Assembly (NCBI GenBank): GCA_038727135.1
Contig: JAVYWL010000001.1
Coordinates: 64,001 to 128,000 of the forward strand
Direction: 5' to 3'
Source of the DNA: Candidatus Bathyarchaeia archaeon
GTDB lineage: Archaea > Thermoproteota > Bathyarchaeia > Bathyarchaeales > Bathycorpusculaceae
Length of the DNA stretch: 64,000 bases
Shown: piece after piece, positions 1 to 64,000 of the stretch
Layout of the letters: the number at the start of each line of letters is the position of its first letter
Numbering within the stretch: the first letter of the stretch is position 1
The notes under the pieces: model-generated
The model's input: only the letters and a program-made list of their open reading frames with translations
The model's database searches: none
Told to the model about the DNA's origin: nothing
Position numbers and translations under genes: made by a program

Positions 1-1159
1 TTATGCTGGCGCCATAGTGCTTAGTCCCAAGCCCGGCTTGCATGAGAACATCGCCGTTTTAGACTTTGCAGCTATGTACCCAAACATTATGATAGCCTAC
101 AATCTTTCACCAGATACTTATGTAGCTCCTAAAGAGCCGATTCCACCATGCGGCGTTTATGAAGCGCCAGAAGTCAAGCATAGATTTAGAAAGGAGCCTC
201 CGGGCTTTTACAAGGAGGTTCTGTCGCACCTGATAAGTGTTAGGAATGAAGTTCGTTCAAAGATGAAGAAGTGCGCCCCAGACAGCGTTGAATACCGCGT
301 TTTGGATGCTAGACAAAAGGCGATTAAGGTTATTACAAATGCTTCCTATGGTTATGCAGGCTGGATTGGCGCAAGATGGTATATTAAGCCAGTCGCTGAA
401 GCTGCCACTGCTTGGGGCAGACACACAATCTTAAGCGCTATTAGGATGGCTGAGGAGGAAGGCTTAACGGTTGTTTACGGCGACACTGACAGCATCTTCA
501 TAAAGTATGAGCCGGAAAAAGTTGAGCAGCTTGCCGCAAAAATTTATGAGAAGCTCGGCTTGGAAATCAAGCCTGACAAGATTTATACGCGCATATTCTT
601 TACTGAAGCAAAGAAGCGCTATGCTGGGCTTCTTCCAGATGGACGGCTTGACATTGTTGGTTTGGAGGTTATTCGTGGCGACTGGGCTGTTGTAGCAAAA
701 AAGGTTCAGGAAAAAGTTTTGGAGATAATTTTGAAGGAGCAGTCGCCGCAGAAAGCTGCGAGATTCACCCAACAGTTCATTTATGAGTTAAGGCAGAGGC
801 GTGTTCCATACCGCGACCTAATTATTTGGAAGACTTTGACGAAGCCAGTTGAGGAATACGCTGTTAAGACGCCTCATGTTGAGGCAGCCAGAATGTTGAT
901 GGAGAAGGGTTGGAAGCTTGCCATGGGCGACAAAGTTGGCTATGTTGTGGTTGCTGGAACTGGGCGCCTATATGAGAGGGTTAAGCCCTACATGTTCGCT
1001 TCTTACGACGAAGTGGACATAGAATATTACGTGACAAATCAGGTTGTGCCGGCAGCCGCCAGAGTCCTCGAGTGCTTTGGCATAACCGAGGAGCAGTTGT
1101 TAACGGCTAAGGCCAGCGATAAGGAAAGGGAGACCAGGAGGCTTACAGACTTTTTCTAG
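1..1159 (+). CDS. polB: Family B DNA polymerase, C-terminal part (5' truncated by window)
   Basis: Motifs DFAAMYPNI, KVITNASYGY, YGDTDS, KKRYA. Confidence 0.95.
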   Translation, partial: YAGAIVLSPKPGLHENIAVLDFAAMYPNIMIAYNLSPDTYVAPKEPIPPCGVYEAPEVKHRFRKEPPGFYKEVLSHLISVRNEVRSKMKKCAPDSVEYRVLDARQKAIKVITNASYGYAGWIGARWYIKPVAEAATAWGRHTILSAIRMAEEEGLTVVYGDTDSIFIKYEPEKVEQLAAKIYEKLGLEIKPDKIYTRIFFTEAKKRYAGLLPDGRLDIVGLEVIRGDWAVVAKKVQEKVLEIILKEQSPQKAARFTQQFIYELRQRRVPYRDLIIWKTLTKPVEEYAVKTPHVEAARMLMEKGWKLAMGDKVGYVVVAGTGRLYERVKPYMFASYDEVDIEYYVTNQVVPAAARVLECFGITEEQLLTAKASDKERETRRLTDFF

Positions 1160-1160
1160 G

Positions 1161-2315
1161 TTAGCTTTCGGATATTTCGGAGAAAGTTATAAGCTGCACG
1201 TTTAGTGGCGGCTTTACGGCTTCTGAAATGCGGGAAGCCACTATGTTTTTTATGTTTTTCTCGCTGGCTATGTCCACTATTCTCTGGGTTATTATGCCGT
1301 CAAATACAACGGTATCTACGCCGCTGGTTTGTTGGAGTTTTTCTGCCAGTTGGCTTACTGGAAGCCTTTCTATGGGTTCTAGTTTCTCGTTTAGGAGAAC
1401 CGCCTCAAATGTGCCGTCCAGTTCCTTGGCTATCTGAACAACCTCTTTTGGAAGCTCCACTCGGCGTTTTTCCCGTTTTGGCGGCTTGAAAAGCTCCTCC
1501 ACGGGGACTTTGGCTTCTAAAGCCTCGAAGATTTCCTTGCAGTTCAGTTCCTCAACCTCTTTTCCTCTTGGGGCTCTAGCCACATATTTTATGTTGGTAA
1601 CTTGTAGCAGCTCTTTTAGGATTAGGTCTCCGCCCCTGTCTCCGTCAAGGAAGGCTGTTGCCTCCTTTTCTCTGCATAGCTTCTTTATTGTTTCTGGAAC
1701 TTTGGCGCCTTCAAGGGCTATAACATTGTGGATTCCGCAGCGCAGCAAGTTTATTACGTCGGCTCTTCCTTCAACGAGGATTATTTCCTTTGCACTGTCG
1801 ACTTCTGGTCCTGCTGAAAGCTCCTCTGGACCGTATTTTTCAACTTTCGCCACCTTTAGGGTTTCAGCCAGTTCCTTAAAAACCTCGTCCACGGTTGGCA
1901 TCGACTCAATAGTCCATTTGTGGAGAATTTCTTTAGCCCTTTCAATTATGGCTTTTCGCCTTGTTTCCCTTACATCCTCAATTTTTTCAAGGGTTACCTT
2001 CGCGGCACATGGCCCAACACGGTTTATGCTTTCTATGCTGGCTGCTAGAAGGGCTGTGGAAACGCGGTCTAGGCTCGTGGGAATTGTAATAGTCCCGGTT
2101 GTTTTATCATTTTTTGAGTGAAGTTCTATTTCTATTCTGCCTATTCTCCCAGATTTTTGGAGTTCCCTTAGGTCTAGTTCTGGTCCGAAGAGGCCTTCTG
2201 TTTGTCCGAAAACCGCTCCTATAACGTCTGGCTTTTCAACTACGCCTTCTATTTCGAATTTTGCCCGTATTACATACTTTACTGTAAGGGTTTGTGATGA
2301 ACCCGTAAGCGTCAC
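1161..2315 (-). CDS. dnaG: Archaeal DnaG-type primase / exosome-associated protein
   Basis: GVVEKPDVIGAVFGQTEGL N-terminus; TOPRIM motifs VEGRADV and DGDRGG. Start uncertain (GTG 2315 or ACG 2306). Confidence 0.93.
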   Translation of the reverse strand: MTLTGSSQTLTVKYVIRAKFEIEGVVEKPDVIGAVFGQTEGLFGPELDLRELQKSGRIGRIEIELHSKNDKTTGTITIPTSLDRVSTALLAASIESINRVGPCAAKVTLEKIEDVRETRRKAIIERAKEILHKWTIESMPTVDEVFKELAETLKVAKVEKYGPEELSAGPEVDSAKEIILVEGRADVINLLRCGIHNVIALEGAKVPETIKKLCREKEATAFLDGDRGGDLILKELLQVTNIKYVARAPRGKEVEELNCKEIFEALEAKVPVEELFKPPKREKRRVELPKEVVQIAKELDGTFEAVLLNEKLEPIERLPVSQLAEKLQQTSGVDTVVFDGIITQRIVDIASEKNIKNIVASRISEAVKPPLNVQLITFSEISES

Positions 2316-2425
2316 CTCCTTTATGCATATAGTTTATACCTTGTGTTAGTTTGAATGTGTGATGAGAGAATTGTCCTCTCTCAACACCGAGATTAGTTAA
2401 TAATGACTTTCGATATATATTACCT

Positions 2426-2842
2426 TTATGAATCACCAATCTTGCTTTTTAATGTTTTCATGTATTTGGCCAAGCCTTCCACGTCCTTTACTTCCTTACC
2501 AGTTAGGCTGGAGAGCCTCAGCCAATAGTACAAGTTAGCCTTAACGCCCATCTTTTCTATATGCTGTTTTATGTTTTCTGTTAGTTCTCTGCCTCTTCTG
2601 TCAAAGTCTAGGAGCATTATGACTTCCCCTGTTTTTGAGGCTTCTATTTCTGAAATAACATTTAAGAGATTTTTTCCGCCAGTTTTTGCGAATATCATTT
2701 GTCCGTGTATGCCTAGCTCTTTCAGGGCTTCCGCGTCCTTTCTTCCCTCGACAAGGATTGGCTTCCCGCTTTTGTTTTCTTCGGCTAGCTGCTCCAGAAT
2801 TTGTAGGATTTGTTCTTCCTTCTCCTTTAGGTGTGTGGACAA
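2426..2842 (-). CDS. Small stand-alone TOPRIM domain protein
   Basis: ILVEGRKD and LLDFDRRG motifs. Confidence 0.85.
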   Translation of the reverse strand: MSTHLKEKEEQILQILEQLAEENKSGKPILVEGRKDAEALKELGIHGQMIFAKTGGKNLLNVISEIEASKTGEVIMLLDFDRRGRELTENIKQHIEKMGVKANLYYWLRLSSLTGKEVKDVEGLAKYMKTLKSKIGDS

Positions 2843-2848
2843 GCCTTT

Positions 2849-3925
2849 TTACCTTGTTACTTCAGCCTTTCTCACAACTTCTAGGCTTTCTCTAGCCTCT
2901 TTGTCTGTTTCGAAGTAGCGTCTTATGGGTTCCAATATACGGGCTAGTTCTTTGGCTACTGCATTTTTCAAGTCCTGCGGGTGAAGTTGCCCGGTTCTGT
3001 AGGCTTTTTCTAATTGTTCGTAGTTTTCGAAGGTTATTGTGCCGCCATATTTTGATGGGCGTTCGACCGTGAAGGCTTTTGCTTCATGGAATATTACGTA
3101 TTTGACTATTTCTAGGACTGGGTTCATTTCCGTCTGCTTTTCCGGGCACCATGCCCTCTTCAGTTTAGCTCTTATCTGTTCTTCGTTGTCGTGGATGAAT
3201 ATGGCTGTCCAGGGCTTGGACTTGCTCATTTTGCTGGCAATCACCTGCTCCAGCTTATCCTTTGTTTCGAGTTTGGCTGGCTCTGCTATACCCATGAGCA
3301 GGTGGTGGTGCAAAGCCACCGGCTTTTTCCACCCCATTTTTGGAAAGATTTCGCGGGCAAGCACGTGGGCTTTGCGTTGATCCATCCCGCCGTGGGGTAT
3401 GTCTGCGCCTATGGTTTTTATGTCGACGGCCTGCATTGGCGGATAGAAATACTGCGACAAGTCTAGCCTTTCGGTTTCGCTTCGACCCATTATTGTTAGG
3501 CAGCGAAGTGTTCGGCTTAGTGTCATGTGCTTTGCAAACTTTAGCAGGTTTCGCCAATACTCATCATTATTGTGGTAGAGTTCTGAGCCGACGACAATTT
3601 TTACGCCTGGGCAGAAGAATTGGAAGGCTTTAGCGTAGTATTTTGTGGCTTGGAGGATTTTGTCCCAGTCTCCGCCGAACTTGTTGTTTATGAAACTGTG
3701 CCAATCCGCCAGATAGACTTGACACCGGACGCCAGCCTTCAATAAATCGTTTATTTTGAAGCCTGAAATTACAAGGTTTCCAAGATGCAGCAAACCCGAA
3801 ATCTCAAAACCAATGTAGTGTCCAGGATGCTCATTTGTCTCTAAAAGTTCTCTTAACTCGCTTTCAACGAGAATTTCCTCTGTTGGCGGACGTTTAATGA
3901 GTTCTATTTTTGTTTCTATGTCCAA
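2849..3925 (-). CDS. tyrS: Tyrosine--tRNA ligase
   Basis: YIGFEISG, HLGN (HIGH), YPPMQAVD, GGMDQRK, KMSKS. TTG 3925 preferred because a BRE/TATA-like element lies at ~3963-3976. Confidence 0.93.
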   Translation of the reverse strand: MDIETKIELIKRPPTEEILVESELRELLETNEHPGHYIGFEISGLLHLGNLVISGFKINDLLKAGVRCQVYLADWHSFINNKFGGDWDKILQATKYYAKAFQFFCPGVKIVVGSELYHNNDEYWRNLLKFAKHMTLSRTLRCLTIMGRSETERLDLSQYFYPPMQAVDIKTIGADIPHGGMDQRKAHVLAREIFPKMGWKKPVALHHHLLMGIAEPAKLETKDKLEQVIASKMSKSKPWTAIFIHDNEEQIRAKLKRAWCPEKQTEMNPVLEIVKYVIFHEAKAFTVERPSKYGGTITFENYEQLEKAYRTGQLHPQDLKNAVAKELARILEPIRRYFETDKEARESLEVVRKAEVTR

Positions 3926-3975
3926 GACTGTCAAGCCTTTTACAAATAAGCGGAACTGCAACTTAAAAGTTGTTT

Positions 3976-4240
3976 CGCGGGCGCTTTTGTTTCCCACGTT
4001 ACCTATCACTTAACTTCATCGTGGAGCCTTTCGCTCCCCTTGGTTAAGCTCTCTCCGGCGTGGGAATTTTGGAGCGCCCGCGCCCGCCGGTGTCCCATGC
4101 TTGGGTAAACCCGCCTTCACAGCAACAAGCGTTTTGTGGGCTTGCTGCTCTGTTGGGTCCGTCGGCATGGATTTATCCCGGCGGGATTTCAAGAAGGCTC
4201 GCTTGGGAGAGTGTTCATCGCCAAAGGAGGTTAAAGCCTC
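3976..4240 (-). ncRNA. Candidate structured non-coding RNA of unknown family (~265 nt)
   Basis: GC-rich intergenic block with several 6-10 bp helices; mismatches resolve as G-U on the minus strand; TATA-like TTTTAAA at 4262-4268 upstream. Confidence 0.6.
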
Positions 4241-4366
4241 TTTTAGAATTAAATGTTGCTGTTTAAAAGCGAGTCATATTTGTTGATGTTTTTAAGTTAC
4301 AAATACACCGCCCCTCTCTAGTTTTTGGCGATTGCGGTTAACCTTTTATGGTTGATTAGCCGTTAA

Positions 4367-4744
4367 TTGCATGTGTGTCGTAGGGTAGGTTGCGTTAGGG
4401 TTCGAGGTTTTATTGCTAACCCGTTAGACCGCAATTTGAAGGAGGAGTTGGAGTTTATTGTGGACACAGGCGCTATTTACACGGTTATTCCGAGAAGTGT
4501 TGCTGAAAAGCTTAAGTTGAAAGAGTTGGGTAGGCGAAAATTTAAGACCGCGAATGGAAGCATCGTAGAGTTTCCAGTTTCAGAGGCGTACATAACAATA
4601 GGTGGGGAAGGCGTAACATCACTTGTTGCCGTTGCGGATGAGGGCACACCCACCCTTTTGGGCGTGACAACCCTTGAACTTTTAGGGTTGCAGGTTGACC
4701 CGGTAAGCGGAAAACTTGTGCCGATGGAGCTAATGATTCTTTAA
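4367..4744 (+). CDS. Clan AA (retropepsin-like) aspartyl protease
   Basis: FIVDTGAIYT catalytic motif, LLGVTTLE C-terminal motif; start uncertain. Confidence 0.85.
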   Translation: MHVCRRVGCVRVRGFIANPLDRNLKEELEFIVDTGAIYTVIPRSVAEKLKLKELGRRKFKTANGSIVEFPVSEAYITIGGEGVTSLVAVADEGTPTLLGVTTLELLGLQVDPVSGKLVPMELMIL

Positions 4745-4926
4745 GCCGTAAGCTTTTGAAATTTTGGCTGGGTTTTAGGCTTATTTTCTCTACCCCCCTT
4801 CCCTCTAGAATTTTCGCGATGTCAATTTTGTTGCTGGCGGAGAACTGCAAAATTGATAGCCCCTCTATAGAATTTCCTGGGCATTAAAAAATGACTGCTG
4901 GAGCCAATTTAGGTTGTGGGTGGTTG

Positions 4927-6612
4927 CTAAATTGGATACCCCTCTCTAGATTTTTTGGTTATAAGCCATTCGATGTCTATTTCTAGGGCTGCTGTTGGGT
5001 TTTCCAGTTCAAAGTTGTTTAGGACTTGTGGGTGGACTTCGCCTAGAACCCCAATTTGTTTATTTCCTATTTTGATGGCTGCGGTCCTGCCTTGCAAGAA
5101 GCTTGGATGTTTCGTCTCTTTTATTTGCCAGTTTGTTAAGCCTAAGTTGGCAAGGAGTGCTTCGCATGTGGATTTTATTTCTGTGTAGTTGGCTGTTGAG
5201 TGGCATGTTACCGCTGCCAAGTGTAAGCGTCTTTCACACATGGTTTCTTGGCGGCGGTTTATTTTTGCCACGTCTGAAACTTCAAAAAGCTTTTGCGGAT
5301 AGCTTTCATGCTTGTTTTCCGCCAGGTTCTTCAAAAGTCCTGGTAAGAGCATCTCCCTCATTATTGTGTATTCGGCTGACACTGGGTTTGCGAGGCGCAC
5401 CGGGTTTTCTGGTTTAAGTCTCATAAGCTCGTAGTGGACGCGTTCATTTGTTAGGGTGAAGTTCATAACTTCCAAGAAGCCTAAACCGGTCATTATTTGG
5501 CGTACGGTGTCTGCCAACTTATTTACTGGGTGCTTTTCGCCAACAGTCACGGTGGGGGGTATTGTTGGTTCTAGGCGGTAGTAGCCGTAGCCTATGGCGA
5601 CCTCCTCGACGAGGTCTATTTCATGCATTATGTCAATGCGGTAGGGTGGAATGGCAACTTCCAAAACGCCCTTTTCAATGGTTTCCGCGTCCAATCGACA
5701 CTTTTGCAGGCATTTTATGGCTTCAGCCTCTGAAAGTCTTAAGCCCAACATTCGGTTGGCGTAGCTCAGCCTAAGCCTCATCTTTTCTGGTTCAAGATTC
5801 GGCGAAACCACCGTGCGGTCTGGATAATGCACAATAACCTTTTCAAGTTTGCCGCCCATGTCGGCTAGGGCGGTCGCCAAAACTTTTAGGCCTTTCTCCA
5901 CAGCCTCAAAATTTGGTCCAGTAACATCCAAAAAGAGATTGCGTGTATTGGCGTCTACTCTTGTAAGTTCACCGTTTATTATTGGCGGCATTGACAAAAC
6001 TTGCCCGTGCCTATCGATTAGCAGTGGATATTTTGGCGACCAGTCGATTAGGTGGCGGTAAGCCACGCCCTTCTCATGTTTTTCAAGAATCTCTTTGGGT
6101 GTCATCTCCTCTGTTTTGCCAAGGGGGACAAATTTGACGCTTGTTGGTTCCACAGCGGTATAGATGAAGGGCGGCTCAACAACGTCCAAGTTGTGGATGC
6201 CGATAGAAGCCTTTTTACGGTCTCTGCCAACCCCCCAGTGGAGGTCTTCCTGCATATCCATTAGCTCAACAACAGCGCCTTCATCCAGCTTTACATCTCG
6301 AACTATGGCGGCAAGCATGTATGGCCTAACAGTGGCAACGGCGCCGTCCACTCTAAGTGTTGTTTTGGGCTCTTCCGCATGGTATTTTGGCATTCCAGTC
6401 TCCAGTTCCAAGAAGCCTTTTAATGCGCGGGCCACACCAGCATAGCTGCAGAAGTCTATGCGGTTTGGGTTATACTCAGCCTTTACATGGTCTTCGCCAA
6501 TTTCTTCCAAGTCGAAGCCTATCCATGGAAGCCACTTTGTCAGGTCTTCAACGGTCACGGGCTTGCCTAAAAACCTTGAAAAACGTTCCACATTAAGCGT
6601 TATCACTGGCAT
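4927..6612 (-). CDS. pheT: Phenylalanine--tRNA ligase beta subunit
   Basis: NPNRID, QEDLH..GRDRKKASIGIH, PPYRIDIMHEIDLVEEVAIGYG; overlaps the end of pheS. Confidence 0.95.
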   Translation of the reverse strand: MPVITLNVERFSRFLGKPVTVEDLTKWLPWIGFDLEEIGEDHVKAEYNPNRIDFCSYAGVARALKGFLELETGMPKYHAEEPKTTLRVDGAVATVRPYMLAAIVRDVKLDEGAVVELMDMQEDLHWGVGRDRKKASIGIHNLDVVEPPFIYTAVEPTSVKFVPLGKTEEMTPKEILEKHEKGVAYRHLIDWSPKYPLLIDRHGQVLSMPPIINGELTRVDANTRNLFLDVTGPNFEAVEKGLKVLATALADMGGKLEKVIVHYPDRTVVSPNLEPEKMRLRLSYANRMLGLRLSEAEAIKCLQKCRLDAETIEKGVLEVAIPPYRIDIMHEIDLVEEVAIGYGYYRLEPTIPPTVTVGEKHPVNKLADTVRQIMTGLGFLEVMNFTLTNERVHYELMRLKPENPVRLANPVSAEYTIMREMLLPGLLKNLAENKHESYPQKLFEVSDVAKINRRQETMCERRLHLAAVTCHSTANYTEIKSTCEALLANLGLTNWQIKETKHPSFLQGRTAAIKIGNKQIGVLGEVHPQVLNNFELENPTAALEIDIEWLITKKSREGYPI

Positions 6613-8117
6613 AGGGGTGTCCTCCTCAACCATCCCAGATTGTTCGCATACAACAATCTAACATCGTCCAAGCCGAGTTCAATCATGGCGAGGCGTTCCA
6701 GCCCGCCTCCCCAAGCCAAAACCGGACATTTCACGCCCACAGGCGCCAAAACTTCTGGTCGGAAAATTCCCATGCCGCAAAGTTCTATCCAACGCTTAAG
6801 CTTGGGATGGTAAGCCACAGCTTGAGCTGAAGGCTCCGTATAAGGGAAGTAGCTTGGCCAAAACTCTATCTTTTCAAGGCCGAATTTTGTGTAGAAGGTT
6901 TTTAGGGTTCCCATTAAATCGCGGAGTGTAACCCTCTTGTCGACAACTATGCCCTCAATCTGGTGGAATTCGGCTAAGTGCTTGTAGGTGACCTGCTCGT
7001 TCCTGTAAACTCTGTCCACGGAGAAAACTTTTATTGGTGGCTTTTTGCGTGTAGCCAAATACTTTATTGTTTCGGCTGTTGTGTGGGTTCGCAGAACAAG
7101 CCTCTTGGCTTCTTCTGGATTCCACTTGTAACGCCAACCCTTAGAGCCGGTAACCCAACCGTCTTCATGGGTTTTTGCAACAGCCTCCACAAGCCTTCGG
7201 GATGGCAACCGTCCCGTCTGCGGATTAGCCAAATAAAAAGTGTCCATCATTTCGCGGGCTGGATGGTCTTGAGGTTGAAACAAGGCGTCAAAGTTCCAGA
7301 AGGCCGTCTCCACCAGTGGGCCACGAATTTCCGTGAAGCCCATCTCCAAAAAGATTTCGCGGGCGCGCTTGATAATCTGCTGAAGCGGGTGCATCTTGCC
7401 AGGATAAACGGCTGGTCCAGGAGCCGCCACATCGAACCTTGTGAGTTTCACGCTTTTCCAACGCCCAGTTATTATGAGTTCTGGGGTTAGCTGTGTCACT
7501 TCCTCAACTATTTCTAAGCCTTTTTTGACGGTCTTCCATCCTTCCGCTGTTAGCTCCAGTTCGCGGTAAGTTTTCTCCTCTAAATCCACAAGCTTGCGCC
7601 TTCGGATAATGTCTAAGGCTTCTTTCTGCTCTCTGCTTAAACCCTCAACGGTGATGGAGCGCTTCTCGAAAATTGTGGCTAAAAGCTTCTCATCACCCCC
7701 AAGCGGCGGTTCGGCTTCCACATTTAACTCACATTTTTCGCCCTTAATTGTTCCCCAGCCCTTTCTCTTCAGCCAGCCCAAAGCTATCGGTACAAGACCA
7801 GCATCTAAACCAGCCTCTCTGGCAGCCTCATCTACACCTGCCTCGCCGCCAAGCCTCAACAAAGCGCGGAGAAGACGCCGCTCTGGCAAGCCGTACTGCA
7901 CATAGCCCTCGCCTTCCTCATTTAACGTGGCGACATTCCATTTCCTCTCATGAACTTTTACAAGGTTACGCGCTGAAAGGGTTAAGGCAGCCCTCATAAC
8001 AGCGGCGTGTGCCAAGCCGCTTTTTTCGGCTATGTCTTCCACAGAGGCTTTTCCGCCAAGCTCCTGCAGTGCCATTAAGGTTTTTCTTTCATGAAGCCGC
8101 AAACCAACCATCTTCAA
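6603..8117 (-). CDS. pheS: Phenylalanine--tRNA ligase alpha subunit
   Basis: FWNFDALFQPQDHPAREMMDTF, LRTHTT, YFPYTEPS, GLERL. Confidence 0.96.
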   Translation of the reverse strand: MKMVGLRLHERKTLMALQELGGKASVEDIAEKSGLAHAAVMRAALTLSARNLVKVHERKWNVATLNEEGEGYVQYGLPERRLLRALLRLGGEAGVDEAAREAGLDAGLVPIALGWLKRKGWGTIKGEKCELNVEAEPPLGGDEKLLATIFEKRSITVEGLSREQKEALDIIRRRKLVDLEEKTYRELELTAEGWKTVKKGLEIVEEVTQLTPELIITGRWKSVKLTRFDVAAPGPAVYPGKMHPLQQIIKRAREIFLEMGFTEIRGPLVETAFWNFDALFQPQDHPAREMMDTFYLANPQTGRLPSRRLVEAVAKTHEDGWVTGSKGWRYKWNPEEAKRLVLRTHTTAETIKYLATRKKPPIKVFSVDRVYRNEQVTYKHLAEFHQIEGIVVDKRVTLRDLMGTLKTFYTKFGLEKIEFWPSYFPYTEPSAQAVAYHPKLKRWIELCGMGIFRPEVLAPVGVKCPVLAWGGGLERLAMIELGLDDVRLLYANNLGWLRRTPLCQ

Positions 8118-8378
8118 ACACCCAGATTATGGTTTAAGCCGTTTAGCGCGCTATGATGCTTACATAAGAGTCTTTGGAGAGTTTTAAAACTATGCCCTTT
8201 AAAAGCGAAAGCAAAGCCGCTTCTCATGTGAATTGGCGGGGCATCCCTTCACCAACAACATTTGAATGGAAATGCCAACCCCATATTTATAGCTTATTCC
8301 GTAGGCGTTTTCACAAAATTTAATACGCCTCATGGGAATTGTATAAGGAAGCCAGAAAAGGTTTGGAAAGTGTAAAGA

Positions 8379-9506
8379 TTGGGCGAAGAAAGAAACGAGA
8401 TGGTTGTCACTCCATGGGAGGTTAGGGGCAAAGTAGACTACGAACGCCTAATCCGCGAGTTTGGAACCCAGCCCCTAACAATGGAGCTAATCCAAAAACT
8501 GGCAAAACACACAGGCGGGCTTCACCTTCAACTGCGGAGGGGCCTCTTCTTTTCGCACCGCGACCTAGATGTTGTCCTAGACCTATACGAGAAGGGAACA
8601 AAATTTGTGCTGTATACTGGTCGGGGCCCCTCTGGCCCGGTTCATTTGGGGCATCTGGTTCCTTGGGTTTTTACAAAGCACTTGCAAGACAGTTTTAAGA
8701 CGAGGCTCTATTTCCAAATGACGGATGACGAAAAATTCTTGGTTAAGGACGAGTTGGAGCTTAAAGAGGCAACAAACTTCGCTTATGAGAACGCTTTAGA
8801 CCTCATAGCCCTGGGCTTCAAGCCAGAAAACACCTTCATAATATATGACGTGCAGGACATAGACTTGCTGTACGATTTAGCCTTGGAGGTTGCCAAACGC
8901 ATAACCTACTCAACAGCCAGAGCCACTTTCGGCTTTCAAGAAAGCACAAACATTGGATGGGTTTTCTGGCCAGCCATCCAGGCGGCCCCATGCTTCATCC
9001 ACGCAAAACTAACAGGCGAAAATGTTCCGGCTCTTATTCCTGCAGCCATAGACCAAGACCCCTATTGGCGGATTACACGTGATGTCGCTCCAAAGCTTGG
9101 CTATTATAAGCCAGCGCAGATTCACTGTCGCCTTCTTCCGGGCTTGGGCGTTGGCGGGAAAATGAGCGCTTCAGAACCCGAAACATGCATATTCACAACA
9201 GACCCGCCGGAAGTTGTAAAGCGTAAGGTTTGGAACGCCTTTACTGGTGGTAAGCCAACCGTGGCGGAGCAGCGGAAAATGGGTGGAGATCCGTCTATAT
9301 GCACGGTTTTTCAGTACTTCCTATTCATTTTTGAGGAAGACGACGATAAGCTTGCCGAGAGGGAGAGAAAATGCAAGGCTGGGGAAATTTTGTGCGGCGA
9401 ATGCAAAAAGGAATTGACGGATAGGATTAACAGTTTTCTTGAAGACCATAGGAAGAAGCGGGAGAAAGCCAGAAACATTTTAGACAAGTTTCACATAAAA
9501 CGCTAG
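8379..9506 (+). CDS. trpS: Tryptophan--tRNA ligase
   Basis: VTPWEV, YTGRGPSGPVHLGH, DQDPYWR, KMSAS. Confidence 0.96.
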   Translation: MGEERNEMVVTPWEVRGKVDYERLIREFGTQPLTMELIQKLAKHTGGLHLQLRRGLFFSHRDLDVVLDLYEKGTKFVLYTGRGPSGPVHLGHLVPWVFTKHLQDSFKTRLYFQMTDDEKFLVKDELELKEATNFAYENALDLIALGFKPENTFIIYDVQDIDLLYDLALEVAKRITYSTARATFGFQESTNIGWVFWPAIQAAPCFIHAKLTGENVPALIPAAIDQDPYWRITRDVAPKLGYYKPAQIHCRLLPGLGVGGKMSASEPETCIFTTDPPEVVKRKVWNAFTGGKPTVAEQRKMGGDPSICTVFQYFLFIFEEDDDKLAERERKCKAGEILCGECKKELTDRINSFLEDHRKKREKARNILDKFHIKR

Positions 9507-9518
9507 AAAGTTGGAGGC

Positions 9519-10094
9519 GTGCAAAGAATGAATGGGAAAGAAGTTGTCGATGTAAGCCCTTCAAACGCTTTTAGGCTTGTCCACCCAATGCACACGGTTC
9601 TAGTCTCATGCGTTGGCAAAGACGGAAAACCAAACATTATCACTTTGGCTTGGGCTATGCCAACATCCATAAATCCGCCGCTTGTGGCTGTAAGCATTGC
9701 GCCACGAAGACACTCCCACAGCCTAATCCAAGAGACAAAAGAATTTGTCGTTAACATTCCAACAATGGAGATATTGGACGCCACATTCTTTTGTGGTCGG
9801 GTTAGCGGAAGAGACCGCGACAAGTTTAAGGAGGCTGGATTAACGCCCCTTCCAGCCAGAAAGGTTAAGCCGCCAATAATTAAGGAGTGCATCGCCCACT
9901 TGGAATGTAGGCTTCACAGTCAATTTCAAACCGGGGACCACACAATTTTTGTAGGCGAAATCCTAGAAGCCTACGCAAACAAAGACTGCTTCACAAGCGC
10001 TGGCTACGACCTAGAAAAAGCAAAAATGGTCTTCCATTTGGGCGGAGACGAGTTTGCAACCCTCCAGCCAAAAATTTTCAAGCCCAGAGCCTAG
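9519..10094 (+). CDS. Flavin reductase-like (flavoredoxin) protein
   Basis: PNIITLAW, EFVVNIP, SGRDRDKF, GDHTIFVGEI. Confidence 0.88.
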   Translation: MQRMNGKEVVDVSPSNAFRLVHPMHTVLVSCVGKDGKPNIITLAWAMPTSINPPLVAVSIAPRRHSHSLIQETKEFVVNIPTMEILDATFFCGRVSGRDRDKFKEAGLTPLPARKVKPPIIKECIAHLECRLHSQFQTGDHTIFVGEILEAYANKDCFTSAGYDLEKAKMVFHLGGDEFATLQPKIFKPRA

Positions 10095-10762
10095 AGCTGG
10101 TAGCTTTCTCCCGGATTCAGAACCACCACTTTGGCTTTCGGCGCCTTCCCCTTCACTTTTTTGACAAACTCGTCTGCCGATTGGGCTAGAACAGGAAAAG
10201 TCTTATAATGCATCGGAATTACGACCTTGGGCTTCAACAGTCTGACGGCTTCAGCTGCCTCCAAAGCGCTCATAGTGTAGTATCCGCCTATTGGCAATAG
10301 TGCCAAATCAAGCTTGTAAAGCTGCCCAATAAGCTTCATGTCTCCGAAAAGGCCGGTGTCTCCGGCATGGTACACCCTTTTTCCTTCAGCTTCGACAACA
10401 ACGCCTGTTGGTGCACCCCTTGAGCATGTGTGGAAGGCTTGAACCATGTAAAGTTTTACGCCTTTAACCTCTGCGCATCCACCGATGTTTAGTCCAACAA
10501 CGTCTTTGACGCCGTTTTCGCTGGCGTAATTGCCAAGCTCAAAAGTTGAAACAAAAGTGGCGTTGGTTCGCTTGCAAATGTTTATGGCGTCGCCAAGATG
10601 GTCGCCGTGGTCGTGGGTCACATAAACAATGTCAGCCCTGTCGATTTCAGAAGCCTTCACTGGCGAGGCTGGATTCCCATCGAGCCAAGGGTCAATCAGC
10701 ACAATTTTCCCGCCCATCTCAATTTTGAATGAGGCGTGTCCAAACCACGTAACCTTCGCCAA
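10091..10762 (-). CDS. Metallo-beta-lactamase-fold hydrolase (UPF0173-like)
   Basis: GHASF, THDHGDH, YHAGDT, IPMHY. Confidence 0.9.
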   Translation of the reverse strand: MAKVTWFGHASFKIEMGGKIVLIDPWLDGNPASPVKASEIDRADIVYVTHDHGDHLGDAINICKRTNATFVSTFELGNYASENGVKDVVGLNIGGCAEVKGVKLYMVQAFHTCSRGAPTGVVVEAEGKRVYHAGDTGLFGDMKLIGQLYKLDLALLPIGGYYTMSALEAAEAVRLLKPKVVIPMHYKTFPVLAQSADEFVKKVKGKAPKAKVVVLNPGESYQL

Positions 10763-10841
10763 ACATCAAGCCTCCCGCTAAATCTTTAAACCCTTTAATA
10801 CTGTTTAGTTTATAAAGTTAAAAGGTTAAAGTGCCCCATAA

Positions 10842-11747
10842 ATGAAAGCCATAGACAAGGAAGCCTTTGAGAAGCTCCGTTCATCTGGTAGGATTCTCCG
10901 CGAAACCCGAGAAGAGTTGAAGGGCTTTGTCCGCGAAAACATGCCAATAATAGAGGTTTGTGAAAAGGCAGAGGAGCTGATTAGGCGTAAAGGCGGGAAA
11001 CCAGCCTTCCCATGCAACGTCTCAATAAACGAGATTGCAGCCCACTACACCTCACCGCCAAACGACACAAGGAGAATTCCGGAAAAGTCTCTTGTGAAAG
11101 TGGATATTGGTGCCCATGTGGACGGCTATGTAACAGACACAGCAGTGACAATATGCTTTAACCCAGAATACCGTGAAATGGTGGACGCGGCAGAGCAAGC
11201 CCTAAAAAAGGCTGTGGAAGCCATACGCCCAGAAACACCAACCTCAAGGCTTGGCGCACTAATAGAACAGACAATAAAGTCCAAAGGCTTTAAGCCCATC
11301 TCAAACTTAACAGGACACAGCGTTGGCAGATACTTGGTGCATGCCGGAACATCACTTCCAAACGTGGCACACTTATCCTTCACAAAAGTTAAGATAGGCG
11401 AAGCCTACGCCATAGAACCCTTCGTGACAGTGCAAAACGCCGTCGGCAAGGTGGAAAATAGCACAGAAGCCACAATATTTCGCTTTGTAAAACAGAAGCC
11501 CCTCAAAAACGCCTATGCAAAAAAGCTTCTAAAATTTATTGAGGAAAACTTTAAAACACTGCCATTTACCGAGCGTTGGCTTCAAGGCGTAATCCCAAAA
11601 GAACATTATAGGGAAGCCTTCAAGGAGCTTCTAACTTCAAAGGCTATCATGAGCTATCCAGTTTTCGTAGAAGCCAGCAGAAAACCAGTAGCCCAAGCGG
11701 AACACACAGTCCTAGTGGTTGAGGACGGATGCCTAGTCCTAACCTAG
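10842..11747 (+). CDS. map: Type II methionine aminopeptidase
   Basis: AFPCNVSINEIAAHY, DIGAHVDGYVTD, NLTGH, AIEPF, QAEHT. Confidence 0.96.
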   Translation: MKAIDKEAFEKLRSSGRILRETREELKGFVRENMPIIEVCEKAEELIRRKGGKPAFPCNVSINEIAAHYTSPPNDTRRIPEKSLVKVDIGAHVDGYVTDTAVTICFNPEYREMVDAAEQALKKAVEAIRPETPTSRLGALIEQTIKSKGFKPISNLTGHSVGRYLVHAGTSLPNVAHLSFTKVKIGEAYAIEPFVTVQNAVGKVENSTEATIFRFVKQKPLKNAYAKKLLKFIEENFKTLPFTERWLQGVIPKEHYREAFKELLTSKAIMSYPVFVEASRKPVAQAEHTVLVVEDGCLVLT

Positions 11748-11753
11748 CTCCTA

Positions 11754-12176
11754 TCAATAGGGAAAAGGCGCCTTACCCTTCTCACGAACCTCTCGGTAAA
11801 TGGCTGTAATAATCATTTTCTCGTTGCACTTCTGGCATGGCTCAACCTCTTTGAAAACATAATCGCCTCGCTGAAACTCTCGGACGCTTTTGAAGCCGCA
11901 CTTCCTACACTCAATAGTCGTGGTAATCGGCGGAGCCTCAATTCTCAAGCGGAGTATCCGCTGCCGCGTCTGGAACAGCACATAAGTTGACAAGGCTAAG
12001 CCTATAAAACCCAAAAGAAGCCAGTAAACAGCGATTTCCGGCGCGGTGTTGTAGAGGTAAATTGCAAGCACCAGCGCCGCCAAGGCTAAGGCCAAAGTGA
12101 CAAATATTATGAGGAGGACGAAGGATGAAACCCTCGTTGCCGCAGACGCGTCACTTCTGCTACTGCTCATCGTCAT
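11754..12176 (-). CDS. Two-TM membrane protein with C-terminal Zn ribbon
   Basis: Two hydrophobic helices, CRKC...CQKC; directly downstream of DUF1512. Confidence 0.75.
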   Translation of the reverse strand: MTMSSSRSDASAATRVSSFVLLIIFVTLALALAALVLAIYLYNTAPEIAVYWLLLGFIGLALSTYVLFQTRQRILRLRIEAPPITTTIECRKCGFKSVREFQRGDYVFKEVEPCQKCNEKMIITAIYREVREKGKAPFPY

Positions 12177-12185
12177 CGCCCTCTC

Positions 12186-13328
12186 TTATTGTCCTATGCC
12201 TATGGTATTCCCAACACCGGCAATAATAACCTTGTCGCCCTCCTTAGTCCTCTCCAACACCACTTGCCTAATCCTCTCGATGGCTTTGTCAGCAGCCTCG
12301 AAAATCTCCTTGCGCATCGGCGAAACAGCATCGCCAATATCCTCCTTAATTATAACAGCATTTATGGGAATGCGATACTTCAGAATGGTTTCCTCAATCT
12401 TGAACTGGTCTACGCCTGGACCGCCTATGGCTGCACCAACACCCTCAGCTACTTCACCGACCTCCTCGCCTTCAAGCTTCAAGGCGGCGTCAATCATTAT
12501 TATGTTGGCTATTTTGCCCTCATTCTCTTCAATAATTGTTTTAATGGCGTCTCCGGGTTTACCAACGTTCCCGCCTGGACCTTCAGCCTTTATGACGTAG
12601 GCTGTTCTCCCTTCAAAGGGAACCTCAGCCACAACACAGTCTTTGGGAACCTTTCTTATTGGGTGACCGTGCATGAGTTTTGCTGCAACCAGCGCGCCGA
12701 CACCGTCACCAATGGGCTGGCCGTAGGCGAAGGCTTTAAGGGCGCTTGCGTAGGCTTCGGCTTCCCGCATGACCAGCGGCAGAATCATCTGAATCTGCAT
12801 TATAATGTAGAGGCTTAACGTCTTCTTTCCAAGCAAATAGTAATGCCTTATAACCTTGTAAATGTAGTTTAAAGCCATAGCCGCCTCAAGAGTGTTCTCC
12901 AAATTGTTCGCCTGAGTTTCGTCAGCCGCTGGGGCAATAAGCTTAACTTCATCCTTAAAGCGGGTGTCTCTAACGTCCAGTATGTGTTCAAGCTTCCAAA
13001 CAATTCCAGCCGGGTCAAGGCTTTGAGGAGCAATCGTAAAATATTCTAGGAAGCGGTCAACCCTAGCTGACGGGTCCGTTTGGGGCTTTCCAATCTCCTT
13101 GATGGTTTCTATGGCTATTCTTCGCCCCTCGTCTCGGATGTACTTCAGCTTGTAGAGACTGCCCTCAACCTCCCTAAGCATAATATAAAGCTGAATACGC
13201 TGACCATAAAATATGGAAATGAATATGAAAGCGTAAATGATTAGAGTTAAAATTTGTGAGAAGACATCCCCTCCTGGGAGCTGCAAGAGCTGACCGTTAA
13301 GAACGAGCAACGCTGCCACTAGATTCAC
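12186..13328 (-). CDS. DUF1512 family protein
   Basis: N-terminal TM; PIGDGVG, KAEGPGGNVGKPG, IDAALKLEGE, GVGNTIGIGQ. Confidence 0.85.
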   Translation of the reverse strand: MNLVAALLVLNGQLLQLPGGDVFSQILTLIIYAFIFISIFYGQRIQLYIMLREVEGSLYKLKYIRDEGRRIAIETIKEIGKPQTDPSARVDRFLEYFTIAPQSLDPAGIVWKLEHILDVRDTRFKDEVKLIAPAADETQANNLENTLEAAMALNYIYKVIRHYYLLGKKTLSLYIIMQIQMILPLVMREAEAYASALKAFAYGQPIGDGVGALVAAKLMHGHPIRKVPKDCVVAEVPFEGRTAYVIKAEGPGGNVGKPGDAIKTIIEENEGKIANIIMIDAALKLEGEEVGEVAEGVGAAIGGPGVDQFKIEETILKYRIPINAVIIKEDIGDAVSPMRKEIFEAADKAIERIRQVVLERTKEGDKVIIAGVGNTIGIGQ

Positions 13329-13404
13329 ATACTCACCTTCCGAAAAACTAGCAAAAGCCTAGTTATAAATTTTAGGATATTCCAAGTTTACTCGCACAAT
13401 GGAG

Positions 13405-14217
13405 TCAGATGTAATGTAAGTTTTTAAGTATCATGTTGACACTTGCCACAAGGAGCATAGCCGCAAAAACAAGGTTTAGGCTTCTATTTGAAAGCCTCCT
13501 ACTCGTATAAGCGCCGACTTGCGCCCCAACAACAGAGCCTACTCCAAGATAAAATGCATACAAAGCGTTCACGTTTCCCTGCTGCACGTGGCTGACCACG
13601 CCGGAAATCGATGTAAAAATCATTATGAACATAGATGTTGGTATGGCGAAATGTATTGGAAAACTAAGCGCGTAGCACATGACTGGAACAAGAACAACTC
13701 CTCCACCTATTCCCAAAAGCCCAGAGGTTACCCCACCAAAGAAACTTAAGAATAAGCCATAAAGCATTTTCCGCCTGTTAAACAGCAGCCCTTTTTCAAA
13801 GGCAGCATCAACTACACCGCATGCCTTTACGGATTCTGTGGTAAAGGCTTTGTAAACCATTTGAAAGGCAACAAAAATCAGGAAAGCGCCGAAAATAACG
13901 CCAAGCCACATCTTTACAGTTGGAACAGCCGTGATGGATGCTCCAACATAGCCTCCAGGTGCAGTGGCGCAAGCCAAAGCCAAACCAGCCTTAACGTAAA
14001 CGCGGTTTTGTTTTAGATAATTTGCGGAGGATGCTATGGACGTGATGATTATTGTGGCCAAGCTTGTGCCTACCGCTACCACCGGCTCAAAGTTGTAGAG
14101 AAGCGTTAAGAGAGGAACTATGAATATTCCGCCTCCAACGCCTGTTAAGGCTGCGGCTATGCTTATCAAAAAGCCGAAGAGGGGAAGCATCAACTCCCAC
14201 ATGTCATAGTTCTCCAA
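13405..14217 (-). CDS. TauE/SafE family exporter
   Basis: Duplicated GxGGG motifs (GVGGGIFIVP, GIGGGVVLVP); polytopic membrane protein. Confidence 0.88.
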   Translation of the reverse strand: MENYDMWELMLPLFGFLISIAAALTGVGGGIFIVPLLTLLYNFEPVVAVGTSLATIIITSIASSANYLKQNRVYVKAGLALACATAPGGYVGASITAVPTVKMWLGVIFGAFLIFVAFQMVYKAFTTESVKACGVVDAAFEKGLLFNRRKMLYGLFLSFFGGVTSGLLGIGGGVVLVPVMCYALSFPIHFAIPTSMFIMIFTSISGVVSHVQQGNVNALYAFYLGVGSVVGAQVGAYTSRRLSNRSLNLVFAAMLLVASVNMILKNLHYI

Positions 14218-14278
14218 AGGCGACTTTCGGAAAGAAGTAATGCATCCGCTGACCTCATATTTAAAGCGTAACCTCTTT

Positions 14279-15649
14279 TCAGAAAATTTTTCCCGGGTTT
14301 AGGATGTTGTTGGGGTCGAAAGCCCTCTTAATCCTCTTCATAAGCTCAATTTTTGCTTTATCCTCAAACTCTAGGAAAAGCTCCTTTTTCTCCAAGCCTA
14401 TGCCGTGTTCAGCCGACACAGCGCCTCCCAAAGCTTTTCCCAAAGTGTAAATCTCCCTCAAAATGGCTGACAGTTTCTCCGGATTTTTTTCGAATATGGC
14501 TAGGTGTACGTTCCCATCACCAACATGTCCAGCACCACTTATAACCACTGAATGTTCCATGGAAATTTTCTTAACCCCCTCCATGAATTCTGGGATTTGA
14601 CTTCGTGGAACAACCACGTCGACAAGAAAAGTTGCACCAGCATCCCTAGCGGCGTAAAAGGATTTTTCCCTCAACTCTAAAAGCTCCCTCCCAGCTCTTT
14701 CAGTGGATGGAACAAGAACCTCAATTGCACCGTTCTTCATACAGATTTCGCTAACAAGCTCGGCGTCCCTGTAAAGTTTTTCTTGACTTTCACCCTCCAA
14801 AACAATGAGGAGAAAAGCTTCCGACTTGTCGCGCACATGCTCATCTATTGGAACAATTATTCCAGTGTAATTTTCCATGGCGCCAAGCCCAACCTTATCA
14901 ATAAACTCGATTATAAGGGGTGTAACACCACACTTCAACAAAAGCGGAACAGTCGCCACACCTTGCCTAAGCTCTTTGAACGCAACAAAAAGGGTCAATC
15001 TAGCCTTCTGTTTCGGCAAAAGCTTCAAAATAACCTTGGTTACAACGGCTAAAGTTCCCTCAGAACCCACAATTAACTGCGTTAAGTCATAGCCCGACGA
15101 AACCTTCACATACTTACCGCCAGTTCTAATGATTTCGCCGGTTGGCAAAACAGCCTCCAAACCTAAAACAAAGTTGCGGGTAACCCCATACTTAACCGCC
15201 ATCATACCACCGGCGTTGGTGGCAACATTACCACCAACAGTTGCGCTCTCCTCTCCGGGATAAATTGGGTAACAAAGACCACGCGCCTCAACAGCCCTCA
15301 TAAGACTTGATAGGGTAACGCCGGCCTCAACAACAGCCACATGGTTATCCTCATCTATTTCCAAAATCCAATTCAAACGCTCAAGAGATAAAACAACCCC
15401 ACCCGCAGATGGAACACAGCCCCCGCTTAGGCCTGTTCCACCACCCCTAGGAGTAACCGGAATCCGCCTCTCGCTGGCCAACTGCAGTATTTCTGCAACT
15501 TCCTCAGCGCTTCTAGGCTTAACGACAACTTCTGGTATGCAAGGATTAACGGCAAGTGCCTCATCACGCCCATACTCCTCACCTATATCGTCGCCCACAA
15601 GAACATTCTCACAGCCAACAATCTTCCTAAGCTCGGCTACCACTTCCAT
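14279..15649 (-). CDS. FAD-linked oxidase, GlcD/D-lactate dehydrogenase family
   Basis: PRGGGTGLSGG, ATVGGNVATNAGG, GHVGDGNVH, SAEHGIG, DPNNILNPGK. Start moved to ATG 15649 because the longer ORF runs through the 5S rRNA. Confidence 0.9.
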   Translation of the reverse strand: MEVVAELRKIVGCENVLVGDDIGEEYGRDEALAVNPCIPEVVVKPRSAEEVAEILQLASERRIPVTPRGGGTGLSGGCVPSAGGVVLSLERLNWILEIDEDNHVAVVEAGVTLSSLMRAVEARGLCYPIYPGEESATVGGNVATNAGGMMAVKYGVTRNFVLGLEAVLPTGEIIRTGGKYVKVSSGYDLTQLIVGSEGTLAVVTKVILKLLPKQKARLTLFVAFKELRQGVATVPLLLKCGVTPLIIEFIDKVGLGAMENYTGIIVPIDEHVRDKSEAFLLIVLEGESQEKLYRDAELVSEICMKNGAIEVLVPSTERAGRELLELREKSFYAARDAGATFLVDVVVPRSQIPEFMEGVKKISMEHSVVISGAGHVGDGNVHLAIFEKNPEKLSAILREIYTLGKALGGAVSAEHGIGLEKKELFLEFEDKAKIELMKRIKRAFDPNNILNPGKIF

Positions 15650-15726
15650 ATCCAAAGGAAACCCAACCGCACATAATACTGCCAATTTAAACCTTAAAAC
15701 AGTATAGCCCTTCAAAAGGAGTGGGG

Positions 15727-15843
15727 CTGCCAGCTTTCCCGGCTTCGCGTGGCCGAAGACCACACTACAACCGGGAACGGAGCGCGGTTTAACTTCCGAG
15801 TTCGGAATGGGATCGGGTGGAACCCGCGCCCTATGGCCGGCAA
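15727..15843 (-). rRNA. rrf: 5S rRNA, unlinked from 16S/23S
   Basis: GCCGGCCATAG...CCCGATCCCATTCCGAACTCGGAAGTTAAACC...GGGAAAGCTGGCA with complementary ends. Confidence 0.95.
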
Positions 15844-15999
15844 ACCCCAAAATACACCGTAAACCATTGCTCATTAACTTTTCGCTCACTCCGGACATTT
15901 TAAAAAGATTTTCACAGATAGTCAGTAATTACTGGCCAAAACGGCAAGTTTTTAGAGCAAAATCAATTACCTAGAAATCAAATTATAGAGGCTGTAATT

Positions 16000-16470
16000 A
16001 TGATGAAGGAAAAATGTATCAAGCCGGAGTTTTTTGACACTATTAACTATGCCATATGCCAAGCGGTCAATGAATATTTAAGCGAAAAGGCTATTGACTT
16101 CTTCAGAAGGGTCGGTGAACACCACCTAAACGAAGCACTAGAAAGAGGCCTAATCAAGATTGATGAAGAGGATAAGCCTCTTGATGTGTTAATAAAAATT
16201 GCTAGGTATTTAGAGTCTGTTGGCTACATGAAGAAAATAGTCATTCATAAGCTCAGCGATGACGAAGCGCTGGTTGAAATGTTTGGAGTTTCGGTCACAA
16301 AATCCTCAGCCAAAATTATAAGAGAAGGAAAACAGCCCTCCCACTTCATGACAAACACCATGATTGCCGCATTAAAAAGGTACAACATCAAAGCAAAACT
16401 TGAAGACGTGGAGTTCGACGAGGATAGTGAACACTTCAAAGAGCGATGGAAAATTATCCAAACTAGGTGA
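16000..16470 (+). CDS. Hypothetical protein, possibly a V4R-like ligand-binding fold
   Basis: Clean ORF overlapping the next gene; weak fold resemblance only. Confidence 0.55.
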   Translation: MMKEKCIKPEFFDTINYAICQAVNEYLSEKAIDFFRRVGEHHLNEALERGLIKIDEEDKPLDVLIKIARYLESVGYMKKIVIHKLSDDEALVEMFGVSVTKSSAKIIREGKQPSHFMTNTMIAALKRYNIKAKLEDVEFDEDSEHFKERWKIIQTR

Positions 16471-17468
16471 ATAACATGGAGAAGAAATTTAAGATATTCA
16501 TTCCAGAGCCAGAATGGGAAGAATCCCACAAAATTCTCGAGGAAATAGCTCAAGTAAAAGTAGGCGAACCAAGTGTGAAATACACTGAAGATAGACTCGT
16601 AAGAGAGATAAAGGATGTTGATGCCTTAATAATAACATCCCAACAACATGTAACAAAGAAAGTCATAGAAGCTGCAAACAAATTAAAAGTGATAGTCAAA
16701 TATGGTTCAAAACCAGGAATTGATAATGTGGATTTAGACGCTGCCACCAGAAAAGGAATCCTTGTTTGTTATACTCCATATGCTAACTCCGACAGCGTAG
16801 CTGAACACACAATAGCCCTAATCCTAGCTTTAATGAAAAAATTGTACATTACATGCTCTCAGCTAAGGCAAGGGAAATGGAGAGACAAAAGCTTACTGGG
16901 AAATGAGCTTCTGGGGAAAACTGTAGGAATTATTGGATTAGGAAGCGTCGGACGCAAAGTGGCTGAAAAGATATCAGGATTTAAAGTGAAGCTGCTTGCG
17001 TATGACCCATATGTTGAGGAGGAAGCTGCCAAAAAGATTGATGTGAAGCTTGTGGATCTAGACACGCTATTGAAAGAATCAGATGTTGTTACCATTCATG
17101 CAACTTTAACCGAGGAAACTAAGCACTTGATAGGGGAGAGAGAACTCAGATCCATGAAAAAGACGGCCTTCATTGTAAATACCGCGAGGGGAGCAATAAT
17201 AGATGAGAAGGCTTTGATTAAAGCTTTAAAGGAGGGATGGATTGCCGGAGCAGCGTTAGACGTTTTTGAAGAGGAACCGCCGAGTCCAGATAATCCTCTG
17301 CTTAAAATGGAAAATGTTATTGTCACCCCTCATTTTGCATCTTGCACTTACGAAGCATATCAAAGAGAAGCACTTTTGGCCGCCGAAGAAGTTTTAAGGG
17401 TACTTAAAGGGGAAAATCCAAAATTCATTGCAAACCCTGAAGTGCTAAACCGTAGCTTTGACTTATAG
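16467..17468 (+). CDS. D-isomer-specific 2-hydroxyacid dehydrogenase (SerA/glyoxylate reductase-like)
   Basis: SVAEH, GIIGLGSVG, VNTARG, ALDVFEEEP, TPHFA. Confidence 0.92.
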   Translation: MNNMEKKFKIFIPEPEWEESHKILEEIAQVKVGEPSVKYTEDRLVREIKDVDALIITSQQHVTKKVIEAANKLKVIVKYGSKPGIDNVDLDAATRKGILVCYTPYANSDSVAEHTIALILALMKKLYITCSQLRQGKWRDKSLLGNELLGKTVGIIGLGSVGRKVAEKISGFKVKLLAYDPYVEEEAAKKIDVKLVDLDTLLKESDVVTIHATLTEETKHLIGERELRSMKKTAFIVNTARGAIIDEKALIKALKEGWIAGAALDVFEEEPPSPDNPLLKMENVIVTPHFASCTYEAYQREALLAAEEVLRVLKGENPKFIANPEVLNRSFDL

Positions 17469-18137
17469 TCTTGAATATTTCTTTATGACGCTTAAAATTG
17501 ATGTGCTTTTTGGAAGTTCTGCCGCTATCTTCTTTTCGGTTTCCTCAATTTTTGAGGCTTGTTCCACGACTTCTTTAAGTCTTTCCTTTGGAATTACAAC
17601 GACACCGTCCAAGTCTCCGACAATAATGTCGCCGGGGTTCACACGTACACCGCCACAAATTATAGGAACATTCACATCCACAACCTCCGTTCTTCCAACA
17701 GAGTTTGTTGGAACAACGCTCCTCGAAAAGACTGGAAATTCAAGCATCTTACACTCGGCTAAATCTCTAAACCCGCCATCAAGAACAGTGCCGCTTAACC
17801 CTTTTGCTTTTGAGGCATAAGCCATTATACCGCCGAACAAAGCAATATTAGAAGCTTCATTCCCGCCAACACCCTCTATTGACCTAACAAGCACCGCGCC
17901 CCTCGGGGCATTTTCAATAGCCTCCAAAGCCTTAATCGGCGCAACCTTCCTATCAGAAAGCCTATCCTTAACAGTCACAGCTGGACCAACAACCTTCACA
18001 TCGCACGTACGAGGCTTTATAGAATAGTCCATAAAACCCCGAATCCCCATACCATCAAGAGCATCAGACAGCGAAGCAGTCGGTATTTCAAGAATTTTTT
18101 GGAGAAAGTTTTTTTCCAATCCCATATTCGCTACCAC
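17463..18137 (-). CDS. RraA / HMG aldolase family protein
   Basis: SDALD, GPAVTV, GGIM, DGGFRD, PGDIIVGDLDGVVVIP. Confidence 0.88.
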   Translation of the reverse strand: MVANMGLEKNFLQKILEIPTASLSDALDGMGIRGFMDYSIKPRTCDVKVVGPAVTVKDRLSDRKVAPIKALEAIENAPRGAVLVRSIEGVGGNEASNIALFGGIMAYASKAKGLSGTVLDGGFRDLAECKMLEFPVFSRSVVPTNSVGRTEVVDVNVPIICGGVRVNPGDIIVGDLDGVVVIPKERLKEVVEQASKIEETEKKIAAELPKSTSILSVIKKYSRL

Positions 18138-18253
18138 TCGTCTACGAATGAAAACAGCAAAAATTTATCCTTTTCGTAAGGGCCAAAGAATCAAAAGGTT
18201 TAAGTGAGATTTCTTACATCTCTGTTAGACTCAACTAAAAAGAGGAGAGTGAA

Positions 18254-19213
18254 TTGACCAGAATATTCCACAGCGTTGATGCGCATGGAAGTAATCTCGT
18301 TTGGAAGAAGTACCTAAACGCAGCTACTACATACAAAGCTGATGTTGTCCTGCTTTGTGGAGATTTAACTGGCAAGGCAATAGTGCCAGTAGTGAAAGTT
18401 AAGGAAAGCGAATGGTTTATCAATCCCTTCGGAAAGGAAGAACGCTTTTACTCCGCAGACAAACTAAAGGAAAGACTAAGCACACTGGAAAACCAAGGGT
18501 ACTACACATTTGAAACAACAAGAGAGGAAATAGCTGAACTGCAAAACAACCCCAAGAAAATTGAAAGCTTATTTGCAAGGTTAATGATGGAACGCCTCGA
18601 GCAATGGTTAAAAATGGTGGAAGAGAAAATTCCCAAAAATGTGAAAGTAGTTGTCATGCCAGGAAACGATGACATCACGGAAATAGACGAAGTGATAAAA
18701 GCACATGAAGATCGGATAATTTATCCTCTTAACAAGGTTGTCTACATAGATGATAAACATCCCATGATAAGCTGTGAATATGTAAATCCAACTCCTTGGG
18801 AAACACCAAGAGAAGCGCAAGAACACGACATTATGGTAATGTTGGAGAGAGAGTTTAGCAGAGTTAACGCTAATGAACGAAAGTATCTGATATGTAATTT
18901 CCACGCCCCTCCTTACAACACACAGTTAGACTTAGCTCCCAAACTTGACAAAAAATTGAACGTTGTGACGCGGCTTGACGGTTCACCTGAAATGGTACAT
19001 GTTGGAAGTAAAAGTGTACGGGCATTTATAGAAAGACATGAGCCAAAATTAGGATTGCATGGACACATACATGAGGCTGCCGCAGATCAGAAAATAGGAA
19101 GAACCGTTGTTGTGAATCCAGGTTCAGATTACCAAGCGGGAGTGCTTCGCGGCTATGTTATTGATTTAATGGCTGACGATGAAGAGATAAAAGTTTGGAG
19201 AGTGGAAGGCTAA
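18254..19213 (+). CDS. Calcineurin-like metallophosphoesterase
   Basis: DAHG, GDLTG, PGNDD, HAPP, LHGHIHE, NPGS. Confidence 0.88.
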   Translation: MTRIFHSVDAHGSNLVWKKYLNAATTYKADVVLLCGDLTGKAIVPVVKVKESEWFINPFGKEERFYSADKLKERLSTLENQGYYTFETTREEIAELQNNPKKIESLFARLMMERLEQWLKMVEEKIPKNVKVVVMPGNDDITEIDEVIKAHEDRIIYPLNKVVYIDDKHPMISCEYVNPTPWETPREAQEHDIMVMLEREFSRVNANERKYLICNFHAPPYNTQLDLAPKLDKKLNVVTRLDGSPEMVHVGSKSVRAFIERHEPKLGLHGHIHEAAADQKIGRTVVVNPGSDYQAGVLRGYVIDLMADDEEIKVWRVEG

Positions 19214-19230
19214 CCTAATAGGGTTTTGTA

Positions 19231-19932
19231 ATGTCTAATGCATGCAAAAGGAAGTTAGAAAAACCGTTTTATAAGATAGAGGACTTAAAAGCAGCGAAGA
19301 AAATTCTCATGCTGGTTGATGGTTACCGTAAACTCAACATTGAAGATTTTGCATGGGCGGATAAAGAGGTAAAAGAAGGAAAAATGGGCGTCAAATTTTC
19401 TAAAGACTGGAAGGAAATTCGAGAAATCATGTTAAAATTTGCAAGGGAGGCAGGTTCGCAGAGGCGCTTGCTTAATCTTGCAGCTCTTCAGCAGATACTA
19501 ATTCAGGCCGGGTTGGTCATATCAGCCATAACCACATTGTTAGCTACATTAAGTATGGTGGCTTTCCTCTTCCATTTTGAATGGGCCAGACTCGTTCCAG
19601 AAATCCTCAGTTATGCGCTTATACCATTAGCGATCGGAATAGTGGTTATGCTGGCTGGCCCCCCGTTAATTGCGAGGAAAATATCTTCGGAACTTGAAAA
19701 ATTTTTCGCCAGAAAAAGAGACCTTGTTGTTAAGGCAGACCCAATTTTAAAAGACGCTGCCCAAAAAATAATTAATGGTATTTCTGAAGGAATAAAAAAT
19801 GGCGATTTAAAGGTTAAGAAGAGAAAGGCATATGAGCTGGGACTTTTCAACACCGATTATGACGGAATAAAAATCGTCAAGAAACCATCTTTTTTTAGGA
19901 AATATTATATAGTGCTTCCAGAAGACGCTTGA
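19231..19932 (+). CDS. Hypothetical two-TM membrane protein
   Basis: 233-aa ORF with two hydrophobic helices, co-oriented with neighbours. Confidence 0.65.
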   Translation: MSNACKRKLEKPFYKIEDLKAAKKILMLVDGYRKLNIEDFAWADKEVKEGKMGVKFSKDWKEIREIMLKFAREAGSQRRLLNLAALQQILIQAGLVISAITTLLATLSMVAFLFHFEWARLVPEILSYALIPLAIGIVVMLAGPPLIARKISSELEKFFARKRDLVVKADPILKDAAQKIINGISEGIKNGDLKVKKRKAYELGLFNTDYDGIKIVKKPSFFRKYYIVLPEDA

Positions 19933-19987
19933 AAAAATATTTATAGTTAGTAGTTATAACAACAACTACGTTTTAAATGGTGAGAGG

Positions 19988-21568
19988 ATGGAGAAGGAAA
20001 AACCTCTGCTCTTTGTGAGGAAAGCTTCCGGTCTTAGGAGAGCAATCACACCTTGGCAGTCAATCTTCTTCGGCGTTGCTACATCGTGTACGCTGCCATG
20101 GCACTTCTACTTGATGGCCGTGCTTCCCAACTGGTATCCGGGGATAAATCTTCCACTGCTATACTTTGTGGCAAACTTAATAGTGATTTTTGAGGACTTC
20201 AGTATGGCTTTGATATATGTTGCAATGCCTAGGTCCGGCTCAATCTATATACCAGTATCAAGAGCAGTTTCGCCGATGCTTGGAATAATGGAGGCTACAA
20301 GAAGCTATATTACAAACCCAATCTTTAGAGGAGCAAACGCATACGTAGGAACTTTGTCGTTGGGCGCGCTTTTACAAGTATTAGGGTCGATAACCGGAAT
20401 AGAGGGGCTTTCAAGCGCTGGCTTAACTTTGGTTCAGCCAATGTATGCTTTAGCCTTCACGATCCTACAACAGATAATAGGCACACTAATCGATGGACTT
20501 GGTCCCGGAATCATTGGAAAATGGATCGCCTTCTGGGGCATACTTGCGATGTTCGGCTGGATAACAGTACTCATTCCACTAATAGCAACAGGACCCGCCC
20601 AGTTGCAGGCTAAATGGGATCAAGCTTTCGGTGCTGGAGCATATCAAGAGGTTATAAACGTTTCAAATGCGCATGGATTCAATCCGGCTAATTACCAGTT
20701 TAGTTGGGGCGCAATAGGTGGAGCATTACTAATTCCGGTGTCAAACACTTGGCCATACTGTTTGATGCCAGTAACAGGCGAGGTTCAAGAACCATCAAAG
20801 AGCATACCATTAAGCATGGTCGGCGCTGCTGTGATAGTGCTTATAGTTAACGTTTCAACATCGTTGGCATACACAAACACTTTTGGAGACTTTGCTCTTA
20901 GATACAACTTTATAGTTGAGAGTGGCTATTCCGGTGATTTCACAATCAATAAAAGCTTGCCAGTTAGCGTAAGCACATACTCTGCAATTCTAGCTTCTGA
21001 TAATCCAACGTTCGCTGCTATTGTTGGCTTTGCTCCACAATGGGGCAACTTTGCAGATATGGTGCTCAACTGCTTGTTCACCTCAAGACCCATGTTTGCC
21101 ATGGCTATGGACAGGATGGCCCCCGAAATATTCGCTAGAGTGCACCCGAGATGGGCAAGCCCATACGTAGGCTCAATATGGTGGTTTGTAATTTCAGTAG
21201 TAGTCGCAGTTCTATGTGTATACTACGGTGCATTAATATCTGTCGTCTTGGGAATCGGTTGGGTCTATACATTTGCAAGGTTGTTCCAGCACTGGTCAGA
21301 GGTAGAAGTAGCATTTTCAAAACCGCACATTTGGGAGAGAGGTTTCAGATGGACTATTGGTGGCGTACCGCTTGTAGCCATAACAGGCGCGATTTCAGCC
21401 ACATTTATGCTTTACATACTTTGCACTTCAGCGGCAATCATTGGCAGTGGCCTTATGATAGCCGTAACTTACCTCATCGGAATGCTTCACTTTGCCATTT
21501 ACGCAAACAGAAACTTGAAGAAGGGAATTCCTCCATCAAGCATTTACGGAGAATTGCCGCCAGAGTAA
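19988..21568 (+). CDS. APC superfamily permease
   Basis: LFVRKASGLRR start, MPRSG, SRPMFAMAMDR, ELPPE end, many TM helices. Confidence 0.88.
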   Translation: MEKEKPLLFVRKASGLRRAITPWQSIFFGVATSCTLPWHFYLMAVLPNWYPGINLPLLYFVANLIVIFEDFSMALIYVAMPRSGSIYIPVSRAVSPMLGIMEATRSYITNPIFRGANAYVGTLSLGALLQVLGSITGIEGLSSAGLTLVQPMYALAFTILQQIIGTLIDGLGPGIIGKWIAFWGILAMFGWITVLIPLIATGPAQLQAKWDQAFGAGAYQEVINVSNAHGFNPANYQFSWGAIGGALLIPVSNTWPYCLMPVTGEVQEPSKSIPLSMVGAAVIVLIVNVSTSLAYTNTFGDFALRYNFIVESGYSGDFTINKSLPVSVSTYSAILASDNPTFAAIVGFAPQWGNFADMVLNCLFTSRPMFAMAMDRMAPEIFARVHPRWASPYVGSIWWFVISVVVAVLCVYYGALISVVLGIGWVYTFARLFQHWSEVEVAFSKPHIWERGFRWTIGGVPLVAITGAISATFMLYILCTSAAIIGSGLMIAVTYLIGMLHFAIYANRNLKKGIPPSSIYGELPPE

Positions 21569-21646
21569 ACAGAAGTCCCCCTCCCTTTTTTCCCACTTTT
21601 CTTTAAAATACGTCCAATTTCTTCTTCTATTAAATCTATCAAAGTT

Positions 21647-22426
21647 TTAATGTTGTATTTCCTCGACTTTTCTGTACCATTGTTTTTTTGCGCCAATTTT
21701 TGCTCTCATTTTCCATCCGAGGGATTTTGGCTCTTCTTCGATTACTTTGATTAGGCTGTCTATCCTATCCTCGATGAGTTTTTTGTCGTCTTCAACAAGT
21801 TTGCTGTAATCGGCGAGTAGGCTTTTAATCTTGTTCAGGTTTGTTGTTGCAGTGTAATAGAATCCCCAGTCGTCGGAGAGTAGTTTGGCTATGTATTTTG
21901 AGTTTATTGTTTCTTTGTCGCCTTCTCCAACTTCGTGTTCACGTAAGAGGATTATTACATCTTTGACATCTTTTTCGTTTATCTGAACTATTTGGAGTTT
22001 TTCGAGTAGCATTTCCGCCAAAGGTATTGTTGGATAGTCCACTTCAAGCCTTCCTCTAAAATCTATATCATGGCACATCTCAAGTCTATCTAAGAATATG
22101 TCTACTGAGAAACCCATTTGCTTATCATGAAAAATTCTTCTTCGAGCGGCCACAGCAGCTATAGAGGTTGGCCGCTTCTCATAACCGTTCTCTAGTAAAA
22201 GTTTTTCTATTTGGTTTATCTGCTTGCCATAGGCTAGGAGGTCAATGTCTGTTATTGGCCGAGTTTTGCCTAAAAGGTGGCCATATTTTGGGCAGTGGAG
22301 ACGGAAGGCGACCGCGCCTAAAACCCTTAGATACAAGCCCTTTGCATTTGCCTTTTCAATAAGTTCTAAAGCTTTATTGATTATTATTTGGTCTCTCTCA
22401 GACATATCTTCAGCCTTCTTCAACAT
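21647..22426 (-). CDS. Nucleotidyltransferase-fold protein of unknown function
   Basis: hLGAhA followed by DID and a distal VDIF: Pol-beta-like acidic signature. Confidence 0.7.
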   Translation of the reverse strand: MLKKAEDMSERDQIIINKALELIEKANAKGLYLRVLGAVAFRLHCPKYGHLLGKTRPITDIDLLAYGKQINQIEKLLLENGYEKRPTSIAAVAARRRIFHDKQMGFSVDIFLDRLEMCHDIDFRGRLEVDYPTIPLAEMLLEKLQIVQINEKDVKDVIILLREHEVGEGDKETINSKYIAKLLSDDWGFYYTATTNLNKIKSLLADYSKLVEDDKKLIEDRIDSLIKVIEEEPKSLGWKMRAKIGAKKQWYRKVEEIQH

Positions 22427-22505
22427 CTTGAGTGTTAAAGTTCATAAAAAATGAATGATATTCGTAATAAACTTTTTGCATGTTTCAAGCATAAACGAGA
22501 AATGC

Positions 22506-23642
22506 TTAGTGTAGTACCCGCTTAACCAAGACCTCGATGGGCTCATATTCTACGTCGGTGACTCCGAAACGCTTAGGGCTGAAAGCCTCTTTGCAAGCCC
22601 TGTTTTTTAGGCACTCGCGTAGCCTTTCATGTGCTGGAATTCCTATAACGGTCATGTTTACACCTGCTTTTAAGTTGGCAGTCATCAATCCCTTCCCAGT
22701 TTTCGGGTCAACCATGCATATTAAGTCTGGAAATATTGCAACTGGCTTTCCATTTATCCTTGCAAGCATCGCTTCATTCTTAAAGGTTATTTCCATAGTC
22801 ATACCTGTAAAGTCTCCAACTCCTTCAAGTGTTGCCTTCGCAAGGTAATGCGCCTTAACATCCATTCCGGACATTTCCTTCACTTTGCCGGTAAAGAGTT
22901 TGAAGCCCTTGGAAACCTCTAAAATCGCTTCGACGGGGTCTTTTTTGGCGTTTAATGCGTTGGCAACAGCTTCGCCAAGCTTTATTGAGAAGGTGATCGT
23001 GTTTGGTATAACGCTTTCTTTTAGTTGTTTGCCGCTCATTGGGTAGTGGTTGTTGGCACCTATTTTTCCGTTAAGTTCCAACGCCAACCGCATAATTTCG
23101 TCCGGGTATGTCGGATTCACTGAATGCTTAACTATGAGCACATTGCCATCCCTATCCACAAAGGGCATAGGGGTTAAGGAGATGCCATGACCTAGGAAGG
23201 ACGACATCTGCGTTTCCGGGGCAGCCCTTCCAAGTCCGTCGCCGTCAACCGTTGAAATCCCAACCCTCGCAGCTAATGACAACACTACGGGCGTGTTTAC
23301 GCCGCCCAGTTCAAATGGAACAACATGGTCAACTTTCCTGTTGAAGAGACTTTCAGTAATTTTTAAGGCTTCCATCAGCTCGTATCTCTTCTCCCATTTC
23401 TGAAGCATGTCGCCGATGGATTTGTAGGCGCTTACTGAGCCAGCGTAGCCTCCGCAAACAACAAAGGCGTCATCTTTGACCTTGTCTGGAGATATTATTC
23501 TATACTCACGGCCTTTCTTCAAATCCCATTCTACAAGTGGTTTGCCGAAGAATTCTGGGTCTCCGCCGCCGCCAGTCCCTAGAATCCCAACCCCAAGTAA
23601 CATATACTCTAATTCATCTTTGTCTAAAATTTTCTCGCTCAT
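22506..23642 (-). CDS. DUF917 family protein
   Basis: LGTGGGGDP, ELGGVN, DGDGLGRAAPE, FKNE, PDLI. Confidence 0.88.
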   Translation of the reverse strand: MSEKILDKDELEYMLLGVGILGTGGGGDPEFFGKPLVEWDLKKGREYRIISPDKVKDDAFVVCGGYAGSVSAYKSIGDMLQKWEKRYELMEALKITESLFNRKVDHVVPFELGGVNTPVVLSLAARVGISTVDGDGLGRAAPETQMSSFLGHGISLTPMPFVDRDGNVLIVKHSVNPTYPDEIMRLALELNGKIGANNHYPMSGKQLKESVIPNTITFSIKLGEAVANALNAKKDPVEAILEVSKGFKLFTGKVKEMSGMDVKAHYLAKATLEGVGDFTGMTMEITFKNEAMLARINGKPVAIFPDLICMVDPKTGKGLMTANLKAGVNMTVIGIPAHERLRECLKNRACKEAFSPKRFGVTDVEYEPIEVLVKRVLH

Positions 23643-23714
23643 GCAGTTCACCAACTCTAATATGAGGATAGCTTTTAATTTGGAAATGCTAAAAAGCGTT
23701 TCTGTATGCGTGGG

Positions 23715-25097
23715 ATGGATAAGTTGGACTTGAGAGAAATTAGAAACGAGCTGGCTGAAATTGTGGGAGAAGGCAACGTCAGCGACGCGGATTTTGAGCT
23801 CTATGCCTATAGTCGCGACTTGAGTCCGGCTGCCCCACGATTGGCTTCCCTTATTGTCCGACCCAGAAGCACGGAGGATGTTAGCGGAATTGTTAAACTG
23901 GCGAATAAGCATAAAATTCCAATCTATGTGAGAGGATGCGGTTGTTCACACTGGGCTGCTTGGCTTCCGGTTAAGGGCGGAATATTGTTAGACATGACAA
24001 GCATGGAGAAAATATTGGAAATAGACGAAAAGAATCTGGTTGCGGTGGTTGAAGCCGGATGCACGTGGTTTAGGCTCATGGAAGAGTTGAGGAAGAGGAA
24101 GCTAACGTACCTATCAAGCGAAATGGGTGGCCCAGCCATGACTATTGGAGGAAGCATAATAAAGGCTGGTGGCGGCCCCTACGGCACATGTAAATTTGGG
24201 TTCCATGGACAGACCGATGTTCTTGGATTAGAACTTGTGCTTCCAACAGGTGAAGTTACTAAAACTGGATCGTGGGCCATGCCAAAATGTGCACCCTTCA
24301 GAAGGGAGGGATTAGGCCCTGATCTAACGGGACTGTTTATTGGCTCGGAGGGAATTTTTGGCATCGCCACAAAAGTGGCTTTAAGGATTAGGCCTCTCCC
24401 AGAACATGAAGATTTTCTCCATTTCGAATTCGACGACTGGGAAGACGTGGTTAGAGTGGGAGATGCAGCTACACGTGAAGTGGGCGATGAAATGGCTTAC
24501 AGCCTAGACTGCGGCGAAGAAGCCTCAAAAATGGGCGTTGTAAGCGTCAGAATTCATGTTTTTGGATACAACCGACAAATCATGCAATACAGAAAGAGAT
24601 TACTCACCAAAATTTGTCGTGAAAACAACGGAAAAGAACGTGACCCAGACATTGCAAAGAACTCATTTTCAAAGGTTGTGGCAGGTCTCCCTGAAATATT
24701 TGCGGCTGGGGTTTGGCACTTCGCAGGATGCGGAACTGTTCCCATACATGAGCTGCCGAAATATGTTAAAATTTGGCGGGAAATCGTCCAAAAATACGGA
24801 TTTTTTAGGAATACTTTTGGTGCGTGGGCTTTTCCACGTGGATGGACAGTATATGTTCACATGCCCTACCTTGAACCTGATGAGCGTGAGAAAATAATTT
24901 CCATATCAAATGAGATTAACAGAAGATTTTTCGAAAATGGCATTGTGCCCTATGGGATAGGAGGACCGGAGGGCTTACAGCCATTTTTGAAAGGAAGGCT
25001 GGGAGCTTATAACGACCTAATTAGGAGAATTAAGCAGTGTTTGGATCCGAACAACATTTTACAACCGAGCATTTTGGTGAGTCTAAATGATGCTTGA
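23715..25097 (+). CDS. FAD-binding oxidoreductase (GlcD/VAO-like, divergent)
   Basis: PCMH FAD domain, VLGLELVLPTGE, GSEGIFG, DPNNIL; lacks the EHG motif. Confidence 0.85.
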   Translation: MDKLDLREIRNELAEIVGEGNVSDADFELYAYSRDLSPAAPRLASLIVRPRSTEDVSGIVKLANKHKIPIYVRGCGCSHWAAWLPVKGGILLDMTSMEKILEIDEKNLVAVVEAGCTWFRLMEELRKRKLTYLSSEMGGPAMTIGGSIIKAGGGPYGTCKFGFHGQTDVLGLELVLPTGEVTKTGSWAMPKCAPFRREGLGPDLTGLFIGSEGIFGIATKVALRIRPLPEHEDFLHFEFDDWEDVVRVGDAATREVGDEMAYSLDCGEEASKMGVVSVRIHVFGYNRQIMQYRKRLLTKICRENNGKERDPDIAKNSFSKVVAGLPEIFAAGVWHFAGCGTVPIHELPKYVKIWREIVQKYGFFRNTFGAWAFPRGWTVYVHMPYLEPDEREKIISISNEINRRFFENGIVPYGIGGPEGLQPFLKGRLGAYNDLIRRIKQCLDPNNILQPSILVSLNDA

Positions 25098-26238
25098 GAG
25101 TTATAAAAGGCAAATCTACAACTGCGGAAGGTGTGGTTACTGCCTCGGCGGATACCTTGACCACGTTTGCCCATCAAGGTTCATAGGCGGCTTTGAATCG
25201 GCAACGGCTAGAGGAAGAATGCTTATTGCCCGAGCCCTGCTGGAGCGGAAACTAAACTATTCCAAAGAACTTGTTTCAGTATTATTCAAATGCTTTTTAT
25301 GCGGCGCATGCGATGTTAAATGTAATCAAGCTGCCAAAATCAAGATTACAGAGATAACAAAAGCCATGCGGGCAGACGCAGTAGAGACTGGCGTCATCCT
25401 CGAAAAGTTGGTTCCAGCAGCCAAGACATTAAGTGAAAGCCATAACATATATGGCAAACCATCAACTGAAAGAACTTTCCTAACTCAATCATATCCAAAA
25501 AAGGGCGGAACTTCCGATTTACTTTATTTCCCCGGTTGTGTAATAACATTTAGATACCCGAAAATCGCCCAAAACACTCTACAAATTTTGAAAGTTGCAG
25601 GGGTTGATTTTATTCTGCTCGGTGAGGATGAGTGGTGCTGCGGAAACCCGTTCTTTTTCATGGGAATGTCGAAGGAAGCTAAGCGGTTCGCCTTACACAA
25701 CATCGAAGCGATAAGAAGTAAAGGCGTCAAAACCGTTTTAACTTCATGTGCGGGTTGCTACAGAGTGTTGAGCCAAGAGTACCCGAAAATTTTTGGAGGA
25801 AAACTTCCCTTCAAAGTGATGCATGTAACACAATTTCTCAGCAAACTCGTTAATGAGGGCTCCCTAAAGCTGAAACGGACGAAGTACGACAGAGTTACAT
25901 ATCATGATCCGTGTGAAATTGGACGCTACGGAGGAATTTACGATGAACCGAGAGAGATTATCCAAAGCGTACCGAATTTGAAACTTGCGGAGATGAATAA
26001 AAGTAGGGATGATTCGTGGTGCTGTGGAGGGGGAGGGAGCGTTAACATCGTGCACACAAATCTAGCCCTTTCGGTGAGTGCATTGAGAATAAAGCAGGCT
26101 CAAGAAACCGGTGCAAAGGTGCTTGTTACAGCATGTCCAACATGCGTGCAAATGCTTGAGCTTGCATCTAAAAGGACGGGAACGAAAATTCATGTTGTCG
26201 ACATTGCAAGCCTCGTCTTAGAGGCAATAAAAACATAA
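25087..26238 (+). CDS. Fe-S oxidoreductase, GlcF/HdrD-like
   Basis: CGRCGYC, CFLCGAC, CCG domains (EWCCG, YHDPC, CCGGGG, TACPTC). Confidence 0.9.
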   Translation: MMLESYKRQIYNCGRCGYCLGGYLDHVCPSRFIGGFESATARGRMLIARALLERKLNYSKELVSVLFKCFLCGACDVKCNQAAKIKITEITKAMRADAVETGVILEKLVPAAKTLSESHNIYGKPSTERTFLTQSYPKKGGTSDLLYFPGCVITFRYPKIAQNTLQILKVAGVDFILLGEDEWCCGNPFFFMGMSKEAKRFALHNIEAIRSKGVKTVLTSCAGCYRVLSQEYPKIFGGKLPFKVMHVTQFLSKLVNEGSLKLKRTKYDRVTYHDPCEIGRYGGIYDEPREIIQSVPNLKLAEMNKSRDDSWCCGGGGSVNIVHTNLALSVSALRIKQAQETGAKVLVTACPTCVQMLELASKRTGTKIHVVDIASLVLEAIKT

Positions 26239-26247
26239 CAGTCTCGT

Positions 26248-26652
26248 TTACTCTTCTATTCCAAGCGTTGAACGAAACAGATTTGCGCCAACACAAATCA
26301 TTTCACAAGGCTCGTTCGAGTTGTTTCTAAAGCCATGCACGGTGCTTGGAGGAATATACACGGCGTCGCCTTCCTTAACCACTTCGCTTTCATCTCCAAC
26401 AATCATAACCCCCGACCCTTTAAGAATGTAATATATTTGCTCATGGTAATCATGCGAATGCAGCTCGATAATGGCTCCCGGTGGAACAGTTGTGTGCCAA
26501 AATTTCCATATGGTTTTGAGACATTCGCTGTTTTTGTCTTTGTTTGAGCTTTCTTTAATGCTTGTGCAGAATAAGTCCCTATACATGGCGCCGCCGTGTT
26601 TTTCAACAGGCTTAACTTTGTATATGCTCTGTATCAGCAAATTTAACACCAT
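26248..26652 (-). CDS. Cupin domain protein
   Basis: HSHxxxEQIYYILKG...GDAVYIPPSTVHG. Confidence 0.88.
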   Translation of the reverse strand: MVLNLLIQSIYKVKPVEKHGGAMYRDLFCTSIKESSNKDKNSECLKTIWKFWHTTVPPGAIIELHSHDYHEQIYYILKGSGVMIVGDESEVVKEGDAVYIPPSTVHGFRNNSNEPCEMICVGANLFRSTLGIEE

Positions 26653-26674
26653 ATTTGTTAAATAAAAAATTGGG

Positions 26675-27694
26675 TTATGGGCGGTATATTAAGTGCACCC
26701 TGTTCCCGGCAGGGTCTCTGCTTTTCAAATAGACTGCTTTGACATCTGGTTTCATTGTGGGTTCTTCGAGTTCAACGCCTTTCTCTTTGAGGTAGTTGCA
26801 GGCCGCTTCAAAGTTTGAAACATAGATGGCTATGTGTCCGCGAACATCGGCCTCTTGAGATTTCATAACTTCTATTTTGCCGGTTCCAACCCCGGAAAGC
26901 ATAATCGAAGTTTTTCCCTCTTTCTTTGAGAAGCCAAATGTTTGAGCATACCAATCAGCTATAGCGTTTGCGTCAGCTTTCTCTGTAGGGTAAATTGCAA
27001 CATGCTCAACTCCTAGGAAAAGAGGTACACCGCGTGCTTCACGTATCCACTGTATGCAGTTTTCAACCCTCTTCTTTATTGCCTCAAAGTCTCCAGCCTT
27101 CACAAAGTCTTTAACAATAAGGTTTGAGCCCATGTTCACGGCAACGGCGCCGGCTTTTATCCAGCTTGAAATGCTTTCCTTTGTTGCCTCAACTCCGCCA
27201 GAAGGCATAAGTCTAGACCATGGACAAGGTCCGAGAATGTCCTTTATAAATTGCGGTCCTAGAACATCTGCCGGGAAAATTTTTATTATGTCAGCGCCCA
27301 TCTCTTCAGCCTGTGATATTTCTGATGGTGTACTGCAGCCTGGGACATAAGCCACCTTATACCTATTGCATATTTTTGCTACCTCTGAATTGAATACTGG
27401 GCCTACAATGAAGTTTGCTCCACAATTTATGTAAAGTGAGGCTGCGGATGGTTCAAGTATGGTTCCTGCGCCGAGGATTACGTCTGGAAGTTCCTTGTCA
27501 CGCCATTTTACAAGCTCGCTGAAAACTTGATAGGCTAATGCTCCCCTGTTTGTGAATTCAACAACCTTTGCTCCGCCTTCAGCACAAGCTGCCACGATTT
27601 TCTTCGCTGTTTCCAAATCCCCTTCATAAAATGTTGGAAGAAGCCCTATTTCAGCTATCTTTGAAACAACCTCATGCTTTAATAATCTTGGCAT
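26675..27694 (-). CDS. eda: KDPG/KHG aldolase fused to a C-terminal VOC (glyoxalase-like) domain
   Basis: EFTNR, GAGT, PGCSTPSE, KIFP, MPSGGV; then HVAIY...GHIAI...DPAGNRVHL. Confidence 0.85.
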   Translation of the reverse strand: MPRLLKHEVVSKIAEIGLLPTFYEGDLETAKKIVAACAEGGAKVVEFTNRGALAYQVFSELVKWRDKELPDVILGAGTILEPSAASLYINCGANFIVGPVFNSEVAKICNRYKVAYVPGCSTPSEISQAEEMGADIIKIFPADVLGPQFIKDILGPCPWSRLMPSGGVEATKESISSWIKAGAVAVNMGSNLIVKDFVKAGDFEAIKKRVENCIQWIREARGVPLFLGVEHVAIYPTEKADANAIADWYAQTFGFSKKEGKTSIMLSGVGTGKIEVMKSQEADVRGHIAIYVSNFEAACNYLKEKGVELEEPTMKPDVKAVYLKSRDPAGNRVHLIYRP

Positions 27695-27712
27695 TTATGA
27701 CGCCTCCATTAT

Positions 27713-28747
27713 TTAGCGGACTATCCTCCCAGAAGTTATTCCCTTCATGATGTTTTCCACTTCGCTTAATTTAACTATGCACGAGTCGCCGTACACCGAA
27801 TGCTTTAGACAGGAAACGGCAACAGCGAAGTTCAAAGCCTTCTGCTTGTCATTGCCGAAATTTAGAAGCCCATATATTAAGCCGCCGGAGAAGGCGTCGC
27901 CCGCACCGACCCTATCCACAATGAAGTCAATGTCGTAGGTTGGAGCCGTGTAGAATTTATCGCCATCATACAATGCGCCGGACCATGTATTGTGAGTTGC
28001 GCTTATGCTCCCACGAAGTGTAAAGGCAACCGTTTTGATGTTTGGAAACATCTCCATAATCTTTTTTGCCACATACTCGTAGCTTTCAGCTTTCACCACG
28101 CCTTTTACAACATCTACTTCTGGAGGTTTAATGCCGAACACTTTTTCCGCGTCCTCCTCATTGGCAACCATGACGTCAACGAATTCCGCTAGCTGCGACA
28201 TGACTTCCTTAGCAGTTTTACCCCACTTCCACAGGGCAGCTCTATAATTGAGGTCGCATGAGACTGTTAAATTCATACTTTTTGCCTTTTTAACCGCTTC
28301 TAAGCATGTGTTTGCCGCGTTTTCGCTCACAGCTGGAGTTATTCCGGTCCAGTGGAACCAGCACGCATCAGCAAATATTTTGTCCCAGTCGAAATCCTTC
28401 GGGCTTGCCGTTGCAAAGGAAGAATTGGCCCTATCATATATAACTCTGTTCGCCCTCTGAGCTGCGCCGATTTCGAGAAAGTATATGCCTAAACGTTCGC
28501 CGCCGCGAACTATTTTTTCTGTCCCAACACCAAACTGCCGCAAATAGTTTATGCAAGCATCACCCAAATCATTCGGCGGAAGCCTAGTAACAAAGTCCGC
28601 GGGCTGACCAAGATTTGCCAGAGTTATTGCAACATTTGCCTCTGCTCCGGCATAAATCGCATCGAAAGACCTGGTTTGAGTAATCCTCAGAAAGCCTGGT
28701 GGTGCCAAACGCAGCATTATTTCGCCGAAAGTAACAACCTTTCTCAA
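27713..28747 (-). CDS. kdgK: 2-keto-3-deoxygluconate kinase (PfkB family)
   Basis: FGEIMLRL, GAEANVA, DLNYR..LW, DRVGAGDAF; adjacent to eda. Confidence 0.85.
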   Translation of the reverse strand: MRKVVTFGEIMLRLAPPGFLRITQTRSFDAIYAGAEANVAITLANLGQPADFVTRLPPNDLGDACINYLRQFGVGTEKIVRGGERLGIYFLEIGAAQRANRVIYDRANSSFATASPKDFDWDKIFADACWFHWTGITPAVSENAANTCLEAVKKAKSMNLTVSCDLNYRAALWKWGKTAKEVMSQLAEFVDVMVANEEDAEKVFGIKPPEVDVVKGVVKAESYEYVAKKIMEMFPNIKTVAFTLRGSISATHNTWSGALYDGDKFYTAPTYDIDFIVDRVGAGDAFSGGLIYGLLNFGNDKQKALNFAVAVSCLKHSVYGDSCIVKLSEVENIMKGITSGRIVR

Positions 28748-28880
28748 TTAACCCCACCTCAAATTTCGGTTCAGCGATATTAAGCGGCCCATGCTCATAA
28801 ATGTAACGCCAAAGAACATGCATTCTTTTGGAAAAACTTATAACATGTACAGATTACCCACTGAAGCGAGGTTGAAAATT

Positions 28881-29627
28881 ATGACGGCAAGCGTTAAAAA
28901 CGATGTAAAAATCAGAGTTTTGGGCATATGTGGAAGTCCCCGCAAAAACGCGAACACTGAATTCTTGCTGGATCAAGCTTTAGATGCAGCGAAATCCGTT
29001 GACCCCGAAAACGTGGACGTAGAAGCCTACTCTATAGCCGGTAAAGAATATCTTCCATGCATAAGTTGCTTCTCATGTGCAAAAACAGGAGAATGCATAA
29101 GAAGTAAAAAGGATGATTTCAACGAACTCCGCGACAAATGGATTGAAGCTGACGCCGTCATAATGGCGGTTCCAGTCTACCACCTAAGCATACCAGGGCA
29201 GCTGAAATGTTTTATCGATAGGCTCGGAAACAGCATTTGGAGCTACGAGGGCAGTGCAGGAAAACATCTAAAAGTTTACGGAGCCATCGCCCAAGGAGTC
29301 CACATATTTTCCGGCCAAGAGAATGCGATAAAAGAGATAATAAACCATGCAATAGTGATGGGCAACATCATAACTTCCGGGGACCCGTGGGAATCCTATT
29401 TAGGCGGTGCCGGATGGACTGAAAATAGAACGGAAAAGGACGCTCTGAAAAGCCTATATGAATCTAAGAGTTTCGATGCTGAGGTTGCGGTGAAGTCTGC
29501 CAGAAGCTTGGGCAAGAGAGTTGCGGAGTTAGCCCTAATAATAAAGGCTGGCGCCCTCCACTACATTGACTATCTAGAAAAAGATCCATTATACAAACCT
29601 CTCATAAGGAGAATAAGGAAAAGATAG
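28881..29627 (+). CDS. Iron-sulfur flavoprotein / flavodoxin family protein
   Basis: GSPRKNANT, CISCFSC...C, PVY, LKCFIDR. Confidence 0.85.
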   Translation: MTASVKNDVKIRVLGICGSPRKNANTEFLLDQALDAAKSVDPENVDVEAYSIAGKEYLPCISCFSCAKTGECIRSKKDDFNELRDKWIEADAVIMAVPVYHLSIPGQLKCFIDRLGNSIWSYEGSAGKHLKVYGAIAQGVHIFSGQENAIKEIINHAIVMGNIITSGDPWESYLGGAGWTENRTEKDALKSLYESKSFDAEVAVKSARSLGKRVAELALIIKAGALHYIDYLEKDPLYKPLIRRIRKR

Positions 29628-29708
29628 TATCATTAGCAAAGCGAACATCAGTAAAGGCTTTTATACTATGCCGAGTTCATGTCTTCTTCGATCGGAAGGT
29701 GGCATTTG

Positions 29709-30194
29709 ATGGAGAAACCGCTCTTATTCCTGGACTTGGATGCTTGCACTGGTTGCAAGGCTTGTGTTGTAGCCTGCTCTCTTAGAAAAGAGCGGAAACT
29801 TGACATGGGAGTGGCCAGGCTGTGGGTGCCGAAGAAAGAAAGCATATGCCTAGCTGTGCCTGTGATATGTGAACAATGCGAAAACGCGCCTTGCCAAAAC
29901 ATTTGCCCAACGAGGGCAATATCAAGAGACCCTAAAACCAACGCGCTTTTTGTGGACGAAAAAAAATGTATAGGCTGTAAGGAATGCGTTTGGGCCTGTC
30001 CCTTCGGAGCCATAACCGTTAGGCATGGAGTAGCCATCAAATGCGACTTATGCGATGGTGATCCGGAATGCGCAAAAGTATGCATTCCCAAAGCCATTCA
30101 ATACACAAGTTTAGAGGAGGAAGGTTTCGATAAAAAGTGGCGTTCTCTGGAAAAGCGCATCAAAGCCCTAGCAACAATTGTTGGAGGAAAATAA
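29709..30194 (+). CDS. 4Fe-4S polyferredoxin (AOR-associated)
   Basis: Four Cys clusters: CTGCKAC, CEQCENAPC, CIGCKEC, CDLC. Confidence 0.92.
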   Translation: MEKPLLFLDLDACTGCKACVVACSLRKERKLDMGVARLWVPKKESICLAVPVICEQCENAPCQNICPTRAISRDPKTNALFVDEKKCIGCKECVWACPFGAITVRHGVAIKCDLCDGDPECAKVCIPKAIQYTSLEEEGFDKKWRSLEKRIKALATIVGGK

Positions 30195-30195
30195 G

Positions 30196-32130
30196 ATGTA
30201 TGGATGGCAAGGTAAAATCCTCCACATAGACCTAACTAAAGGAAAAATATGGATCGAGGAACTTGATAGAAAACTTGCGGAACTTTTCCTAGGAGGTAGA
30301 GGAATAAACGCAAAGCTTCTATGGGACCTAATAGGTAAGCCGGGGATAGACCCCCTCGGGCCTGAAAATGTACTAATATTCGGAACTGGAACGCTAACCG
30401 GTACAACAGCACCATCGTCCGGAAGAACAACAATTACATGTAAAGGTCCTATAACGAATCTTTATTTAAAGACGAACATGGGCGGCCACTGGGGCGCCGA
30501 GCTAAAATTTGCAGGCTACGACCATTTAGTTGTACACGGAAGAGCCAACCATCCAGTATACGTAGCTATCCAAGACGAGAGCGTTGAAATAAGAGACGCT
30601 AAACATCTTTGGGGATTAAACGTCAGGGAAACAACAGAAGCGCTTGTAGATGAATTAGATGATAAGGAAACTAAAGTTGCATGTATTGGGCCGGCTGGAG
30701 AGAACCTTGTAAAATATGCGGCTGTAATGAACTCCGTTTACCATGCAGCTGGCAGAGGTGGCGCCGGGGCTGTTATGGGTTCAAAGAATCTGAAGGCAAT
30801 AGCTGTTAGAGGCACAAAAAGCATAGAATTGTGGAAGCCGGACGAATTCAGAGAACTAGCCCTAGAAGTGAGAAAAAATTTAGCAAAGGACAGCGGCGCC
30901 CAATCTCTTTATAATTATGGCACATCAGGGTCCTTAGAGTTTGTCAACAACTTGCACGCCTTTCCAAACCGCAACTTCAAGTACGGACACATAGAAAACG
31001 TAACGCCTTTAACGGGACAAAACCTTGTTGAAAAAGGATATCTACTAAGGCGTGTTGGATGCTTCAGCTGCACCACAAGCTGCCATAGATTTGTACAAGC
31101 AAAGGAAGGTCCATACGCTGGAACTTTCACTGGAGGACCCGAATACGAAACATTTGCGGCTTTGGGTTCCCAAACATGGGTTCTAGACACAGACGCAGTG
31201 ATAAAAGCTAATGAATTATGCAACATCTATGGACTTGACACCATTTCCACCGGCACCACAATCGCGTGGGCTATGGAAAGCTATGAAAGGGGCGTCTTGA
31301 CCAAAGAAGAAACTGATGGCATAGAATTGAGTTTCGGGAACGCTGATGCGGTGATAAAGACTATCGAAGCGATAGCTTTTCGCAAGGGGAAACTTGGCAA
31401 TCTTCTAGCTGAAGGCGTGAAACGTGCTTCTGAAAAAGTTGGAAAAGACAGCTGGAAGTGGGCCATATGCAATGCAAAAGGTCTCGAACAGTCAAACGTT
31501 GAAACACGATCCGCGAAGGCCTACGCCTTGGCCTTTGCCGTTAACCCCCGCGGTCCAGACCATCTCCACACAGAAACCTTTGCAGAGTTTGGTGCCAGCC
31601 CAGAGGCAATAGCCCTTATAGAGAAACTCACCGGAGATAAGAAGTGGGCTTCACCATATTATACTGAGTATCGTCCAGAGATTGTGCGTTGGCATGAGGA
31701 CTGCTATGCAGTTACAGATAGTTTAGGCTTCTGTGCCTTTGCAACAACAGCCGCATACGCGGTTAACCCAGAGAACATGGCTCAAATGTTCTATTTAGCA
31801 ACGGGCATTCCAATGGATGAGAAGACGATAATGACTGCTGGGCGGCGCATTGTAACCCTTGAGAAATGCTTTAACGTAAGGGAGGGCGCTGACAGAAAAC
31901 TCGATAACCTCCCATGGCGGCTGATGAACGAACCTGCAGCCTCGGGTCCAGCCAAAGGCATGATGAACTCGGAGCAGGAACTAAACGCCATGCTTGACAA
32001 ATATTATGCTCTGCACGAGTGGGATGTAAAAACAAGCTGGCCCTACAAGGAAACTTTAGAAAAATTAGGATTATCAGATGTTGCCAAAGAGCTGGAGAAA
32101 CTCGGCAGACTTCCAAAAAGATCTATCTAG
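30196..32130 (+). CDS. aor: Tungsten-dependent aldehyde:ferredoxin oxidoreductase family
   Basis: FLGGRG, IGPAGENL, GRGGAGAVMGSKNLKAI, CFSCTTSC, GPEYET, GLDTIS. Confidence 0.93.
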   Translation: MYGWQGKILHIDLTKGKIWIEELDRKLAELFLGGRGINAKLLWDLIGKPGIDPLGPENVLIFGTGTLTGTTAPSSGRTTITCKGPITNLYLKTNMGGHWGAELKFAGYDHLVVHGRANHPVYVAIQDESVEIRDAKHLWGLNVRETTEALVDELDDKETKVACIGPAGENLVKYAAVMNSVYHAAGRGGAGAVMGSKNLKAIAVRGTKSIELWKPDEFRELALEVRKNLAKDSGAQSLYNYGTSGSLEFVNNLHAFPNRNFKYGHIENVTPLTGQNLVEKGYLLRRVGCFSCTTSCHRFVQAKEGPYAGTFTGGPEYETFAALGSQTWVLDTDAVIKANELCNIYGLDTISTGTTIAWAMESYERGVLTKEETDGIELSFGNADAVIKTIEAIAFRKGKLGNLLAEGVKRASEKVGKDSWKWAICNAKGLEQSNVETRSAKAYALAFAVNPRGPDHLHTETFAEFGASPEAIALIEKLTGDKKWASPYYTEYRPEIVRWHEDCYAVTDSLGFCAFATTAAYAVNPENMAQMFYLATGIPMDEKTIMTAGRRIVTLEKCFNVREGADRKLDNLPWRLMNEPAASGPAKGMMNSEQELNAMLDKYYALHEWDVKTSWPYKETLEKLGLSDVAKELEKLGRLPKRSI

Positions 32131-33436
32131 AAAAGTCCAAACCCGTTTCTTGAAGTTCTCCGACGGTTCCTCCCCTTTTTATAAGATCATCTACGAAAAT
32201 GTTATAGTAGCCTACTGGTTTTGATGATCCAACGCTTTGCCACCCAACAATCCTATCGGTTTTCTTATCAACAATAACACAGATTTTTGAGTCTCGGGGA
32301 ACCTTGAGAGATTCTTGGGCGAAGGCTTCATTTCTCACCATTTTGACAAATAAAGTTTTGGTGTTAAGTCCAAGAGCAGAGGCTTCACTGCTACTCAAGC
32401 CCATGCTGCTGATATGCACGCCAAATACATAATCATACTGGTGACGAATACTTCCCTCAAAAGTAATCCCTGCGCCTAAAGCGTTCATCCCGGCTATTTC
32501 AGCAGTTCTGGCGGCAAGACTTCCTAATGGACGGTAAACTGGGCGTTTTGTAACGTAATCAATTTTTTCTGCACAATCACCAACAGCATAGACACCCTCA
32601 ATATTAGTTTGCATTTTTGAGTCAGCTTTTATAGCTCCATACTCAGCCATCTCTAAACCGCTATTTGCAAAAAGTGCTGTATTGGGCTTCACACCGGTAC
32701 AGAAAATTACAAAATCAAACGGAACGCGTTCCCCATTTAAAGTTACGGATTCCACATTCTTTTTCCCTTCGATGTCTCCAAGCTGGCATTGAACCATAAT
32801 TTTAACGCCCATGCGCTCAGCTTTGGCTTGAACATATCTTGAAAGAGAGGGCTCAAGCACGCCGGAAAGAATGTGGGGTAAAGCCTCGGCGACTGTAACA
32901 TGTAAGCCGCGTTTCATGAGCGCATTTGCGGTTTCCATTCCTATCAACCCAGCACCAACAACTAAAGCCTTCATCCCGGGCTTCGCCCTTCTAGAAAGCT
33001 CCTTTGCCTTGTCAAACCATTTCATGGCGTAGGTTCCCCTTAAATCGGCTCCTTTAACTGGAGGAAGTTTTGGAAGGCTTCCAGTTGCTATTATGAGATT
33101 TTCAAAAAATAGTTCGGATTTTTCCCCATTTCTAAGATCTTCAATTTTAACGGACTTCGCATTAAAATCGACCTGTAAAATTTGGCATCGCCCCAAAAAA
33201 TTCACATTCGCACGCCTAAGATTAGAAATTGGGTAAACGGAGATAGACTTAAGCGAGCTAACTTCATGAGCTATTATGGATGGGAGAGCGCTTCTTGAAT
33301 AAACGGTGCCTTCATTTGAGACTAACGCTATCGAAAAACGTTTCTTTAGGCTTTTTGATTTAAGCGCAGCGGCATATGCTGCTGTTGCTCCTGCAACGCC
33401 GCCGCCTAACACTACAAGATTAAACTTTCTCTTCAT
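32123..33436 (-). CDS. FAD/NAD(P)-dependent pyridine nucleotide oxidoreductase
   Basis: GGGVAG, IATGS, GAGLIG, YAVGDC. Confidence 0.88.
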   Translation of the reverse strand: MKRKFNLVVLGGGVAGATAAYAAALKSKSLKKRFSIALVSNEGTVYSRSALPSIIAHEVSSLKSISVYPISNLRRANVNFLGRCQILQVDFNAKSVKIEDLRNGEKSELFFENLIIATGSLPKLPPVKGADLRGTYAMKWFDKAKELSRRAKPGMKALVVGAGLIGMETANALMKRGLHVTVAEALPHILSGVLEPSLSRYVQAKAERMGVKIMVQCQLGDIEGKKNVESVTLNGERVPFDFVIFCTGVKPNTALFANSGLEMAEYGAIKADSKMQTNIEGVYAVGDCAEKIDYVTKRPVYRPLGSLAARTAEIAGMNALGAGITFEGSIRHQYDYVFGVHISSMGLSSSEASALGLNTKTLFVKMVRNEAFAQESLKVPRDSKICVIVDKKTDRIVGWQSVGSSKPVGYYNIFVDDLIKRGGTVGELQETGLDFSR

Positions 33437-33477
33437 AACAACCCTCTCATGTGGAAATTATTCAATTCTCACGTCAT

Positions 33478-33765
33478 TTATCCGCCGGCTACCGGAGTTG
33501 ACAAAATTATCTGGTCACCATCTCTTAGCACTGTTTTTACACCGTTTATCGTAAGGATGTTTCTGCCATTAACAAAAATTATTAGATTTCCCGCAATGGA
33601 TTTGCCATTTTTGAAAATTAGGCTACGTAGCGGTTCGCCAAACTTGTCACATAAATGTTTTAGCACATCCTCCACGGTGCTGCCTCCAACGATGCTTACC
33701 TCAGCGGATTCTCCTTTCACAGCCTCTTTAAACCCCGAAAGAAATTTCACTTGGACTTTCGCCAT
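33478..33765 (-). CDS. MoaD/SAMP ubiquitin-like sulfur carrier
   Basis: VNG motif and C-terminal PVAGG; next to aor. Confidence 0.88.
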   Translation of the reverse strand: MAKVQVKFLSGFKEAVKGESAEVSIVGGSTVEDVLKHLCDKFGEPLRSLIFKNGKSIAGNLIIFVNGRNILTINGVKTVLRDGDQIILSTPVAGG

Positions 33766-33800
33766 AGATTCCACTATCATAGTGTTTTGTGCGGACCGAT

Positions 33801-34982
33801 TTAACATTTCTTTTGTGCAGATAGCACACTTTTAATCCTTAATAAAGCGTCAGTAAGTTTCTCCCTTGACGTAGCATAGGATATTCTGATGTAGCCTTCG
33901 CCGTGCTCGCCAAACGCTGTCCCGGGAACCACCACAACCTTTGCTTTTTCCAATATTTGCATGACAAAATCCTCCGAAGATATGTTAAAGCCTCTTATGC
34001 TTGGAAACGCGTAGAAGGCTCCTTGTGGTTTGGTGCACTTAAAGCCGGGCATCTCTGACAGCTCCTTAAGCAGTAGTTCCCGCCTTCGATTGTACTCCGC
34101 AACCATCTGTTTAACACAATCATCTCCGCCCTTCAGCGCTGCCACAGCCGCCATCTGCGAAATTGAGCTGGGATGCGCGGATATATGCTCTTGAAGCTTT
34201 GTCATCTGGCTTATGATATCCTTGCTCGCAACCACGAAACCTATACGCCAGCCAGTCATAGCGTAGGTCTTAGATAAAGTGAAAATGCTGATTGTCCGCT
34301 CCTTCATGTCAGGTAGCGAGGCAATGCTGACATGCTTTAAACCATCATACACTATTGCTTCGTAAGCCTCATCCGAGATCACAATAAGGTCTTTTTCTAT
34401 GGCAGTCTCAGATATAGCCCTCAAAACTTTTTCATTAAAAACAGAGCCCGTCGGGTTTGATGGCGTATTAAGTATAATCGCCTTAGTTTTCTCCGTGATT
34501 AGTTTTCTGACTTCCTCTACGTCCACTAGAAAATTGTTCTCTTCCCTTAACATGTATGGAACTGGGCGGCCGCCAGCTAAGATTACTTGTGCCTTATAGC
34601 TTGGAAAGCCGGGATCCGGAATTAAAACTTCGTCTCCAGGCTCAACTATTGTTAAAATGGCGAGTGACAGCCCGCCCATGGCGCCGACAGTTGCCATAAC
34701 CTCAGTTTCTGGATCAACGTCTATCCCGTTTTCCCTCTTAACCTTCTCAGCTGCTGCCTCCCTAAACTCTTTCAGTCCAGCGTTTGGAGTATAATGCGTA
34801 TAAGCCTCCTTCATGGCTTTTATAGCCGCCTCAATAATATGTTTAGGAGTGTCGAAGTCGGGTTCTCCCACTGACAAATTTATAACATCCTTGTATTTTT
34901 GCGCAAGATTAAACATCTTCCGAACGCCGGACCACGGAACAAGATCTGCGCGACTTGAGATCCATTTACAGTTAACCACCAT
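33801..34982 (-). CDS. PLP-dependent class I/II aminotransferase
   Basis: GEPDF, NTPSNPTG, DEAY, SKTYAMTGWRIG. Confidence 0.93.
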   Translation of the reverse strand: MVVNCKWISSRADLVPWSGVRKMFNLAQKYKDVINLSVGEPDFDTPKHIIEAAIKAMKEAYTHYTPNAGLKEFREAAAEKVKRENGIDVDPETEVMATVGAMGGLSLAILTIVEPGDEVLIPDPGFPSYKAQVILAGGRPVPYMLREENNFLVDVEEVRKLITEKTKAIILNTPSNPTGSVFNEKVLRAISETAIEKDLIVISDEAYEAIVYDGLKHVSIASLPDMKERTISIFTLSKTYAMTGWRIGFVVASKDIISQMTKLQEHISAHPSSISQMAAVAALKGGDDCVKQMVAEYNRRRELLLKELSEMPGFKCTKPQGAFYAFPSIRGFNISSEDFVMQILEKAKVVVVPGTAFGEHGEGYIRISYATSREKLTDALLRIKSVLSAQKKC

Positions 34983-35135
34983 GCAAACCCCCCACGCTTA
35001 GAGAATGCACGTGACCACGACATTTAATAAAACTTCCGAAAAAGTCGACTAGTTATTAACGTCAATTTTGGCAAGTAAGAATAACGTATATATCCAAATT
35101 TCCAGTAAATTTCTGATGCTGTAAACCGCCAAAAA

Positions 35136-35309
35136 GGGGCCGTAGTCTAGGCAGGTATGACGACGGGCTCCAGAACATTACCAAACGGGTTTGCGGACCG
35201 CTATGCGGAATGAAGAGGTTCTGGAGCGGTCGGTAGAGAAACCCGTAGAAGCAGCCTCTGAGGCTGTTTCGGGGAGAGGTCGTCGGTTCAAATCCGGCCG
35301 GCCCCACCA
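35136..35309 (+). tRNA. tRNA-Trp(CCA) with two introns (35174-35240 at 37/38; ~35247-35276 at ~43/44)
   Basis: Acceptor GGGGCCG/CGGCCCC-ACCA, anticodon arm ACGGG-CTCCAG^A-CCCGT, T arm GTCGGTTCAAATCCGGC. Confidence 0.9.
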
Positions 35310-35328
35310 ATAAAATTCATGGTATGAT

Positions 35329-35772
35329 GTGTGGGCTTGGTTTATGGCTAGAAAAGTGTTTATGATGAAGTTAAGCGAAATTCAGCCAAGTCAGCTTTAC
35401 ATTTGCTCTGAGAAGTTATCTGAGGTTATGAAAACTTTTGATGGAAATAACCCTACGGCGATGGAGCCTGTACCAGTTAAGAAGCTCGGAGAAGACGTCA
35501 TCTTTGTTGATGGTCACATCAGGGCTTTTGCGGCTTTTCTGTGCGGTTTTTCAGAGGTCCCAGTCTATTGGGAGAATGAGGAGCTGGACTGGGACGCTTA
35601 CAAAATCTGTGTTGAGTGGTGCAAGGAGGAGGGAATACGCACTATAGCTGACCTTAAAGGTAGGATCGTATCCCAAAGGGAATATGAAAAGCTGTGGTAT
35701 GAGCGATGCGAGAAAATGCAGAGAGCCTTAGAAACGAGGAGGAAAAGGAAGCCTACGTTTAGATTTGGTTAG
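35329..35772 (+). CDS. Hypothetical protein with ParB/Srx-like N-terminal motif
   Basis: IQPSQ...PVPV...DGHIRA. Confidence 0.65.
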   Translation: MWAWFMARKVFMMKLSEIQPSQLYICSEKLSEVMKTFDGNNPTAMEPVPVKKLGEDVIFVDGHIRAFAAFLCGFSEVPVYWENEELDWDAYKICVEWCKEEGIRTIADLKGRIVSQREYEKLWYERCEKMQRALETRRKRKPTFRFG

Positions 35773-35824
35773 CTCACCTAAAATGAAGAAGTGGAGAATT
35801 TTGTAGCGTGTTATGTTAATTCCT

Positions 35825-36091
35825 TTATTCTTCTGCTGCTCCAGCTTCTACAACTTCGGCTTCGGCGAATCTTCGGCTTATCCTTGTTATCTTTATTTTG
35901 ACGTGGTCGCCTGGTTTTGTGTTTGGTATGAAGGTTACTAGTCCTTGGATACGGGCTATTCCTTCGCCTCTTCGGCTTGTTTCTGTGACGTCTACTTCAT
36001 ATTCTTTGCCCAGCTCAACTGGTTTCGGTGGGAACCTTCTTGGTCCTCTTCCGAATTCTCTTCTCCCGCCGAACCTTCTTCTTTCTTCCAT
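35825..36091 (-). CDS. Single TRAM domain RNA-binding protein
   Basis: PVELGKEYEV...GEGIARIQGLVTFIP...GDHV; Arg/Gly-rich N-terminus. Confidence 0.9.
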   Translation of the reverse strand: MEERRRFGGRREFGRGPRRFPPKPVELGKEYEVDVTETSRRGEGIARIQGLVTFIPNTKPGDHVKIKITRISRRFAEAEVVEAGAAEE

Positions 36092-36131
36092 ACATTTTCA
36101 CCTCTCCTTATTCGTTTAAAATTTCCGCGTG

Positions 36132-36422
36132 TTATTCGACTGTGAGTTTTCCATATTTTCCAACGTTCAGCTGGATTTCTCCCTTGAAGCTTGTCACGTA
36201 GCCGTTTTCTACTTTAACCGTGTCGTTGACGTTTACCTGGTTTATTTGGTCGTTCCACAGGGTCAGCTTTATAGTGCCCGTTTCGTCTGCTATTATGGCT
36301 GTTGCCACTTTGTGGGTTGTGTCGCTGAACCTTGATAGAACTTCGCGCGGCGCGGATTTTTCTACAACTTTGGCTTCAATGTTTACTCGTTTCATTCCAT
36401 TTCGCAGTTCCTTAATTTTCAA
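36132..36422 (-). CDS. ssb: Single OB-fold ssDNA-binding protein (crenarchaeal SSB-like)
   Basis: DETGTIKLTLW, NGYVTSFKGEIQLNVGKYG. Confidence 0.85.
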   Translation of the reverse strand: MKIKELRNGMKRVNIEAKVVEKSAPREVLSRFSDTTHKVATAIIADETGTIKLTLWNDQINQVNVNDTVKVENGYVTSFKGEIQLNVGKYGKLTVE

Positions 36423-36441
36423 CCTTTTTCACCATCCCCTT

Positions 36442-36726
36442 TTAGGCTATTCTCTCCGCGACAGCGAATTTTCCGCCAACTGAAACAATGCGCACTCTAA
36501 CGCGTTCGCCTATCTTGCTGTTTGGAACAAAAATTAGGTAGCCCTGTATTCGGGCTATGCCGTCTCCTCTGCTTCCAATGTCGTCTATAACAACTTCCAG
36601 TTCCTGGTTTTCCTTGACTGGTGCCATCTGGAAAAGGGGTTTACCGGGGTTGAAGCGTCTGCTACTCCCAAACCTTCTTGGTTTTCTCTGGATGTTTTTT
36701 GTTTTTTCTGGAAGCCTTCTTGGCAT
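36442..36726 (-). CDS. Single TRAM domain RNA-binding protein
   Basis: APVKE...IGSRGDGIARIQGYLIFVP. Confidence 0.88.
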   Translation of the reverse strand: MPRRLPEKTKNIQRKPRRFGSSRRFNPGKPLFQMAPVKENQELEVVIDDIGSRGDGIARIQGYLIFVPNSKIGERVRVRIVSVGGKFAVAERIA

Positions 36727-36959
36727 ACTGTTTTTTCGTCCTTATCGCGGAACCAGCCTCAAACGCTAAAAACTCAAGTGTCCCGCTTTTGCTGAACACC
36801 GAGTTTCCAGCAGAGGCTAGTTAGCATCACAGAAGGCAGCCACACATATAAATCTTGCTAGATGGCTCGCAATATTCAACCTTGGCTAGGAGAGTAAATG
36901 GTATATAGGGTCTTGTGTTATTTGCTATGATGCCAAGTAATGGATGTTGAGGACCAGGT

Positions 36960-37694
36960 TTGTCCGAACAAACGCAACAAAAACCAATAATTCAGTTGGT
37001 GGACGTTTACAAAGAATATAGAGCTGGAACTGTTTCAACTTTAGCCTTAAAAAAGGTTAGCTTCCAAATTTTGAAGGGACAGCTTATCGCCATAATGGGG
37101 CCCTCGGGTTCCGGGAAGACAACACTTCTTAACATGATTGGGCTTTTGGACCGCCCTACAAAGGGCAAAATCTTCTTCGATGGTTTTGACGTTTCAAGGC
37201 TTGACGATAGAACATTGGCTAATTTACGAAACACAAAGCTTGGCTTCGTTTTTCAAACCTTTAATTTGGTTAATAGGCTAAGCGTTTTCGAAAACATCGA
37301 GCTACCTTTAATACCTCGTGGGATTCCCCGTAACGTTAGGGCGAAAATGGTTTGGGAAGCCATAACAAAAGTCGGCGGCGATGAGAGTTGGCTTCACAAA
37401 AAGCCTAACCAACTTTCCGGCGGTCAACAGCAACGCGTGGCAATAGCAAGAGCCATCGTTGGGAAGCCTGTTGTTCTGTTGGCTGACGAGCCAACCGGCA
37501 ATTTGGACAGAGCCTCAGCCAAAGTTGTCGTTGAAACTTTCCTAAACCTTAACAAGGCTGGGCACACAATAGTTGTTGTGACACATGACCCGGAAGTAGC
37601 AAACTGTATGGAAAAGATATATGTTATAAGAGATGGAGAGATAGTGGGAGAATTTATGCCTAATAAGGCAGAATCTCTTATTAGTAAGGCATAA
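36960..37694 (+). CDS. ABC transporter ATPase (LolD/MacB-like)
   Basis: GPSGSGKT, LSGGQQQRVAIARA, LADEPTGNLD. Confidence 0.95.
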   Translation: MSEQTQQKPIIQLVDVYKEYRAGTVSTLALKKVSFQILKGQLIAIMGPSGSGKTTLLNMIGLLDRPTKGKIFFDGFDVSRLDDRTLANLRNTKLGFVFQTFNLVNRLSVFENIELPLIPRGIPRNVRAKMVWEAITKVGGDESWLHKKPNQLSGGQQQRVAIARAIVGKPVVLLADEPTGNLDRASAKVVVETFLNLNKAGHTIVVVTHDPEVANCMEKIYVIRDGEIVGEFMPNKAESLISKA

Positions 37695-37709
37695 ATTTCG
37701 CGAGGGTAG

Positions 37710-40202
37710 GTGGAAGTGGTGAGAAGCTTAAAGCCGTTTTTAACTCTCGCACTAGCCATTACACTTGTATTGCAGTCTACATCCCTTCTTACACACACCA
37801 TGGTTTTTGGAGAACCCACAGACTTTGTTATAAAAAATGTTAACGTGAGGTCCTCAGCTGATACTCCTTATGTTTATCCGGGAAGCAGAAGGGTCAATTT
37901 GAAAGTTGAGGCAGCTTACCAAAACAGTACAACGGCGCGGAACGTTGTTGGATGGCTTAACATAACTGTGGAAGGCATAAGTTTCAGCTCTGGAAGCGGC
38001 GCATGTTCACCGGCGCGGTTGCTTAATGGAAGTGTAGCCGAAGAAGTAAGCTTAAACACGCATGTCACATTTGAATATTTAATTGACATTTCCAGCTCCG
38101 TAAAAAATGGCACATATCAGTTGGAACTTAACATCACATACGTGAAGGAAAACAGCATCACATTTGAAGCCCATCCAATAGCCATAACCGTTTCGCCTTA
38201 CCCAGAAGTTTCTCTGAGAATGGTGAATGCCTATTTTTCACCCGCCGCCTATCCAGGTTCTGTTGACACAAACCTCTATGTGATATTAGAAAACAATGGA
38301 AGCAGCACCATAAACTCTGCAAACTTTAATGTTACGCTTCCAGAGGGCTTTACGGTCAAGAATCCTAGGACGAGTATAGGACTCGTCAATAGGGGAGACC
38401 GTTTCACTATAACATTTACCGGGGTGTCTATTCCGCTAAACGCCCGGTTAGGAGCATACAATGCGACAATTTATGCGGATTATAGTGCCAGAACGGAGGA
38501 CGGAGTAGCCTACAGCACTACGGCGTCCTTCAACGTCACAGTTATGGTAGAGAACCCGCCTCCGGAAGAACCTATCATGATAGCGGCTGTAAACACGCTT
38601 TATAATGGGGAGCCCGCTCCGCTGCTTCAATCCGCCAGAGGCGTTGTCTTGCGAATCTATCTCATTAATAGGCTTTCAGATACCATAAGCACGATGATTG
38701 TAAACGTAACGCTTCCGGAAAACATTACGGTTAGAGGAGTTACTGGAACGTATATTAATGGGATGGGGCCGGGCGGCTCATGTTTTGTCGACTTAACAAT
38801 AGATGTCGCCCCAGAAATGGAGATTGGAAGACATGATTGCTCGCTGAATGTAACCTACCTCAAGATAGTTTCTGGCTGTTCCTTTCTCATGAGCCAAACT
38901 TTGAAGTTCCAAATAACTGTTGAAAGTCGCCACAGTATCATCGTTGACAGCTCAGCAATAGAAATTGTGGATGTAAGATGGTATGAAGGCTCGGTTGGAC
39001 CTAACACCTATGGCGCCCACCTAATAGTCCTCGTCAGAAACGTTTACATCGATGGCCTCCACGGAGCAGTGCTTGAACTTGACTTACCAGAGGGAATATG
39101 CAATTCTGCAGATAACTCCAGCCAAGTTAAAGCAGCACCCTTATCAGTGCAACTTCAACTACCCCAGCCACTGCAGGCACAAGACCTTACGGAAATATTA
39201 AACGCTTTTCTAAGCGCGCAGATAGCTAGCCCAGCGCAGATTTACGGCAGAGGCGATATCCTAACCTTCATGTTTAGCCTCAACTTGTTCGATATTGCCG
39301 TTGGAAATTACATTCTTGAAGGATATCTATCCTACATTGATGGATGGGGCGGCAACCGACAAATCCCGATTAAAGTGCCTGTTTCCATCCTCGGAAAGGC
39401 TGGATACATCGAAATAATCATGGATGAAACCATCAGCGTGAGAAGCCGATTCACAAACGCTTCCCTAACCCTTGTCAACCATGGAAGCTCACCAGTTTAT
39501 GATGCTTATGTGGTGATTTCGCCATACCAAGGAACGCCAATACTTATTGCTACGCCAGCGGTAAACTATATGGAGAGGATTCCTCCGGGAGAAAGCCTTG
39601 GAATCCCATTGACGTTAGCGTATAATCCATTCGGCTTTTACACGCAAACTGGCGGAGTCGCAGCTGTAACATATGGGCCGGTTCCGTTCACGGTCTCAGT
39701 AATTTACAGGGATGCTTGCGGCTATCAGCGCGTCTTTAACAATTCGATAGTTGTGACCGTCGAGCCCTTCATTGAGCTAGTTTTAAGGAACGTAAAAGCA
39801 ACCAGCACAGGAACAACATCCAAAATAACTGGAACCATTACGAATTATGGCTCTTCGGCGGCAAAGCGTGTCGAAGTAGAGGCGAAGATTGGAAGTGCCA
39901 CCGGAACATGGTTTATCGACGTTATCGACCCCGGCTCAGATGCAGTCTTCACAGTTGATGTTGGCGCGTATGCTGAATCGGCCACTTTAACAGTTAGGTA
40001 CTATAACGCATTCGATGAACTTGCCTCAAAGTCCATGAACGTTACAATAACCCTTCAAGAGGCCGCACAGCAACAGATTCAAGGCGAAGAATTCCCAATT
40101 GAAAGGTGGATTATTGTAGCGGGCGTCATAATATTTCTAGCCGTGGCAACCGTTTTAATATATAGAACTGTCAAGAAGTCAAAACTGGAAAGCAATCCCT
40201 AA
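37710..40202 (+). CDS. Membrane-anchored S-layer-like (COG1361-type) protein
   Basis: Signal peptide, beta-rich Ig-like segments with many N-x-S/T, C-terminal TM; lies between ABC ATPase and permease. Confidence 0.75.
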   Translation: MEVVRSLKPFLTLALAITLVLQSTSLLTHTMVFGEPTDFVIKNVNVRSSADTPYVYPGSRRVNLKVEAAYQNSTTARNVVGWLNITVEGISFSSGSGACSPARLLNGSVAEEVSLNTHVTFEYLIDISSSVKNGTYQLELNITYVKENSITFEAHPIAITVSPYPEVSLRMVNAYFSPAAYPGSVDTNLYVILENNGSSTINSANFNVTLPEGFTVKNPRTSIGLVNRGDRFTITFTGVSIPLNARLGAYNATIYADYSARTEDGVAYSTTASFNVTVMVENPPPEEPIMIAAVNTLYNGEPAPLLQSARGVVLRIYLINRLSDTISTMIVNVTLPENITVRGVTGTYINGMGPGGSCFVDLTIDVAPEMEIGRHDCSLNVTYLKIVSGCSFLMSQTLKFQITVESRHSIIVDSSAIEIVDVRWYEGSVGPNTYGAHLIVLVRNVYIDGLHGAVLELDLPEGICNSADNSSQVKAAPLSVQLQLPQPLQAQDLTEILNAFLSAQIASPAQIYGRGDILTFMFSLNLFDIAVGNYILEGYLSYIDGWGGNRQIPIKVPVSILGKAGYIEIIMDETISVRSRFTNASLTLVNHGSSPVYDAYVVISPYQGTPILIATPAVNYMERIPPGESLGIPLTLAYNPFGFYTQTGGVAAVTYGPVPFTVSVIYRDACGYQRVFNNSIVVTVEPFIELVLRNVKATSTGTTSKITGTITNYGSSAAKRVEVEAKIGSATGTWFIDVIDPGSDAVFTVDVGAYAESATLTVRYYNAFDELASKSMNVTITLQEAAQQQIQGEEFPIERWIIVAGVIIFLAVATVLIYRTVKKSKLESNP

Positions 40203-40211
40203 ACAGCAACG

Positions 40212-41429
40212 GTGAAAACCCAAATGCTTGCGGACTTCGTTAGGCTTTCGCTAAAAGCCCTAAGCGAAAGAAGAATGAGAGCCACACTAACAATAGTAGG
40301 GATAGCCATCGGCCCACTAGTCCTCGTCATGATGAGCTCGGTTGTTGGAAGCTACTCAAATTACATAGAGGAGAGAATAACATCGTTGGGGCAAAATGCC
40401 ATCGCCATTTTTCCAACAGAAAATTATCGGCTTGACGAAGAAGACCTAAACTACATTAGAGGTATCGAAGCTGTTAGAAGGGCTGAACCCTTCTATAATA
40501 CGCAAGGCATAGTTAAAAGGGGCGCAGAGGACGTTAAAGTGTCAATATTCGCTGTTGACTACAGCCTCCTTTTCGAAGCTATAGGAAGCCTAAAAATCGG
40601 CGAAGGCGACATACCAACGGAGCGCTTATACGTCATAATAGGGCGGAAAATAGCCTACAAAGACAACGAAAAATACTTTCGCCTAGAAGACGGATTAATT
40701 GTGACTGTTCCAAAGATTGAGGGAGGCAAAATAACTGGCAGAAGATCAATAGGAGTGCGGGTCGGCGCCATCCTCGAAGAGTATGGTGGCGCATTAATAG
40801 TAGATCCGGACTCAACGATCTTCATGTGTCTGGAGGCTGGCAAGAGTTCTCTTGGAATGGACAGATGGTCAGGAATTCTCGTTTTAGTAAATGATCCAGC
40901 TAACGTTAAGCCAGTTGTCTCAACTTTGAGACAATATTATGAGGATAAAGCCCAAATAATCGCTTTCAGCTCAATAGCTGAGGCTGTCTCCAGCGTTACT
41001 GGGGCGATAAACTTCATAAACTTTTCAACCTCGCTTTCAGCCTTCGCCGTCGCCATAGCCGGAGTAGCAGCAACAATGATAACATCCGTTATGGAACGCA
41101 CAAGAGAGATAGGCGTAATGAAGGCGATAGGTTATACGAATAGGCAAATTCTTCTACTAATTCTCATGGAGTCAATAGTTATGAGCCTCGTCGGCGGAAC
41201 AGCCGGAATATCAATAGGTGTTGTGGGCGCCTACATACTAGCTTCAAGAGGTTTCACAATAGGTGGCATAGGCGAAGGCGGAATAACCCTACAACTAAGC
41301 CCCTTAATAACGCCAACCCTCATAACCCAAACACTAGCCCTAACAATATTTATCGGCTTGGTGGGCGGAATCCTCCCAGCTTACAGAGCCTCAAAAATCC
41401 CGCCGGTAGTAGCCCTAAGATACGAATGA
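40212..41429 (+). CDS. ABC permease (MacB/FtsX family)
   Basis: RATLTIVGIAIG, SVMERTREIGVMKAIG, PAYRASKIPPVVALRYE. Confidence 0.93.
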   Translation: MKTQMLADFVRLSLKALSERRMRATLTIVGIAIGPLVLVMMSSVVGSYSNYIEERITSLGQNAIAIFPTENYRLDEEDLNYIRGIEAVRRAEPFYNTQGIVKRGAEDVKVSIFAVDYSLLFEAIGSLKIGEGDIPTERLYVIIGRKIAYKDNEKYFRLEDGLIVTVPKIEGGKITGRRSIGVRVGAILEEYGGALIVDPDSTIFMCLEAGKSSLGMDRWSGILVLVNDPANVKPVVSTLRQYYEDKAQIIAFSSIAEAVSSVTGAINFINFSTSLSAFAVAIAGVAATMITSVMERTREIGVMKAIGYTNRQILLLILMESIVMSLVGGTAGISIGVVGAYILASRGFTIGGIGEGGITLQLSPLITPTLITQTLALTIFIGLVGGILPAYRASKIPPVVALRYE

Positions 41430-42596
41430 TCATAGCCAAACCATTCCGAAGGCTAAGAAACGAAACGCCAACACACTAATTATGCTGCTGAGAAGTGAAA
41501 CAGAAATGCTTCTTGCCCACGGGAAATTAAACAATAAATGCACGGCAATACTACATAAAACTACAACCCAACCATAATACATTATTCTCTCTAAAACATT
41601 ATATTGAATAAAGAATATGGACATATAGTTCTGCACATCCCTCGTTAAACCTTCTCCGGGAACTCCACCCAATGTTTCTAAGGATAAACGCATTTCAGGA
41701 TACGCCAGAACAATCCCGGTAAGAATCAGATTCTGCACAAAAAGGGATACAAGCGCGAACCCGGATATCACAAGCATAGTTTTCCAAACAGGCTGAGCCT
41801 TAAATAAACGCGAAAATAAGTAAAGGATAACCCCCAAAATGAACCATTGCATAAAGAATATCATAAACGCATTTACCACAGAGTATAAAACCATCGTGCC
41901 ACCATAAATCTCAAACTCGGATTTGTAAAAACCATGAAAGAAAACTCCATCAACCAGAACTGTAATGTTTTTGTTAGATGGCCATTCTAATTTAAACATT
42001 AAACTAGTAATATTGGACCAGTTACCATTGAAGCTTGAAAAATCGCTTAACAAGATTGTTTTGTTATCCCAAACGCCAACCCTTATGGGGCTGCTCTGCA
42101 GGGAATAGTTAAAGTATTTACCTGTGGAATTTTCTGAGAACAAATAAATGCTCATGTTTGAAGGAGGAGCATCCGAAGGCTCAACTATCTTTATCCTAAA
42201 TGTCAAATTTGTATAGTGGTTTGGCTCAATACAGTTTAATGCTTCTGGAATTTTTAGTTCCATGGAAATTAAGCTGCTGTTTTCTAGCTTGAATTGGATG
42301 CTTTTGTTTCCGTAACGGTCGCCTTTAATATAATCTGTAGTATTTACGGATACGGCTGCATTTTTTTCATTCGAAGACCAGAAGTTGACATTTTCCGTCC
42401 ACTTGTCTGATTCAGACAGTGATGGAGCTGTTTGATCATAGTAAACTCGTGTAGAGAGGACGTAATAAAATCCGGAGAAGGATAATACGAACAAGAGCAT
42501 GATTATTAGTGGTCCTTTGTACTGTGGTTTTTGTATTATTTCTTTGAAGGCTTTGTGTGGTGCATATATGACGCGTAAGACTTCATGCATGGACAT
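41430..42596 (-). CDS. Yip1-like membrane protein with an inserted extracellular domain
   Basis: VIYAPHKAFKEI Yip1-type start, one N-terminal plus about four C-terminal TM helices. Confidence 0.65.
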   Translation of the reverse strand: MSMHEVLRVIYAPHKAFKEIIQKPQYKGPLIIMLLFVLSFSGFYYVLSTRVYYDQTAPSLSESDKWTENVNFWSSNEKNAAVSVNTTDYIKGDRYGNKSIQFKLENSSLISMELKIPEALNCIEPNHYTNLTFRIKIVEPSDAPPSNMSIYLFSENSTGKYFNYSLQSSPIRVGVWDNKTILLSDFSSFNGNWSNITSLMFKLEWPSNKNITVLVDGVFFHGFYKSEFEIYGGTMVLYSVVNAFMIFFMQWFILGVILYLFSRLFKAQPVWKTMLVISGFALVSLFVQNLILTGIVLAYPEMRLSLETLGGVPGEGLTRDVQNYMSIFFIQYNVLERIMYYGWVVVLCSIAVHLLFNFPWARSISVSLLSSIISVLAFRFLAFGMVWL

Positions 42597-42646
42597 TTAT
42601 TTTAGCTCCGCGGTATTTTGTTGCCAGCACTATTATTAAAGGTTGC

Positions 42647-44155
42647 TTACATGCCAGCTTTAAGTCGTCTATATGTGTTGTAGTCCACATATTCCAAGAA
42701 CGGGTTTTCCGCTTGATATTTAACGGTGAGTTTTTGGCGCTGCCTTTTTTCAAGAATTTGGCTTGTTGTTATGAAGGAGTAGGCGTCGCTTCCAGCTCCA
42801 GAGCCATAGCTTACTATTAGTATACGTTCGTTGGGCTTTGCTATGTCGAGGACTGCTGCCAAGCCAACCGGTGATGAGCCAGAATATGTGTTGCCAAACT
42901 TTGCCACTTGAATTGAGGGTATATACTGCTCTTCTTTAAAGCCTAGTTCGCGAGCTATTCTTATTGGGAATTGGATGTTTGGCTGATGGGCCACAAAATA
43001 GTTTATGTCGCTTGGTTTTAAGCCCAGCCTATCCATAAGCTTCTTTGCAGCTTTTCTTATGTGTTTGAAGTAGGCTGGGTCGCCTGTGAATCGTCCACCA
43101 TGCATTGGGTAGGGTTCGCCGTCTCTCCGCCAGAAGTCTGGCGTATCAGAGGTGCATGAGTACCAGCCTTCAAGCTCTGCTATGACATCTGTTTTTCCGA
43201 ATATGTAGGCGCATCCGCCATAACCGACGAAAAAGTCTAGCTCCCCACCTGGAGAGTCTCTTGGAGCCGCTTGTGAGTTGTCCGCTCCAATAACCATGGC
43301 GTATGGAAAGCCCATCTTTGGATAGCTGACAAGCGATGCGGCGTCCTTAAACATGCTTGTAGCCGCCTTACAGGCGAATTCTGTGTCAACGGCGTCAACG
43401 CCTTGAACATCCTCGTCTTCTTCGCCGAGCTTAAGGACCTGGGCAACCTTTGAAGCTATGGGTTTAACAGCATAGGGATTCGATTCTGAGCCAACGTAAA
43501 CTTTGCCAATAAGCGAGCTATCCACCCCAGAGTGAATTAGGGCGAGTTTTCCGGCTTCAACAGCTGCTGTTATGGCATCCTCATCTATGAATGGGACGGA
43601 ACGTTCTATGCCGCCCTCTCTAATTCTAAACTTGGACGTGTATACGCCGTAGCCAACTATGCCCGGAGTATCATACTCCTTGCATGGCTTTATTACATGG
43701 TACTCTTGATGTGGATAATATTCGTCGGCGAAGGTGAAAGCCAAGGAAATCGTCGGGATTATTTCGCTTTTCTCAACAGAATAGCGTCTCCTAAACCTTG
43801 GGACAACCTCCCTACCTTCAAGGGCTGAAAAGTCTATGGTTTCGCCATCCCCTATTATTTTGTCTGTAAGCCTTCCCGGAACTCTTATCTTGCCGTTGTG
43901 AAAGGAAACTATGCCGTAAATGTATGTGCCAAGCTTTGTAAACTTGTTTGTCGGTTCATTGACAAGGGTGCAAAGCTCAAGTCTGCCCTTCTCATAGAAG
44001 AAGTCAATGTCCTCCATTTTTCCGAAGCTTTTTCTTCCGCAGTTTCCGCAGTAATCCCTTATTTCAAAATATTCTTTTCCACAGATTTGGCATCTTCTAC
44101 CCCTAAGCCTATCGCCAAGATAGGAAACACGCCTTTCTATTGGTTCGCTGCTCAT
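42647..44155 (-). CDS. HMG-CoA synthase with N-terminal DUF35 (Zn-ribbon/OB-fold) fusion
   Basis: N-terminal CQIC..CGNC and OB region ending PRFRR; then DED, GSES.PYAVKP, EFACKA, DTPDFWRR, HQPN, GNTYSG, SYGSGAGSD. Confidence 0.92.
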   Translation of the reverse strand: MSSEPIERRVSYLGDRLRGRRCQICGKEYFEIRDYCGNCGRKSFGKMEDIDFFYEKGRLELCTLVNEPTNKFTKLGTYIYGIVSFHNGKIRVPGRLTDKIIGDGETIDFSALEGREVVPRFRRRYSVEKSEIIPTISLAFTFADEYYPHQEYHVIKPCKEYDTPGIVGYGVYTSKFRIREGGIERSVPFIDEDAITAAVEAGKLALIHSGVDSSLIGKVYVGSESNPYAVKPIASKVAQVLKLGEEDEDVQGVDAVDTEFACKAATSMFKDAASLVSYPKMGFPYAMVIGADNSQAAPRDSPGGELDFFVGYGGCAYIFGKTDVIAELEGWYSCTSDTPDFWRRDGEPYPMHGGRFTGDPAYFKHIRKAAKKLMDRLGLKPSDINYFVAHQPNIQFPIRIARELGFKEEQYIPSIQVAKFGNTYSGSSPVGLAAVLDIAKPNERILIVSYGSGAGSDAYSFITTSQILEKRQRQKLTVKYQAENPFLEYVDYNTYRRLKAGM

Positions 44156-45355
44156 TTAGAAGCCTCCTCCCAAAATGTGAACATAACTTTTAGTGCCGAA
44201 ACCCTCAAGCTCGAGCACACAGCCATACTTTAACGCTTCATCAGTTTTTATTTGGCGTTCACCAGCTTCGCCCCTAAGCTGCTTAACAACTTCGTAAATT
44301 TGGGCTCCACCAGTGGCGCCCAGCGGGTTTCCATCAGCCTTTAAGCCGCCATTCGTATTAACAAAAAGCTTCTTCCCATTCACCTCGTAGTAGCCCTTAT
44401 AGTCTTTGCAGCTTTCAAAGATGGTTTTCCAAGCTGTTCCCCGCTCGCAGAAGCCTAAATCCTCGAGGGAAACCATTTCCATAACGGTTGATTGGTCGTA
44501 AACCTCCAAAACTTGTATGTCCCATAGGCTTATCCCAGCAGTTTTAAGGGCTTTTTCTATGGCTAGGCGGGTCGCAATAAAACCAGTCATGTCTTCACGG
44601 GCTGGAAAAGTTAGGTAGTCGGTGGCTGACGCGGAGCCAAGTACATAAATTGGCTTGTCAGTCAGCTTTTTAGCTGCTTCCTCGCCGGCTAAAATCACTG
44701 CGGAAGCGCCGTCAGATATAGGTGCAAAATCATAAAGCCCCAATGGGCGCCTCGCGTTTCTTCTGGCTTCCAGCACTTGCTCAACTGTTATTTTCCGCTG
44801 GAACTGGGCGTACTCATTTTTCAAGGCATTCAAATGATTTTTAACAGAGATTTGTGCCAAGGCGATGCCTAACTTTTCAAGGTTCTCGCCGCTTATTCCA
44901 TAGCGCTTAATGTAAGCCCTAAGCATAAGCTCATGGTTGGCTTCAGGTGTGCATCCAGCATAGTAACTCCAAGGGTCTTCAAGAAGCATTAGGTCGTCCC
45001 GGATTTTGTCCCAGCGGTCTGTCATTTTCTCTATGCCGCCTACAAGAACTATGTCATACTTTCCCGCTTGAATGGCGTTACAGGCGTTGGAGAAGGCTGA
45101 ACTGAAGGAGCGCACAACATCCATAGGCACATGTAGTTCGGTCAACTCCGATAGGAAACCCTCTTCAAGCCCGAGCTTATTTGTTATCGGCAGAAAATAA
45201 TCCGATAAGTAACATGCCTCTAAGTCTTTACGTTCAATTCCAGCCTCCTCTGAAGCTCTGAGCCAAGCCTCCTCGATAAGGCGTTCAGGCTGCTTCTCGT
45301 AATGCTCCCCAAACTTTGTCCTACCAGCCGCAACAATCACTGGACGATTTCCCAT
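44156..45355 (-). CDS. Thiolase-family protein with degenerate active site
   Basis: GRTKFGE, GGIEKM, APISDGASA, NTNGGLKA..GATG; canonical Cys and His motifs altered. Confidence 0.85.
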   Translation of the reverse strand: MGNRPVIVAAGRTKFGEHYEKQPERLIEEAWLRASEEAGIERKDLEACYLSDYFLPITNKLGLEEGFLSELTELHVPMDVVRSFSSAFSNACNAIQAGKYDIVLVGGIEKMTDRWDKIRDDLMLLEDPWSYYAGCTPEANHELMLRAYIKRYGISGENLEKLGIALAQISVKNHLNALKNEYAQFQRKITVEQVLEARRNARRPLGLYDFAPISDGASAVILAGEEAAKKLTDKPIYVLGSASATDYLTFPAREDMTGFIATRLAIEKALKTAGISLWDIQVLEVYDQSTVMEMVSLEDLGFCERGTAWKTIFESCKDYKGYYEVNGKKLFVNTNGGLKADGNPLGATGGAQIYEVVKQLRGEAGERQIKTDEALKYGCVLELEGFGTKSYVHILGGGF

Positions 45356-45606
45356 AGCTGCACGCCTCTTACTGTAGCAATTATCCCTTCCAACAAGGCT
45401 TTTAAGTGTTTGCCAAACCAACGCTTTAAACCATAAAACATTAACAAAAATTGATGCACAGTTCTAGCGAGGCAAATGGTCATGACATCTAAGGAAAAGT
45501 ACCGTCTAATCATAACCGTCAAGGAAATAAGGGAACAGACAACATATTGGTTCACGCCCTTGGTTGCATGCTTTCCTTGCCTGTGCCATCAAGCAGCGGA
45601 ATAAGC

Positions 45607-45762
45607 TTAAAAACCTGGGCTTGGGGAAACCTTGTCGTCGGCGCTTAAGTAGACTGGATAGCCCTTTGTTATGTTGGCTGCTGCTTCAAAGGTTTCGATT
45701 ATGGCGTTTGGGTCGTCTGTTTCGCCAGCAGCCATCCAAGGTTTTCCCGTCAAATCAGCCAT
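45607..45762 (-). pseudogene. Truncated capsid cement/decoration (DUF2190-like) gene
   Basis: MADLTGKPWMAAGETDDPNAIIETFEAAANITKGYPVYLSADDKVSPSPGF*; SD-like GGAGTGA; stops after 51 aa. Confidence 0.55.
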
Positions 45763-45792
45763 GTGCTTTCACTCCATCTTTTTCTTTTGGTT

Positions 45793-45972
45793 TCAGCCAA
45801 TTCGTCTTGGCTTACTCCCAGCCACACGAAGTGACCGTAATTCGGGATGTGAATAACATGAAATGTGGAAATGGTTGCCTTGGGCGTCTGTAATGTAGCC
45901 TTCAACAGCATTGTCTATGAGCTTACCACACGCCTTGCATTTTCCAACTATAAAGCTGGGTTTCTCACTCAT
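45793..45972 (-). CDS. Small Zn-finger protein (59 aa, not in ORF track)
   Basis: MSEKPSFIVGKCKACGK...HFHISC: CxxC...HxxC. Confidence 0.6.
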   Translation of the reverse strand: MSEKPSFIVGKCKACGKLIDNAVEGYITDAQGNHFHISCYSHPELRSLRVAGSKPRRIG

Positions 45973-45985
45973 TATTTATTCCTCT

Positions 45986-47002
45986 TTACATGGCGTAAAC
46001 ACGGCTGCTAAGCCTAAAGCTGGTTTGGGCGGTTCCGCCATTTCGATATGCTACACGCACATAACGCAAGGTTATGGCATGCTGCTGTATAGATGCCACC
46101 TGCACCGTTGAGCCGTCAGGATTTGTAACCGCTTGAGTTGCTTGATTACGCACTGTAACCCAAGTTGAGCCGTCTGGGCTTTCCTGAATCATTAAAGTGC
46201 CAGCTTGATCGCTGACCGCATGGACGTTAATAAAGGCGTAATGGTCGTAGGGTGAACTGCTGCTTATCTGCGTGTCCCGAGAAGTGCCAGTAAAGGAAGC
46301 GTTAGCTCCAAGCGCAGTTGTGGAATCCGCGTAAGGCGTGGCCAAGAGACGGGCTGAAGGCACAATTATGCCTATTCTGTTGGTTCCGGCGGCGAGGGCT
46401 CCAGCATGTAATATGGGTATGCCAACGTTTGCTTGGGCTCCGCCAGAGCCTACGCCGAGCCATGTTCCAACAAGCTCCGGGTAAACAGCTACAAGGTCTA
46501 TTTGGCTTGTGCCTGTGCTGAGGTTTTTGAGGCTTATGGATAACGGCTTGTTGGGTATTTTGCTTCCTTGGTATGGTCCGTAGAAGGTTCCGTTAACCCA
46601 TATTACTATGGCGTCTGGTTCCCAGAGGATTACGAAAACGTTGTAGCTGGTTTCTGTGATGGAAACTGCTGTTATTCCTTCTGTGGGGTCAACGGTGCTT
46701 TTGTAGCGTAGGTTTCCTCCGCTCCAGACAACATAATCGTTTAAGCCGTCGTCAAAGCCTATGCGCAAGTTTCCAGAAGCAGAAGCCTTTGCAACAACTA
46801 TTAAAATGCCGTAGAGAAACTTCCTTTTGCTTCTAACTTCTGTGTTGGCTCCTGAAAGCGAAAGAATGCTGTCCGCGAGGCTAGGCGAACCAGCAATAAT
46901 ATCCCACTGTTCAAGGCTGTCAAAGTCATCTCGGAACACGTAACGCCCAGAAATTGCAGCCTGCCCAACAGGCTCTGGAATATTAGCCAGCTTTTCAGCC
47001 AA
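45986..47002 (-). CDS. Putative virion surface protein with a ConA/GH16-like domain
   Basis: FRDDF...YNVFVILWEPDAIVIWVNG; TTG start overlaps the protease stop. Confidence 0.6.
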   Translation of the reverse strand: MAEKLANIPEPVGQAAISGRYVFRDDFDSLEQWDIIAGSPSLADSILSLSGANTEVRSKRKFLYGILIVVAKASASGNLRIGFDDGLNDYVVWSGGNLRYKSTVDPTEGITAVSITETSYNVFVILWEPDAIVIWVNGTFYGPYQGSKIPNKPLSISLKNLSTGTSQIDLVAVYPELVGTWLGVGSGGAQANVGIPILHAGALAAGTNRIGIIVPSARLLATPYADSTTALGANASFTGTSRDTQISSSSPYDHYAFINVHAVSDQAGTLMIQESPDGSTWVTVRNQATQAVTNPDGSTVQVASIQQHAITLRYVRVAYRNGGTAQTSFRLSSRVYAM

Positions 47003-48290
47003 CAGCCTTTCTCTCCTTAAGCTTCCAAATAGCACGGCGAATGTCTTGGCACATCCGCTGCATACCCAAAGTGCTATGCTCAACCGCTGGGCTTGGCAGT
47101 AACCCTTCAAGAATTGAAATGGCTTCTTGAACGGGTATCATGAGTTCTTTGGGCTTTTGGATAAGGCTTTCGGAAATGCTGGCTTGAGTTTGCTTGGCCT
47201 TTAATTCTGCAACTTGTTTTTCCAGTTCTTGAATTTTCGCCATTAGGGATTCTTTCGCTTTTTCGCATGGCAACTTTTCCTGTGTTTGTGTTGCTTCTTG
47301 GGTTTCGCTGCAAACTTCGCTTTCTATCCCGGCCTCTTTGGCGTGAGCGCACAGATGCCTTTTAGCCTCGGCCCTCTCTTCAGGCGTTAAATCTGTTTGG
47401 GATAATCGTGCCAAGGCATTTCGTAGATGAGGCAGGTCTAAGCTGCCATCAGCCTTGTGATGGGGCAAATGCCTAAGCGTTCTTGGAACAGTTTTGCCTT
47501 GCTCGTCCTTATGTCCGCCTTTGCTGATGACGGCAAAAGCTGAATCTGGCAAATCGTTAATGTAGGATGTATCCCACTCCGCTTCTTTCACATTTCGCCC
47601 ATGCTCCAAACTTTCTAAAACTTGAATATTGGTTTCGGGTATGCCCGGCACAGCCACAAGGCTTAACTCTGCATTATGCAAGCCATGAGGCACTTTGCCA
47701 TCTAAAATGTCTAATGTTTCGTAGTCTGCGCCTACGCTTACATGCTGTATTAAGCCTTTACGGATTTTCTCGGCTGTTTCATCATCGTAGATTTCAGCCT
47801 CATACCAAAGATTGGCGCCATCCCACTCGGTTTTTGTGACTTTACCAACCGCGTTTGGAACAGCCACATGCTCAATGTAGACTGGCGCAGAAACAAGCTT
47901 CTGAGCGAAGTTTTGAAGCTCTTCAGGCGTGTAAATGTTAAAATTTCTGCTCATGCCGGCAGTCATGGCTATGCCTTTAATGCGTAGTGGCTTGTCAACA
48001 ATCTTCTCCAAAACCTTGAAGGGCAGAATAGCGCTTACATGCTCCTTAACTACTGCTTCACGGTGCTTCTCAAACCAAGCCTTAGCCTTCTCAACAGTCC
48101 AGCTCTTAGCTTTGTCAAAAAGATAGCTCTGCACTGTTGTTTTGTCTTCGCCCTTAAGCTTGCCTATAACGGCTTTAATGCCTTCATCTTCGCTAAGCGT
48201 TATGGTGCGAAAACTGTTTTGCTCAAAATCTTCTGGATCACGGTGTCCAGAACGAATGTATTGGTCGGTTTCTTCCCAAGGCAGAGCCAA
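46995..48290 (-). CDS. Viral prohead maturation protease / scaffold protein
   Basis: GMSRNFNIYT, VYIEH, AVGKV, IQHVSVG, ELSLVAVPG; NDLPDSAFA domain; C-terminal coiled coil. Confidence 0.8.
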   Translation of the reverse strand: MALPWEETDQYIRSGHRDPEDFEQNSFRTITLSEDEGIKAVIGKLKGEDKTTVQSYLFDKAKSWTVEKAKAWFEKHREAVVKEHVSAILPFKVLEKIVDKPLRIKGIAMTAGMSRNFNIYTPEELQNFAQKLVSAPVYIEHVAVPNAVGKVTKTEWDGANLWYEAEIYDDETAEKIRKGLIQHVSVGADYETLDILDGKVPHGLHNAELSLVAVPGIPETNIQVLESLEHGRNVKEAEWDTSYINDLPDSAFAVISKGGHKDEQGKTVPRTLRHLPHHKADGSLDLPHLRNALARLSQTDLTPEERAEAKRHLCAHAKEAGIESEVCSETQEATQTQEKLPCEKAKESLMAKIQELEKQVAELKAKQTQASISESLIQKPKELMIPVQEAISILEGLLPSPAVEHSTLGMQRMCQDIRRAIWKLKERKAVG

Positions 48291-48371
48291 AACCCGCCTT
48301 TCACCTGCTCTGCCCTATAAAAATATATGTTACAAAACATAAATTGAATTATACAATAGGATGGTCAAAAA

Positions 48372-48536
48372 GTGGCAAGAAAATACATTGTTCGGGTTGT
48401 TTTAAGCCCACAACACAAAGAACTATTAGACAGAATATGCGAAAAACTTGGACAAAGCGAAAGCGAAACACTACGCATAGCATTTTTACAATATGCAGAA
48501 AAACTAAGCCTGATAACGGAGAAAGTTCACAGCTGA
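48372..48536 (+). CDS. Ribbon-helix-helix protein (54 aa, not in ORF track)
   Basis: MARKYIVRVVLSPQHKELLDRICEKLGQSESETLRIAF; divergent from the protease gene. Confidence 0.75.
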   Translation: MARKYIVRVVLSPQHKELLDRICEKLGQSESETLRIAFLQYAEKLSLITEKVHS

Positions 48537-48558
48537 AAAACGTTGCAGTGATTATGGT

Positions 48559-49314
48559 TTATTTGGATCGAACTCCTCCAACTATACACAAAATACTTGG
48601 GATGGTGGTAACTATGAGCAAGGAAATGGGGTTGATTAGTGTAAGAACCCCACCAAGTATGGCCAATCGAAATGCAGATTTACCCCTTCTTGCAAAGTCC
48701 CATGCAATTAAATTAAGGATTAAACCTACGAATCCTGGTAATGTGATCACAATGAGAGAAAAGGAGATTAAAGGATGCGCCATTAAAGATAGAAATGTTG
48801 ATCCGAATGTTACTACAAATGTAGTGAATGCCCACCTAAAAACTTCCCATATTATAGTTGGGCGTTTTTCACTTAGATGTCCGATCCATAAAATAAACCA
48901 AAACATGGGCGCAATCATAAAATATAGCACTACAACCCATGGAGCGACCACCCATACCTCAGCGAAAAGTGAAAATGATAGTGTCCAGACAAAGGTGCCA
49001 GCGACGAAGCTGAATAATAGAAGTTTACTGCCCGGTTTAGGTTTATTTGAGTTTGTGAGTTCCCTATTAGCAAAAAGTAAACAAATACAGCCCAAAACAA
49101 GAAAAGAACTCCCTGTTGCGATGAGAATTGGATAGTCAAATGACAATTGGATTTTAAATTCCCACAAACCCCAAGCTTCTACCTTTTCAGTTAAAACATT
49201 TAGGAATTGATCCACTTCCTTCCATGCATGAAAGATAGCAACCGCCAAAATCAAAAAGAATAAAAGTATAAAAGCAATCCCCGTTATCCAATAGACCCTT
49301 CTATTCGCCCACAT
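48559..49314 (-). CDS. Polytopic membrane protein, unknown function
   Basis: About 7 hydrophobic segments; AT-rich. Confidence 0.65.
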   Translation of the reverse strand: MWANRRVYWITGIAFILLFFLILAVAIFHAWKEVDQFLNVLTEKVEAWGLWEFKIQLSFDYPILIATGSSFLVLGCICLLFANRELTNSNKPKPGSKLLLFSFVAGTFVWTLSFSLFAEVWVVAPWVVVLYFMIAPMFWFILWIGHLSEKRPTIIWEVFRWAFTTFVVTFGSTFLSLMAHPLISFSLIVITLPGFVGLILNLIAWDFARRGKSAFRLAILGGVLTLINPISLLIVTTIPSILCIVGGVRSK

Positions 49315-49516
49315 TGAACATCATTTTAAGATTTCTACTTACATCAGCATAAGTTTTAACTAAAAATTGTTTCGAAATGATCATTTAACCATAAGCATGC
49401 GAAAGCTAGGACATAGCGATAAGTGAAACCCTACGCCAAGCAATCCTCACCACGCTGAAAAGTTAAATTTAATGACGAAAAAGCTCCATAGATAAGGTAA
49501 TTTATTTAAGATTAAA

Positions 49517-50236
49517 CTACGTCGAACTTCGAGCTAAACTTTTAAAAACGCTCTTTTCCGCCTCTTTCCACGTTACATAAGCATCATGTAGCGCCATTAT
49601 TTCATTGTCTGATAGTTGATCGATTTTAAAATTACCATTATCCATTTTCATTGTCCATATATCTACAGGCTCGCCTAGACCATAAGCACCTATATCGATA
49701 GCATCTTTTATAACCCTATAAGCCACAAGTTTGCCTTTTTCCGTATCTATATCGCTTGAATAATAGTTTCGCAGTAACGTATAAGCAAAAGTATCACCTA
49801 TACCAGTGCATGCGTAACCTAGCTCATCAAGGAGCTCATCCGCGCAGTCTGGAGCTATGTGCCAGATCCTATATCCTTTGTCGCCCTCATGTGTGCATAT
49901 TAAAATATCGGCAAGCGGAGCACCTTTTGCGTTACCGTGAAATGCCTTGTGCCTCTCAATTTCACTTTTCATTATTTGGAAAAGATTTTGTCTCAATTCT
50001 TCTCTTGTTTTAATATCCAGACCTTTAGATAAGCCTTCAGCAAAATTTTTAATTAAATCTCGGCATCTTTGAACCGTGCCAACAGATCCGGAAGCACCAA
50101 AAACAACATTCGAACCTAACTTAAAAATTTTCTGAATTTTTTGTCTAACAGGTCCTCCAGACGACAATGCAGTTGCTTGTCCATCAGAAGCTATCACTAC
50201 TCCATCCTTGCATTTCAAAGCGATAATTAATGTCAT
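49517..50236 (-). CDS. Proteasome-beta-like Ntn hydrolase without propeptide
   Basis: M-T1LIIALKCKDGVVIAS-D17, QKIF (Lys33 equivalent), GASG, CTGIG. Confidence 0.8.
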   Translation of the reverse strand: MTLIIALKCKDGVVIASDGQATALSSGGPVRQKIQKIFKLGSNVVFGASGSVGTVQRCRDLIKNFAEGLSKGLDIKTREELRQNLFQIMKSEIERHKAFHGNAKGAPLADILICTHEGDKGYRIWHIAPDCADELLDELGYACTGIGDTFAYTLLRNYYSSDIDTEKGKLVAYRVIKDAIDIGAYGLGEPVDIWTMKMDNGNFKIDQLSDNEIMALHDAYVTWKEAEKSVFKSLARSST

Positions 50237-50673
50237 TTGATCACCTTGATGTCTATTATAGAATTTACTGCATACTCCGGGTATTTCTCATAAATATGCC
50301 TAAGAAGGTCTATGAAACCCTTACTTATAACCGTCTTTTTTATTTCCTTCATCTTCGCAACTATTTCTTGATTCATATTTTGCAAAATTTTTTTAGATTT
50401 ATCAGCTCCTTGTGGAGTGACCTTATAATATGACCAATAAGATGGAAGAAATTTTATGGTTGTTAACAAGTTTTCTCTTATGAGAGTATTAAGATCATTA
50501 TAAACATCAAAACTGCAAGGTCCATAGAGATACGGTTCAAAAATATAGAAGTTCTCGAGTTTAAGCTCTTTAGATAATAGAAATAGTCCCTTCATTATTT
50601 GCAGTGGACTTACAACATTTGGTTCACTTACAGGCAAGTATATGTATGAAAGGAGAATATCCTCGCGCTTCAA
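50233..50673 (-). CDS. Panacea/SocA (DUF4065)- or YwgA-like protein
   Basis: LQIMKGLFL...FEPYLYGPCSFDVYNDL...LLRHIYEKYPEY. Confidence 0.65.
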   Translation of the reverse strand: MKREDILLSYIYLPVSEPNVVSPLQIMKGLFLLSKELKLENFYIFEPYLYGPCSFDVYNDLNTLIRENLLTTIKFLPSYWSYYKVTPQGADKSKKILQNMNQEIVAKMKEIKKTVISKGFIDLLRHIYEKYPEYAVNSIIDIKVIK

Positions 50674-50776
50674 GGCACAATCCCTTCGATTCCTTTAATT
50701 AGAGTAAGGTTAACATTTTCTATTTAAATATTAATTTACAACGCTAATCTGCCAAAACTTAAAAAATCAACTTGGA

Positions 50777-51172
50777 CTAACCACGTGGTCGGCGGAAAAC
50801 AATTTTTTGCTTATTTTCGCGAAAAGTAATGTCAAAAAACTTGAATACGGAATCTCTGCCTAAAACTACGTAAGGTATAGCTTCAGGATTATAAGGCACA
50901 TAAGCTGGAAAATCTTTGAATCCCACAATTGGTGAAGACCCTTTCATAATATAAATATCGACTTTCGTTATAAAAGCCTGAAATTTTCCTCCGGCACCGA
51001 CAGCTGAATCTTCCTTGACTTTGGGTAAAGATAGCATATCTGCAAATTCAAATGGTATGAAAGTGGTTGTAGATCCAGAATCAATAAGACCTATTGTGCT
51101 TACTGAGGCTTGACCTGACGCCAATCTAACATGAACCATTGGAAGGCGTAAAAAATGATTTGTATTAGGCAT
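50777..51172 (-). CDS. Clan AA aspartyl protease
   Basis: GLIDSGSTTT, VLGRDSVF. Confidence 0.82.
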   Translation of the reverse strand: MPNTNHFLRLPMVHVRLASGQASVSTIGLIDSGSTTTFIPFEFADMLSLPKVKEDSAVGAGGKFQAFITKVDIYIMKGSSPIVGFKDFPAYVPYNPEAIPYVVLGRDSVFKFFDITFRENKQKIVFRRPRG

Positions 51173-51239
51173 TTGATATGAAAGATAACGAAACGTTATA
51201 GCGCCTCGAAATCTTCTCGAGAACAGTTTTTATCTACCT

Positions 51240-51452
51240 TTAAAGAAGCATTACCTGGTCCGCAGGAACCTTTAAGACAAGCGGTTCCCGATCTGGATAT
51301 TTTTCTTTAGCTTTTTGAAAGACTTCCTTCCCTTTGTCACCCGTAGCAACTACCTGATCACCCACAATAGCTATCCATTTGCCAACGTATTTCCCTAGAT
51401 CAGGCATGGACATTAGACACTGGTATTCATTTTTTTTGGACATTTTAATCAT
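51240..51452 (-). CDS. DUF5678-like small protein
   Basis: KYVGKWIAIVGDQVVATG...A.EKYP. Confidence 0.75.
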   Translation of the reverse strand: MIKMSKKNEYQCLMSMPDLGKYVGKWIAIVGDQVVATGDKGKEVFQKAKEKYPDREPLVLKVPADQVMLL

Positions 51453-51467
51453 CTCAATAATTTAATA

Positions 51468-51659
51468 CTATTTTGTAGTAGTGTTTATAGCTTTCTCTTT
51501 AATAACTTTATTTCCTTTCGGAGAACTATTAATCCATAGTAACATTGCTTCTTCAATAGCTTCTGTGATGTTTCCTTTCCGCATTCCCTTCCTTCTGAAA
51601 ACTTCCTCTCTAAATTTTTTGTCGATTTCTTCTCTAACTTTTACATTTAATTTGCCCAT
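51468..51659 (-). CDS. Ribbon-helix-helix protein
   Basis: MGKLNVKVREEIDKKFR...GNITEAIEEAMLLWI; SD AGGTGA. Confidence 0.75.
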   Translation of the reverse strand: MGKLNVKVREEIDKKFREEVFRRKGMRKGNITEAIEEAMLLWINSSPKGNKVIKEKAINTTTK

Positions 51660-51764
51660 TTTCTTCACCTTAGAATGCATGTTATATAGAGAAATGTAGA
51701 TATCCACATATAAATATTTCTACGTTATAATCGTGATTTACAAGAAATAACTATATATTTTATG

Positions 51765-52424
51765 CTACACCCGCAACTCAAAATTTGCTTTCGCGTTTTC
51801 AAGCATTTTTAAGAAGCTCATTTTAAGCCCTATTTTCCAGTAGCCTTGTATATCTGAGCGGTATAGGTAGATTATGTTGTCTTGTCTTAAGTTTTTTAAT
51901 GCTTCGAGAACTTCGTCCGGGTTTGCTTTAATTTTTTCTGCGAGTTCAAACAGGTCTTTGACTAGGATAAATTTTGAGCCTGTTTCGTTGTAATGTTTTA
52001 GCAATACTTCTACTACTTCCTTTTCCACATTTTCTAAGCCTGAATTTTGAAGCCATAAACTAATCGGAATTTGTTTAGTGGTTTTTGGCTGGTTAGTTTC
52101 TATTTTCTTTTTATTTTCTTTTGATCTTTTTTCTACTTTCTTTCGATAATCTATTATATTATTGTATACGAAATCCAAATACTTAACAAATTCAACCCCA
52201 GAATCAGTCAAAAACCAAAAATCGCCATTTTTCAAGGCTAAACCATACCTTTCCATGTTCTTCAAATACCGCCAAACGTAGTTCTGGCTTTTTCCGCTTC
52301 TCTCTGCTAGGTCGCAGCAGCGTCCACCACCATCAAACAACATGTAAAGAAGCGTTACTGTGAAGCCTCTCACACGCCCAAGGGCAGTAGAAGTAGTAGA
52401 TAATAAGGTATAATTAACAGCCAA
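51765..52424 (-). CDS. Tandem wHTH protein, possible replication or regulatory factor
   Basis: DLAERSGKSQNYVWRYLKNMERYGL and ELAEKIKANPDEVLEALKNLRQDNII. Confidence 0.6.
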   Translation of the reverse strand: MAVNYTLLSTTSTALGRVRGFTVTLLYMLFDGGGRCCDLAERSGKSQNYVWRYLKNMERYGLALKNGDFWFLTDSGVEFVKYLDFVYNNIIDYRKKVEKRSKENKKKIETNQPKTTKQIPISLWLQNSGLENVEKEVVEVLLKHYNETGSKFILVKDLFELAEKIKANPDEVLEALKNLRQDNIIYLYRSDIQGYWKIGLKMSFLKMLENAKANFELRV

Positions 52425-53926
52425 AAAATCATCTCACAAACTCTATTTCTGAAGCCTCGCTCAGTTATAGCGTAAAGCCTCTTCTGATAGCTTTCAAACT
52501 CCTCCTCAGTCATCAGAATAATGTGTTCGGGTTCTTCTTTGGCTGAGTGCATCAACCTTCCAAACCTTTGGCTCTCCTGCATTCTACTACCATACAAGAA
52601 GGCTACCTCTATGACACGCTCTATTCTTGGAAGGCTTATTCCCTCATCGCCAACACGACTAACAACACATGCTTGGCTTTCCCTTATAATTTCAAGCCTA
52701 TCCCTTGTTTCTCCGTAAACAAACGGTATATTGAAGGTTTTGGCTATCTTCTCGCCCAAATCAAGCCAATCACAGAAAATCAATGTTTTAACGGGTATTT
52801 GCAGCAGCTCGCCAAGCTTACGCATTTTCTCACGGTTGTCGCTTAAAATGTAAACTCGAAAAGTTGGTTCTCTTACCACCTGAAGCCTAATCAATTCTTC
52901 CCAGCTCATGCCCACCGGAAAGCCTGTTAGGGCTATGATGTAGTTTTCACGTCCATCCTCACGGTAGGGCGAACCGCTGAAGCCCATGCGATATTTGGTT
53001 TTCAAAGTTGCTAAGCGGACAAACGTGTTGGCTGGGAGATGCTGACATTCGTCAAAAATGATTAGGACGTATTCATTGTTTTTGACCTTGTCATAGGCGT
53101 GGTATGTGACAACTTCTATTTCATGGCGGTATTGGGGTATGTATTTGGCTATGCGTTCAAGCCACTGCTCCTTAAGCGTTAAAGTAGGCACAACAACGAG
53201 TTTTCTGCCCTTAACCCTCGCAAGGGCATATATTCCAAATAGGCTTTTTCCGCTTCCGAATGCCCAGAAAACTCCGATGGCTCCTTTATTCAGAAATTCA
53301 TTCCATGCATATTGCTGATAGCTTCGCAGTTTGATTCCATCATAGGGCCTAAGGTCTTCTTCTTTTACTGGAACGGGCATGAAGGGCAAAGTGCCGTCCT
53401 CAATCATCTGGGCGATTAGCTTAAACTCGTAGCCCTTCTTTATGCGGAGCCTGTCCTCGCCTTCACGCCTCGTTATAAAACGCTTGTATCGGCGTAGGGC
53501 TTCTTCTTGCAGTTCCTTGCCAGTCAGCAGCATGCCATCATAAACTTTGAAGGGCATGGGCTTAGCGAACTTGAACTTTTCTTCTAGGCTTGGCGGGATT
53601 TCGCTGAACCACTTGACGTAGCGGTTTACGACGAAGATGTTGTAGCTTTTTGTTGAGCGTTCAAGCCAGCCCATGCTGAAATTAAGCCATTTAGGAGCTA
53701 TAACATACCACTCATTAGCCCTTTTAGGAATAATCACATAAGGCTCCTCAAAGAAAGGTTCTAAAAATTCTCGGCGTATCTGGCTGAAGCGGAAAAGCTC
53801 CATTTTGCGCTCAAAATCGCTTTTAATCTGAGACTGCAAAACATCAATGGAATGCTTAAGTTCATCCAGCTTGGCGAGGGCTTCCATAACGGTTTGGCGA
53901 ACCTCAGCCGTGTTAAACTCGCTCAA
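52370..53926 (-). CDS. SF2 helicase (XPB/Rad25-like)
   Basis: LRSYQ, FGSGKS, DECQH, GFSGSP.RED, DEGI, QRFGR; probable 1-nt frameshift near the C-terminus. Confidence 0.88.
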   Translation of the reverse strand: MSEFNTAEVRQTVMEALAKLDELKHSIDVLQSQIKSDFERKMELFRFSQIRREFLEPFFEEPYVIIPKRANEWYVIAPKWLNFSMGWLERSTKSYNIFVVNRYVKWFSEIPPSLEEKFKFAKPMPFKVYDGMLLTGKELQEEALRRYKRFITRREGEDRLRIKKGYEFKLIAQMIEDGTLPFMPVPVKEEDLRPYDGIKLRSYQQYAWNEFLNKGAIGVFWAFGSGKSLFGIYALARVKGRKLVVVPTLTLKEQWLERIAKYIPQYRHEIEVVTYHAYDKVKNNEYVLIIFDECQHLPANTFVRLATLKTKYRMGFSGSPYREDGRENYIIALTGFPVGMSWEELIRLQVVREPTFRVYILSDNREKMRKLGELLQIPVKTLIFCDWLDLGEKIAKTFNIPFVYGETRDRLEIIRESQACVVSRVGDEGISLPRIERVIEVAFLYGSRMQESQRFGRLMHSAKEEPEHIILMTEEEFESYQKRLYAITERGFRNRVCEMIFWLLIIPYYLLLLLPLGV

Positions 53927-54149
53927 ACCTTAGCCTCCAACAAGCTTCTAATCGGCCTAAAAACCAGAATGAAACCTTAAGATGGAAGGGTCTTGGCAAA
54001 CAAATTATTTGGTTAGCGTTAAATCCGAGCAGCTTTAAGTCTTCTAAACACCACTTGCAGACATGAAGTTGCCTCTCATCATTACCAAAAATAATCAAAA
54101 ACTCTGCCTCGTTACGTGTGAAAGGATAGCATAAAACGCAATGGGTCAC
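53913..54149 (-). CDS. Small viral Zn-finger-like protein
   Basis: CVLC...CKWC; overlaps both neighbours. Confidence 0.55.
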   Translation of the reverse strand: MTHCVLCYPFTRNEAEFLIIFGNDERQLHVCKWCLEDLKLLGFNANQIICLPRPFHLKVSFWFLGRLEACWRLRFERV

Positions 54150-54469
54150 GATTCGCGCCTTCTGCTGAATATTCCCTCAAGGTGCGGCTTTACCTGGTGA
54201 AGTGAAAAAGCGTATTCGATTAGCAATCTCCACAATAGTTTGCTTTTAGCCTCTAAACGCTTGGCTAGTTTAGGTCCAAAAGTTGGGCTTATTTCCAACA
54301 TTTTCTCCACAACCTCAATTATCTCGTCATCTCGTGGACACCAGTCGGCCTCAAACATGCTACGGATGCGAAAATTGTCGTCTTTTGGTAGTTCAAACTC
54401 GATGCGTAATGTGGGATAGTTTGGATTAACCCTGTGAGAATCAACATCTTTGGTCACCCTCAAACGCAT
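54146..54469 (-). CDS. Viral hypothetical protein
   Basis: ATGA overlap with the downstream gene. Confidence 0.6.
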   Translation of the reverse strand: MRLRVTKDVDSHRVNPNYPTLRIEFELPKDDNFRIRSMFEADWCPRDDEIIEVVEKMLEISPTFGPKLAKRLEAKSKLLWRLLIEYAFSLHQVKPHLEGIFSRRRES

Positions 54470-54478
54470 AAAAAGGCG

Positions 54479-54739
54479 TCAGCCCTGCTGAAGTATGTGG
54501 ACAAAACCCTGAAACTCATCAACCTCTACGGAGTCAACCCTATGCCCTAAGGCTTTGACACACTTTGCTAAGGCCTCGTCGACCTTGCCAACAAACTCCA
54601 CGACCCTTGAACCGCTGAAATAAACAACCTTCGTGATGTTGCCTTCGCCATCAGCCTGATAAAATACTGTTCCAAGCTCGTGCATGCTCTTACGCAGAAG
54701 CTCAGCATCCGTGATTTTGGCTAAAAGCTGAAGCTTCAT
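54479..54739 (-). CDS. Viral hypothetical protein
   Basis: ATGA-coupled with the upstream gene. Confidence 0.65.
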   Translation of the reverse strand: MKLQLLAKITDAELLRKSMHELGTVFYQADGEGNITKVVYFSGSRVVEFVGKVDEALAKCVKALGHRVDSVEVDEFQGFVHILQQG

Positions 54740-54927
54740 TCAACACTCCCTCCAGCAACAGCCTTCTCAACAACACGCGACTCTACATCAGCCAAAAAGC
54801 CAAGCTTCTCCTCAAGACGCTTAATACGGTGCTCATGATCAGCCAAAACATCAAGCGTATCCCGTAAGGCATAGGCTAAATCCTCAGCAGACTTCGCAAG
54901 AACCTTCAAGTCGCCTTTCTCACTCAT
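54736..54927 (-). CDS. Small coiled-coil viral protein
   Basis: HEHRIKRLEEKL heptads; ATGA overlaps on both sides. Confidence 0.65.
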   Translation of the reverse strand: MSEKGDLKVLAKSAEDLAYALRDTLDVLADHEHRIKRLEEKLGFLADVESRVVEKAVAGGSVE

Positions 54928-55115
54928 CCGCTGGCCTCCCTTTTAGCTTTAGGCAATCTGCTTGTGGGATGTGGAATTGGATTCTCTTCCTTGTAGGATT
55001 TCAGCCCAAGCTTGATGATATATTCGATGAATGTGCTGCGTTTTGTTATTCCTCGCAGCTCGTCTATCTCCCGTAGTAGTTCAGGCTCGATTGTGAATCC
55101 AATTTTGACTTTCAA
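54924..55115 (-). CDS. Ribbon-helix-helix regulator
   Basis: KIGFTIEPELLREIDELRGITKRSTFIEYII. Confidence 0.78.
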   Translation of the reverse strand: MKVKIGFTIEPELLREIDELRGITKRSTFIEYIIKLGLKSYKEENPIPHPTSRLPKAKREASG

Positions 55116-55142
55116 GGCGATGTTCTCCTAAAGGTTCTTTGG

Positions 55143-55173
55143 ATACTTAGTATACATCGAAGAATTTATAAAT
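55143..55173. promoter_or_regulatory. Divergent promoter region with palindromic TATA and operator-like palindrome
   Basis: ATTTATAAAT (55164-55173) and ATACT-T-AGTAT (55143-55153) between divergent RHH genes. Confidence 0.45.
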
Positions 55174-55246
55174 CTAATTCCACTAATCATACTTGTAATA
55201 CCAAAAACGAAATAAACCACAAACAACAAAAAAGGATGGAACCGAA

Positions 55247-55666
55247 ATGAAAACCCTAAAAATCTCGGACGACGTTCACCAGAAGCTCACAGCCTTACTG
55301 GGCGAGTTAACAGCCCAAACAATGAAAATGCAAACTTATCAAGACGCAATAGAAGCCCTCCTAACCCAATCAGTAATAGTCCCGCCAGAGCTACTCCGTG
55401 AAGTAGAAGAGTTCATAACAAAAAACAAGCATAAAGGCTACACACGAAAAGAAGAGTTCATACGCCAAGCCATACGCTTCTTCCTAAAATGGGAAAGCGA
55501 AGAATACGAATACATAGAAATCCCAAAACAAAAATACGACAAACTAAACAAGGCAGTGAAACAAATGAACACGCCTTACTACAACGCAGAGGAATTCATA
55601 TATGACCAAATAGACAAAATCCTAGAACAATACGAAAAATGGCTAAAAGAAAAAGGAGAATATTGA
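55247..55666 (+). CDS. Multi-RHH transcriptional regulator
   Basis: KTLKISDDVHQKL, IVPPELLREVE...KEEFIRQAIR, IEIPKQKYDKL. Confidence 0.75.
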   Translation: MKTLKISDDVHQKLTALLGELTAQTMKMQTYQDAIEALLTQSVIVPPELLREVEEFITKNKHKGYTRKEEFIRQAIRFFLKWESEEYEYIEIPKQKYDKLNKAVKQMNTPYYNAEEFIYDQIDKILEQYEKWLKEKGEY

Positions 55667-55734
55667 AAACATCAACTAAAATAAGTTCAATAAACAAGAA
55701 ATAGCGCAAGCAAATTACAAGAAAAGGGAATTGC

Positions 55735-55989
55735 GTGGAACAAAAACAGCGTTTATATGAGACATCTGATTATCGAGTAGTAAGTGTAAAGATCGTTAAT
55801 GATAGAATTTATCAGCTTATAGAAATAAGTTCACAATTTTCAAACAGAGAAGAACGTGCCGATTTTCTGCAGAAACTAGTTGAAACTACGGGAGCTATTG
55901 GATTAATAGAGTGGTGGCCAAAAGGCAGCATAGTTAAAAAACCGAGAAATGTCTTTCGATGCATTCTTATCTTTGGCATACGAAAATAA
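55735..55989 (+). CDS. Hypothetical protein
   Basis: ORF only. Confidence 0.4.
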   Translation: MEQKQRLYETSDYRVVSVKIVNDRIYQLIEISSQFSNREERADFLQKLVETTGAIGLIEWWPKGSIVKKPRNVFRCILIFGIRK

Positions 55990-55992
55990 TAA

Positions 55993-56280
55993 GTGCACGA
56001 TCACGTTTATATACGTGATGAGATATCAATAGTGTTAGCACAAGGGATAACCTATATGGTTGCAAATAATGATGCTAACACATCTTCATTCCTATCTCAG
56101 AAAGTTAAAAGGATATTAGCTGAAAATCCTGGACTCAGCATAAAAGAAATTGCGAAGGCAGTTGATGTTAACCGCCAATTTATGGCTGGTTTTCTAACAG
56201 CTATGGAAGAAAATGGAGAGATTTGTTCAAGGAAAGTCGGGCCTGCAAGAATATACTTTAACAATGAGGTGAAGAGATGA
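55993..56280 (+). CDS. Small wHTH protein, possible R-M controller
   Basis: NPGLSIKEIAKAVDVNRQF...RKVGPARIY; abuts the first methylase. Confidence 0.72.
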   Translation: MHDHVYIRDEISIVLAQGITYMVANNDANTSSFLSQKVKRILAENPGLSIKEIAKAVDVNRQFMAGFLTAMEENGEICSRKVGPARIYFNNEVKR

Positions 56281-57156
56281 ATGAGTGAAAAAGTCGGCTT
56301 TAATGGGCTCACGCCAACAGAATGGACGCGTTTAAGCAAGAGTGTCTGGACTGCACGGGAGGTTAGCTCTCCTCGGGAATGGTATCATCTTGAACATGGC
56401 GCAACCTTCTCGGTAGCCCTAGCGGAGAGAGTCATAAAGATATACACTAAAAAAGGCGACTTAGTGTTAGATCCTTTCCTTGGTGTTGGAACAACATTAG
56501 TTGCCGCTAAAAAACTTGGTAGGAGAGGCATAGGGATAGAACTATACCCAAAATTTGTAGAACTTGCGAAGCAAGTTTTAAGTCAACAGACGCTGGTTGA
56601 AAGCCCAGAGCAGAAGATTATTCAAGGTGACTGTAGGGATCTTTTGCAATGGATAGAGCCAAATAGCGTGCAACTAATGTTTACTTCTCCACCATATGCA
56701 AACTTTATCCATCGCTCAGTTGAAGATAGAGCAAAGACCCACAAAACTTCAAGGCTTGTATTAGATAATAAGTCTGTAGTAAAGCCTTATGGAGATGATC
56801 CAAGAGATTTTGGCAATCTCCCGTATGATGCTTTCATAAAAGAGATTCAAGGTCTTATGGAAAAATTGTATATAGTTACAAAGCCTGGAGGCTATAACAT
56901 TTGGGTGGTCAAAGACCATAGAGATCCGCAAAATGGACGACCATTTATAGATGTTCACTCTGATATAGCACATGCCGGTGAGAGGGCAGGTTTTCTTTAT
57001 CATGATCTTATAATTTGGGACCAAAATGAGCAGCGAAGTCTAGTTTTGTTAGGTTATCCATCAGTTTTCTATGTAAACATAAACCATACCTTCCTAGTAG
57101 TATTAAGGAAACCTCTTACGGAAAATAGAAGGAAATCTTATGAAATTTCCGAATAA
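56281..57156 (+). CDS. DNA amino-methyltransferase 1 (probably m4C)
   Basis: HGATF, DPFLGVGT, TSPPY. Confidence 0.88.
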   Translation: MSEKVGFNGLTPTEWTRLSKSVWTAREVSSPREWYHLEHGATFSVALAERVIKIYTKKGDLVLDPFLGVGTTLVAAKKLGRRGIGIELYPKFVELAKQVLSQQTLVESPEQKIIQGDCRDLLQWIEPNSVQLMFTSPPYANFIHRSVEDRAKTHKTSRLVLDNKSVVKPYGDDPRDFGNLPYDAFIKEIQGLMEKLYIVTKPGGYNIWVVKDHRDPQNGRPFIDVHSDIAHAGERAGFLYHDLIIWDQNEQRSLVLLGYPSVFYVNINHTFLVVLRKPLTENRRKSYEISE

Positions 57157-58327
57157 AGAAGAAATATTAAATGTAATACTGAATGCTCAAGATACTACTT
57201 ATCTAACTCATAACTTCCACCCATTTCCAGCCAAGTTTATACCTCAAATTCCAAATTTGATGATAAGGCTGTTTAGTCAGAGAAACGAATGCATATTTGA
57301 CCCTTTTTGCGGTAGCGGAACCACCCTTGTTGAAGCAAAGCTTCTAGGGAGAAATAGCGTAGGTGTCGATATTCACCCTTTAGGAGTTTTTATGGCAAAA
57401 GTTAAAACAACTAAGATACCTGAGGAATGTTTAAAAAAAGTGCCTGACCTTCTAAAAGCGATAGAAATAAAGATAGACGTATTTATTGGGAAACATTATA
57501 AAACCCTTCTTTCTTTTACCGAAAAAGCGGAAAATGAGGATTTGAACTATACACTTCCAAACTTCCCCAGAAGAAATCATTGGTTTCAAGAACATGTTTT
57601 GCACGAACTTGCAATCATAAAATCTTCATTAGTGAAGGATGATTTAAATCCCGATTTACGGGACCTTCTTCTTTTAGCATTTTCATGTATAATAGTTCCA
57701 GTTTCGAATCAAGATAGCGAAACACGATATGCGGCCGTCAAAAAGGAGATTTCACCAAAACAACCCTTTTTGCTTTTCAAGGAAAAAGTGCTGGATATGG
57801 TAAATAGGGTCAAGCTTTTCAATCGGGAAGCGAGTGATTGTGAGGCTAAGGTGTATCTTGCTGATTCAAGGAAACTTGATTTTATTGATGAAAATATTGC
57901 TGACTTCATCATAACGTCCCCGCCGTATCCTAATACATATGATTATTATCTTTATCATAAACTTAGAATGTTTTGGTTAGACATGGATTGGGAAAAAGCG
58001 AAGTTTAATGAAATAGGTTCCAGACTTAGACACTCTAGTCATAGGGAACCAATTGATACATATATAAAAGACATGACCCAATGTTTTGAACATTTTCGCC
58101 GAATTTTAAAACCGCAAAAGTTTTTTGTAATAGTTATTGGCGATTCAATTATCCGAAAGGAATTATGGAAGGGTGATGATGTGGTTTCTGAACTAGCCGA
58201 CAGATCCGGCTTTAAGGTTGTTGATAAAGTTGATTATAATCTCAGTTATGCAAGCAAAACGTTCAATCCAGCATTCAGAAATAAAACTAAGAACGAACAC
58301 ATTATTCTCCTTAAAAACGAAAAGTGA
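57140..58327 (+). CDS. DNA amino-methyltransferase 2 (alpha-type, probably m4C)
   Basis: HPFPAKF, DPFCGSGT, long insert, TSPPY, VIGDS. Confidence 0.9.
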   Translation: MKFPNKEEILNVILNAQDTTYLTHNFHPFPAKFIPQIPNLMIRLFSQRNECIFDPFCGSGTTLVEAKLLGRNSVGVDIHPLGVFMAKVKTTKIPEECLKKVPDLLKAIEIKIDVFIGKHYKTLLSFTEKAENEDLNYTLPNFPRRNHWFQEHVLHELAIIKSSLVKDDLNPDLRDLLLLAFSCIIVPVSNQDSETRYAAVKKEISPKQPFLLFKEKVLDMVNRVKLFNREASDCEAKVYLADSRKLDFIDENIADFIITSPPYPNTYDYYLYHKLRMFWLDMDWEKAKFNEIGSRLRHSSHREPIDTYIKDMTQCFEHFRRILKPQKFFVIVIGDSIIRKELWKGDDVVSELADRSGFKVVDKVDYNLSYASKTFNPAFRNKTKNEHIILLKNEK

Positions 58328-60150
58328 TGGTGATCATGATTAAGGAATTTAGGGTGTATTATGAATCTATAGAACAAGCCTACCACTATATCATTCCAAT
58401 ATTACAGAAGGCGCTGAGAGAAGCTCGAAACGTCGATATTAAACTAATTAAGTTAACTGGAAACTATAAAAGTTATAGCAAAAAGTTAGCTCCTATAATC
58501 TTTTGGAAAGAGCCCGATATACTAATAAGCGTAGTGGATGGCAATGAAGAATACCCGCTGATTCTTATAGAATTTTCAACCGCTGTTTTTACAGAAGATC
58601 ATGAACTTCAACGTTTTGATGGAATGATTGCAGCAGCAAAGAATAACGCCCTATACGCAAAAATATCTCCTACGGAAAAAATGTCCCCTTATGAACATGG
58701 AGGGAACATTGAATTTGATTATACACAACCATTCCGATTAATTTACTTGAAATATCGTAAACCGTATTTCCACTTTGAATGGAAATGTGACGAGAAAGGA
58801 ATGGCAATAACAGATCAGGAATACTGTTCATGTCCTGAACCCATACCTGAATTTGAAGTTTTGCTTTCAGCAATGATTAGGGAAATTACAAATAATGGAT
58901 ATTCAAAGGAATGGATTGATAATGTCTGTAATGTGCTGCAACGAATCGACTATTTTAAGAAGTGGTTAAGTAAACTTAGAAATAGCCCCCAAATAGATGT
59001 ATCTAAACTAAACACTTCCAGAACGCGTTACATTAAGAGAGACCCTATATTAAACTCAGAGGCATTAGAGGTTAAACTAAATAGATTTGGACATGCGATG
59101 GATCCCGAAAGAGGAATGTTAGCTTATTATGGAACTTTGACGTCGAATGTTATATCTAAGATGGTGTTTAGCCGTTTTACTGATGCATGGTATAAGGACA
59201 TACCAAAGGAGGATGAAATAAGGCAGCTTGTTAATGAAGGTCTTGTTAGCGTATATGACTTCTTGTATTGCTTCGCTCTTGGATCAGGTCTGTATGCAAA
59301 TGAAGAATTTATGGACGTTGTAGCTGCATATGAAAATTATGACGCAGATAACGTTGTAATTGACCTTACAGAATTTATTAAAAAGAACTTACATAGCTTG
59401 AGCAAGCCGTTAAAAACAATATTTATTTTTTCAAAACTTTTCGTCATTGAAGATGATACTGGTCAAAGGAAAGTTATATTTAAATGGGAGCCATATCATG
59501 AGCTTCATGCTTATGAAGATCACCCTGAAGTAACACCGATCACAGAAAGAAAGAAGCTTGATGAAGACGATGTAACTTACATAGTGATTCATAACATACT
59601 TAAGCCTAACGGATACAAAATAATTGCAGTGAGTTATCCAGGAGCCCAAGGAGACCGAAGAATTCTTGTTCAGCCAAAAACAGGACGCCGCCAACCAAGA
59701 ATATACATTGATATAATTTCATTTTTGCCTGGAAAAGTAACAAATCTTGTGGAAAACACAGGTGAGTATGCTCGACGTGATGTCCAAGAGAGAATAGATA
59801 AGTTATCATTGTTTAAGACAGAACAAGAATACATTCAAGGTCTTGACGACTTCAAGAAAATTTTCGCGCCAGAATCCGTCAATACGGTGACAAAAATAGG
59901 GGTAGGATTTTGGGCAAGCAACGCATTTACTCTTAATCATATCAAGGAGTTAGACCTAAAGGAACTAGATTATTTTGTTTACATAACACGTGATATGAAA
60001 CAGTGGAAAATATGGCGAACTGGCGAGGACAATATGTTTAGAATAAATCAAGGCATAGTTAGTGTTCCTAAAACTTACGACATACAAGATGCAACTGAAA
60101 GCTTTTCGCTCGAGAAGTGGGTTGATTGGCGAGCAAAGCAAACTTGTTAG
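58324..60150 (+). CDS. Putative restriction endonuclease
   Basis: Coupled to two methylases; EPD...IEFS...DHELQRF resembles a PD-(D/E)xK site. Confidence 0.6.
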   Translation: MMVIMIKEFRVYYESIEQAYHYIIPILQKALREARNVDIKLIKLTGNYKSYSKKLAPIIFWKEPDILISVVDGNEEYPLILIEFSTAVFTEDHELQRFDGMIAAAKNNALYAKISPTEKMSPYEHGGNIEFDYTQPFRLIYLKYRKPYFHFEWKCDEKGMAITDQEYCSCPEPIPEFEVLLSAMIREITNNGYSKEWIDNVCNVLQRIDYFKKWLSKLRNSPQIDVSKLNTSRTRYIKRDPILNSEALEVKLNRFGHAMDPERGMLAYYGTLTSNVISKMVFSRFTDAWYKDIPKEDEIRQLVNEGLVSVYDFLYCFALGSGLYANEEFMDVVAAYENYDADNVVIDLTEFIKKNLHSLSKPLKTIFIFSKLFVIEDDTGQRKVIFKWEPYHELHAYEDHPEVTPITERKKLDEDDVTYIVIHNILKPNGYKIIAVSYPGAQGDRRILVQPKTGRRQPRIYIDIISFLPGKVTNLVENTGEYARRDVQERIDKLSLFKTEQEYIQGLDDFKKIFAPESVNTVTKIGVGFWASNAFTLNHIKELDLKELDYFVYITRDMKQWKIWRTGEDNMFRINQGIVSVPKTYDIQDATESFSLEKWVDWRAKQTC

Positions 60151-60205
60151 GTTTGCGCTGTTTACAAAAATATTAAGGTCTTAGCGAATTTAATTGATGC
60201 TTGAC

Positions 60206-60334
60206 ATGAAAGTAGGTAAGTGCGCATACTGCGGTCGTAAAACTTCGTTATGGGAATTGCTACGATATAATGGAGTATGCTCAAAATGTTTTGCCATAGA
60301 AATTAACAAAAAGAAACGGAAGCCGATCCTCTAA
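60206..60334 (+). CDS. Tiny Zn-finger protein (42 aa, not in ORF track)
   Basis: MKVGKCAYCGRK...GVCSKCF. Confidence 0.5.
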   Translation: MKVGKCAYCGRKTSLWELLRYNGVCSKCFAIEINKKKRKPIL

Positions 60335-60421
60335 CGCTTTGCATATTTTATAATAGGATGGGCCCAATAACCAAGCGGGTAGGCTTCTGATTAAACTTTT
60401 TCACAAATAAAAAAGAAAGTT

Positions 60422-61525
60422 TTAGACCGTTATTACTCCAGCCTTTTTCCGCAAGTCTGTTATATAGTGTGCGTATCTTGGGTAGTATTGGTCTGCCTTT
60501 CGTTTAAGTTGCATGTAATGTTTAGCGCCTATGCTTTTTGGAACTCTTCCTTGGATGAAGTCTGCAACGCTTTCTGGGATGTTTAGCTTTTCGCTTGTCA
60601 TCATGTCGTTGGCAAATTTCCTCAGATACTTTGCCCTTGTATATTTGTGGAGTTGATGCCTTCTTTTCAGCCTAATTTCTGAAACCTTTTCATTTAACTT
60701 CTTTATCAACTGGTAGGTGTATTCTGTCATGTAGCAGTAATACGCTTGTTTTGAGCCTCTGAAAAACCCAACTGGGCAGCGGTAAAACCCTTCCAAATGT
60801 TCAGCCTCTGGAAAATTGTTCAGAAGCCTAACAACTTCCACAAGCCTCAAGCCAGAATCCAAAAGCAAGTTATACTCCGCCTGCAAAGGCAAAGGCTCAG
60901 AAACTATCCTCTTCAAGTCTGAAATTATCTGTTCCTCTTCTGGCACTTTAATGTCTATGCCAACTTCATCCTTGGGAATAGCTTTCCTTAAGCTGTCAAG
61001 AAACTCTTTAAACCGCCCATCAGGCTTGTTAATCTCTAAGCATTTAAACCAAGCCCGCATCGCCCTATTCAAATGATGTCTCTGCCCAGCGGTTAAAGGC
61101 GAAAACATTCGCATAACATCCAGAGGCTCTTTTAAAGGCTGCTTAACAAACCTATCTAAATAGCCAATCATATTCCTCGCATTAGCAGGCTCATAACGCT
61201 TAAACTCAACATACTGCAGAAACAGCTCCCTCGTTTCAGGCCAACTCAAAACAAATCCTTCACCCACTGCACCAGCAGCCAAAGAGCTTAAGGCTTCGCA
61301 AGGCTTTTCCACACGCCTCATCAACTCCCCAAGCCTATCTTCGCCTTCAAGGCTTGAAGCTAAAGAACCCAAAGCTTTACACTGCTCATCCACACGCTTT
61401 TTGAGCTCGCCTATTGTATCCTTGTGCATAGGACAGTCCTCCCAACATAGTTGGGACGGTCCCAGGACGGTCCCAAAAGCCAGTGGGCAAACCAGCCCGT
61501 TTCTGGCTTCTTTCTGCTGAAGCAA
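60422..61525 (-). CDS. int: Tyrosine integrase, SSV-like C-terminal fragment
   Basis: DSGLRLVE, RGSK, KYLRKF, DFIQGR, GAKHY; reading frame stays open back through the tRNA 3' part. Confidence 0.88.
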   Translation of the reverse strand: MLQQKEARNGLVCPLAFGTVLGPSQLCWEDCPMHKDTIGELKKRVDEQCKALGSLASSLEGEDRLGELMRRVEKPCEALSSLAAGAVGEGFVLSWPETRELFLQYVEFKRYEPANARNMIGYLDRFVKQPLKEPLDVMRMFSPLTAGQRHHLNRAMRAWFKCLEINKPDGRFKEFLDSLRKAIPKDEVGIDIKVPEEEQIISDLKRIVSEPLPLQAEYNLLLDSGLRLVEVVRLLNNFPEAEHLEGFYRCPVGFFRGSKQAYYCYMTEYTYQLIKKLNEKVSEIRLKRRHQLHKYTRAKYLRKFANDMMTSEKLNIPESVADFIQGRVPKSIGAKHYMQLKRKADQYYPRYAHYITDLRKKAGVITV

Positions 61526-61534
61526 GCAGATTTT

Positions 61535-61612
61535 TGGTGCTCCGGGCGGGATTCGAACCCGCGTCTCCGGCTCGAAAGGCCGGAATACTTGACCGGGCTA
61601 TACTACCGGAGC
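61535..61612 (-). tRNA. tRNA-Glu(TTC), intronless; integration target
   Basis: GCTCCGG...CCGGC-CTTTCGA-GCCGG...GGTTCGAATCCC-GCCCGGAGC-ACCA. Confidence 0.96.
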
Positions 61613-61672
61613 GCTATGAGCCCTTATTTTGGGTCTGGCATCATGCAAATATTTTCGGGTTTCGTTTAAACC

Positions 61673-62857
61673 TTATTCTTTTAGGGCTGTTTTTAAGCAT
61701 TCTTTTAGCGGTGCTAGGATGGTTTCTGCCTTGTTTAGGGCTGGCGCATAATGAGCTGTTTTTGCAGAGTTTGTCATTATTGTTCTTATTCCGAGCTTTT
61801 CTGTCCATGTAACTACGGCGCATGTGTCTGTTAGGATTTTGGCGCCGCTTGCCTCGATTTTATTCATATAAGCTTTAGCCCTTTTTTTTATTAAGTGGGA
61901 TGTGCAAATCCAAAATTCAACGTCATTTCTAACTTTTCGGTTTCCGATGGCATCTGCAATTTCTTTAATTTCCTGGAGGGAGCAGTGGGGACACCCAACA
62001 AAGACCAGGTCTGGTTTTTGCGTTGAGGCTGTTGTTAACTCTGCCACTGTTTCTTTGATGTCCTTTGCTTCCACAGTTATTTTTTCAAGCCTTTCTTCTA
62101 CTTTGACGCCTTCTCTATAATGGAACATGTTTACCATTCCGGCGGAGGCAAGCGCGGCACCCAACTGTTTCAAGTCTTCAGGTGACGGGTTTTTTAAGCC
62201 TTTGATTAGTGGGATTTTGTCTTCCAAAATTTTTCCCAGAGATATTCCCAAGGCTCCGTAATCAACTCTGTTTTCTAAAGTAGCCTTAATTTCGACCATG
62301 ACCTTTGGCTTGCGGTTCTCAGCTCTATGTATTCCACAGTCTGGTGTTTTGCCAATGAGGGCTGCTGCCAGAGCGCTTGGACCTCCTTCACGGTTTGTCC
62401 AAACTCCCAAAACGGAGTTGGCGTAGACAACGGCTGAGGATTCAGCCCATGCCAAGTGGGAGCCTCTCCTCGGCTCTTTAATGTAGTAGGGTGTGCATGT
62501 GAAAGATTTTTGGAAGCCGAGCTTATCGAAAATTTCGCAGAGCTTCAGCTGCCTTTCAACAAGATTTTTCGGAAGTCTCTTTGCCAAGTGTTCGGAGTCT
62601 AAACTTTGAGGGTTAAGGGTGGCTTCAACAGCGACTTTTTCGCCAGCATCCGCTAATGCTTCTAGAAAGTCTGTGGGTGCCTTGCCGAGGGTTTTGTATG
62701 AAACTCCGGAAACGTGGGCAGAGTCGATCGGTATAAGCCTAGGCGCATTGAAAAGCTCTCCAAGTTTGACAAGTATTTTCATGCAAACTTGCTTTGCCCA
62801 GCCGAATTCGCCGTCGTAAATGCGCTCTTCCTCTTTTGTTAGATACGTGCCTTTCAT
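61673..62857 (-). CDS. Aconitase X large subunit (putative phosphomevalonate dehydratase)
   Basis: AHVSGVSYKT, TCTPY, AWAESSAV.YANS, GCPH, DTC. Confidence 0.88.
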   Translation of the reverse strand: MKGTYLTKEEERIYDGEFGWAKQVCMKILVKLGELFNAPRLIPIDSAHVSGVSYKTLGKAPTDFLEALADAGEKVAVEATLNPQSLDSEHLAKRLPKNLVERQLKLCEIFDKLGFQKSFTCTPYYIKEPRRGSHLAWAESSAVVYANSVLGVWTNREGGPSALAAALIGKTPDCGIHRAENRKPKVMVEIKATLENRVDYGALGISLGKILEDKIPLIKGLKNPSPEDLKQLGAALASAGMVNMFHYREGVKVEERLEKITVEAKDIKETVAELTTASTQKPDLVFVGCPHCSLQEIKEIADAIGNRKVRNDVEFWICTSHLIKKRAKAYMNKIEASGAKILTDTCAVVTWTEKLGIRTIMTNSAKTAHYAPALNKAETILAPLKECLKTALKE

Positions 62858-63270
62858 CCCTCCACCGACTTCAGGATTTTAACAGTTCCTTTATGGGCAT
62901 CCACCTCAATCAAGTCGCCATTCTTAATCTTGCTTATGTCCACACTGTCCACCATTGGAATATTAGCTATAACCGCGCCAACAACAATAACGGGGTCAGC
63001 CTTGTAGTTTATTATGGCCTTTGGCGCCAAGCCCTTTTTGGCCAAAGAGTATAGGACGTAGCTGCCGACTGTTGAGCCGTGTCCATGGGGAAAACATAAA
63101 ACCTTATCTTTTATAGACTCGCCGAACAAGTCGTGCCTTTTCTCAATAATTTTTCCAGTTTCCGGATCGACATCTCCAAGGAAACTTATGGGTTTGGCGG
63201 AGACGAGCGCCTTTGCTTTACAGTATCCCTCAACGATTCCGCGCCCGCGCAGAACTATACACCTTGCCAT
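62854..63270 (-). CDS. Aconitase X swivel (DUF126) small subunit
   Basis: ISFLGDVDPETG, GSTVGSYV. Confidence 0.9.
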   Translation of the reverse strand: MARCIVLRGRGIVEGYCKAKALVSAKPISFLGDVDPETGKIIEKRHDLFGESIKDKVLCFPHGHGSTVGSYVLYSLAKKGLAPKAIINYKADPVIVVGAVIANIPMVDSVDISKIKNGDLIEVDAHKGTVKILKSVEG

Positions 63271-63281
63271 TTTAGGCGCCT

Positions 63282-64000
63282 TCAGTAGGATATTTTGGCT
63301 GATGATGGGATTTCGCCGAGGATTTTTGAGGCGGCTTCCGCCACCTTTCCACGATTTTTCTCGTCTGTGTAAACCCTTAAAATGTTTATGAAACCCTTTA
63401 GAACCTCAAATATTCCGGAAATCTCGCTAAGTCTCTTAACCTCCTTCCTTCCATCACGGGTTTTGCTGAAAACTGGGATTTCCATAGGCTCCATGAACAT
63501 AGAATGATGATACGGGACAGAAGGCACTGTTGGCACGTCAATTATTATGGCTTCTGGGTCAACTTTGGCGTCCTTTGCTATTCTGTTCCTTATCTGGTTG
63601 CGGAATTCTTCGGCGCCAAAAATGTTTGAAACTGTTTTGTCCTTAACGTAGAAAGTCTGCTCATAGGCACATTTCAGCATTCTCCGCCTCTCAAGATTCC
63701 TTATTATTGGACTGGATTTCTTGCAGTTTTTAAGCATAGTCCAAACCGTGTAGTCGTCCATTGCCAAATACTCCTCTGGAGTCTTAAAGGCGGACAAGCC
63801 TAGCTCTTCATCTGCCTTCTCAAGGGCTGTTGCCAGCATTATCTGGGCGGCTCTCCCAACGCGGTGGAAATATATGCTTTTGAAGGATTCTATCCTGGCT
63901 ATTATAAAGGATTCAAGGGTTGAAAGCGCCCCAACATCAACGGCTAGGTTTCCATCCAAAACATCGAAAGTGTGAATTAGACGAAAAACGTCTACGAAGC
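63282..64000 (-). CDS. HD-domain phosphohydrolase (dNTPase-like), C-terminal part
   Basis: ESFIIAR..FKSIYFHRVGR; 5' part lies outside the window. Confidence 0.75.
   Translation of the reverse strand, partial: FVDVFRLIHTFDVLDGNLAVDVGALSTLESFIIARIESFKSIYFHRVGRAAQIMLATALEKADEELGLSAFKTPEEYLAMDDYTVWTMLKNCKKSSPIIRNLERRRMLKCAYEQTFYVKDKTVSNIFGAEEFRNQIRNRIAKDAKVDPEAIIIDVPTVPSVPYHHSMFMEPMEIPVFSKTRDGRKEVKRLSEISGIFEVLKGFINILRVYTDEKNRGKVAEAASKILGEIPSSAKISY

Follow-up and report, generated by a model that had tools for sequence, protein, structure and literature searches.

The window, i.e., the 64,000-nucleotide stretch of DNA from a Candidatus Bathyarchaeia archaeon analyzed here, carries a structured RNA element on its minus strand, directly before the tyrosyl-tRNA synthetase gene tyrS. 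The conserved core of the element (3976-4185) consists of two hairpins, each with a basal helix of its own (P1a and P2a), and is preceded by a leader with a K-loop hairpin and by a TATA-like candidate promoter (Table 1). The open reading frame at 2849-4009, which begins with a GTG at 4009, extends into the RNA. More likely, tyrS starts with an in-frame TTG at 3934 or 3925, which leaves a gap of about 40 nt between the RNA and the gene and removes a false 5' extension of tyrS from the annotation. Upstream of the element, on the other strand, lies an open reading frame for a retropepsin-like aspartyl protease, followed by pheT. The element is present as a single copy in the genome to which the window belongs (G000; 1.55 Mb, seven contigs) and is therefore not a MITE, a possibility for which the preliminary description had proposed to look for dispersed copies.

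Table 1. Features of the RNA locus and the neighboring gene, in the order of transcription (positions refer to the window).
Feature	Position	Strand	Basis or remark
TATA-like element CTTTTAAA, candidate promoter of the sRNA precursor	4262..4269	-	Putative, from sequence only; CTTTTAA motif, as before tyrS
5' K-loop hairpin K0 (GGC-GAU-GA ... GA-GCC) of the leader that precedes the core	4196..4222	-	GCGAUGA at least 90% conserved in A1
P1a 5' strand CCCGCCGG, basal clamp of hairpin 1	4178..4185	-	Pairs with 4083-4090; 4/7 pairs compensatory (A2); head-to-tail joints have 4185 on their 5' side
Hairpin 1, probable H/ACA unit	4091..4171	-	Covariation; invariant blocks; ACA spacing
Hairpin 1 inner stem	4166-4171/4094-4099	-	
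Hairpin 1 loop strands CCGACGG and UUACCCAAG	4159-4165 and 4100-4108	-	Near-invariant
Hairpin 1 upper stem ACCC/GGGU; K-turn GA and UGUGA	GA 4149-4150; UGUGA 4117-4121	-	
Hairpin 1 apical stem; ACA	4121-4148; ACA 4091-4093	-	
P1a 3' strand CCGGCGGG	4083..4090	-	P2a 5' strand immediately next, no spacer
P2a 5' strand CGCGGGCGC, basal clamp of hairpin 2	4074..4082	-	Pairs with 3976-3984; 6/9 pairs compensatory (A2)
Hairpin 2, probable H/ACA unit	3988..4065	-	Covariation; GAGAGAG and G.G.UAG conserved
Hairpin 2 inner stem	4059-4065/3992-3998	-	
Hairpin 2 loop strands CCGGAGAGAG and UGAUAGGUAA	4049-4058 and 3999-4008	-	
Hairpin 2 upper stem; K-turn strand CGAUGA	4043-4048/4009-4014; CGAUGA 4016-4021	-	
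Hairpin 2 apical hairpin; ACA	4023-4037; ACA 3988-3990	-	
P2a 3' strand GCGCCCGCG	3976..3984	-	Long head-to-tail joint has 3975 (A) on its 3' side
CTTTTAAG, putative TATA-like element for tyrS, directly after the sRNA	3962..3969	-	Many homologues keep AACUUUUAAGU next to the RNA on this side
tyrS, class Ib aminoacyl-tRNA synthetase, neighbor outside the RNA	2849..3934	-	Pfam tRNA-synt_1b, 142.6 bits

The eight helices listed in the preliminary description are real, as all of them pair fully in the minus-strand RNA. Two of these helices pair less well on the plus strand (9/10 and 6/8), which fits the earlier assignment of the RNA to the minus strand from mismatches that are A-C on one strand and G-U on the other. 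For 3960-4260, the minus-strand fold has an energy of -116.3 kcal/mol (z = -6.0), which none of 100 shuffles matched, while the plus-strand fold of the same region reaches z = -4.3. The minimum-energy fold additionally contains a flanking helix (CUUGAAA/UUUUAAG), which we rejected since homologues have different 5' flanks and do not retain it; for the conserved 3' flank, a promoter is the simpler explanation.

The RNA is distributed throughout the class Bathyarchaeia. By blastn, the element was found in 44/61 related genomes, and outside the genus only about positions 60-300 of the query (3960-4260) are conserved. A pattern made of the invariant blocks matched at least 119 stretches in contigs from one genome per species, where about one chance match was expected from an estimate made by hand beforehand. 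Among the 80 matches listed, 79 were titled Bathyarchaeota, Bathyarchaeia, Bathyarchaeum or Bathyarchaeales, and one Xanthobacter. The covariance model R1 recovered the RNA from 131/151 sampled genomes of the class and from 85/95 high-quality ones. In a sample of the phylum, R1 matched 56/151 genomes, other classes included. Examples of family counts from other classes are 13/15 (f44), 8/8 (f45), 4/4 (f50) and 3/3 (f56), with 0/13 in both f42 and f47, and the matches in other classes are mostly single units of 80-200 nt. What appeared to be a split gene in three genomes (G022, G030 and G034) was in reality several copies around an integrated element.

The homologues support the nested part of the structure. 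In an alignment of 38 sequences made with MAFFT (A1), 93.1% of the cells pair in the nested structure and compensatory changes are found in 33/58 pairs. This support was reached by 0/500 shuffles, and slid controls pair at 33-47%. An alignment of 55 sequences (A2) gave 94.0% pairing and compensatory changes in 49/57 pairs, values that are biased towards the structure because A2 was fitted to the covariance model. In both alignments, five nested helices and an apical hairpin are conserved and covary. The preliminary description had also reported crossing or alternative pairings (4051-4056/4206-4211, 4036-4043/4221-4228 and 4024-4030/4194-4200), which it took to imply pseudoknots or switching conformers. 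For most of the 38 homologues, shuffling the 5' region gave pairings at least as good, and all three involve the 5' region, which is variable between genera. As the crossing pairings are not conserved, pseudoknots or switching conformers are unsupported.

From base to tip, both hairpins are built from a GC-rich basal helix, an internal loop with an ACA, an inner stem of 6-7 bp, a large internal loop, an upper stem, a K-turn-type motif and an apical hairpin. Both therefore contain a lower stem, a pocket-like internal loop and an upper stem, and all helices covary. GACGGA, UGA, UACCCA and ACA are invariant in hairpin 1 in A1, and the loop strands of hairpin 2, GAGAGAG and UG(A/U)UAGG, are near-invariant across homologues. 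The ACA is found 3' of the inner stem in both hairpins of all 55 sequences, within the internal loop and not in a 3' tail. The distance between the upper stem and the ACA of hairpin 1 is 15 nt in 51/55 sequences, 14 nt in two and 16 nt in two, and the published values are 14-15 nt (PMC2377435) and 15 +/- 1 (PMC7075261). In hairpin 2, the ACA lies 16-18 nt from the G-U pair closing the upper stem, or 14-16 nt if two purine-purine pairs extend that stem. K-turn signatures are recognized at the sequence level: both bulged strands carry an invariant UGA, faced by GA or A. In hairpin 1 the GA stands opposite UGU-GA, and in hairpin 2 A-G stands opposite GAU-GA, with a variable second sheared pair (K-turn position 2n). 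The two CGAUGAA motifs pointed out earlier as box-C-like are real and correspond to bulged strands of K-turn-type motifs; a third K-turn-type element, K0, is conserved upstream of the core.

The combination of lower stem, probable pseudouridylation pocket, K-turn upper stem, ACA and, in hairpin 1, a spacing of roughly n+15 is shared with classic single-hairpin archaeal H/ACA sRNAs such as Pab91, Pf9, and sR115 and sR435 of S. islandicus. However, while the ACA of those RNAs lies in a free 3' tail, here it makes up the 3' side of an internal loop, which a further helix of 8-9 bp closes. The architecture is thus unusual in that the basal helices P1a and P2a enclose both ACA boxes and abut each other. 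To our knowledge, binding of Cbf5 to an ACA enclosed in an internal loop is not a documented mode. Genes for Cbf5 (445 bits), Nop10 (87.8 bits) and Gar1 (37.2 bits) are present in the same genome.

No Rfam 15 family reaches its gathering score at the locus, which agrees with the RNA having been described as unannotated, and at E <= 10 no Rfam 15 family, HgcG included, matches there. Few archaeal H/ACA families are represented in Rfam. Among the homologues, the sole non-tRNA family matched at E <= 1 was HgcG/Pab40, an H/ACA RNA, in 2/20 out-of-class loci (L211 with 30.3 bits and L209 with 26.5 bits) and in 2/20 Bathyarchaeia loci (L197 with 27.3 bits and L208 with 25.1 bits). The latter two matches lie at the position of the RNA, and the only other match was to a tRNA. 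The HgcG gathering score of 77 bits was reached by no homologue, L211 being the best. L211, found in genome G278, is a textbook single-hairpin H/ACA RNA with the same loop tops (...AAGAG and UGUUAG), and its match covers model positions 199-268. These are the positions of the third hairpin unit of Pab40 ('motif 3'), described as the guide for U2016 of P. abyssi 23S rRNA, one of two conserved pseudouridines of helix 69 (PMC2377435). Motif 3, the guide of a helix 69 pseudouridine (PMC2377435), resembles our RNA in its loop tops (...AG-(upper stem)-GUGUUA...) and its CGAUGA K-turn strand. The two RNAs differ in the 5' loop strand, which reads GAGAGAG here and GGGUUAG in HgcG, and HgcG is without basal clamps. 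HgcG (RF00064; Pab40/Pf7/Afu4) is furthermore a three-hairpin H/ACA sRNA of Thermococcales and Archaeoglobus, compared with two hairpins here. The anatomy, the spacing and the weak Rfam similarity therefore place the RNA among the box H/ACA guides and not in a new ncRNA class, as had been suggested from the window.

Targets were sought in the full 16S and 23S rRNAs of three Bathyarchaeia and four out-of-class genomes. The blocks GACGG and ACCCA of hairpin 1 have one Watson-Crick site in 16S and 23S rRNA in 7/7 genomes, always UGGGU UUAGA CCGUC, and any site at all was found in 53/2000 shuffles of the rRNAs of G005. From this complementarity, the predicted target of hairpin 1 is a uridine of the peptidyl-transferase center equivalent to U2605 of H. 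volcanii or its 5' neighbor, presumably 2586 and 2585 in E. coli. The blocks GAGAGAG and GUUAC of hairpin 2 have their sole match in helix 69 (GUAAC UCUGA CUCUCUC) in 3/7 genomes, those with a helix 69 ending in C; the other 4/7 have U for C at the last position of helix 69, or a different guide. Any site was found in 2/2000 shuffles. For hairpin 2, the uridines in the loop of helix 69 are the predicted target, or alternatively the first U on the 3' strand, and we take the E. coli equivalents of the helix 69 sites to be 1915, 1917 and 1921. In the simplest pairing, both targets leave five unpaired rRNA nucleotides between the two arms, compared with the canonical two.

When the strict 2-nt geometry was imposed on hairpin 2, helix 69 (CUGAC UC UCUU/C) was the top rRNA match for the guide of G278, with 6+5 bp, and for that of G052, with 5+7 bp, and the site was present at 9 bp for G246 and G203. 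In G278, the guide L211 pairs with CUGAC UC UCUUA, with 6+5 bp around a U-C. The strict pairing with helix 69 fails for G005 and G021 (loops reading GAUAG), and strict scans gave no hairpin 2 match consistent across G005, G021 and G052. In the genus to which the window belongs, the hairpin 2 loop reads GAUAGGUAA, which results in A-A mismatches in both helix 69 registers, and no compensating rRNA change was found for them. Guide and target blocks are otherwise invariant, with one consistent guide-target case, in which a guide A faces an rRNA U in G278 and a guide G faces an rRNA C in G005 and G021. For hairpin 1, the strict geometry gave 23S helix 71 (GGGUAAG UU CCGACG) as the best site in 3/3 Bathyarchaeia genomes. 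We keep helix 71 as a secondary possibility only, since the guide is retained in family f45 though the helix 71 loop differs there; out-of-class guides read UUAACCC, which mismatches helix 71. When the entire genome was scanned for targets with G-U pairs allowed, hairpin 1 had 46 matches and hairpin 2 had 1143; none of them rose above chance level or was informative.

Both predicted sites coincide with those of a known guide. In Haloferax volcanii, sR-h45 is described as guiding position 2605, in a UUUA context, with its 5' hairpin SL1, and positions 1940 and 1942 of helix 69, in an unpaired 'UNUN', with its 3' hairpin SL2 (PMC7075261). The two regions that the Bathyarchaeia RNA is predicted to target would thus be those of sR-h45, with the 5'-to-3' order retained. 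Going by the description of sR-h45, both RNAs would have two H/ACA hairpins, the 5' one aimed at the UUUA of the peptidyl-transferase center and the 3' one at the helix 69 loop. Both would also leave more than two target nucleotides unpaired at helix 69, and both have about eight positions between the pocket and the sheared G-A pairs. However, while a 56-nt linker and an H-box-like AUA separate the hairpins of sR-h45, the Bathyarchaeia hairpins abut without a spacer, and each of them is enclosed by an extra basal helix. The guide pairing of helix 69 and the peptidyl-transferase center in one RNA, known from haloarchaea, would then be either much older or have arisen more than once.

We consider it highly probable that the RNA is a two-hairpin box H/ACA pseudouridylation guide sRNA. 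The sRNA would be made from a precursor carrying the 5' K-loop leader, L7Ae would bind the K-turn of each hairpin, and Cbf5-Nop10-Gar1 would sit at the inner stem and the ACA box. The strands of the internal loop would pair with 23S rRNA on both sides of a uridine, which Cbf5 would convert to pseudouridine. This reading also yields predictions on two 23S modifications of central functional importance, in archaea of an uncultivated class.

The alternative that survives best is a new structural RNA that binds L7Ae without being a guide, e.g., a scaffold or chaperone in ribosome assembly, with the purine-rich loops as protein-binding motifs. Such a role would be compatible with the non-canonical target pairings and their 5-nt gap, with the three K-turn-type motifs and with the lack of an Rfam family at threshold. 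From inspection of the loops, GAGAGAG and UG(A/U)UAGG could also close on themselves by G-U pairs, sheared G-A pairs and one A-U pair. We nevertheless regard a non-guide RNA as unlikely, given that hairpin 1 has an invariant ACA at 15 nt from the upper stem and that the sub-threshold matches are to one H/ACA family only. Additionally, both loops are complementary to the two rRNA sites described for sR-h45 (PMC7075261), and L211 is a canonical H/ACA hairpin in another class with the same loop sequences.

Expression was assessed from 20 public runs that hold part of the stretch, mostly hot-spring metagenomes, three of which are recorded as RNA-Seq. Contigs were aligned at a likeness of at least 85%, so the molecules come from relatives, and the RNA runs X17 and X19 are from one study. 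In X17 and X19, the summed contig depth reached about 590-2900 over 3970-4185, compared with 0-3 for the bins next to it and 0-27 over tyrS. All of these parts are covered in the DNA-like run X14. Run X20 contributed one contig only. Overall, the element is a structured, apparently independent ncRNA of the minus strand with box-C-like K-turn motifs, and to that extent the earlier description is supported. It is a class-wide, single-copy and highly expressed RNA, probably a guide, that is absent from Rfam 15 and recovered by a covariance model.

The depth profile also bears on the suggestion that the RNA is a regulatory leader of tyrS, i.e., a cis-acting element co-transcribed with the gene and sensing tRNA or TyrRS. 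A TyrRS gene stands beside the RNA in 44/60 loci, corresponding to 40/56 distinct genomes from several families, where it is directly downstream, and the short distance to the tyrS start would suit a leader. However, the RNA is found without an adjoining tyrS in 16/56 genomes, i.e., the linkage is conserved but not obligatory, and the homologous hairpins occur alone in other classes. A TATA-like element separates the RNA from tyrS, the contig depth is hundreds to thousands on the element compared with the few tens at most on the tyrS side, and no T-box or other leader family was matched in Rfam. A leader is thus not supported, given both the depth contrast and the genomes lacking the neighbor, and we find it very improbable.

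The weakest proposal is a catalytic RNA of the RNase P or MRP type that has diverged strongly, which has in its favor only a loose motif resemblance (GCUUA and purine-rich joints) and the K-turns, which archaeal RNase P RNAs also contain. It is hardly credible, as the genome encodes a canonical RNaseP_arch RNA at another place (G000:C1:446444-446750, 209.5 bits), neither RNaseP_arch nor RNaseP-T matches the locus at E <= 10, and GCUUAAC pairs with GUUAAG in a covarying local helix, which means that there is no long-range P4-type helix. Archaeal SRP RNA was rejected as well, with no Archaea_SRP match at the locus and the canonical SRP RNA gene on contig C3 (172.9 bits).

The RNA runs additionally contain contigs in which the sequence goes back from the end of the core to its beginning, with joints at 4174->3988 (X17) and 4185->3975 (X19). 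In five junction sequence variants, the 3' part of hairpin 2 is followed by the start of P1a. One of them runs through the 3' strand of P2a plus one A, and the rest join at the ACA plus 0-2 nt. No head-to-tail joint was seen in the DNA-like run X14. Head-to-tail contig junctions of this kind suggest a circular RNA, but head-to-tail transcripts or a reverse transcriptase that switches templates could produce them as well, and contigs do not prove the ends of an RNA. Inspection of the two junction sites revealed no bulge-helix-bulge (BHB) splicing motif. When folded as a circle, the RNA retains its structure (-101.3 kcal/mol, z = -9.0).

The arrangement of the basal helices might explain how such a circle could form. 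Because the 5' strand of P2a directly continues the 3' strand of P1a, the two ends of the RNA anneal side by side on them, similar to a nicked duplex, and this arrangement could lead to ligation of the ends into a rod-shaped circle. Our tentative model, to which we would give somewhat less than an even chance, is therefore a covalently closed rod, in which the two H/ACA units of the guide point outwards from a central 17-bp duplex of P1a and P2a that templates the ligation of its own ends. In this model, the ACA boxes would work from internal loops, the K-loop leader would be removed from the precursor, and the gene would be a reused attachment site of integrase-bearing elements. If the clamped and circular architecture is true, ACA boxes enclosed in internal loops would be usable by Cbf5, and there would be a self-templating route to circular guide RNAs, which bears on RNA stability in thermophiles.

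Circular guides are known in archaea, with reported examples among the C/D box sRNAs and, for H/ACA RNAs, sR109 of Sulfolobus solfataricus (PMC3326292). The RNA studied here would resemble sR109 as a guide sRNA with a covalent 5'-3' junction seen in RNA sequencing, a junction suggested here by contigs only. However, sR109 is described as an atypical H/ACA RNA of 70 nt without a lower stem or ACA (PMC11077068), whereas a circle here would hold two complete ACA-bearing units joined via the self-templating duplex.

The K-loop leader lacks coverage in the RNA runs, which is uninterpretable since the relatives diverge there. K0 is absent from the head-to-tail junction forms, and its GGC/GCC stem covaries at 3/3 pairs (A2).

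The sRNA gene itself seems to be used as the attachment site of an integrated element of ~4.8 kb in related genomes (L048, G022:C84:1-5800; also L046 in G030 and L047 in G034). Two full-length sRNA copies are present in L048, at 254-492 (141 bits) and 3987-4235 (152 bits), together with a partial copy at 5141-5280. The start of an ORF for a 338-aa tyrosine integrase (Phage_integrase, 54.9 bits) overlaps this partial copy, while the remaining ORFs of the element are without a Pfam match.

Many genomes of the phylum have a 23S rRNA gene that is split directly 3' of GACUCUC in helix 69, and the insertion point lies within the predicted target of sRNA hairpin 2. Such interruptions are seen in L236 (genome G231), L237 (G062), L238 (G204) and L246 (G135), and also as split matches. 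The insertions range from 26 nt (G135) up to several hundred nt and look like rRNA introns. At helix 71, the secondary candidate site for hairpin 1, the loop reads GGAUGAUAUCC or GGAUGACAUCC in f45, a family outside the class Bathyarchaeia (L232 of G246 and L238 of G204), whereas it is constant elsewhere (GGGUAAGUUCC). Both large rRNA genes of the genome containing the window (G000) are cut short at contig ends in this assembly. At the start of C2, the 16S gene spans model positions 752-1467; at the C1 end, the 23S gene spans 16-1686 of its model.

The match to the pseudouridine synthase Cbf5 in this genome (L253, G000:C2:127401-128378, 445 bits) has one TAA within the matched frame, which could represent an intron or a match running past the gene end. 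An intron in Cbf5 is described for some Crenarchaeota (PMC3326292). Within the window, aligning a 171-nt tRNA gene to its model requires insertions at two places, one of 71 nt in the anticodon loop and another of ~30 nt near the variable region, and the gene therefore probably carries two introns.

ORFs and RNA genes in the window
Feature	Position	Strand	Match
ORF with Toprim domain	1161-2315	-	34 bits
ORF with Toprim domain	2426-2842	-	30 bits
125-aa ORF, retropepsin-like aspartyl protease domain	4367-4744	+	gag-asp_proteas, 47 bits
5S rRNA gene, stand-alone	15725-15844	-	78.3 bits
tRNA gene, 171 nt	35136-35306	+	38.9 bits

The aspartyl protease ORF is oriented divergently from the sRNA, and several other members of the genus retain it next to the sRNA as well. 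The two Toprim ORFs neighbour each other downstream of tyrS.
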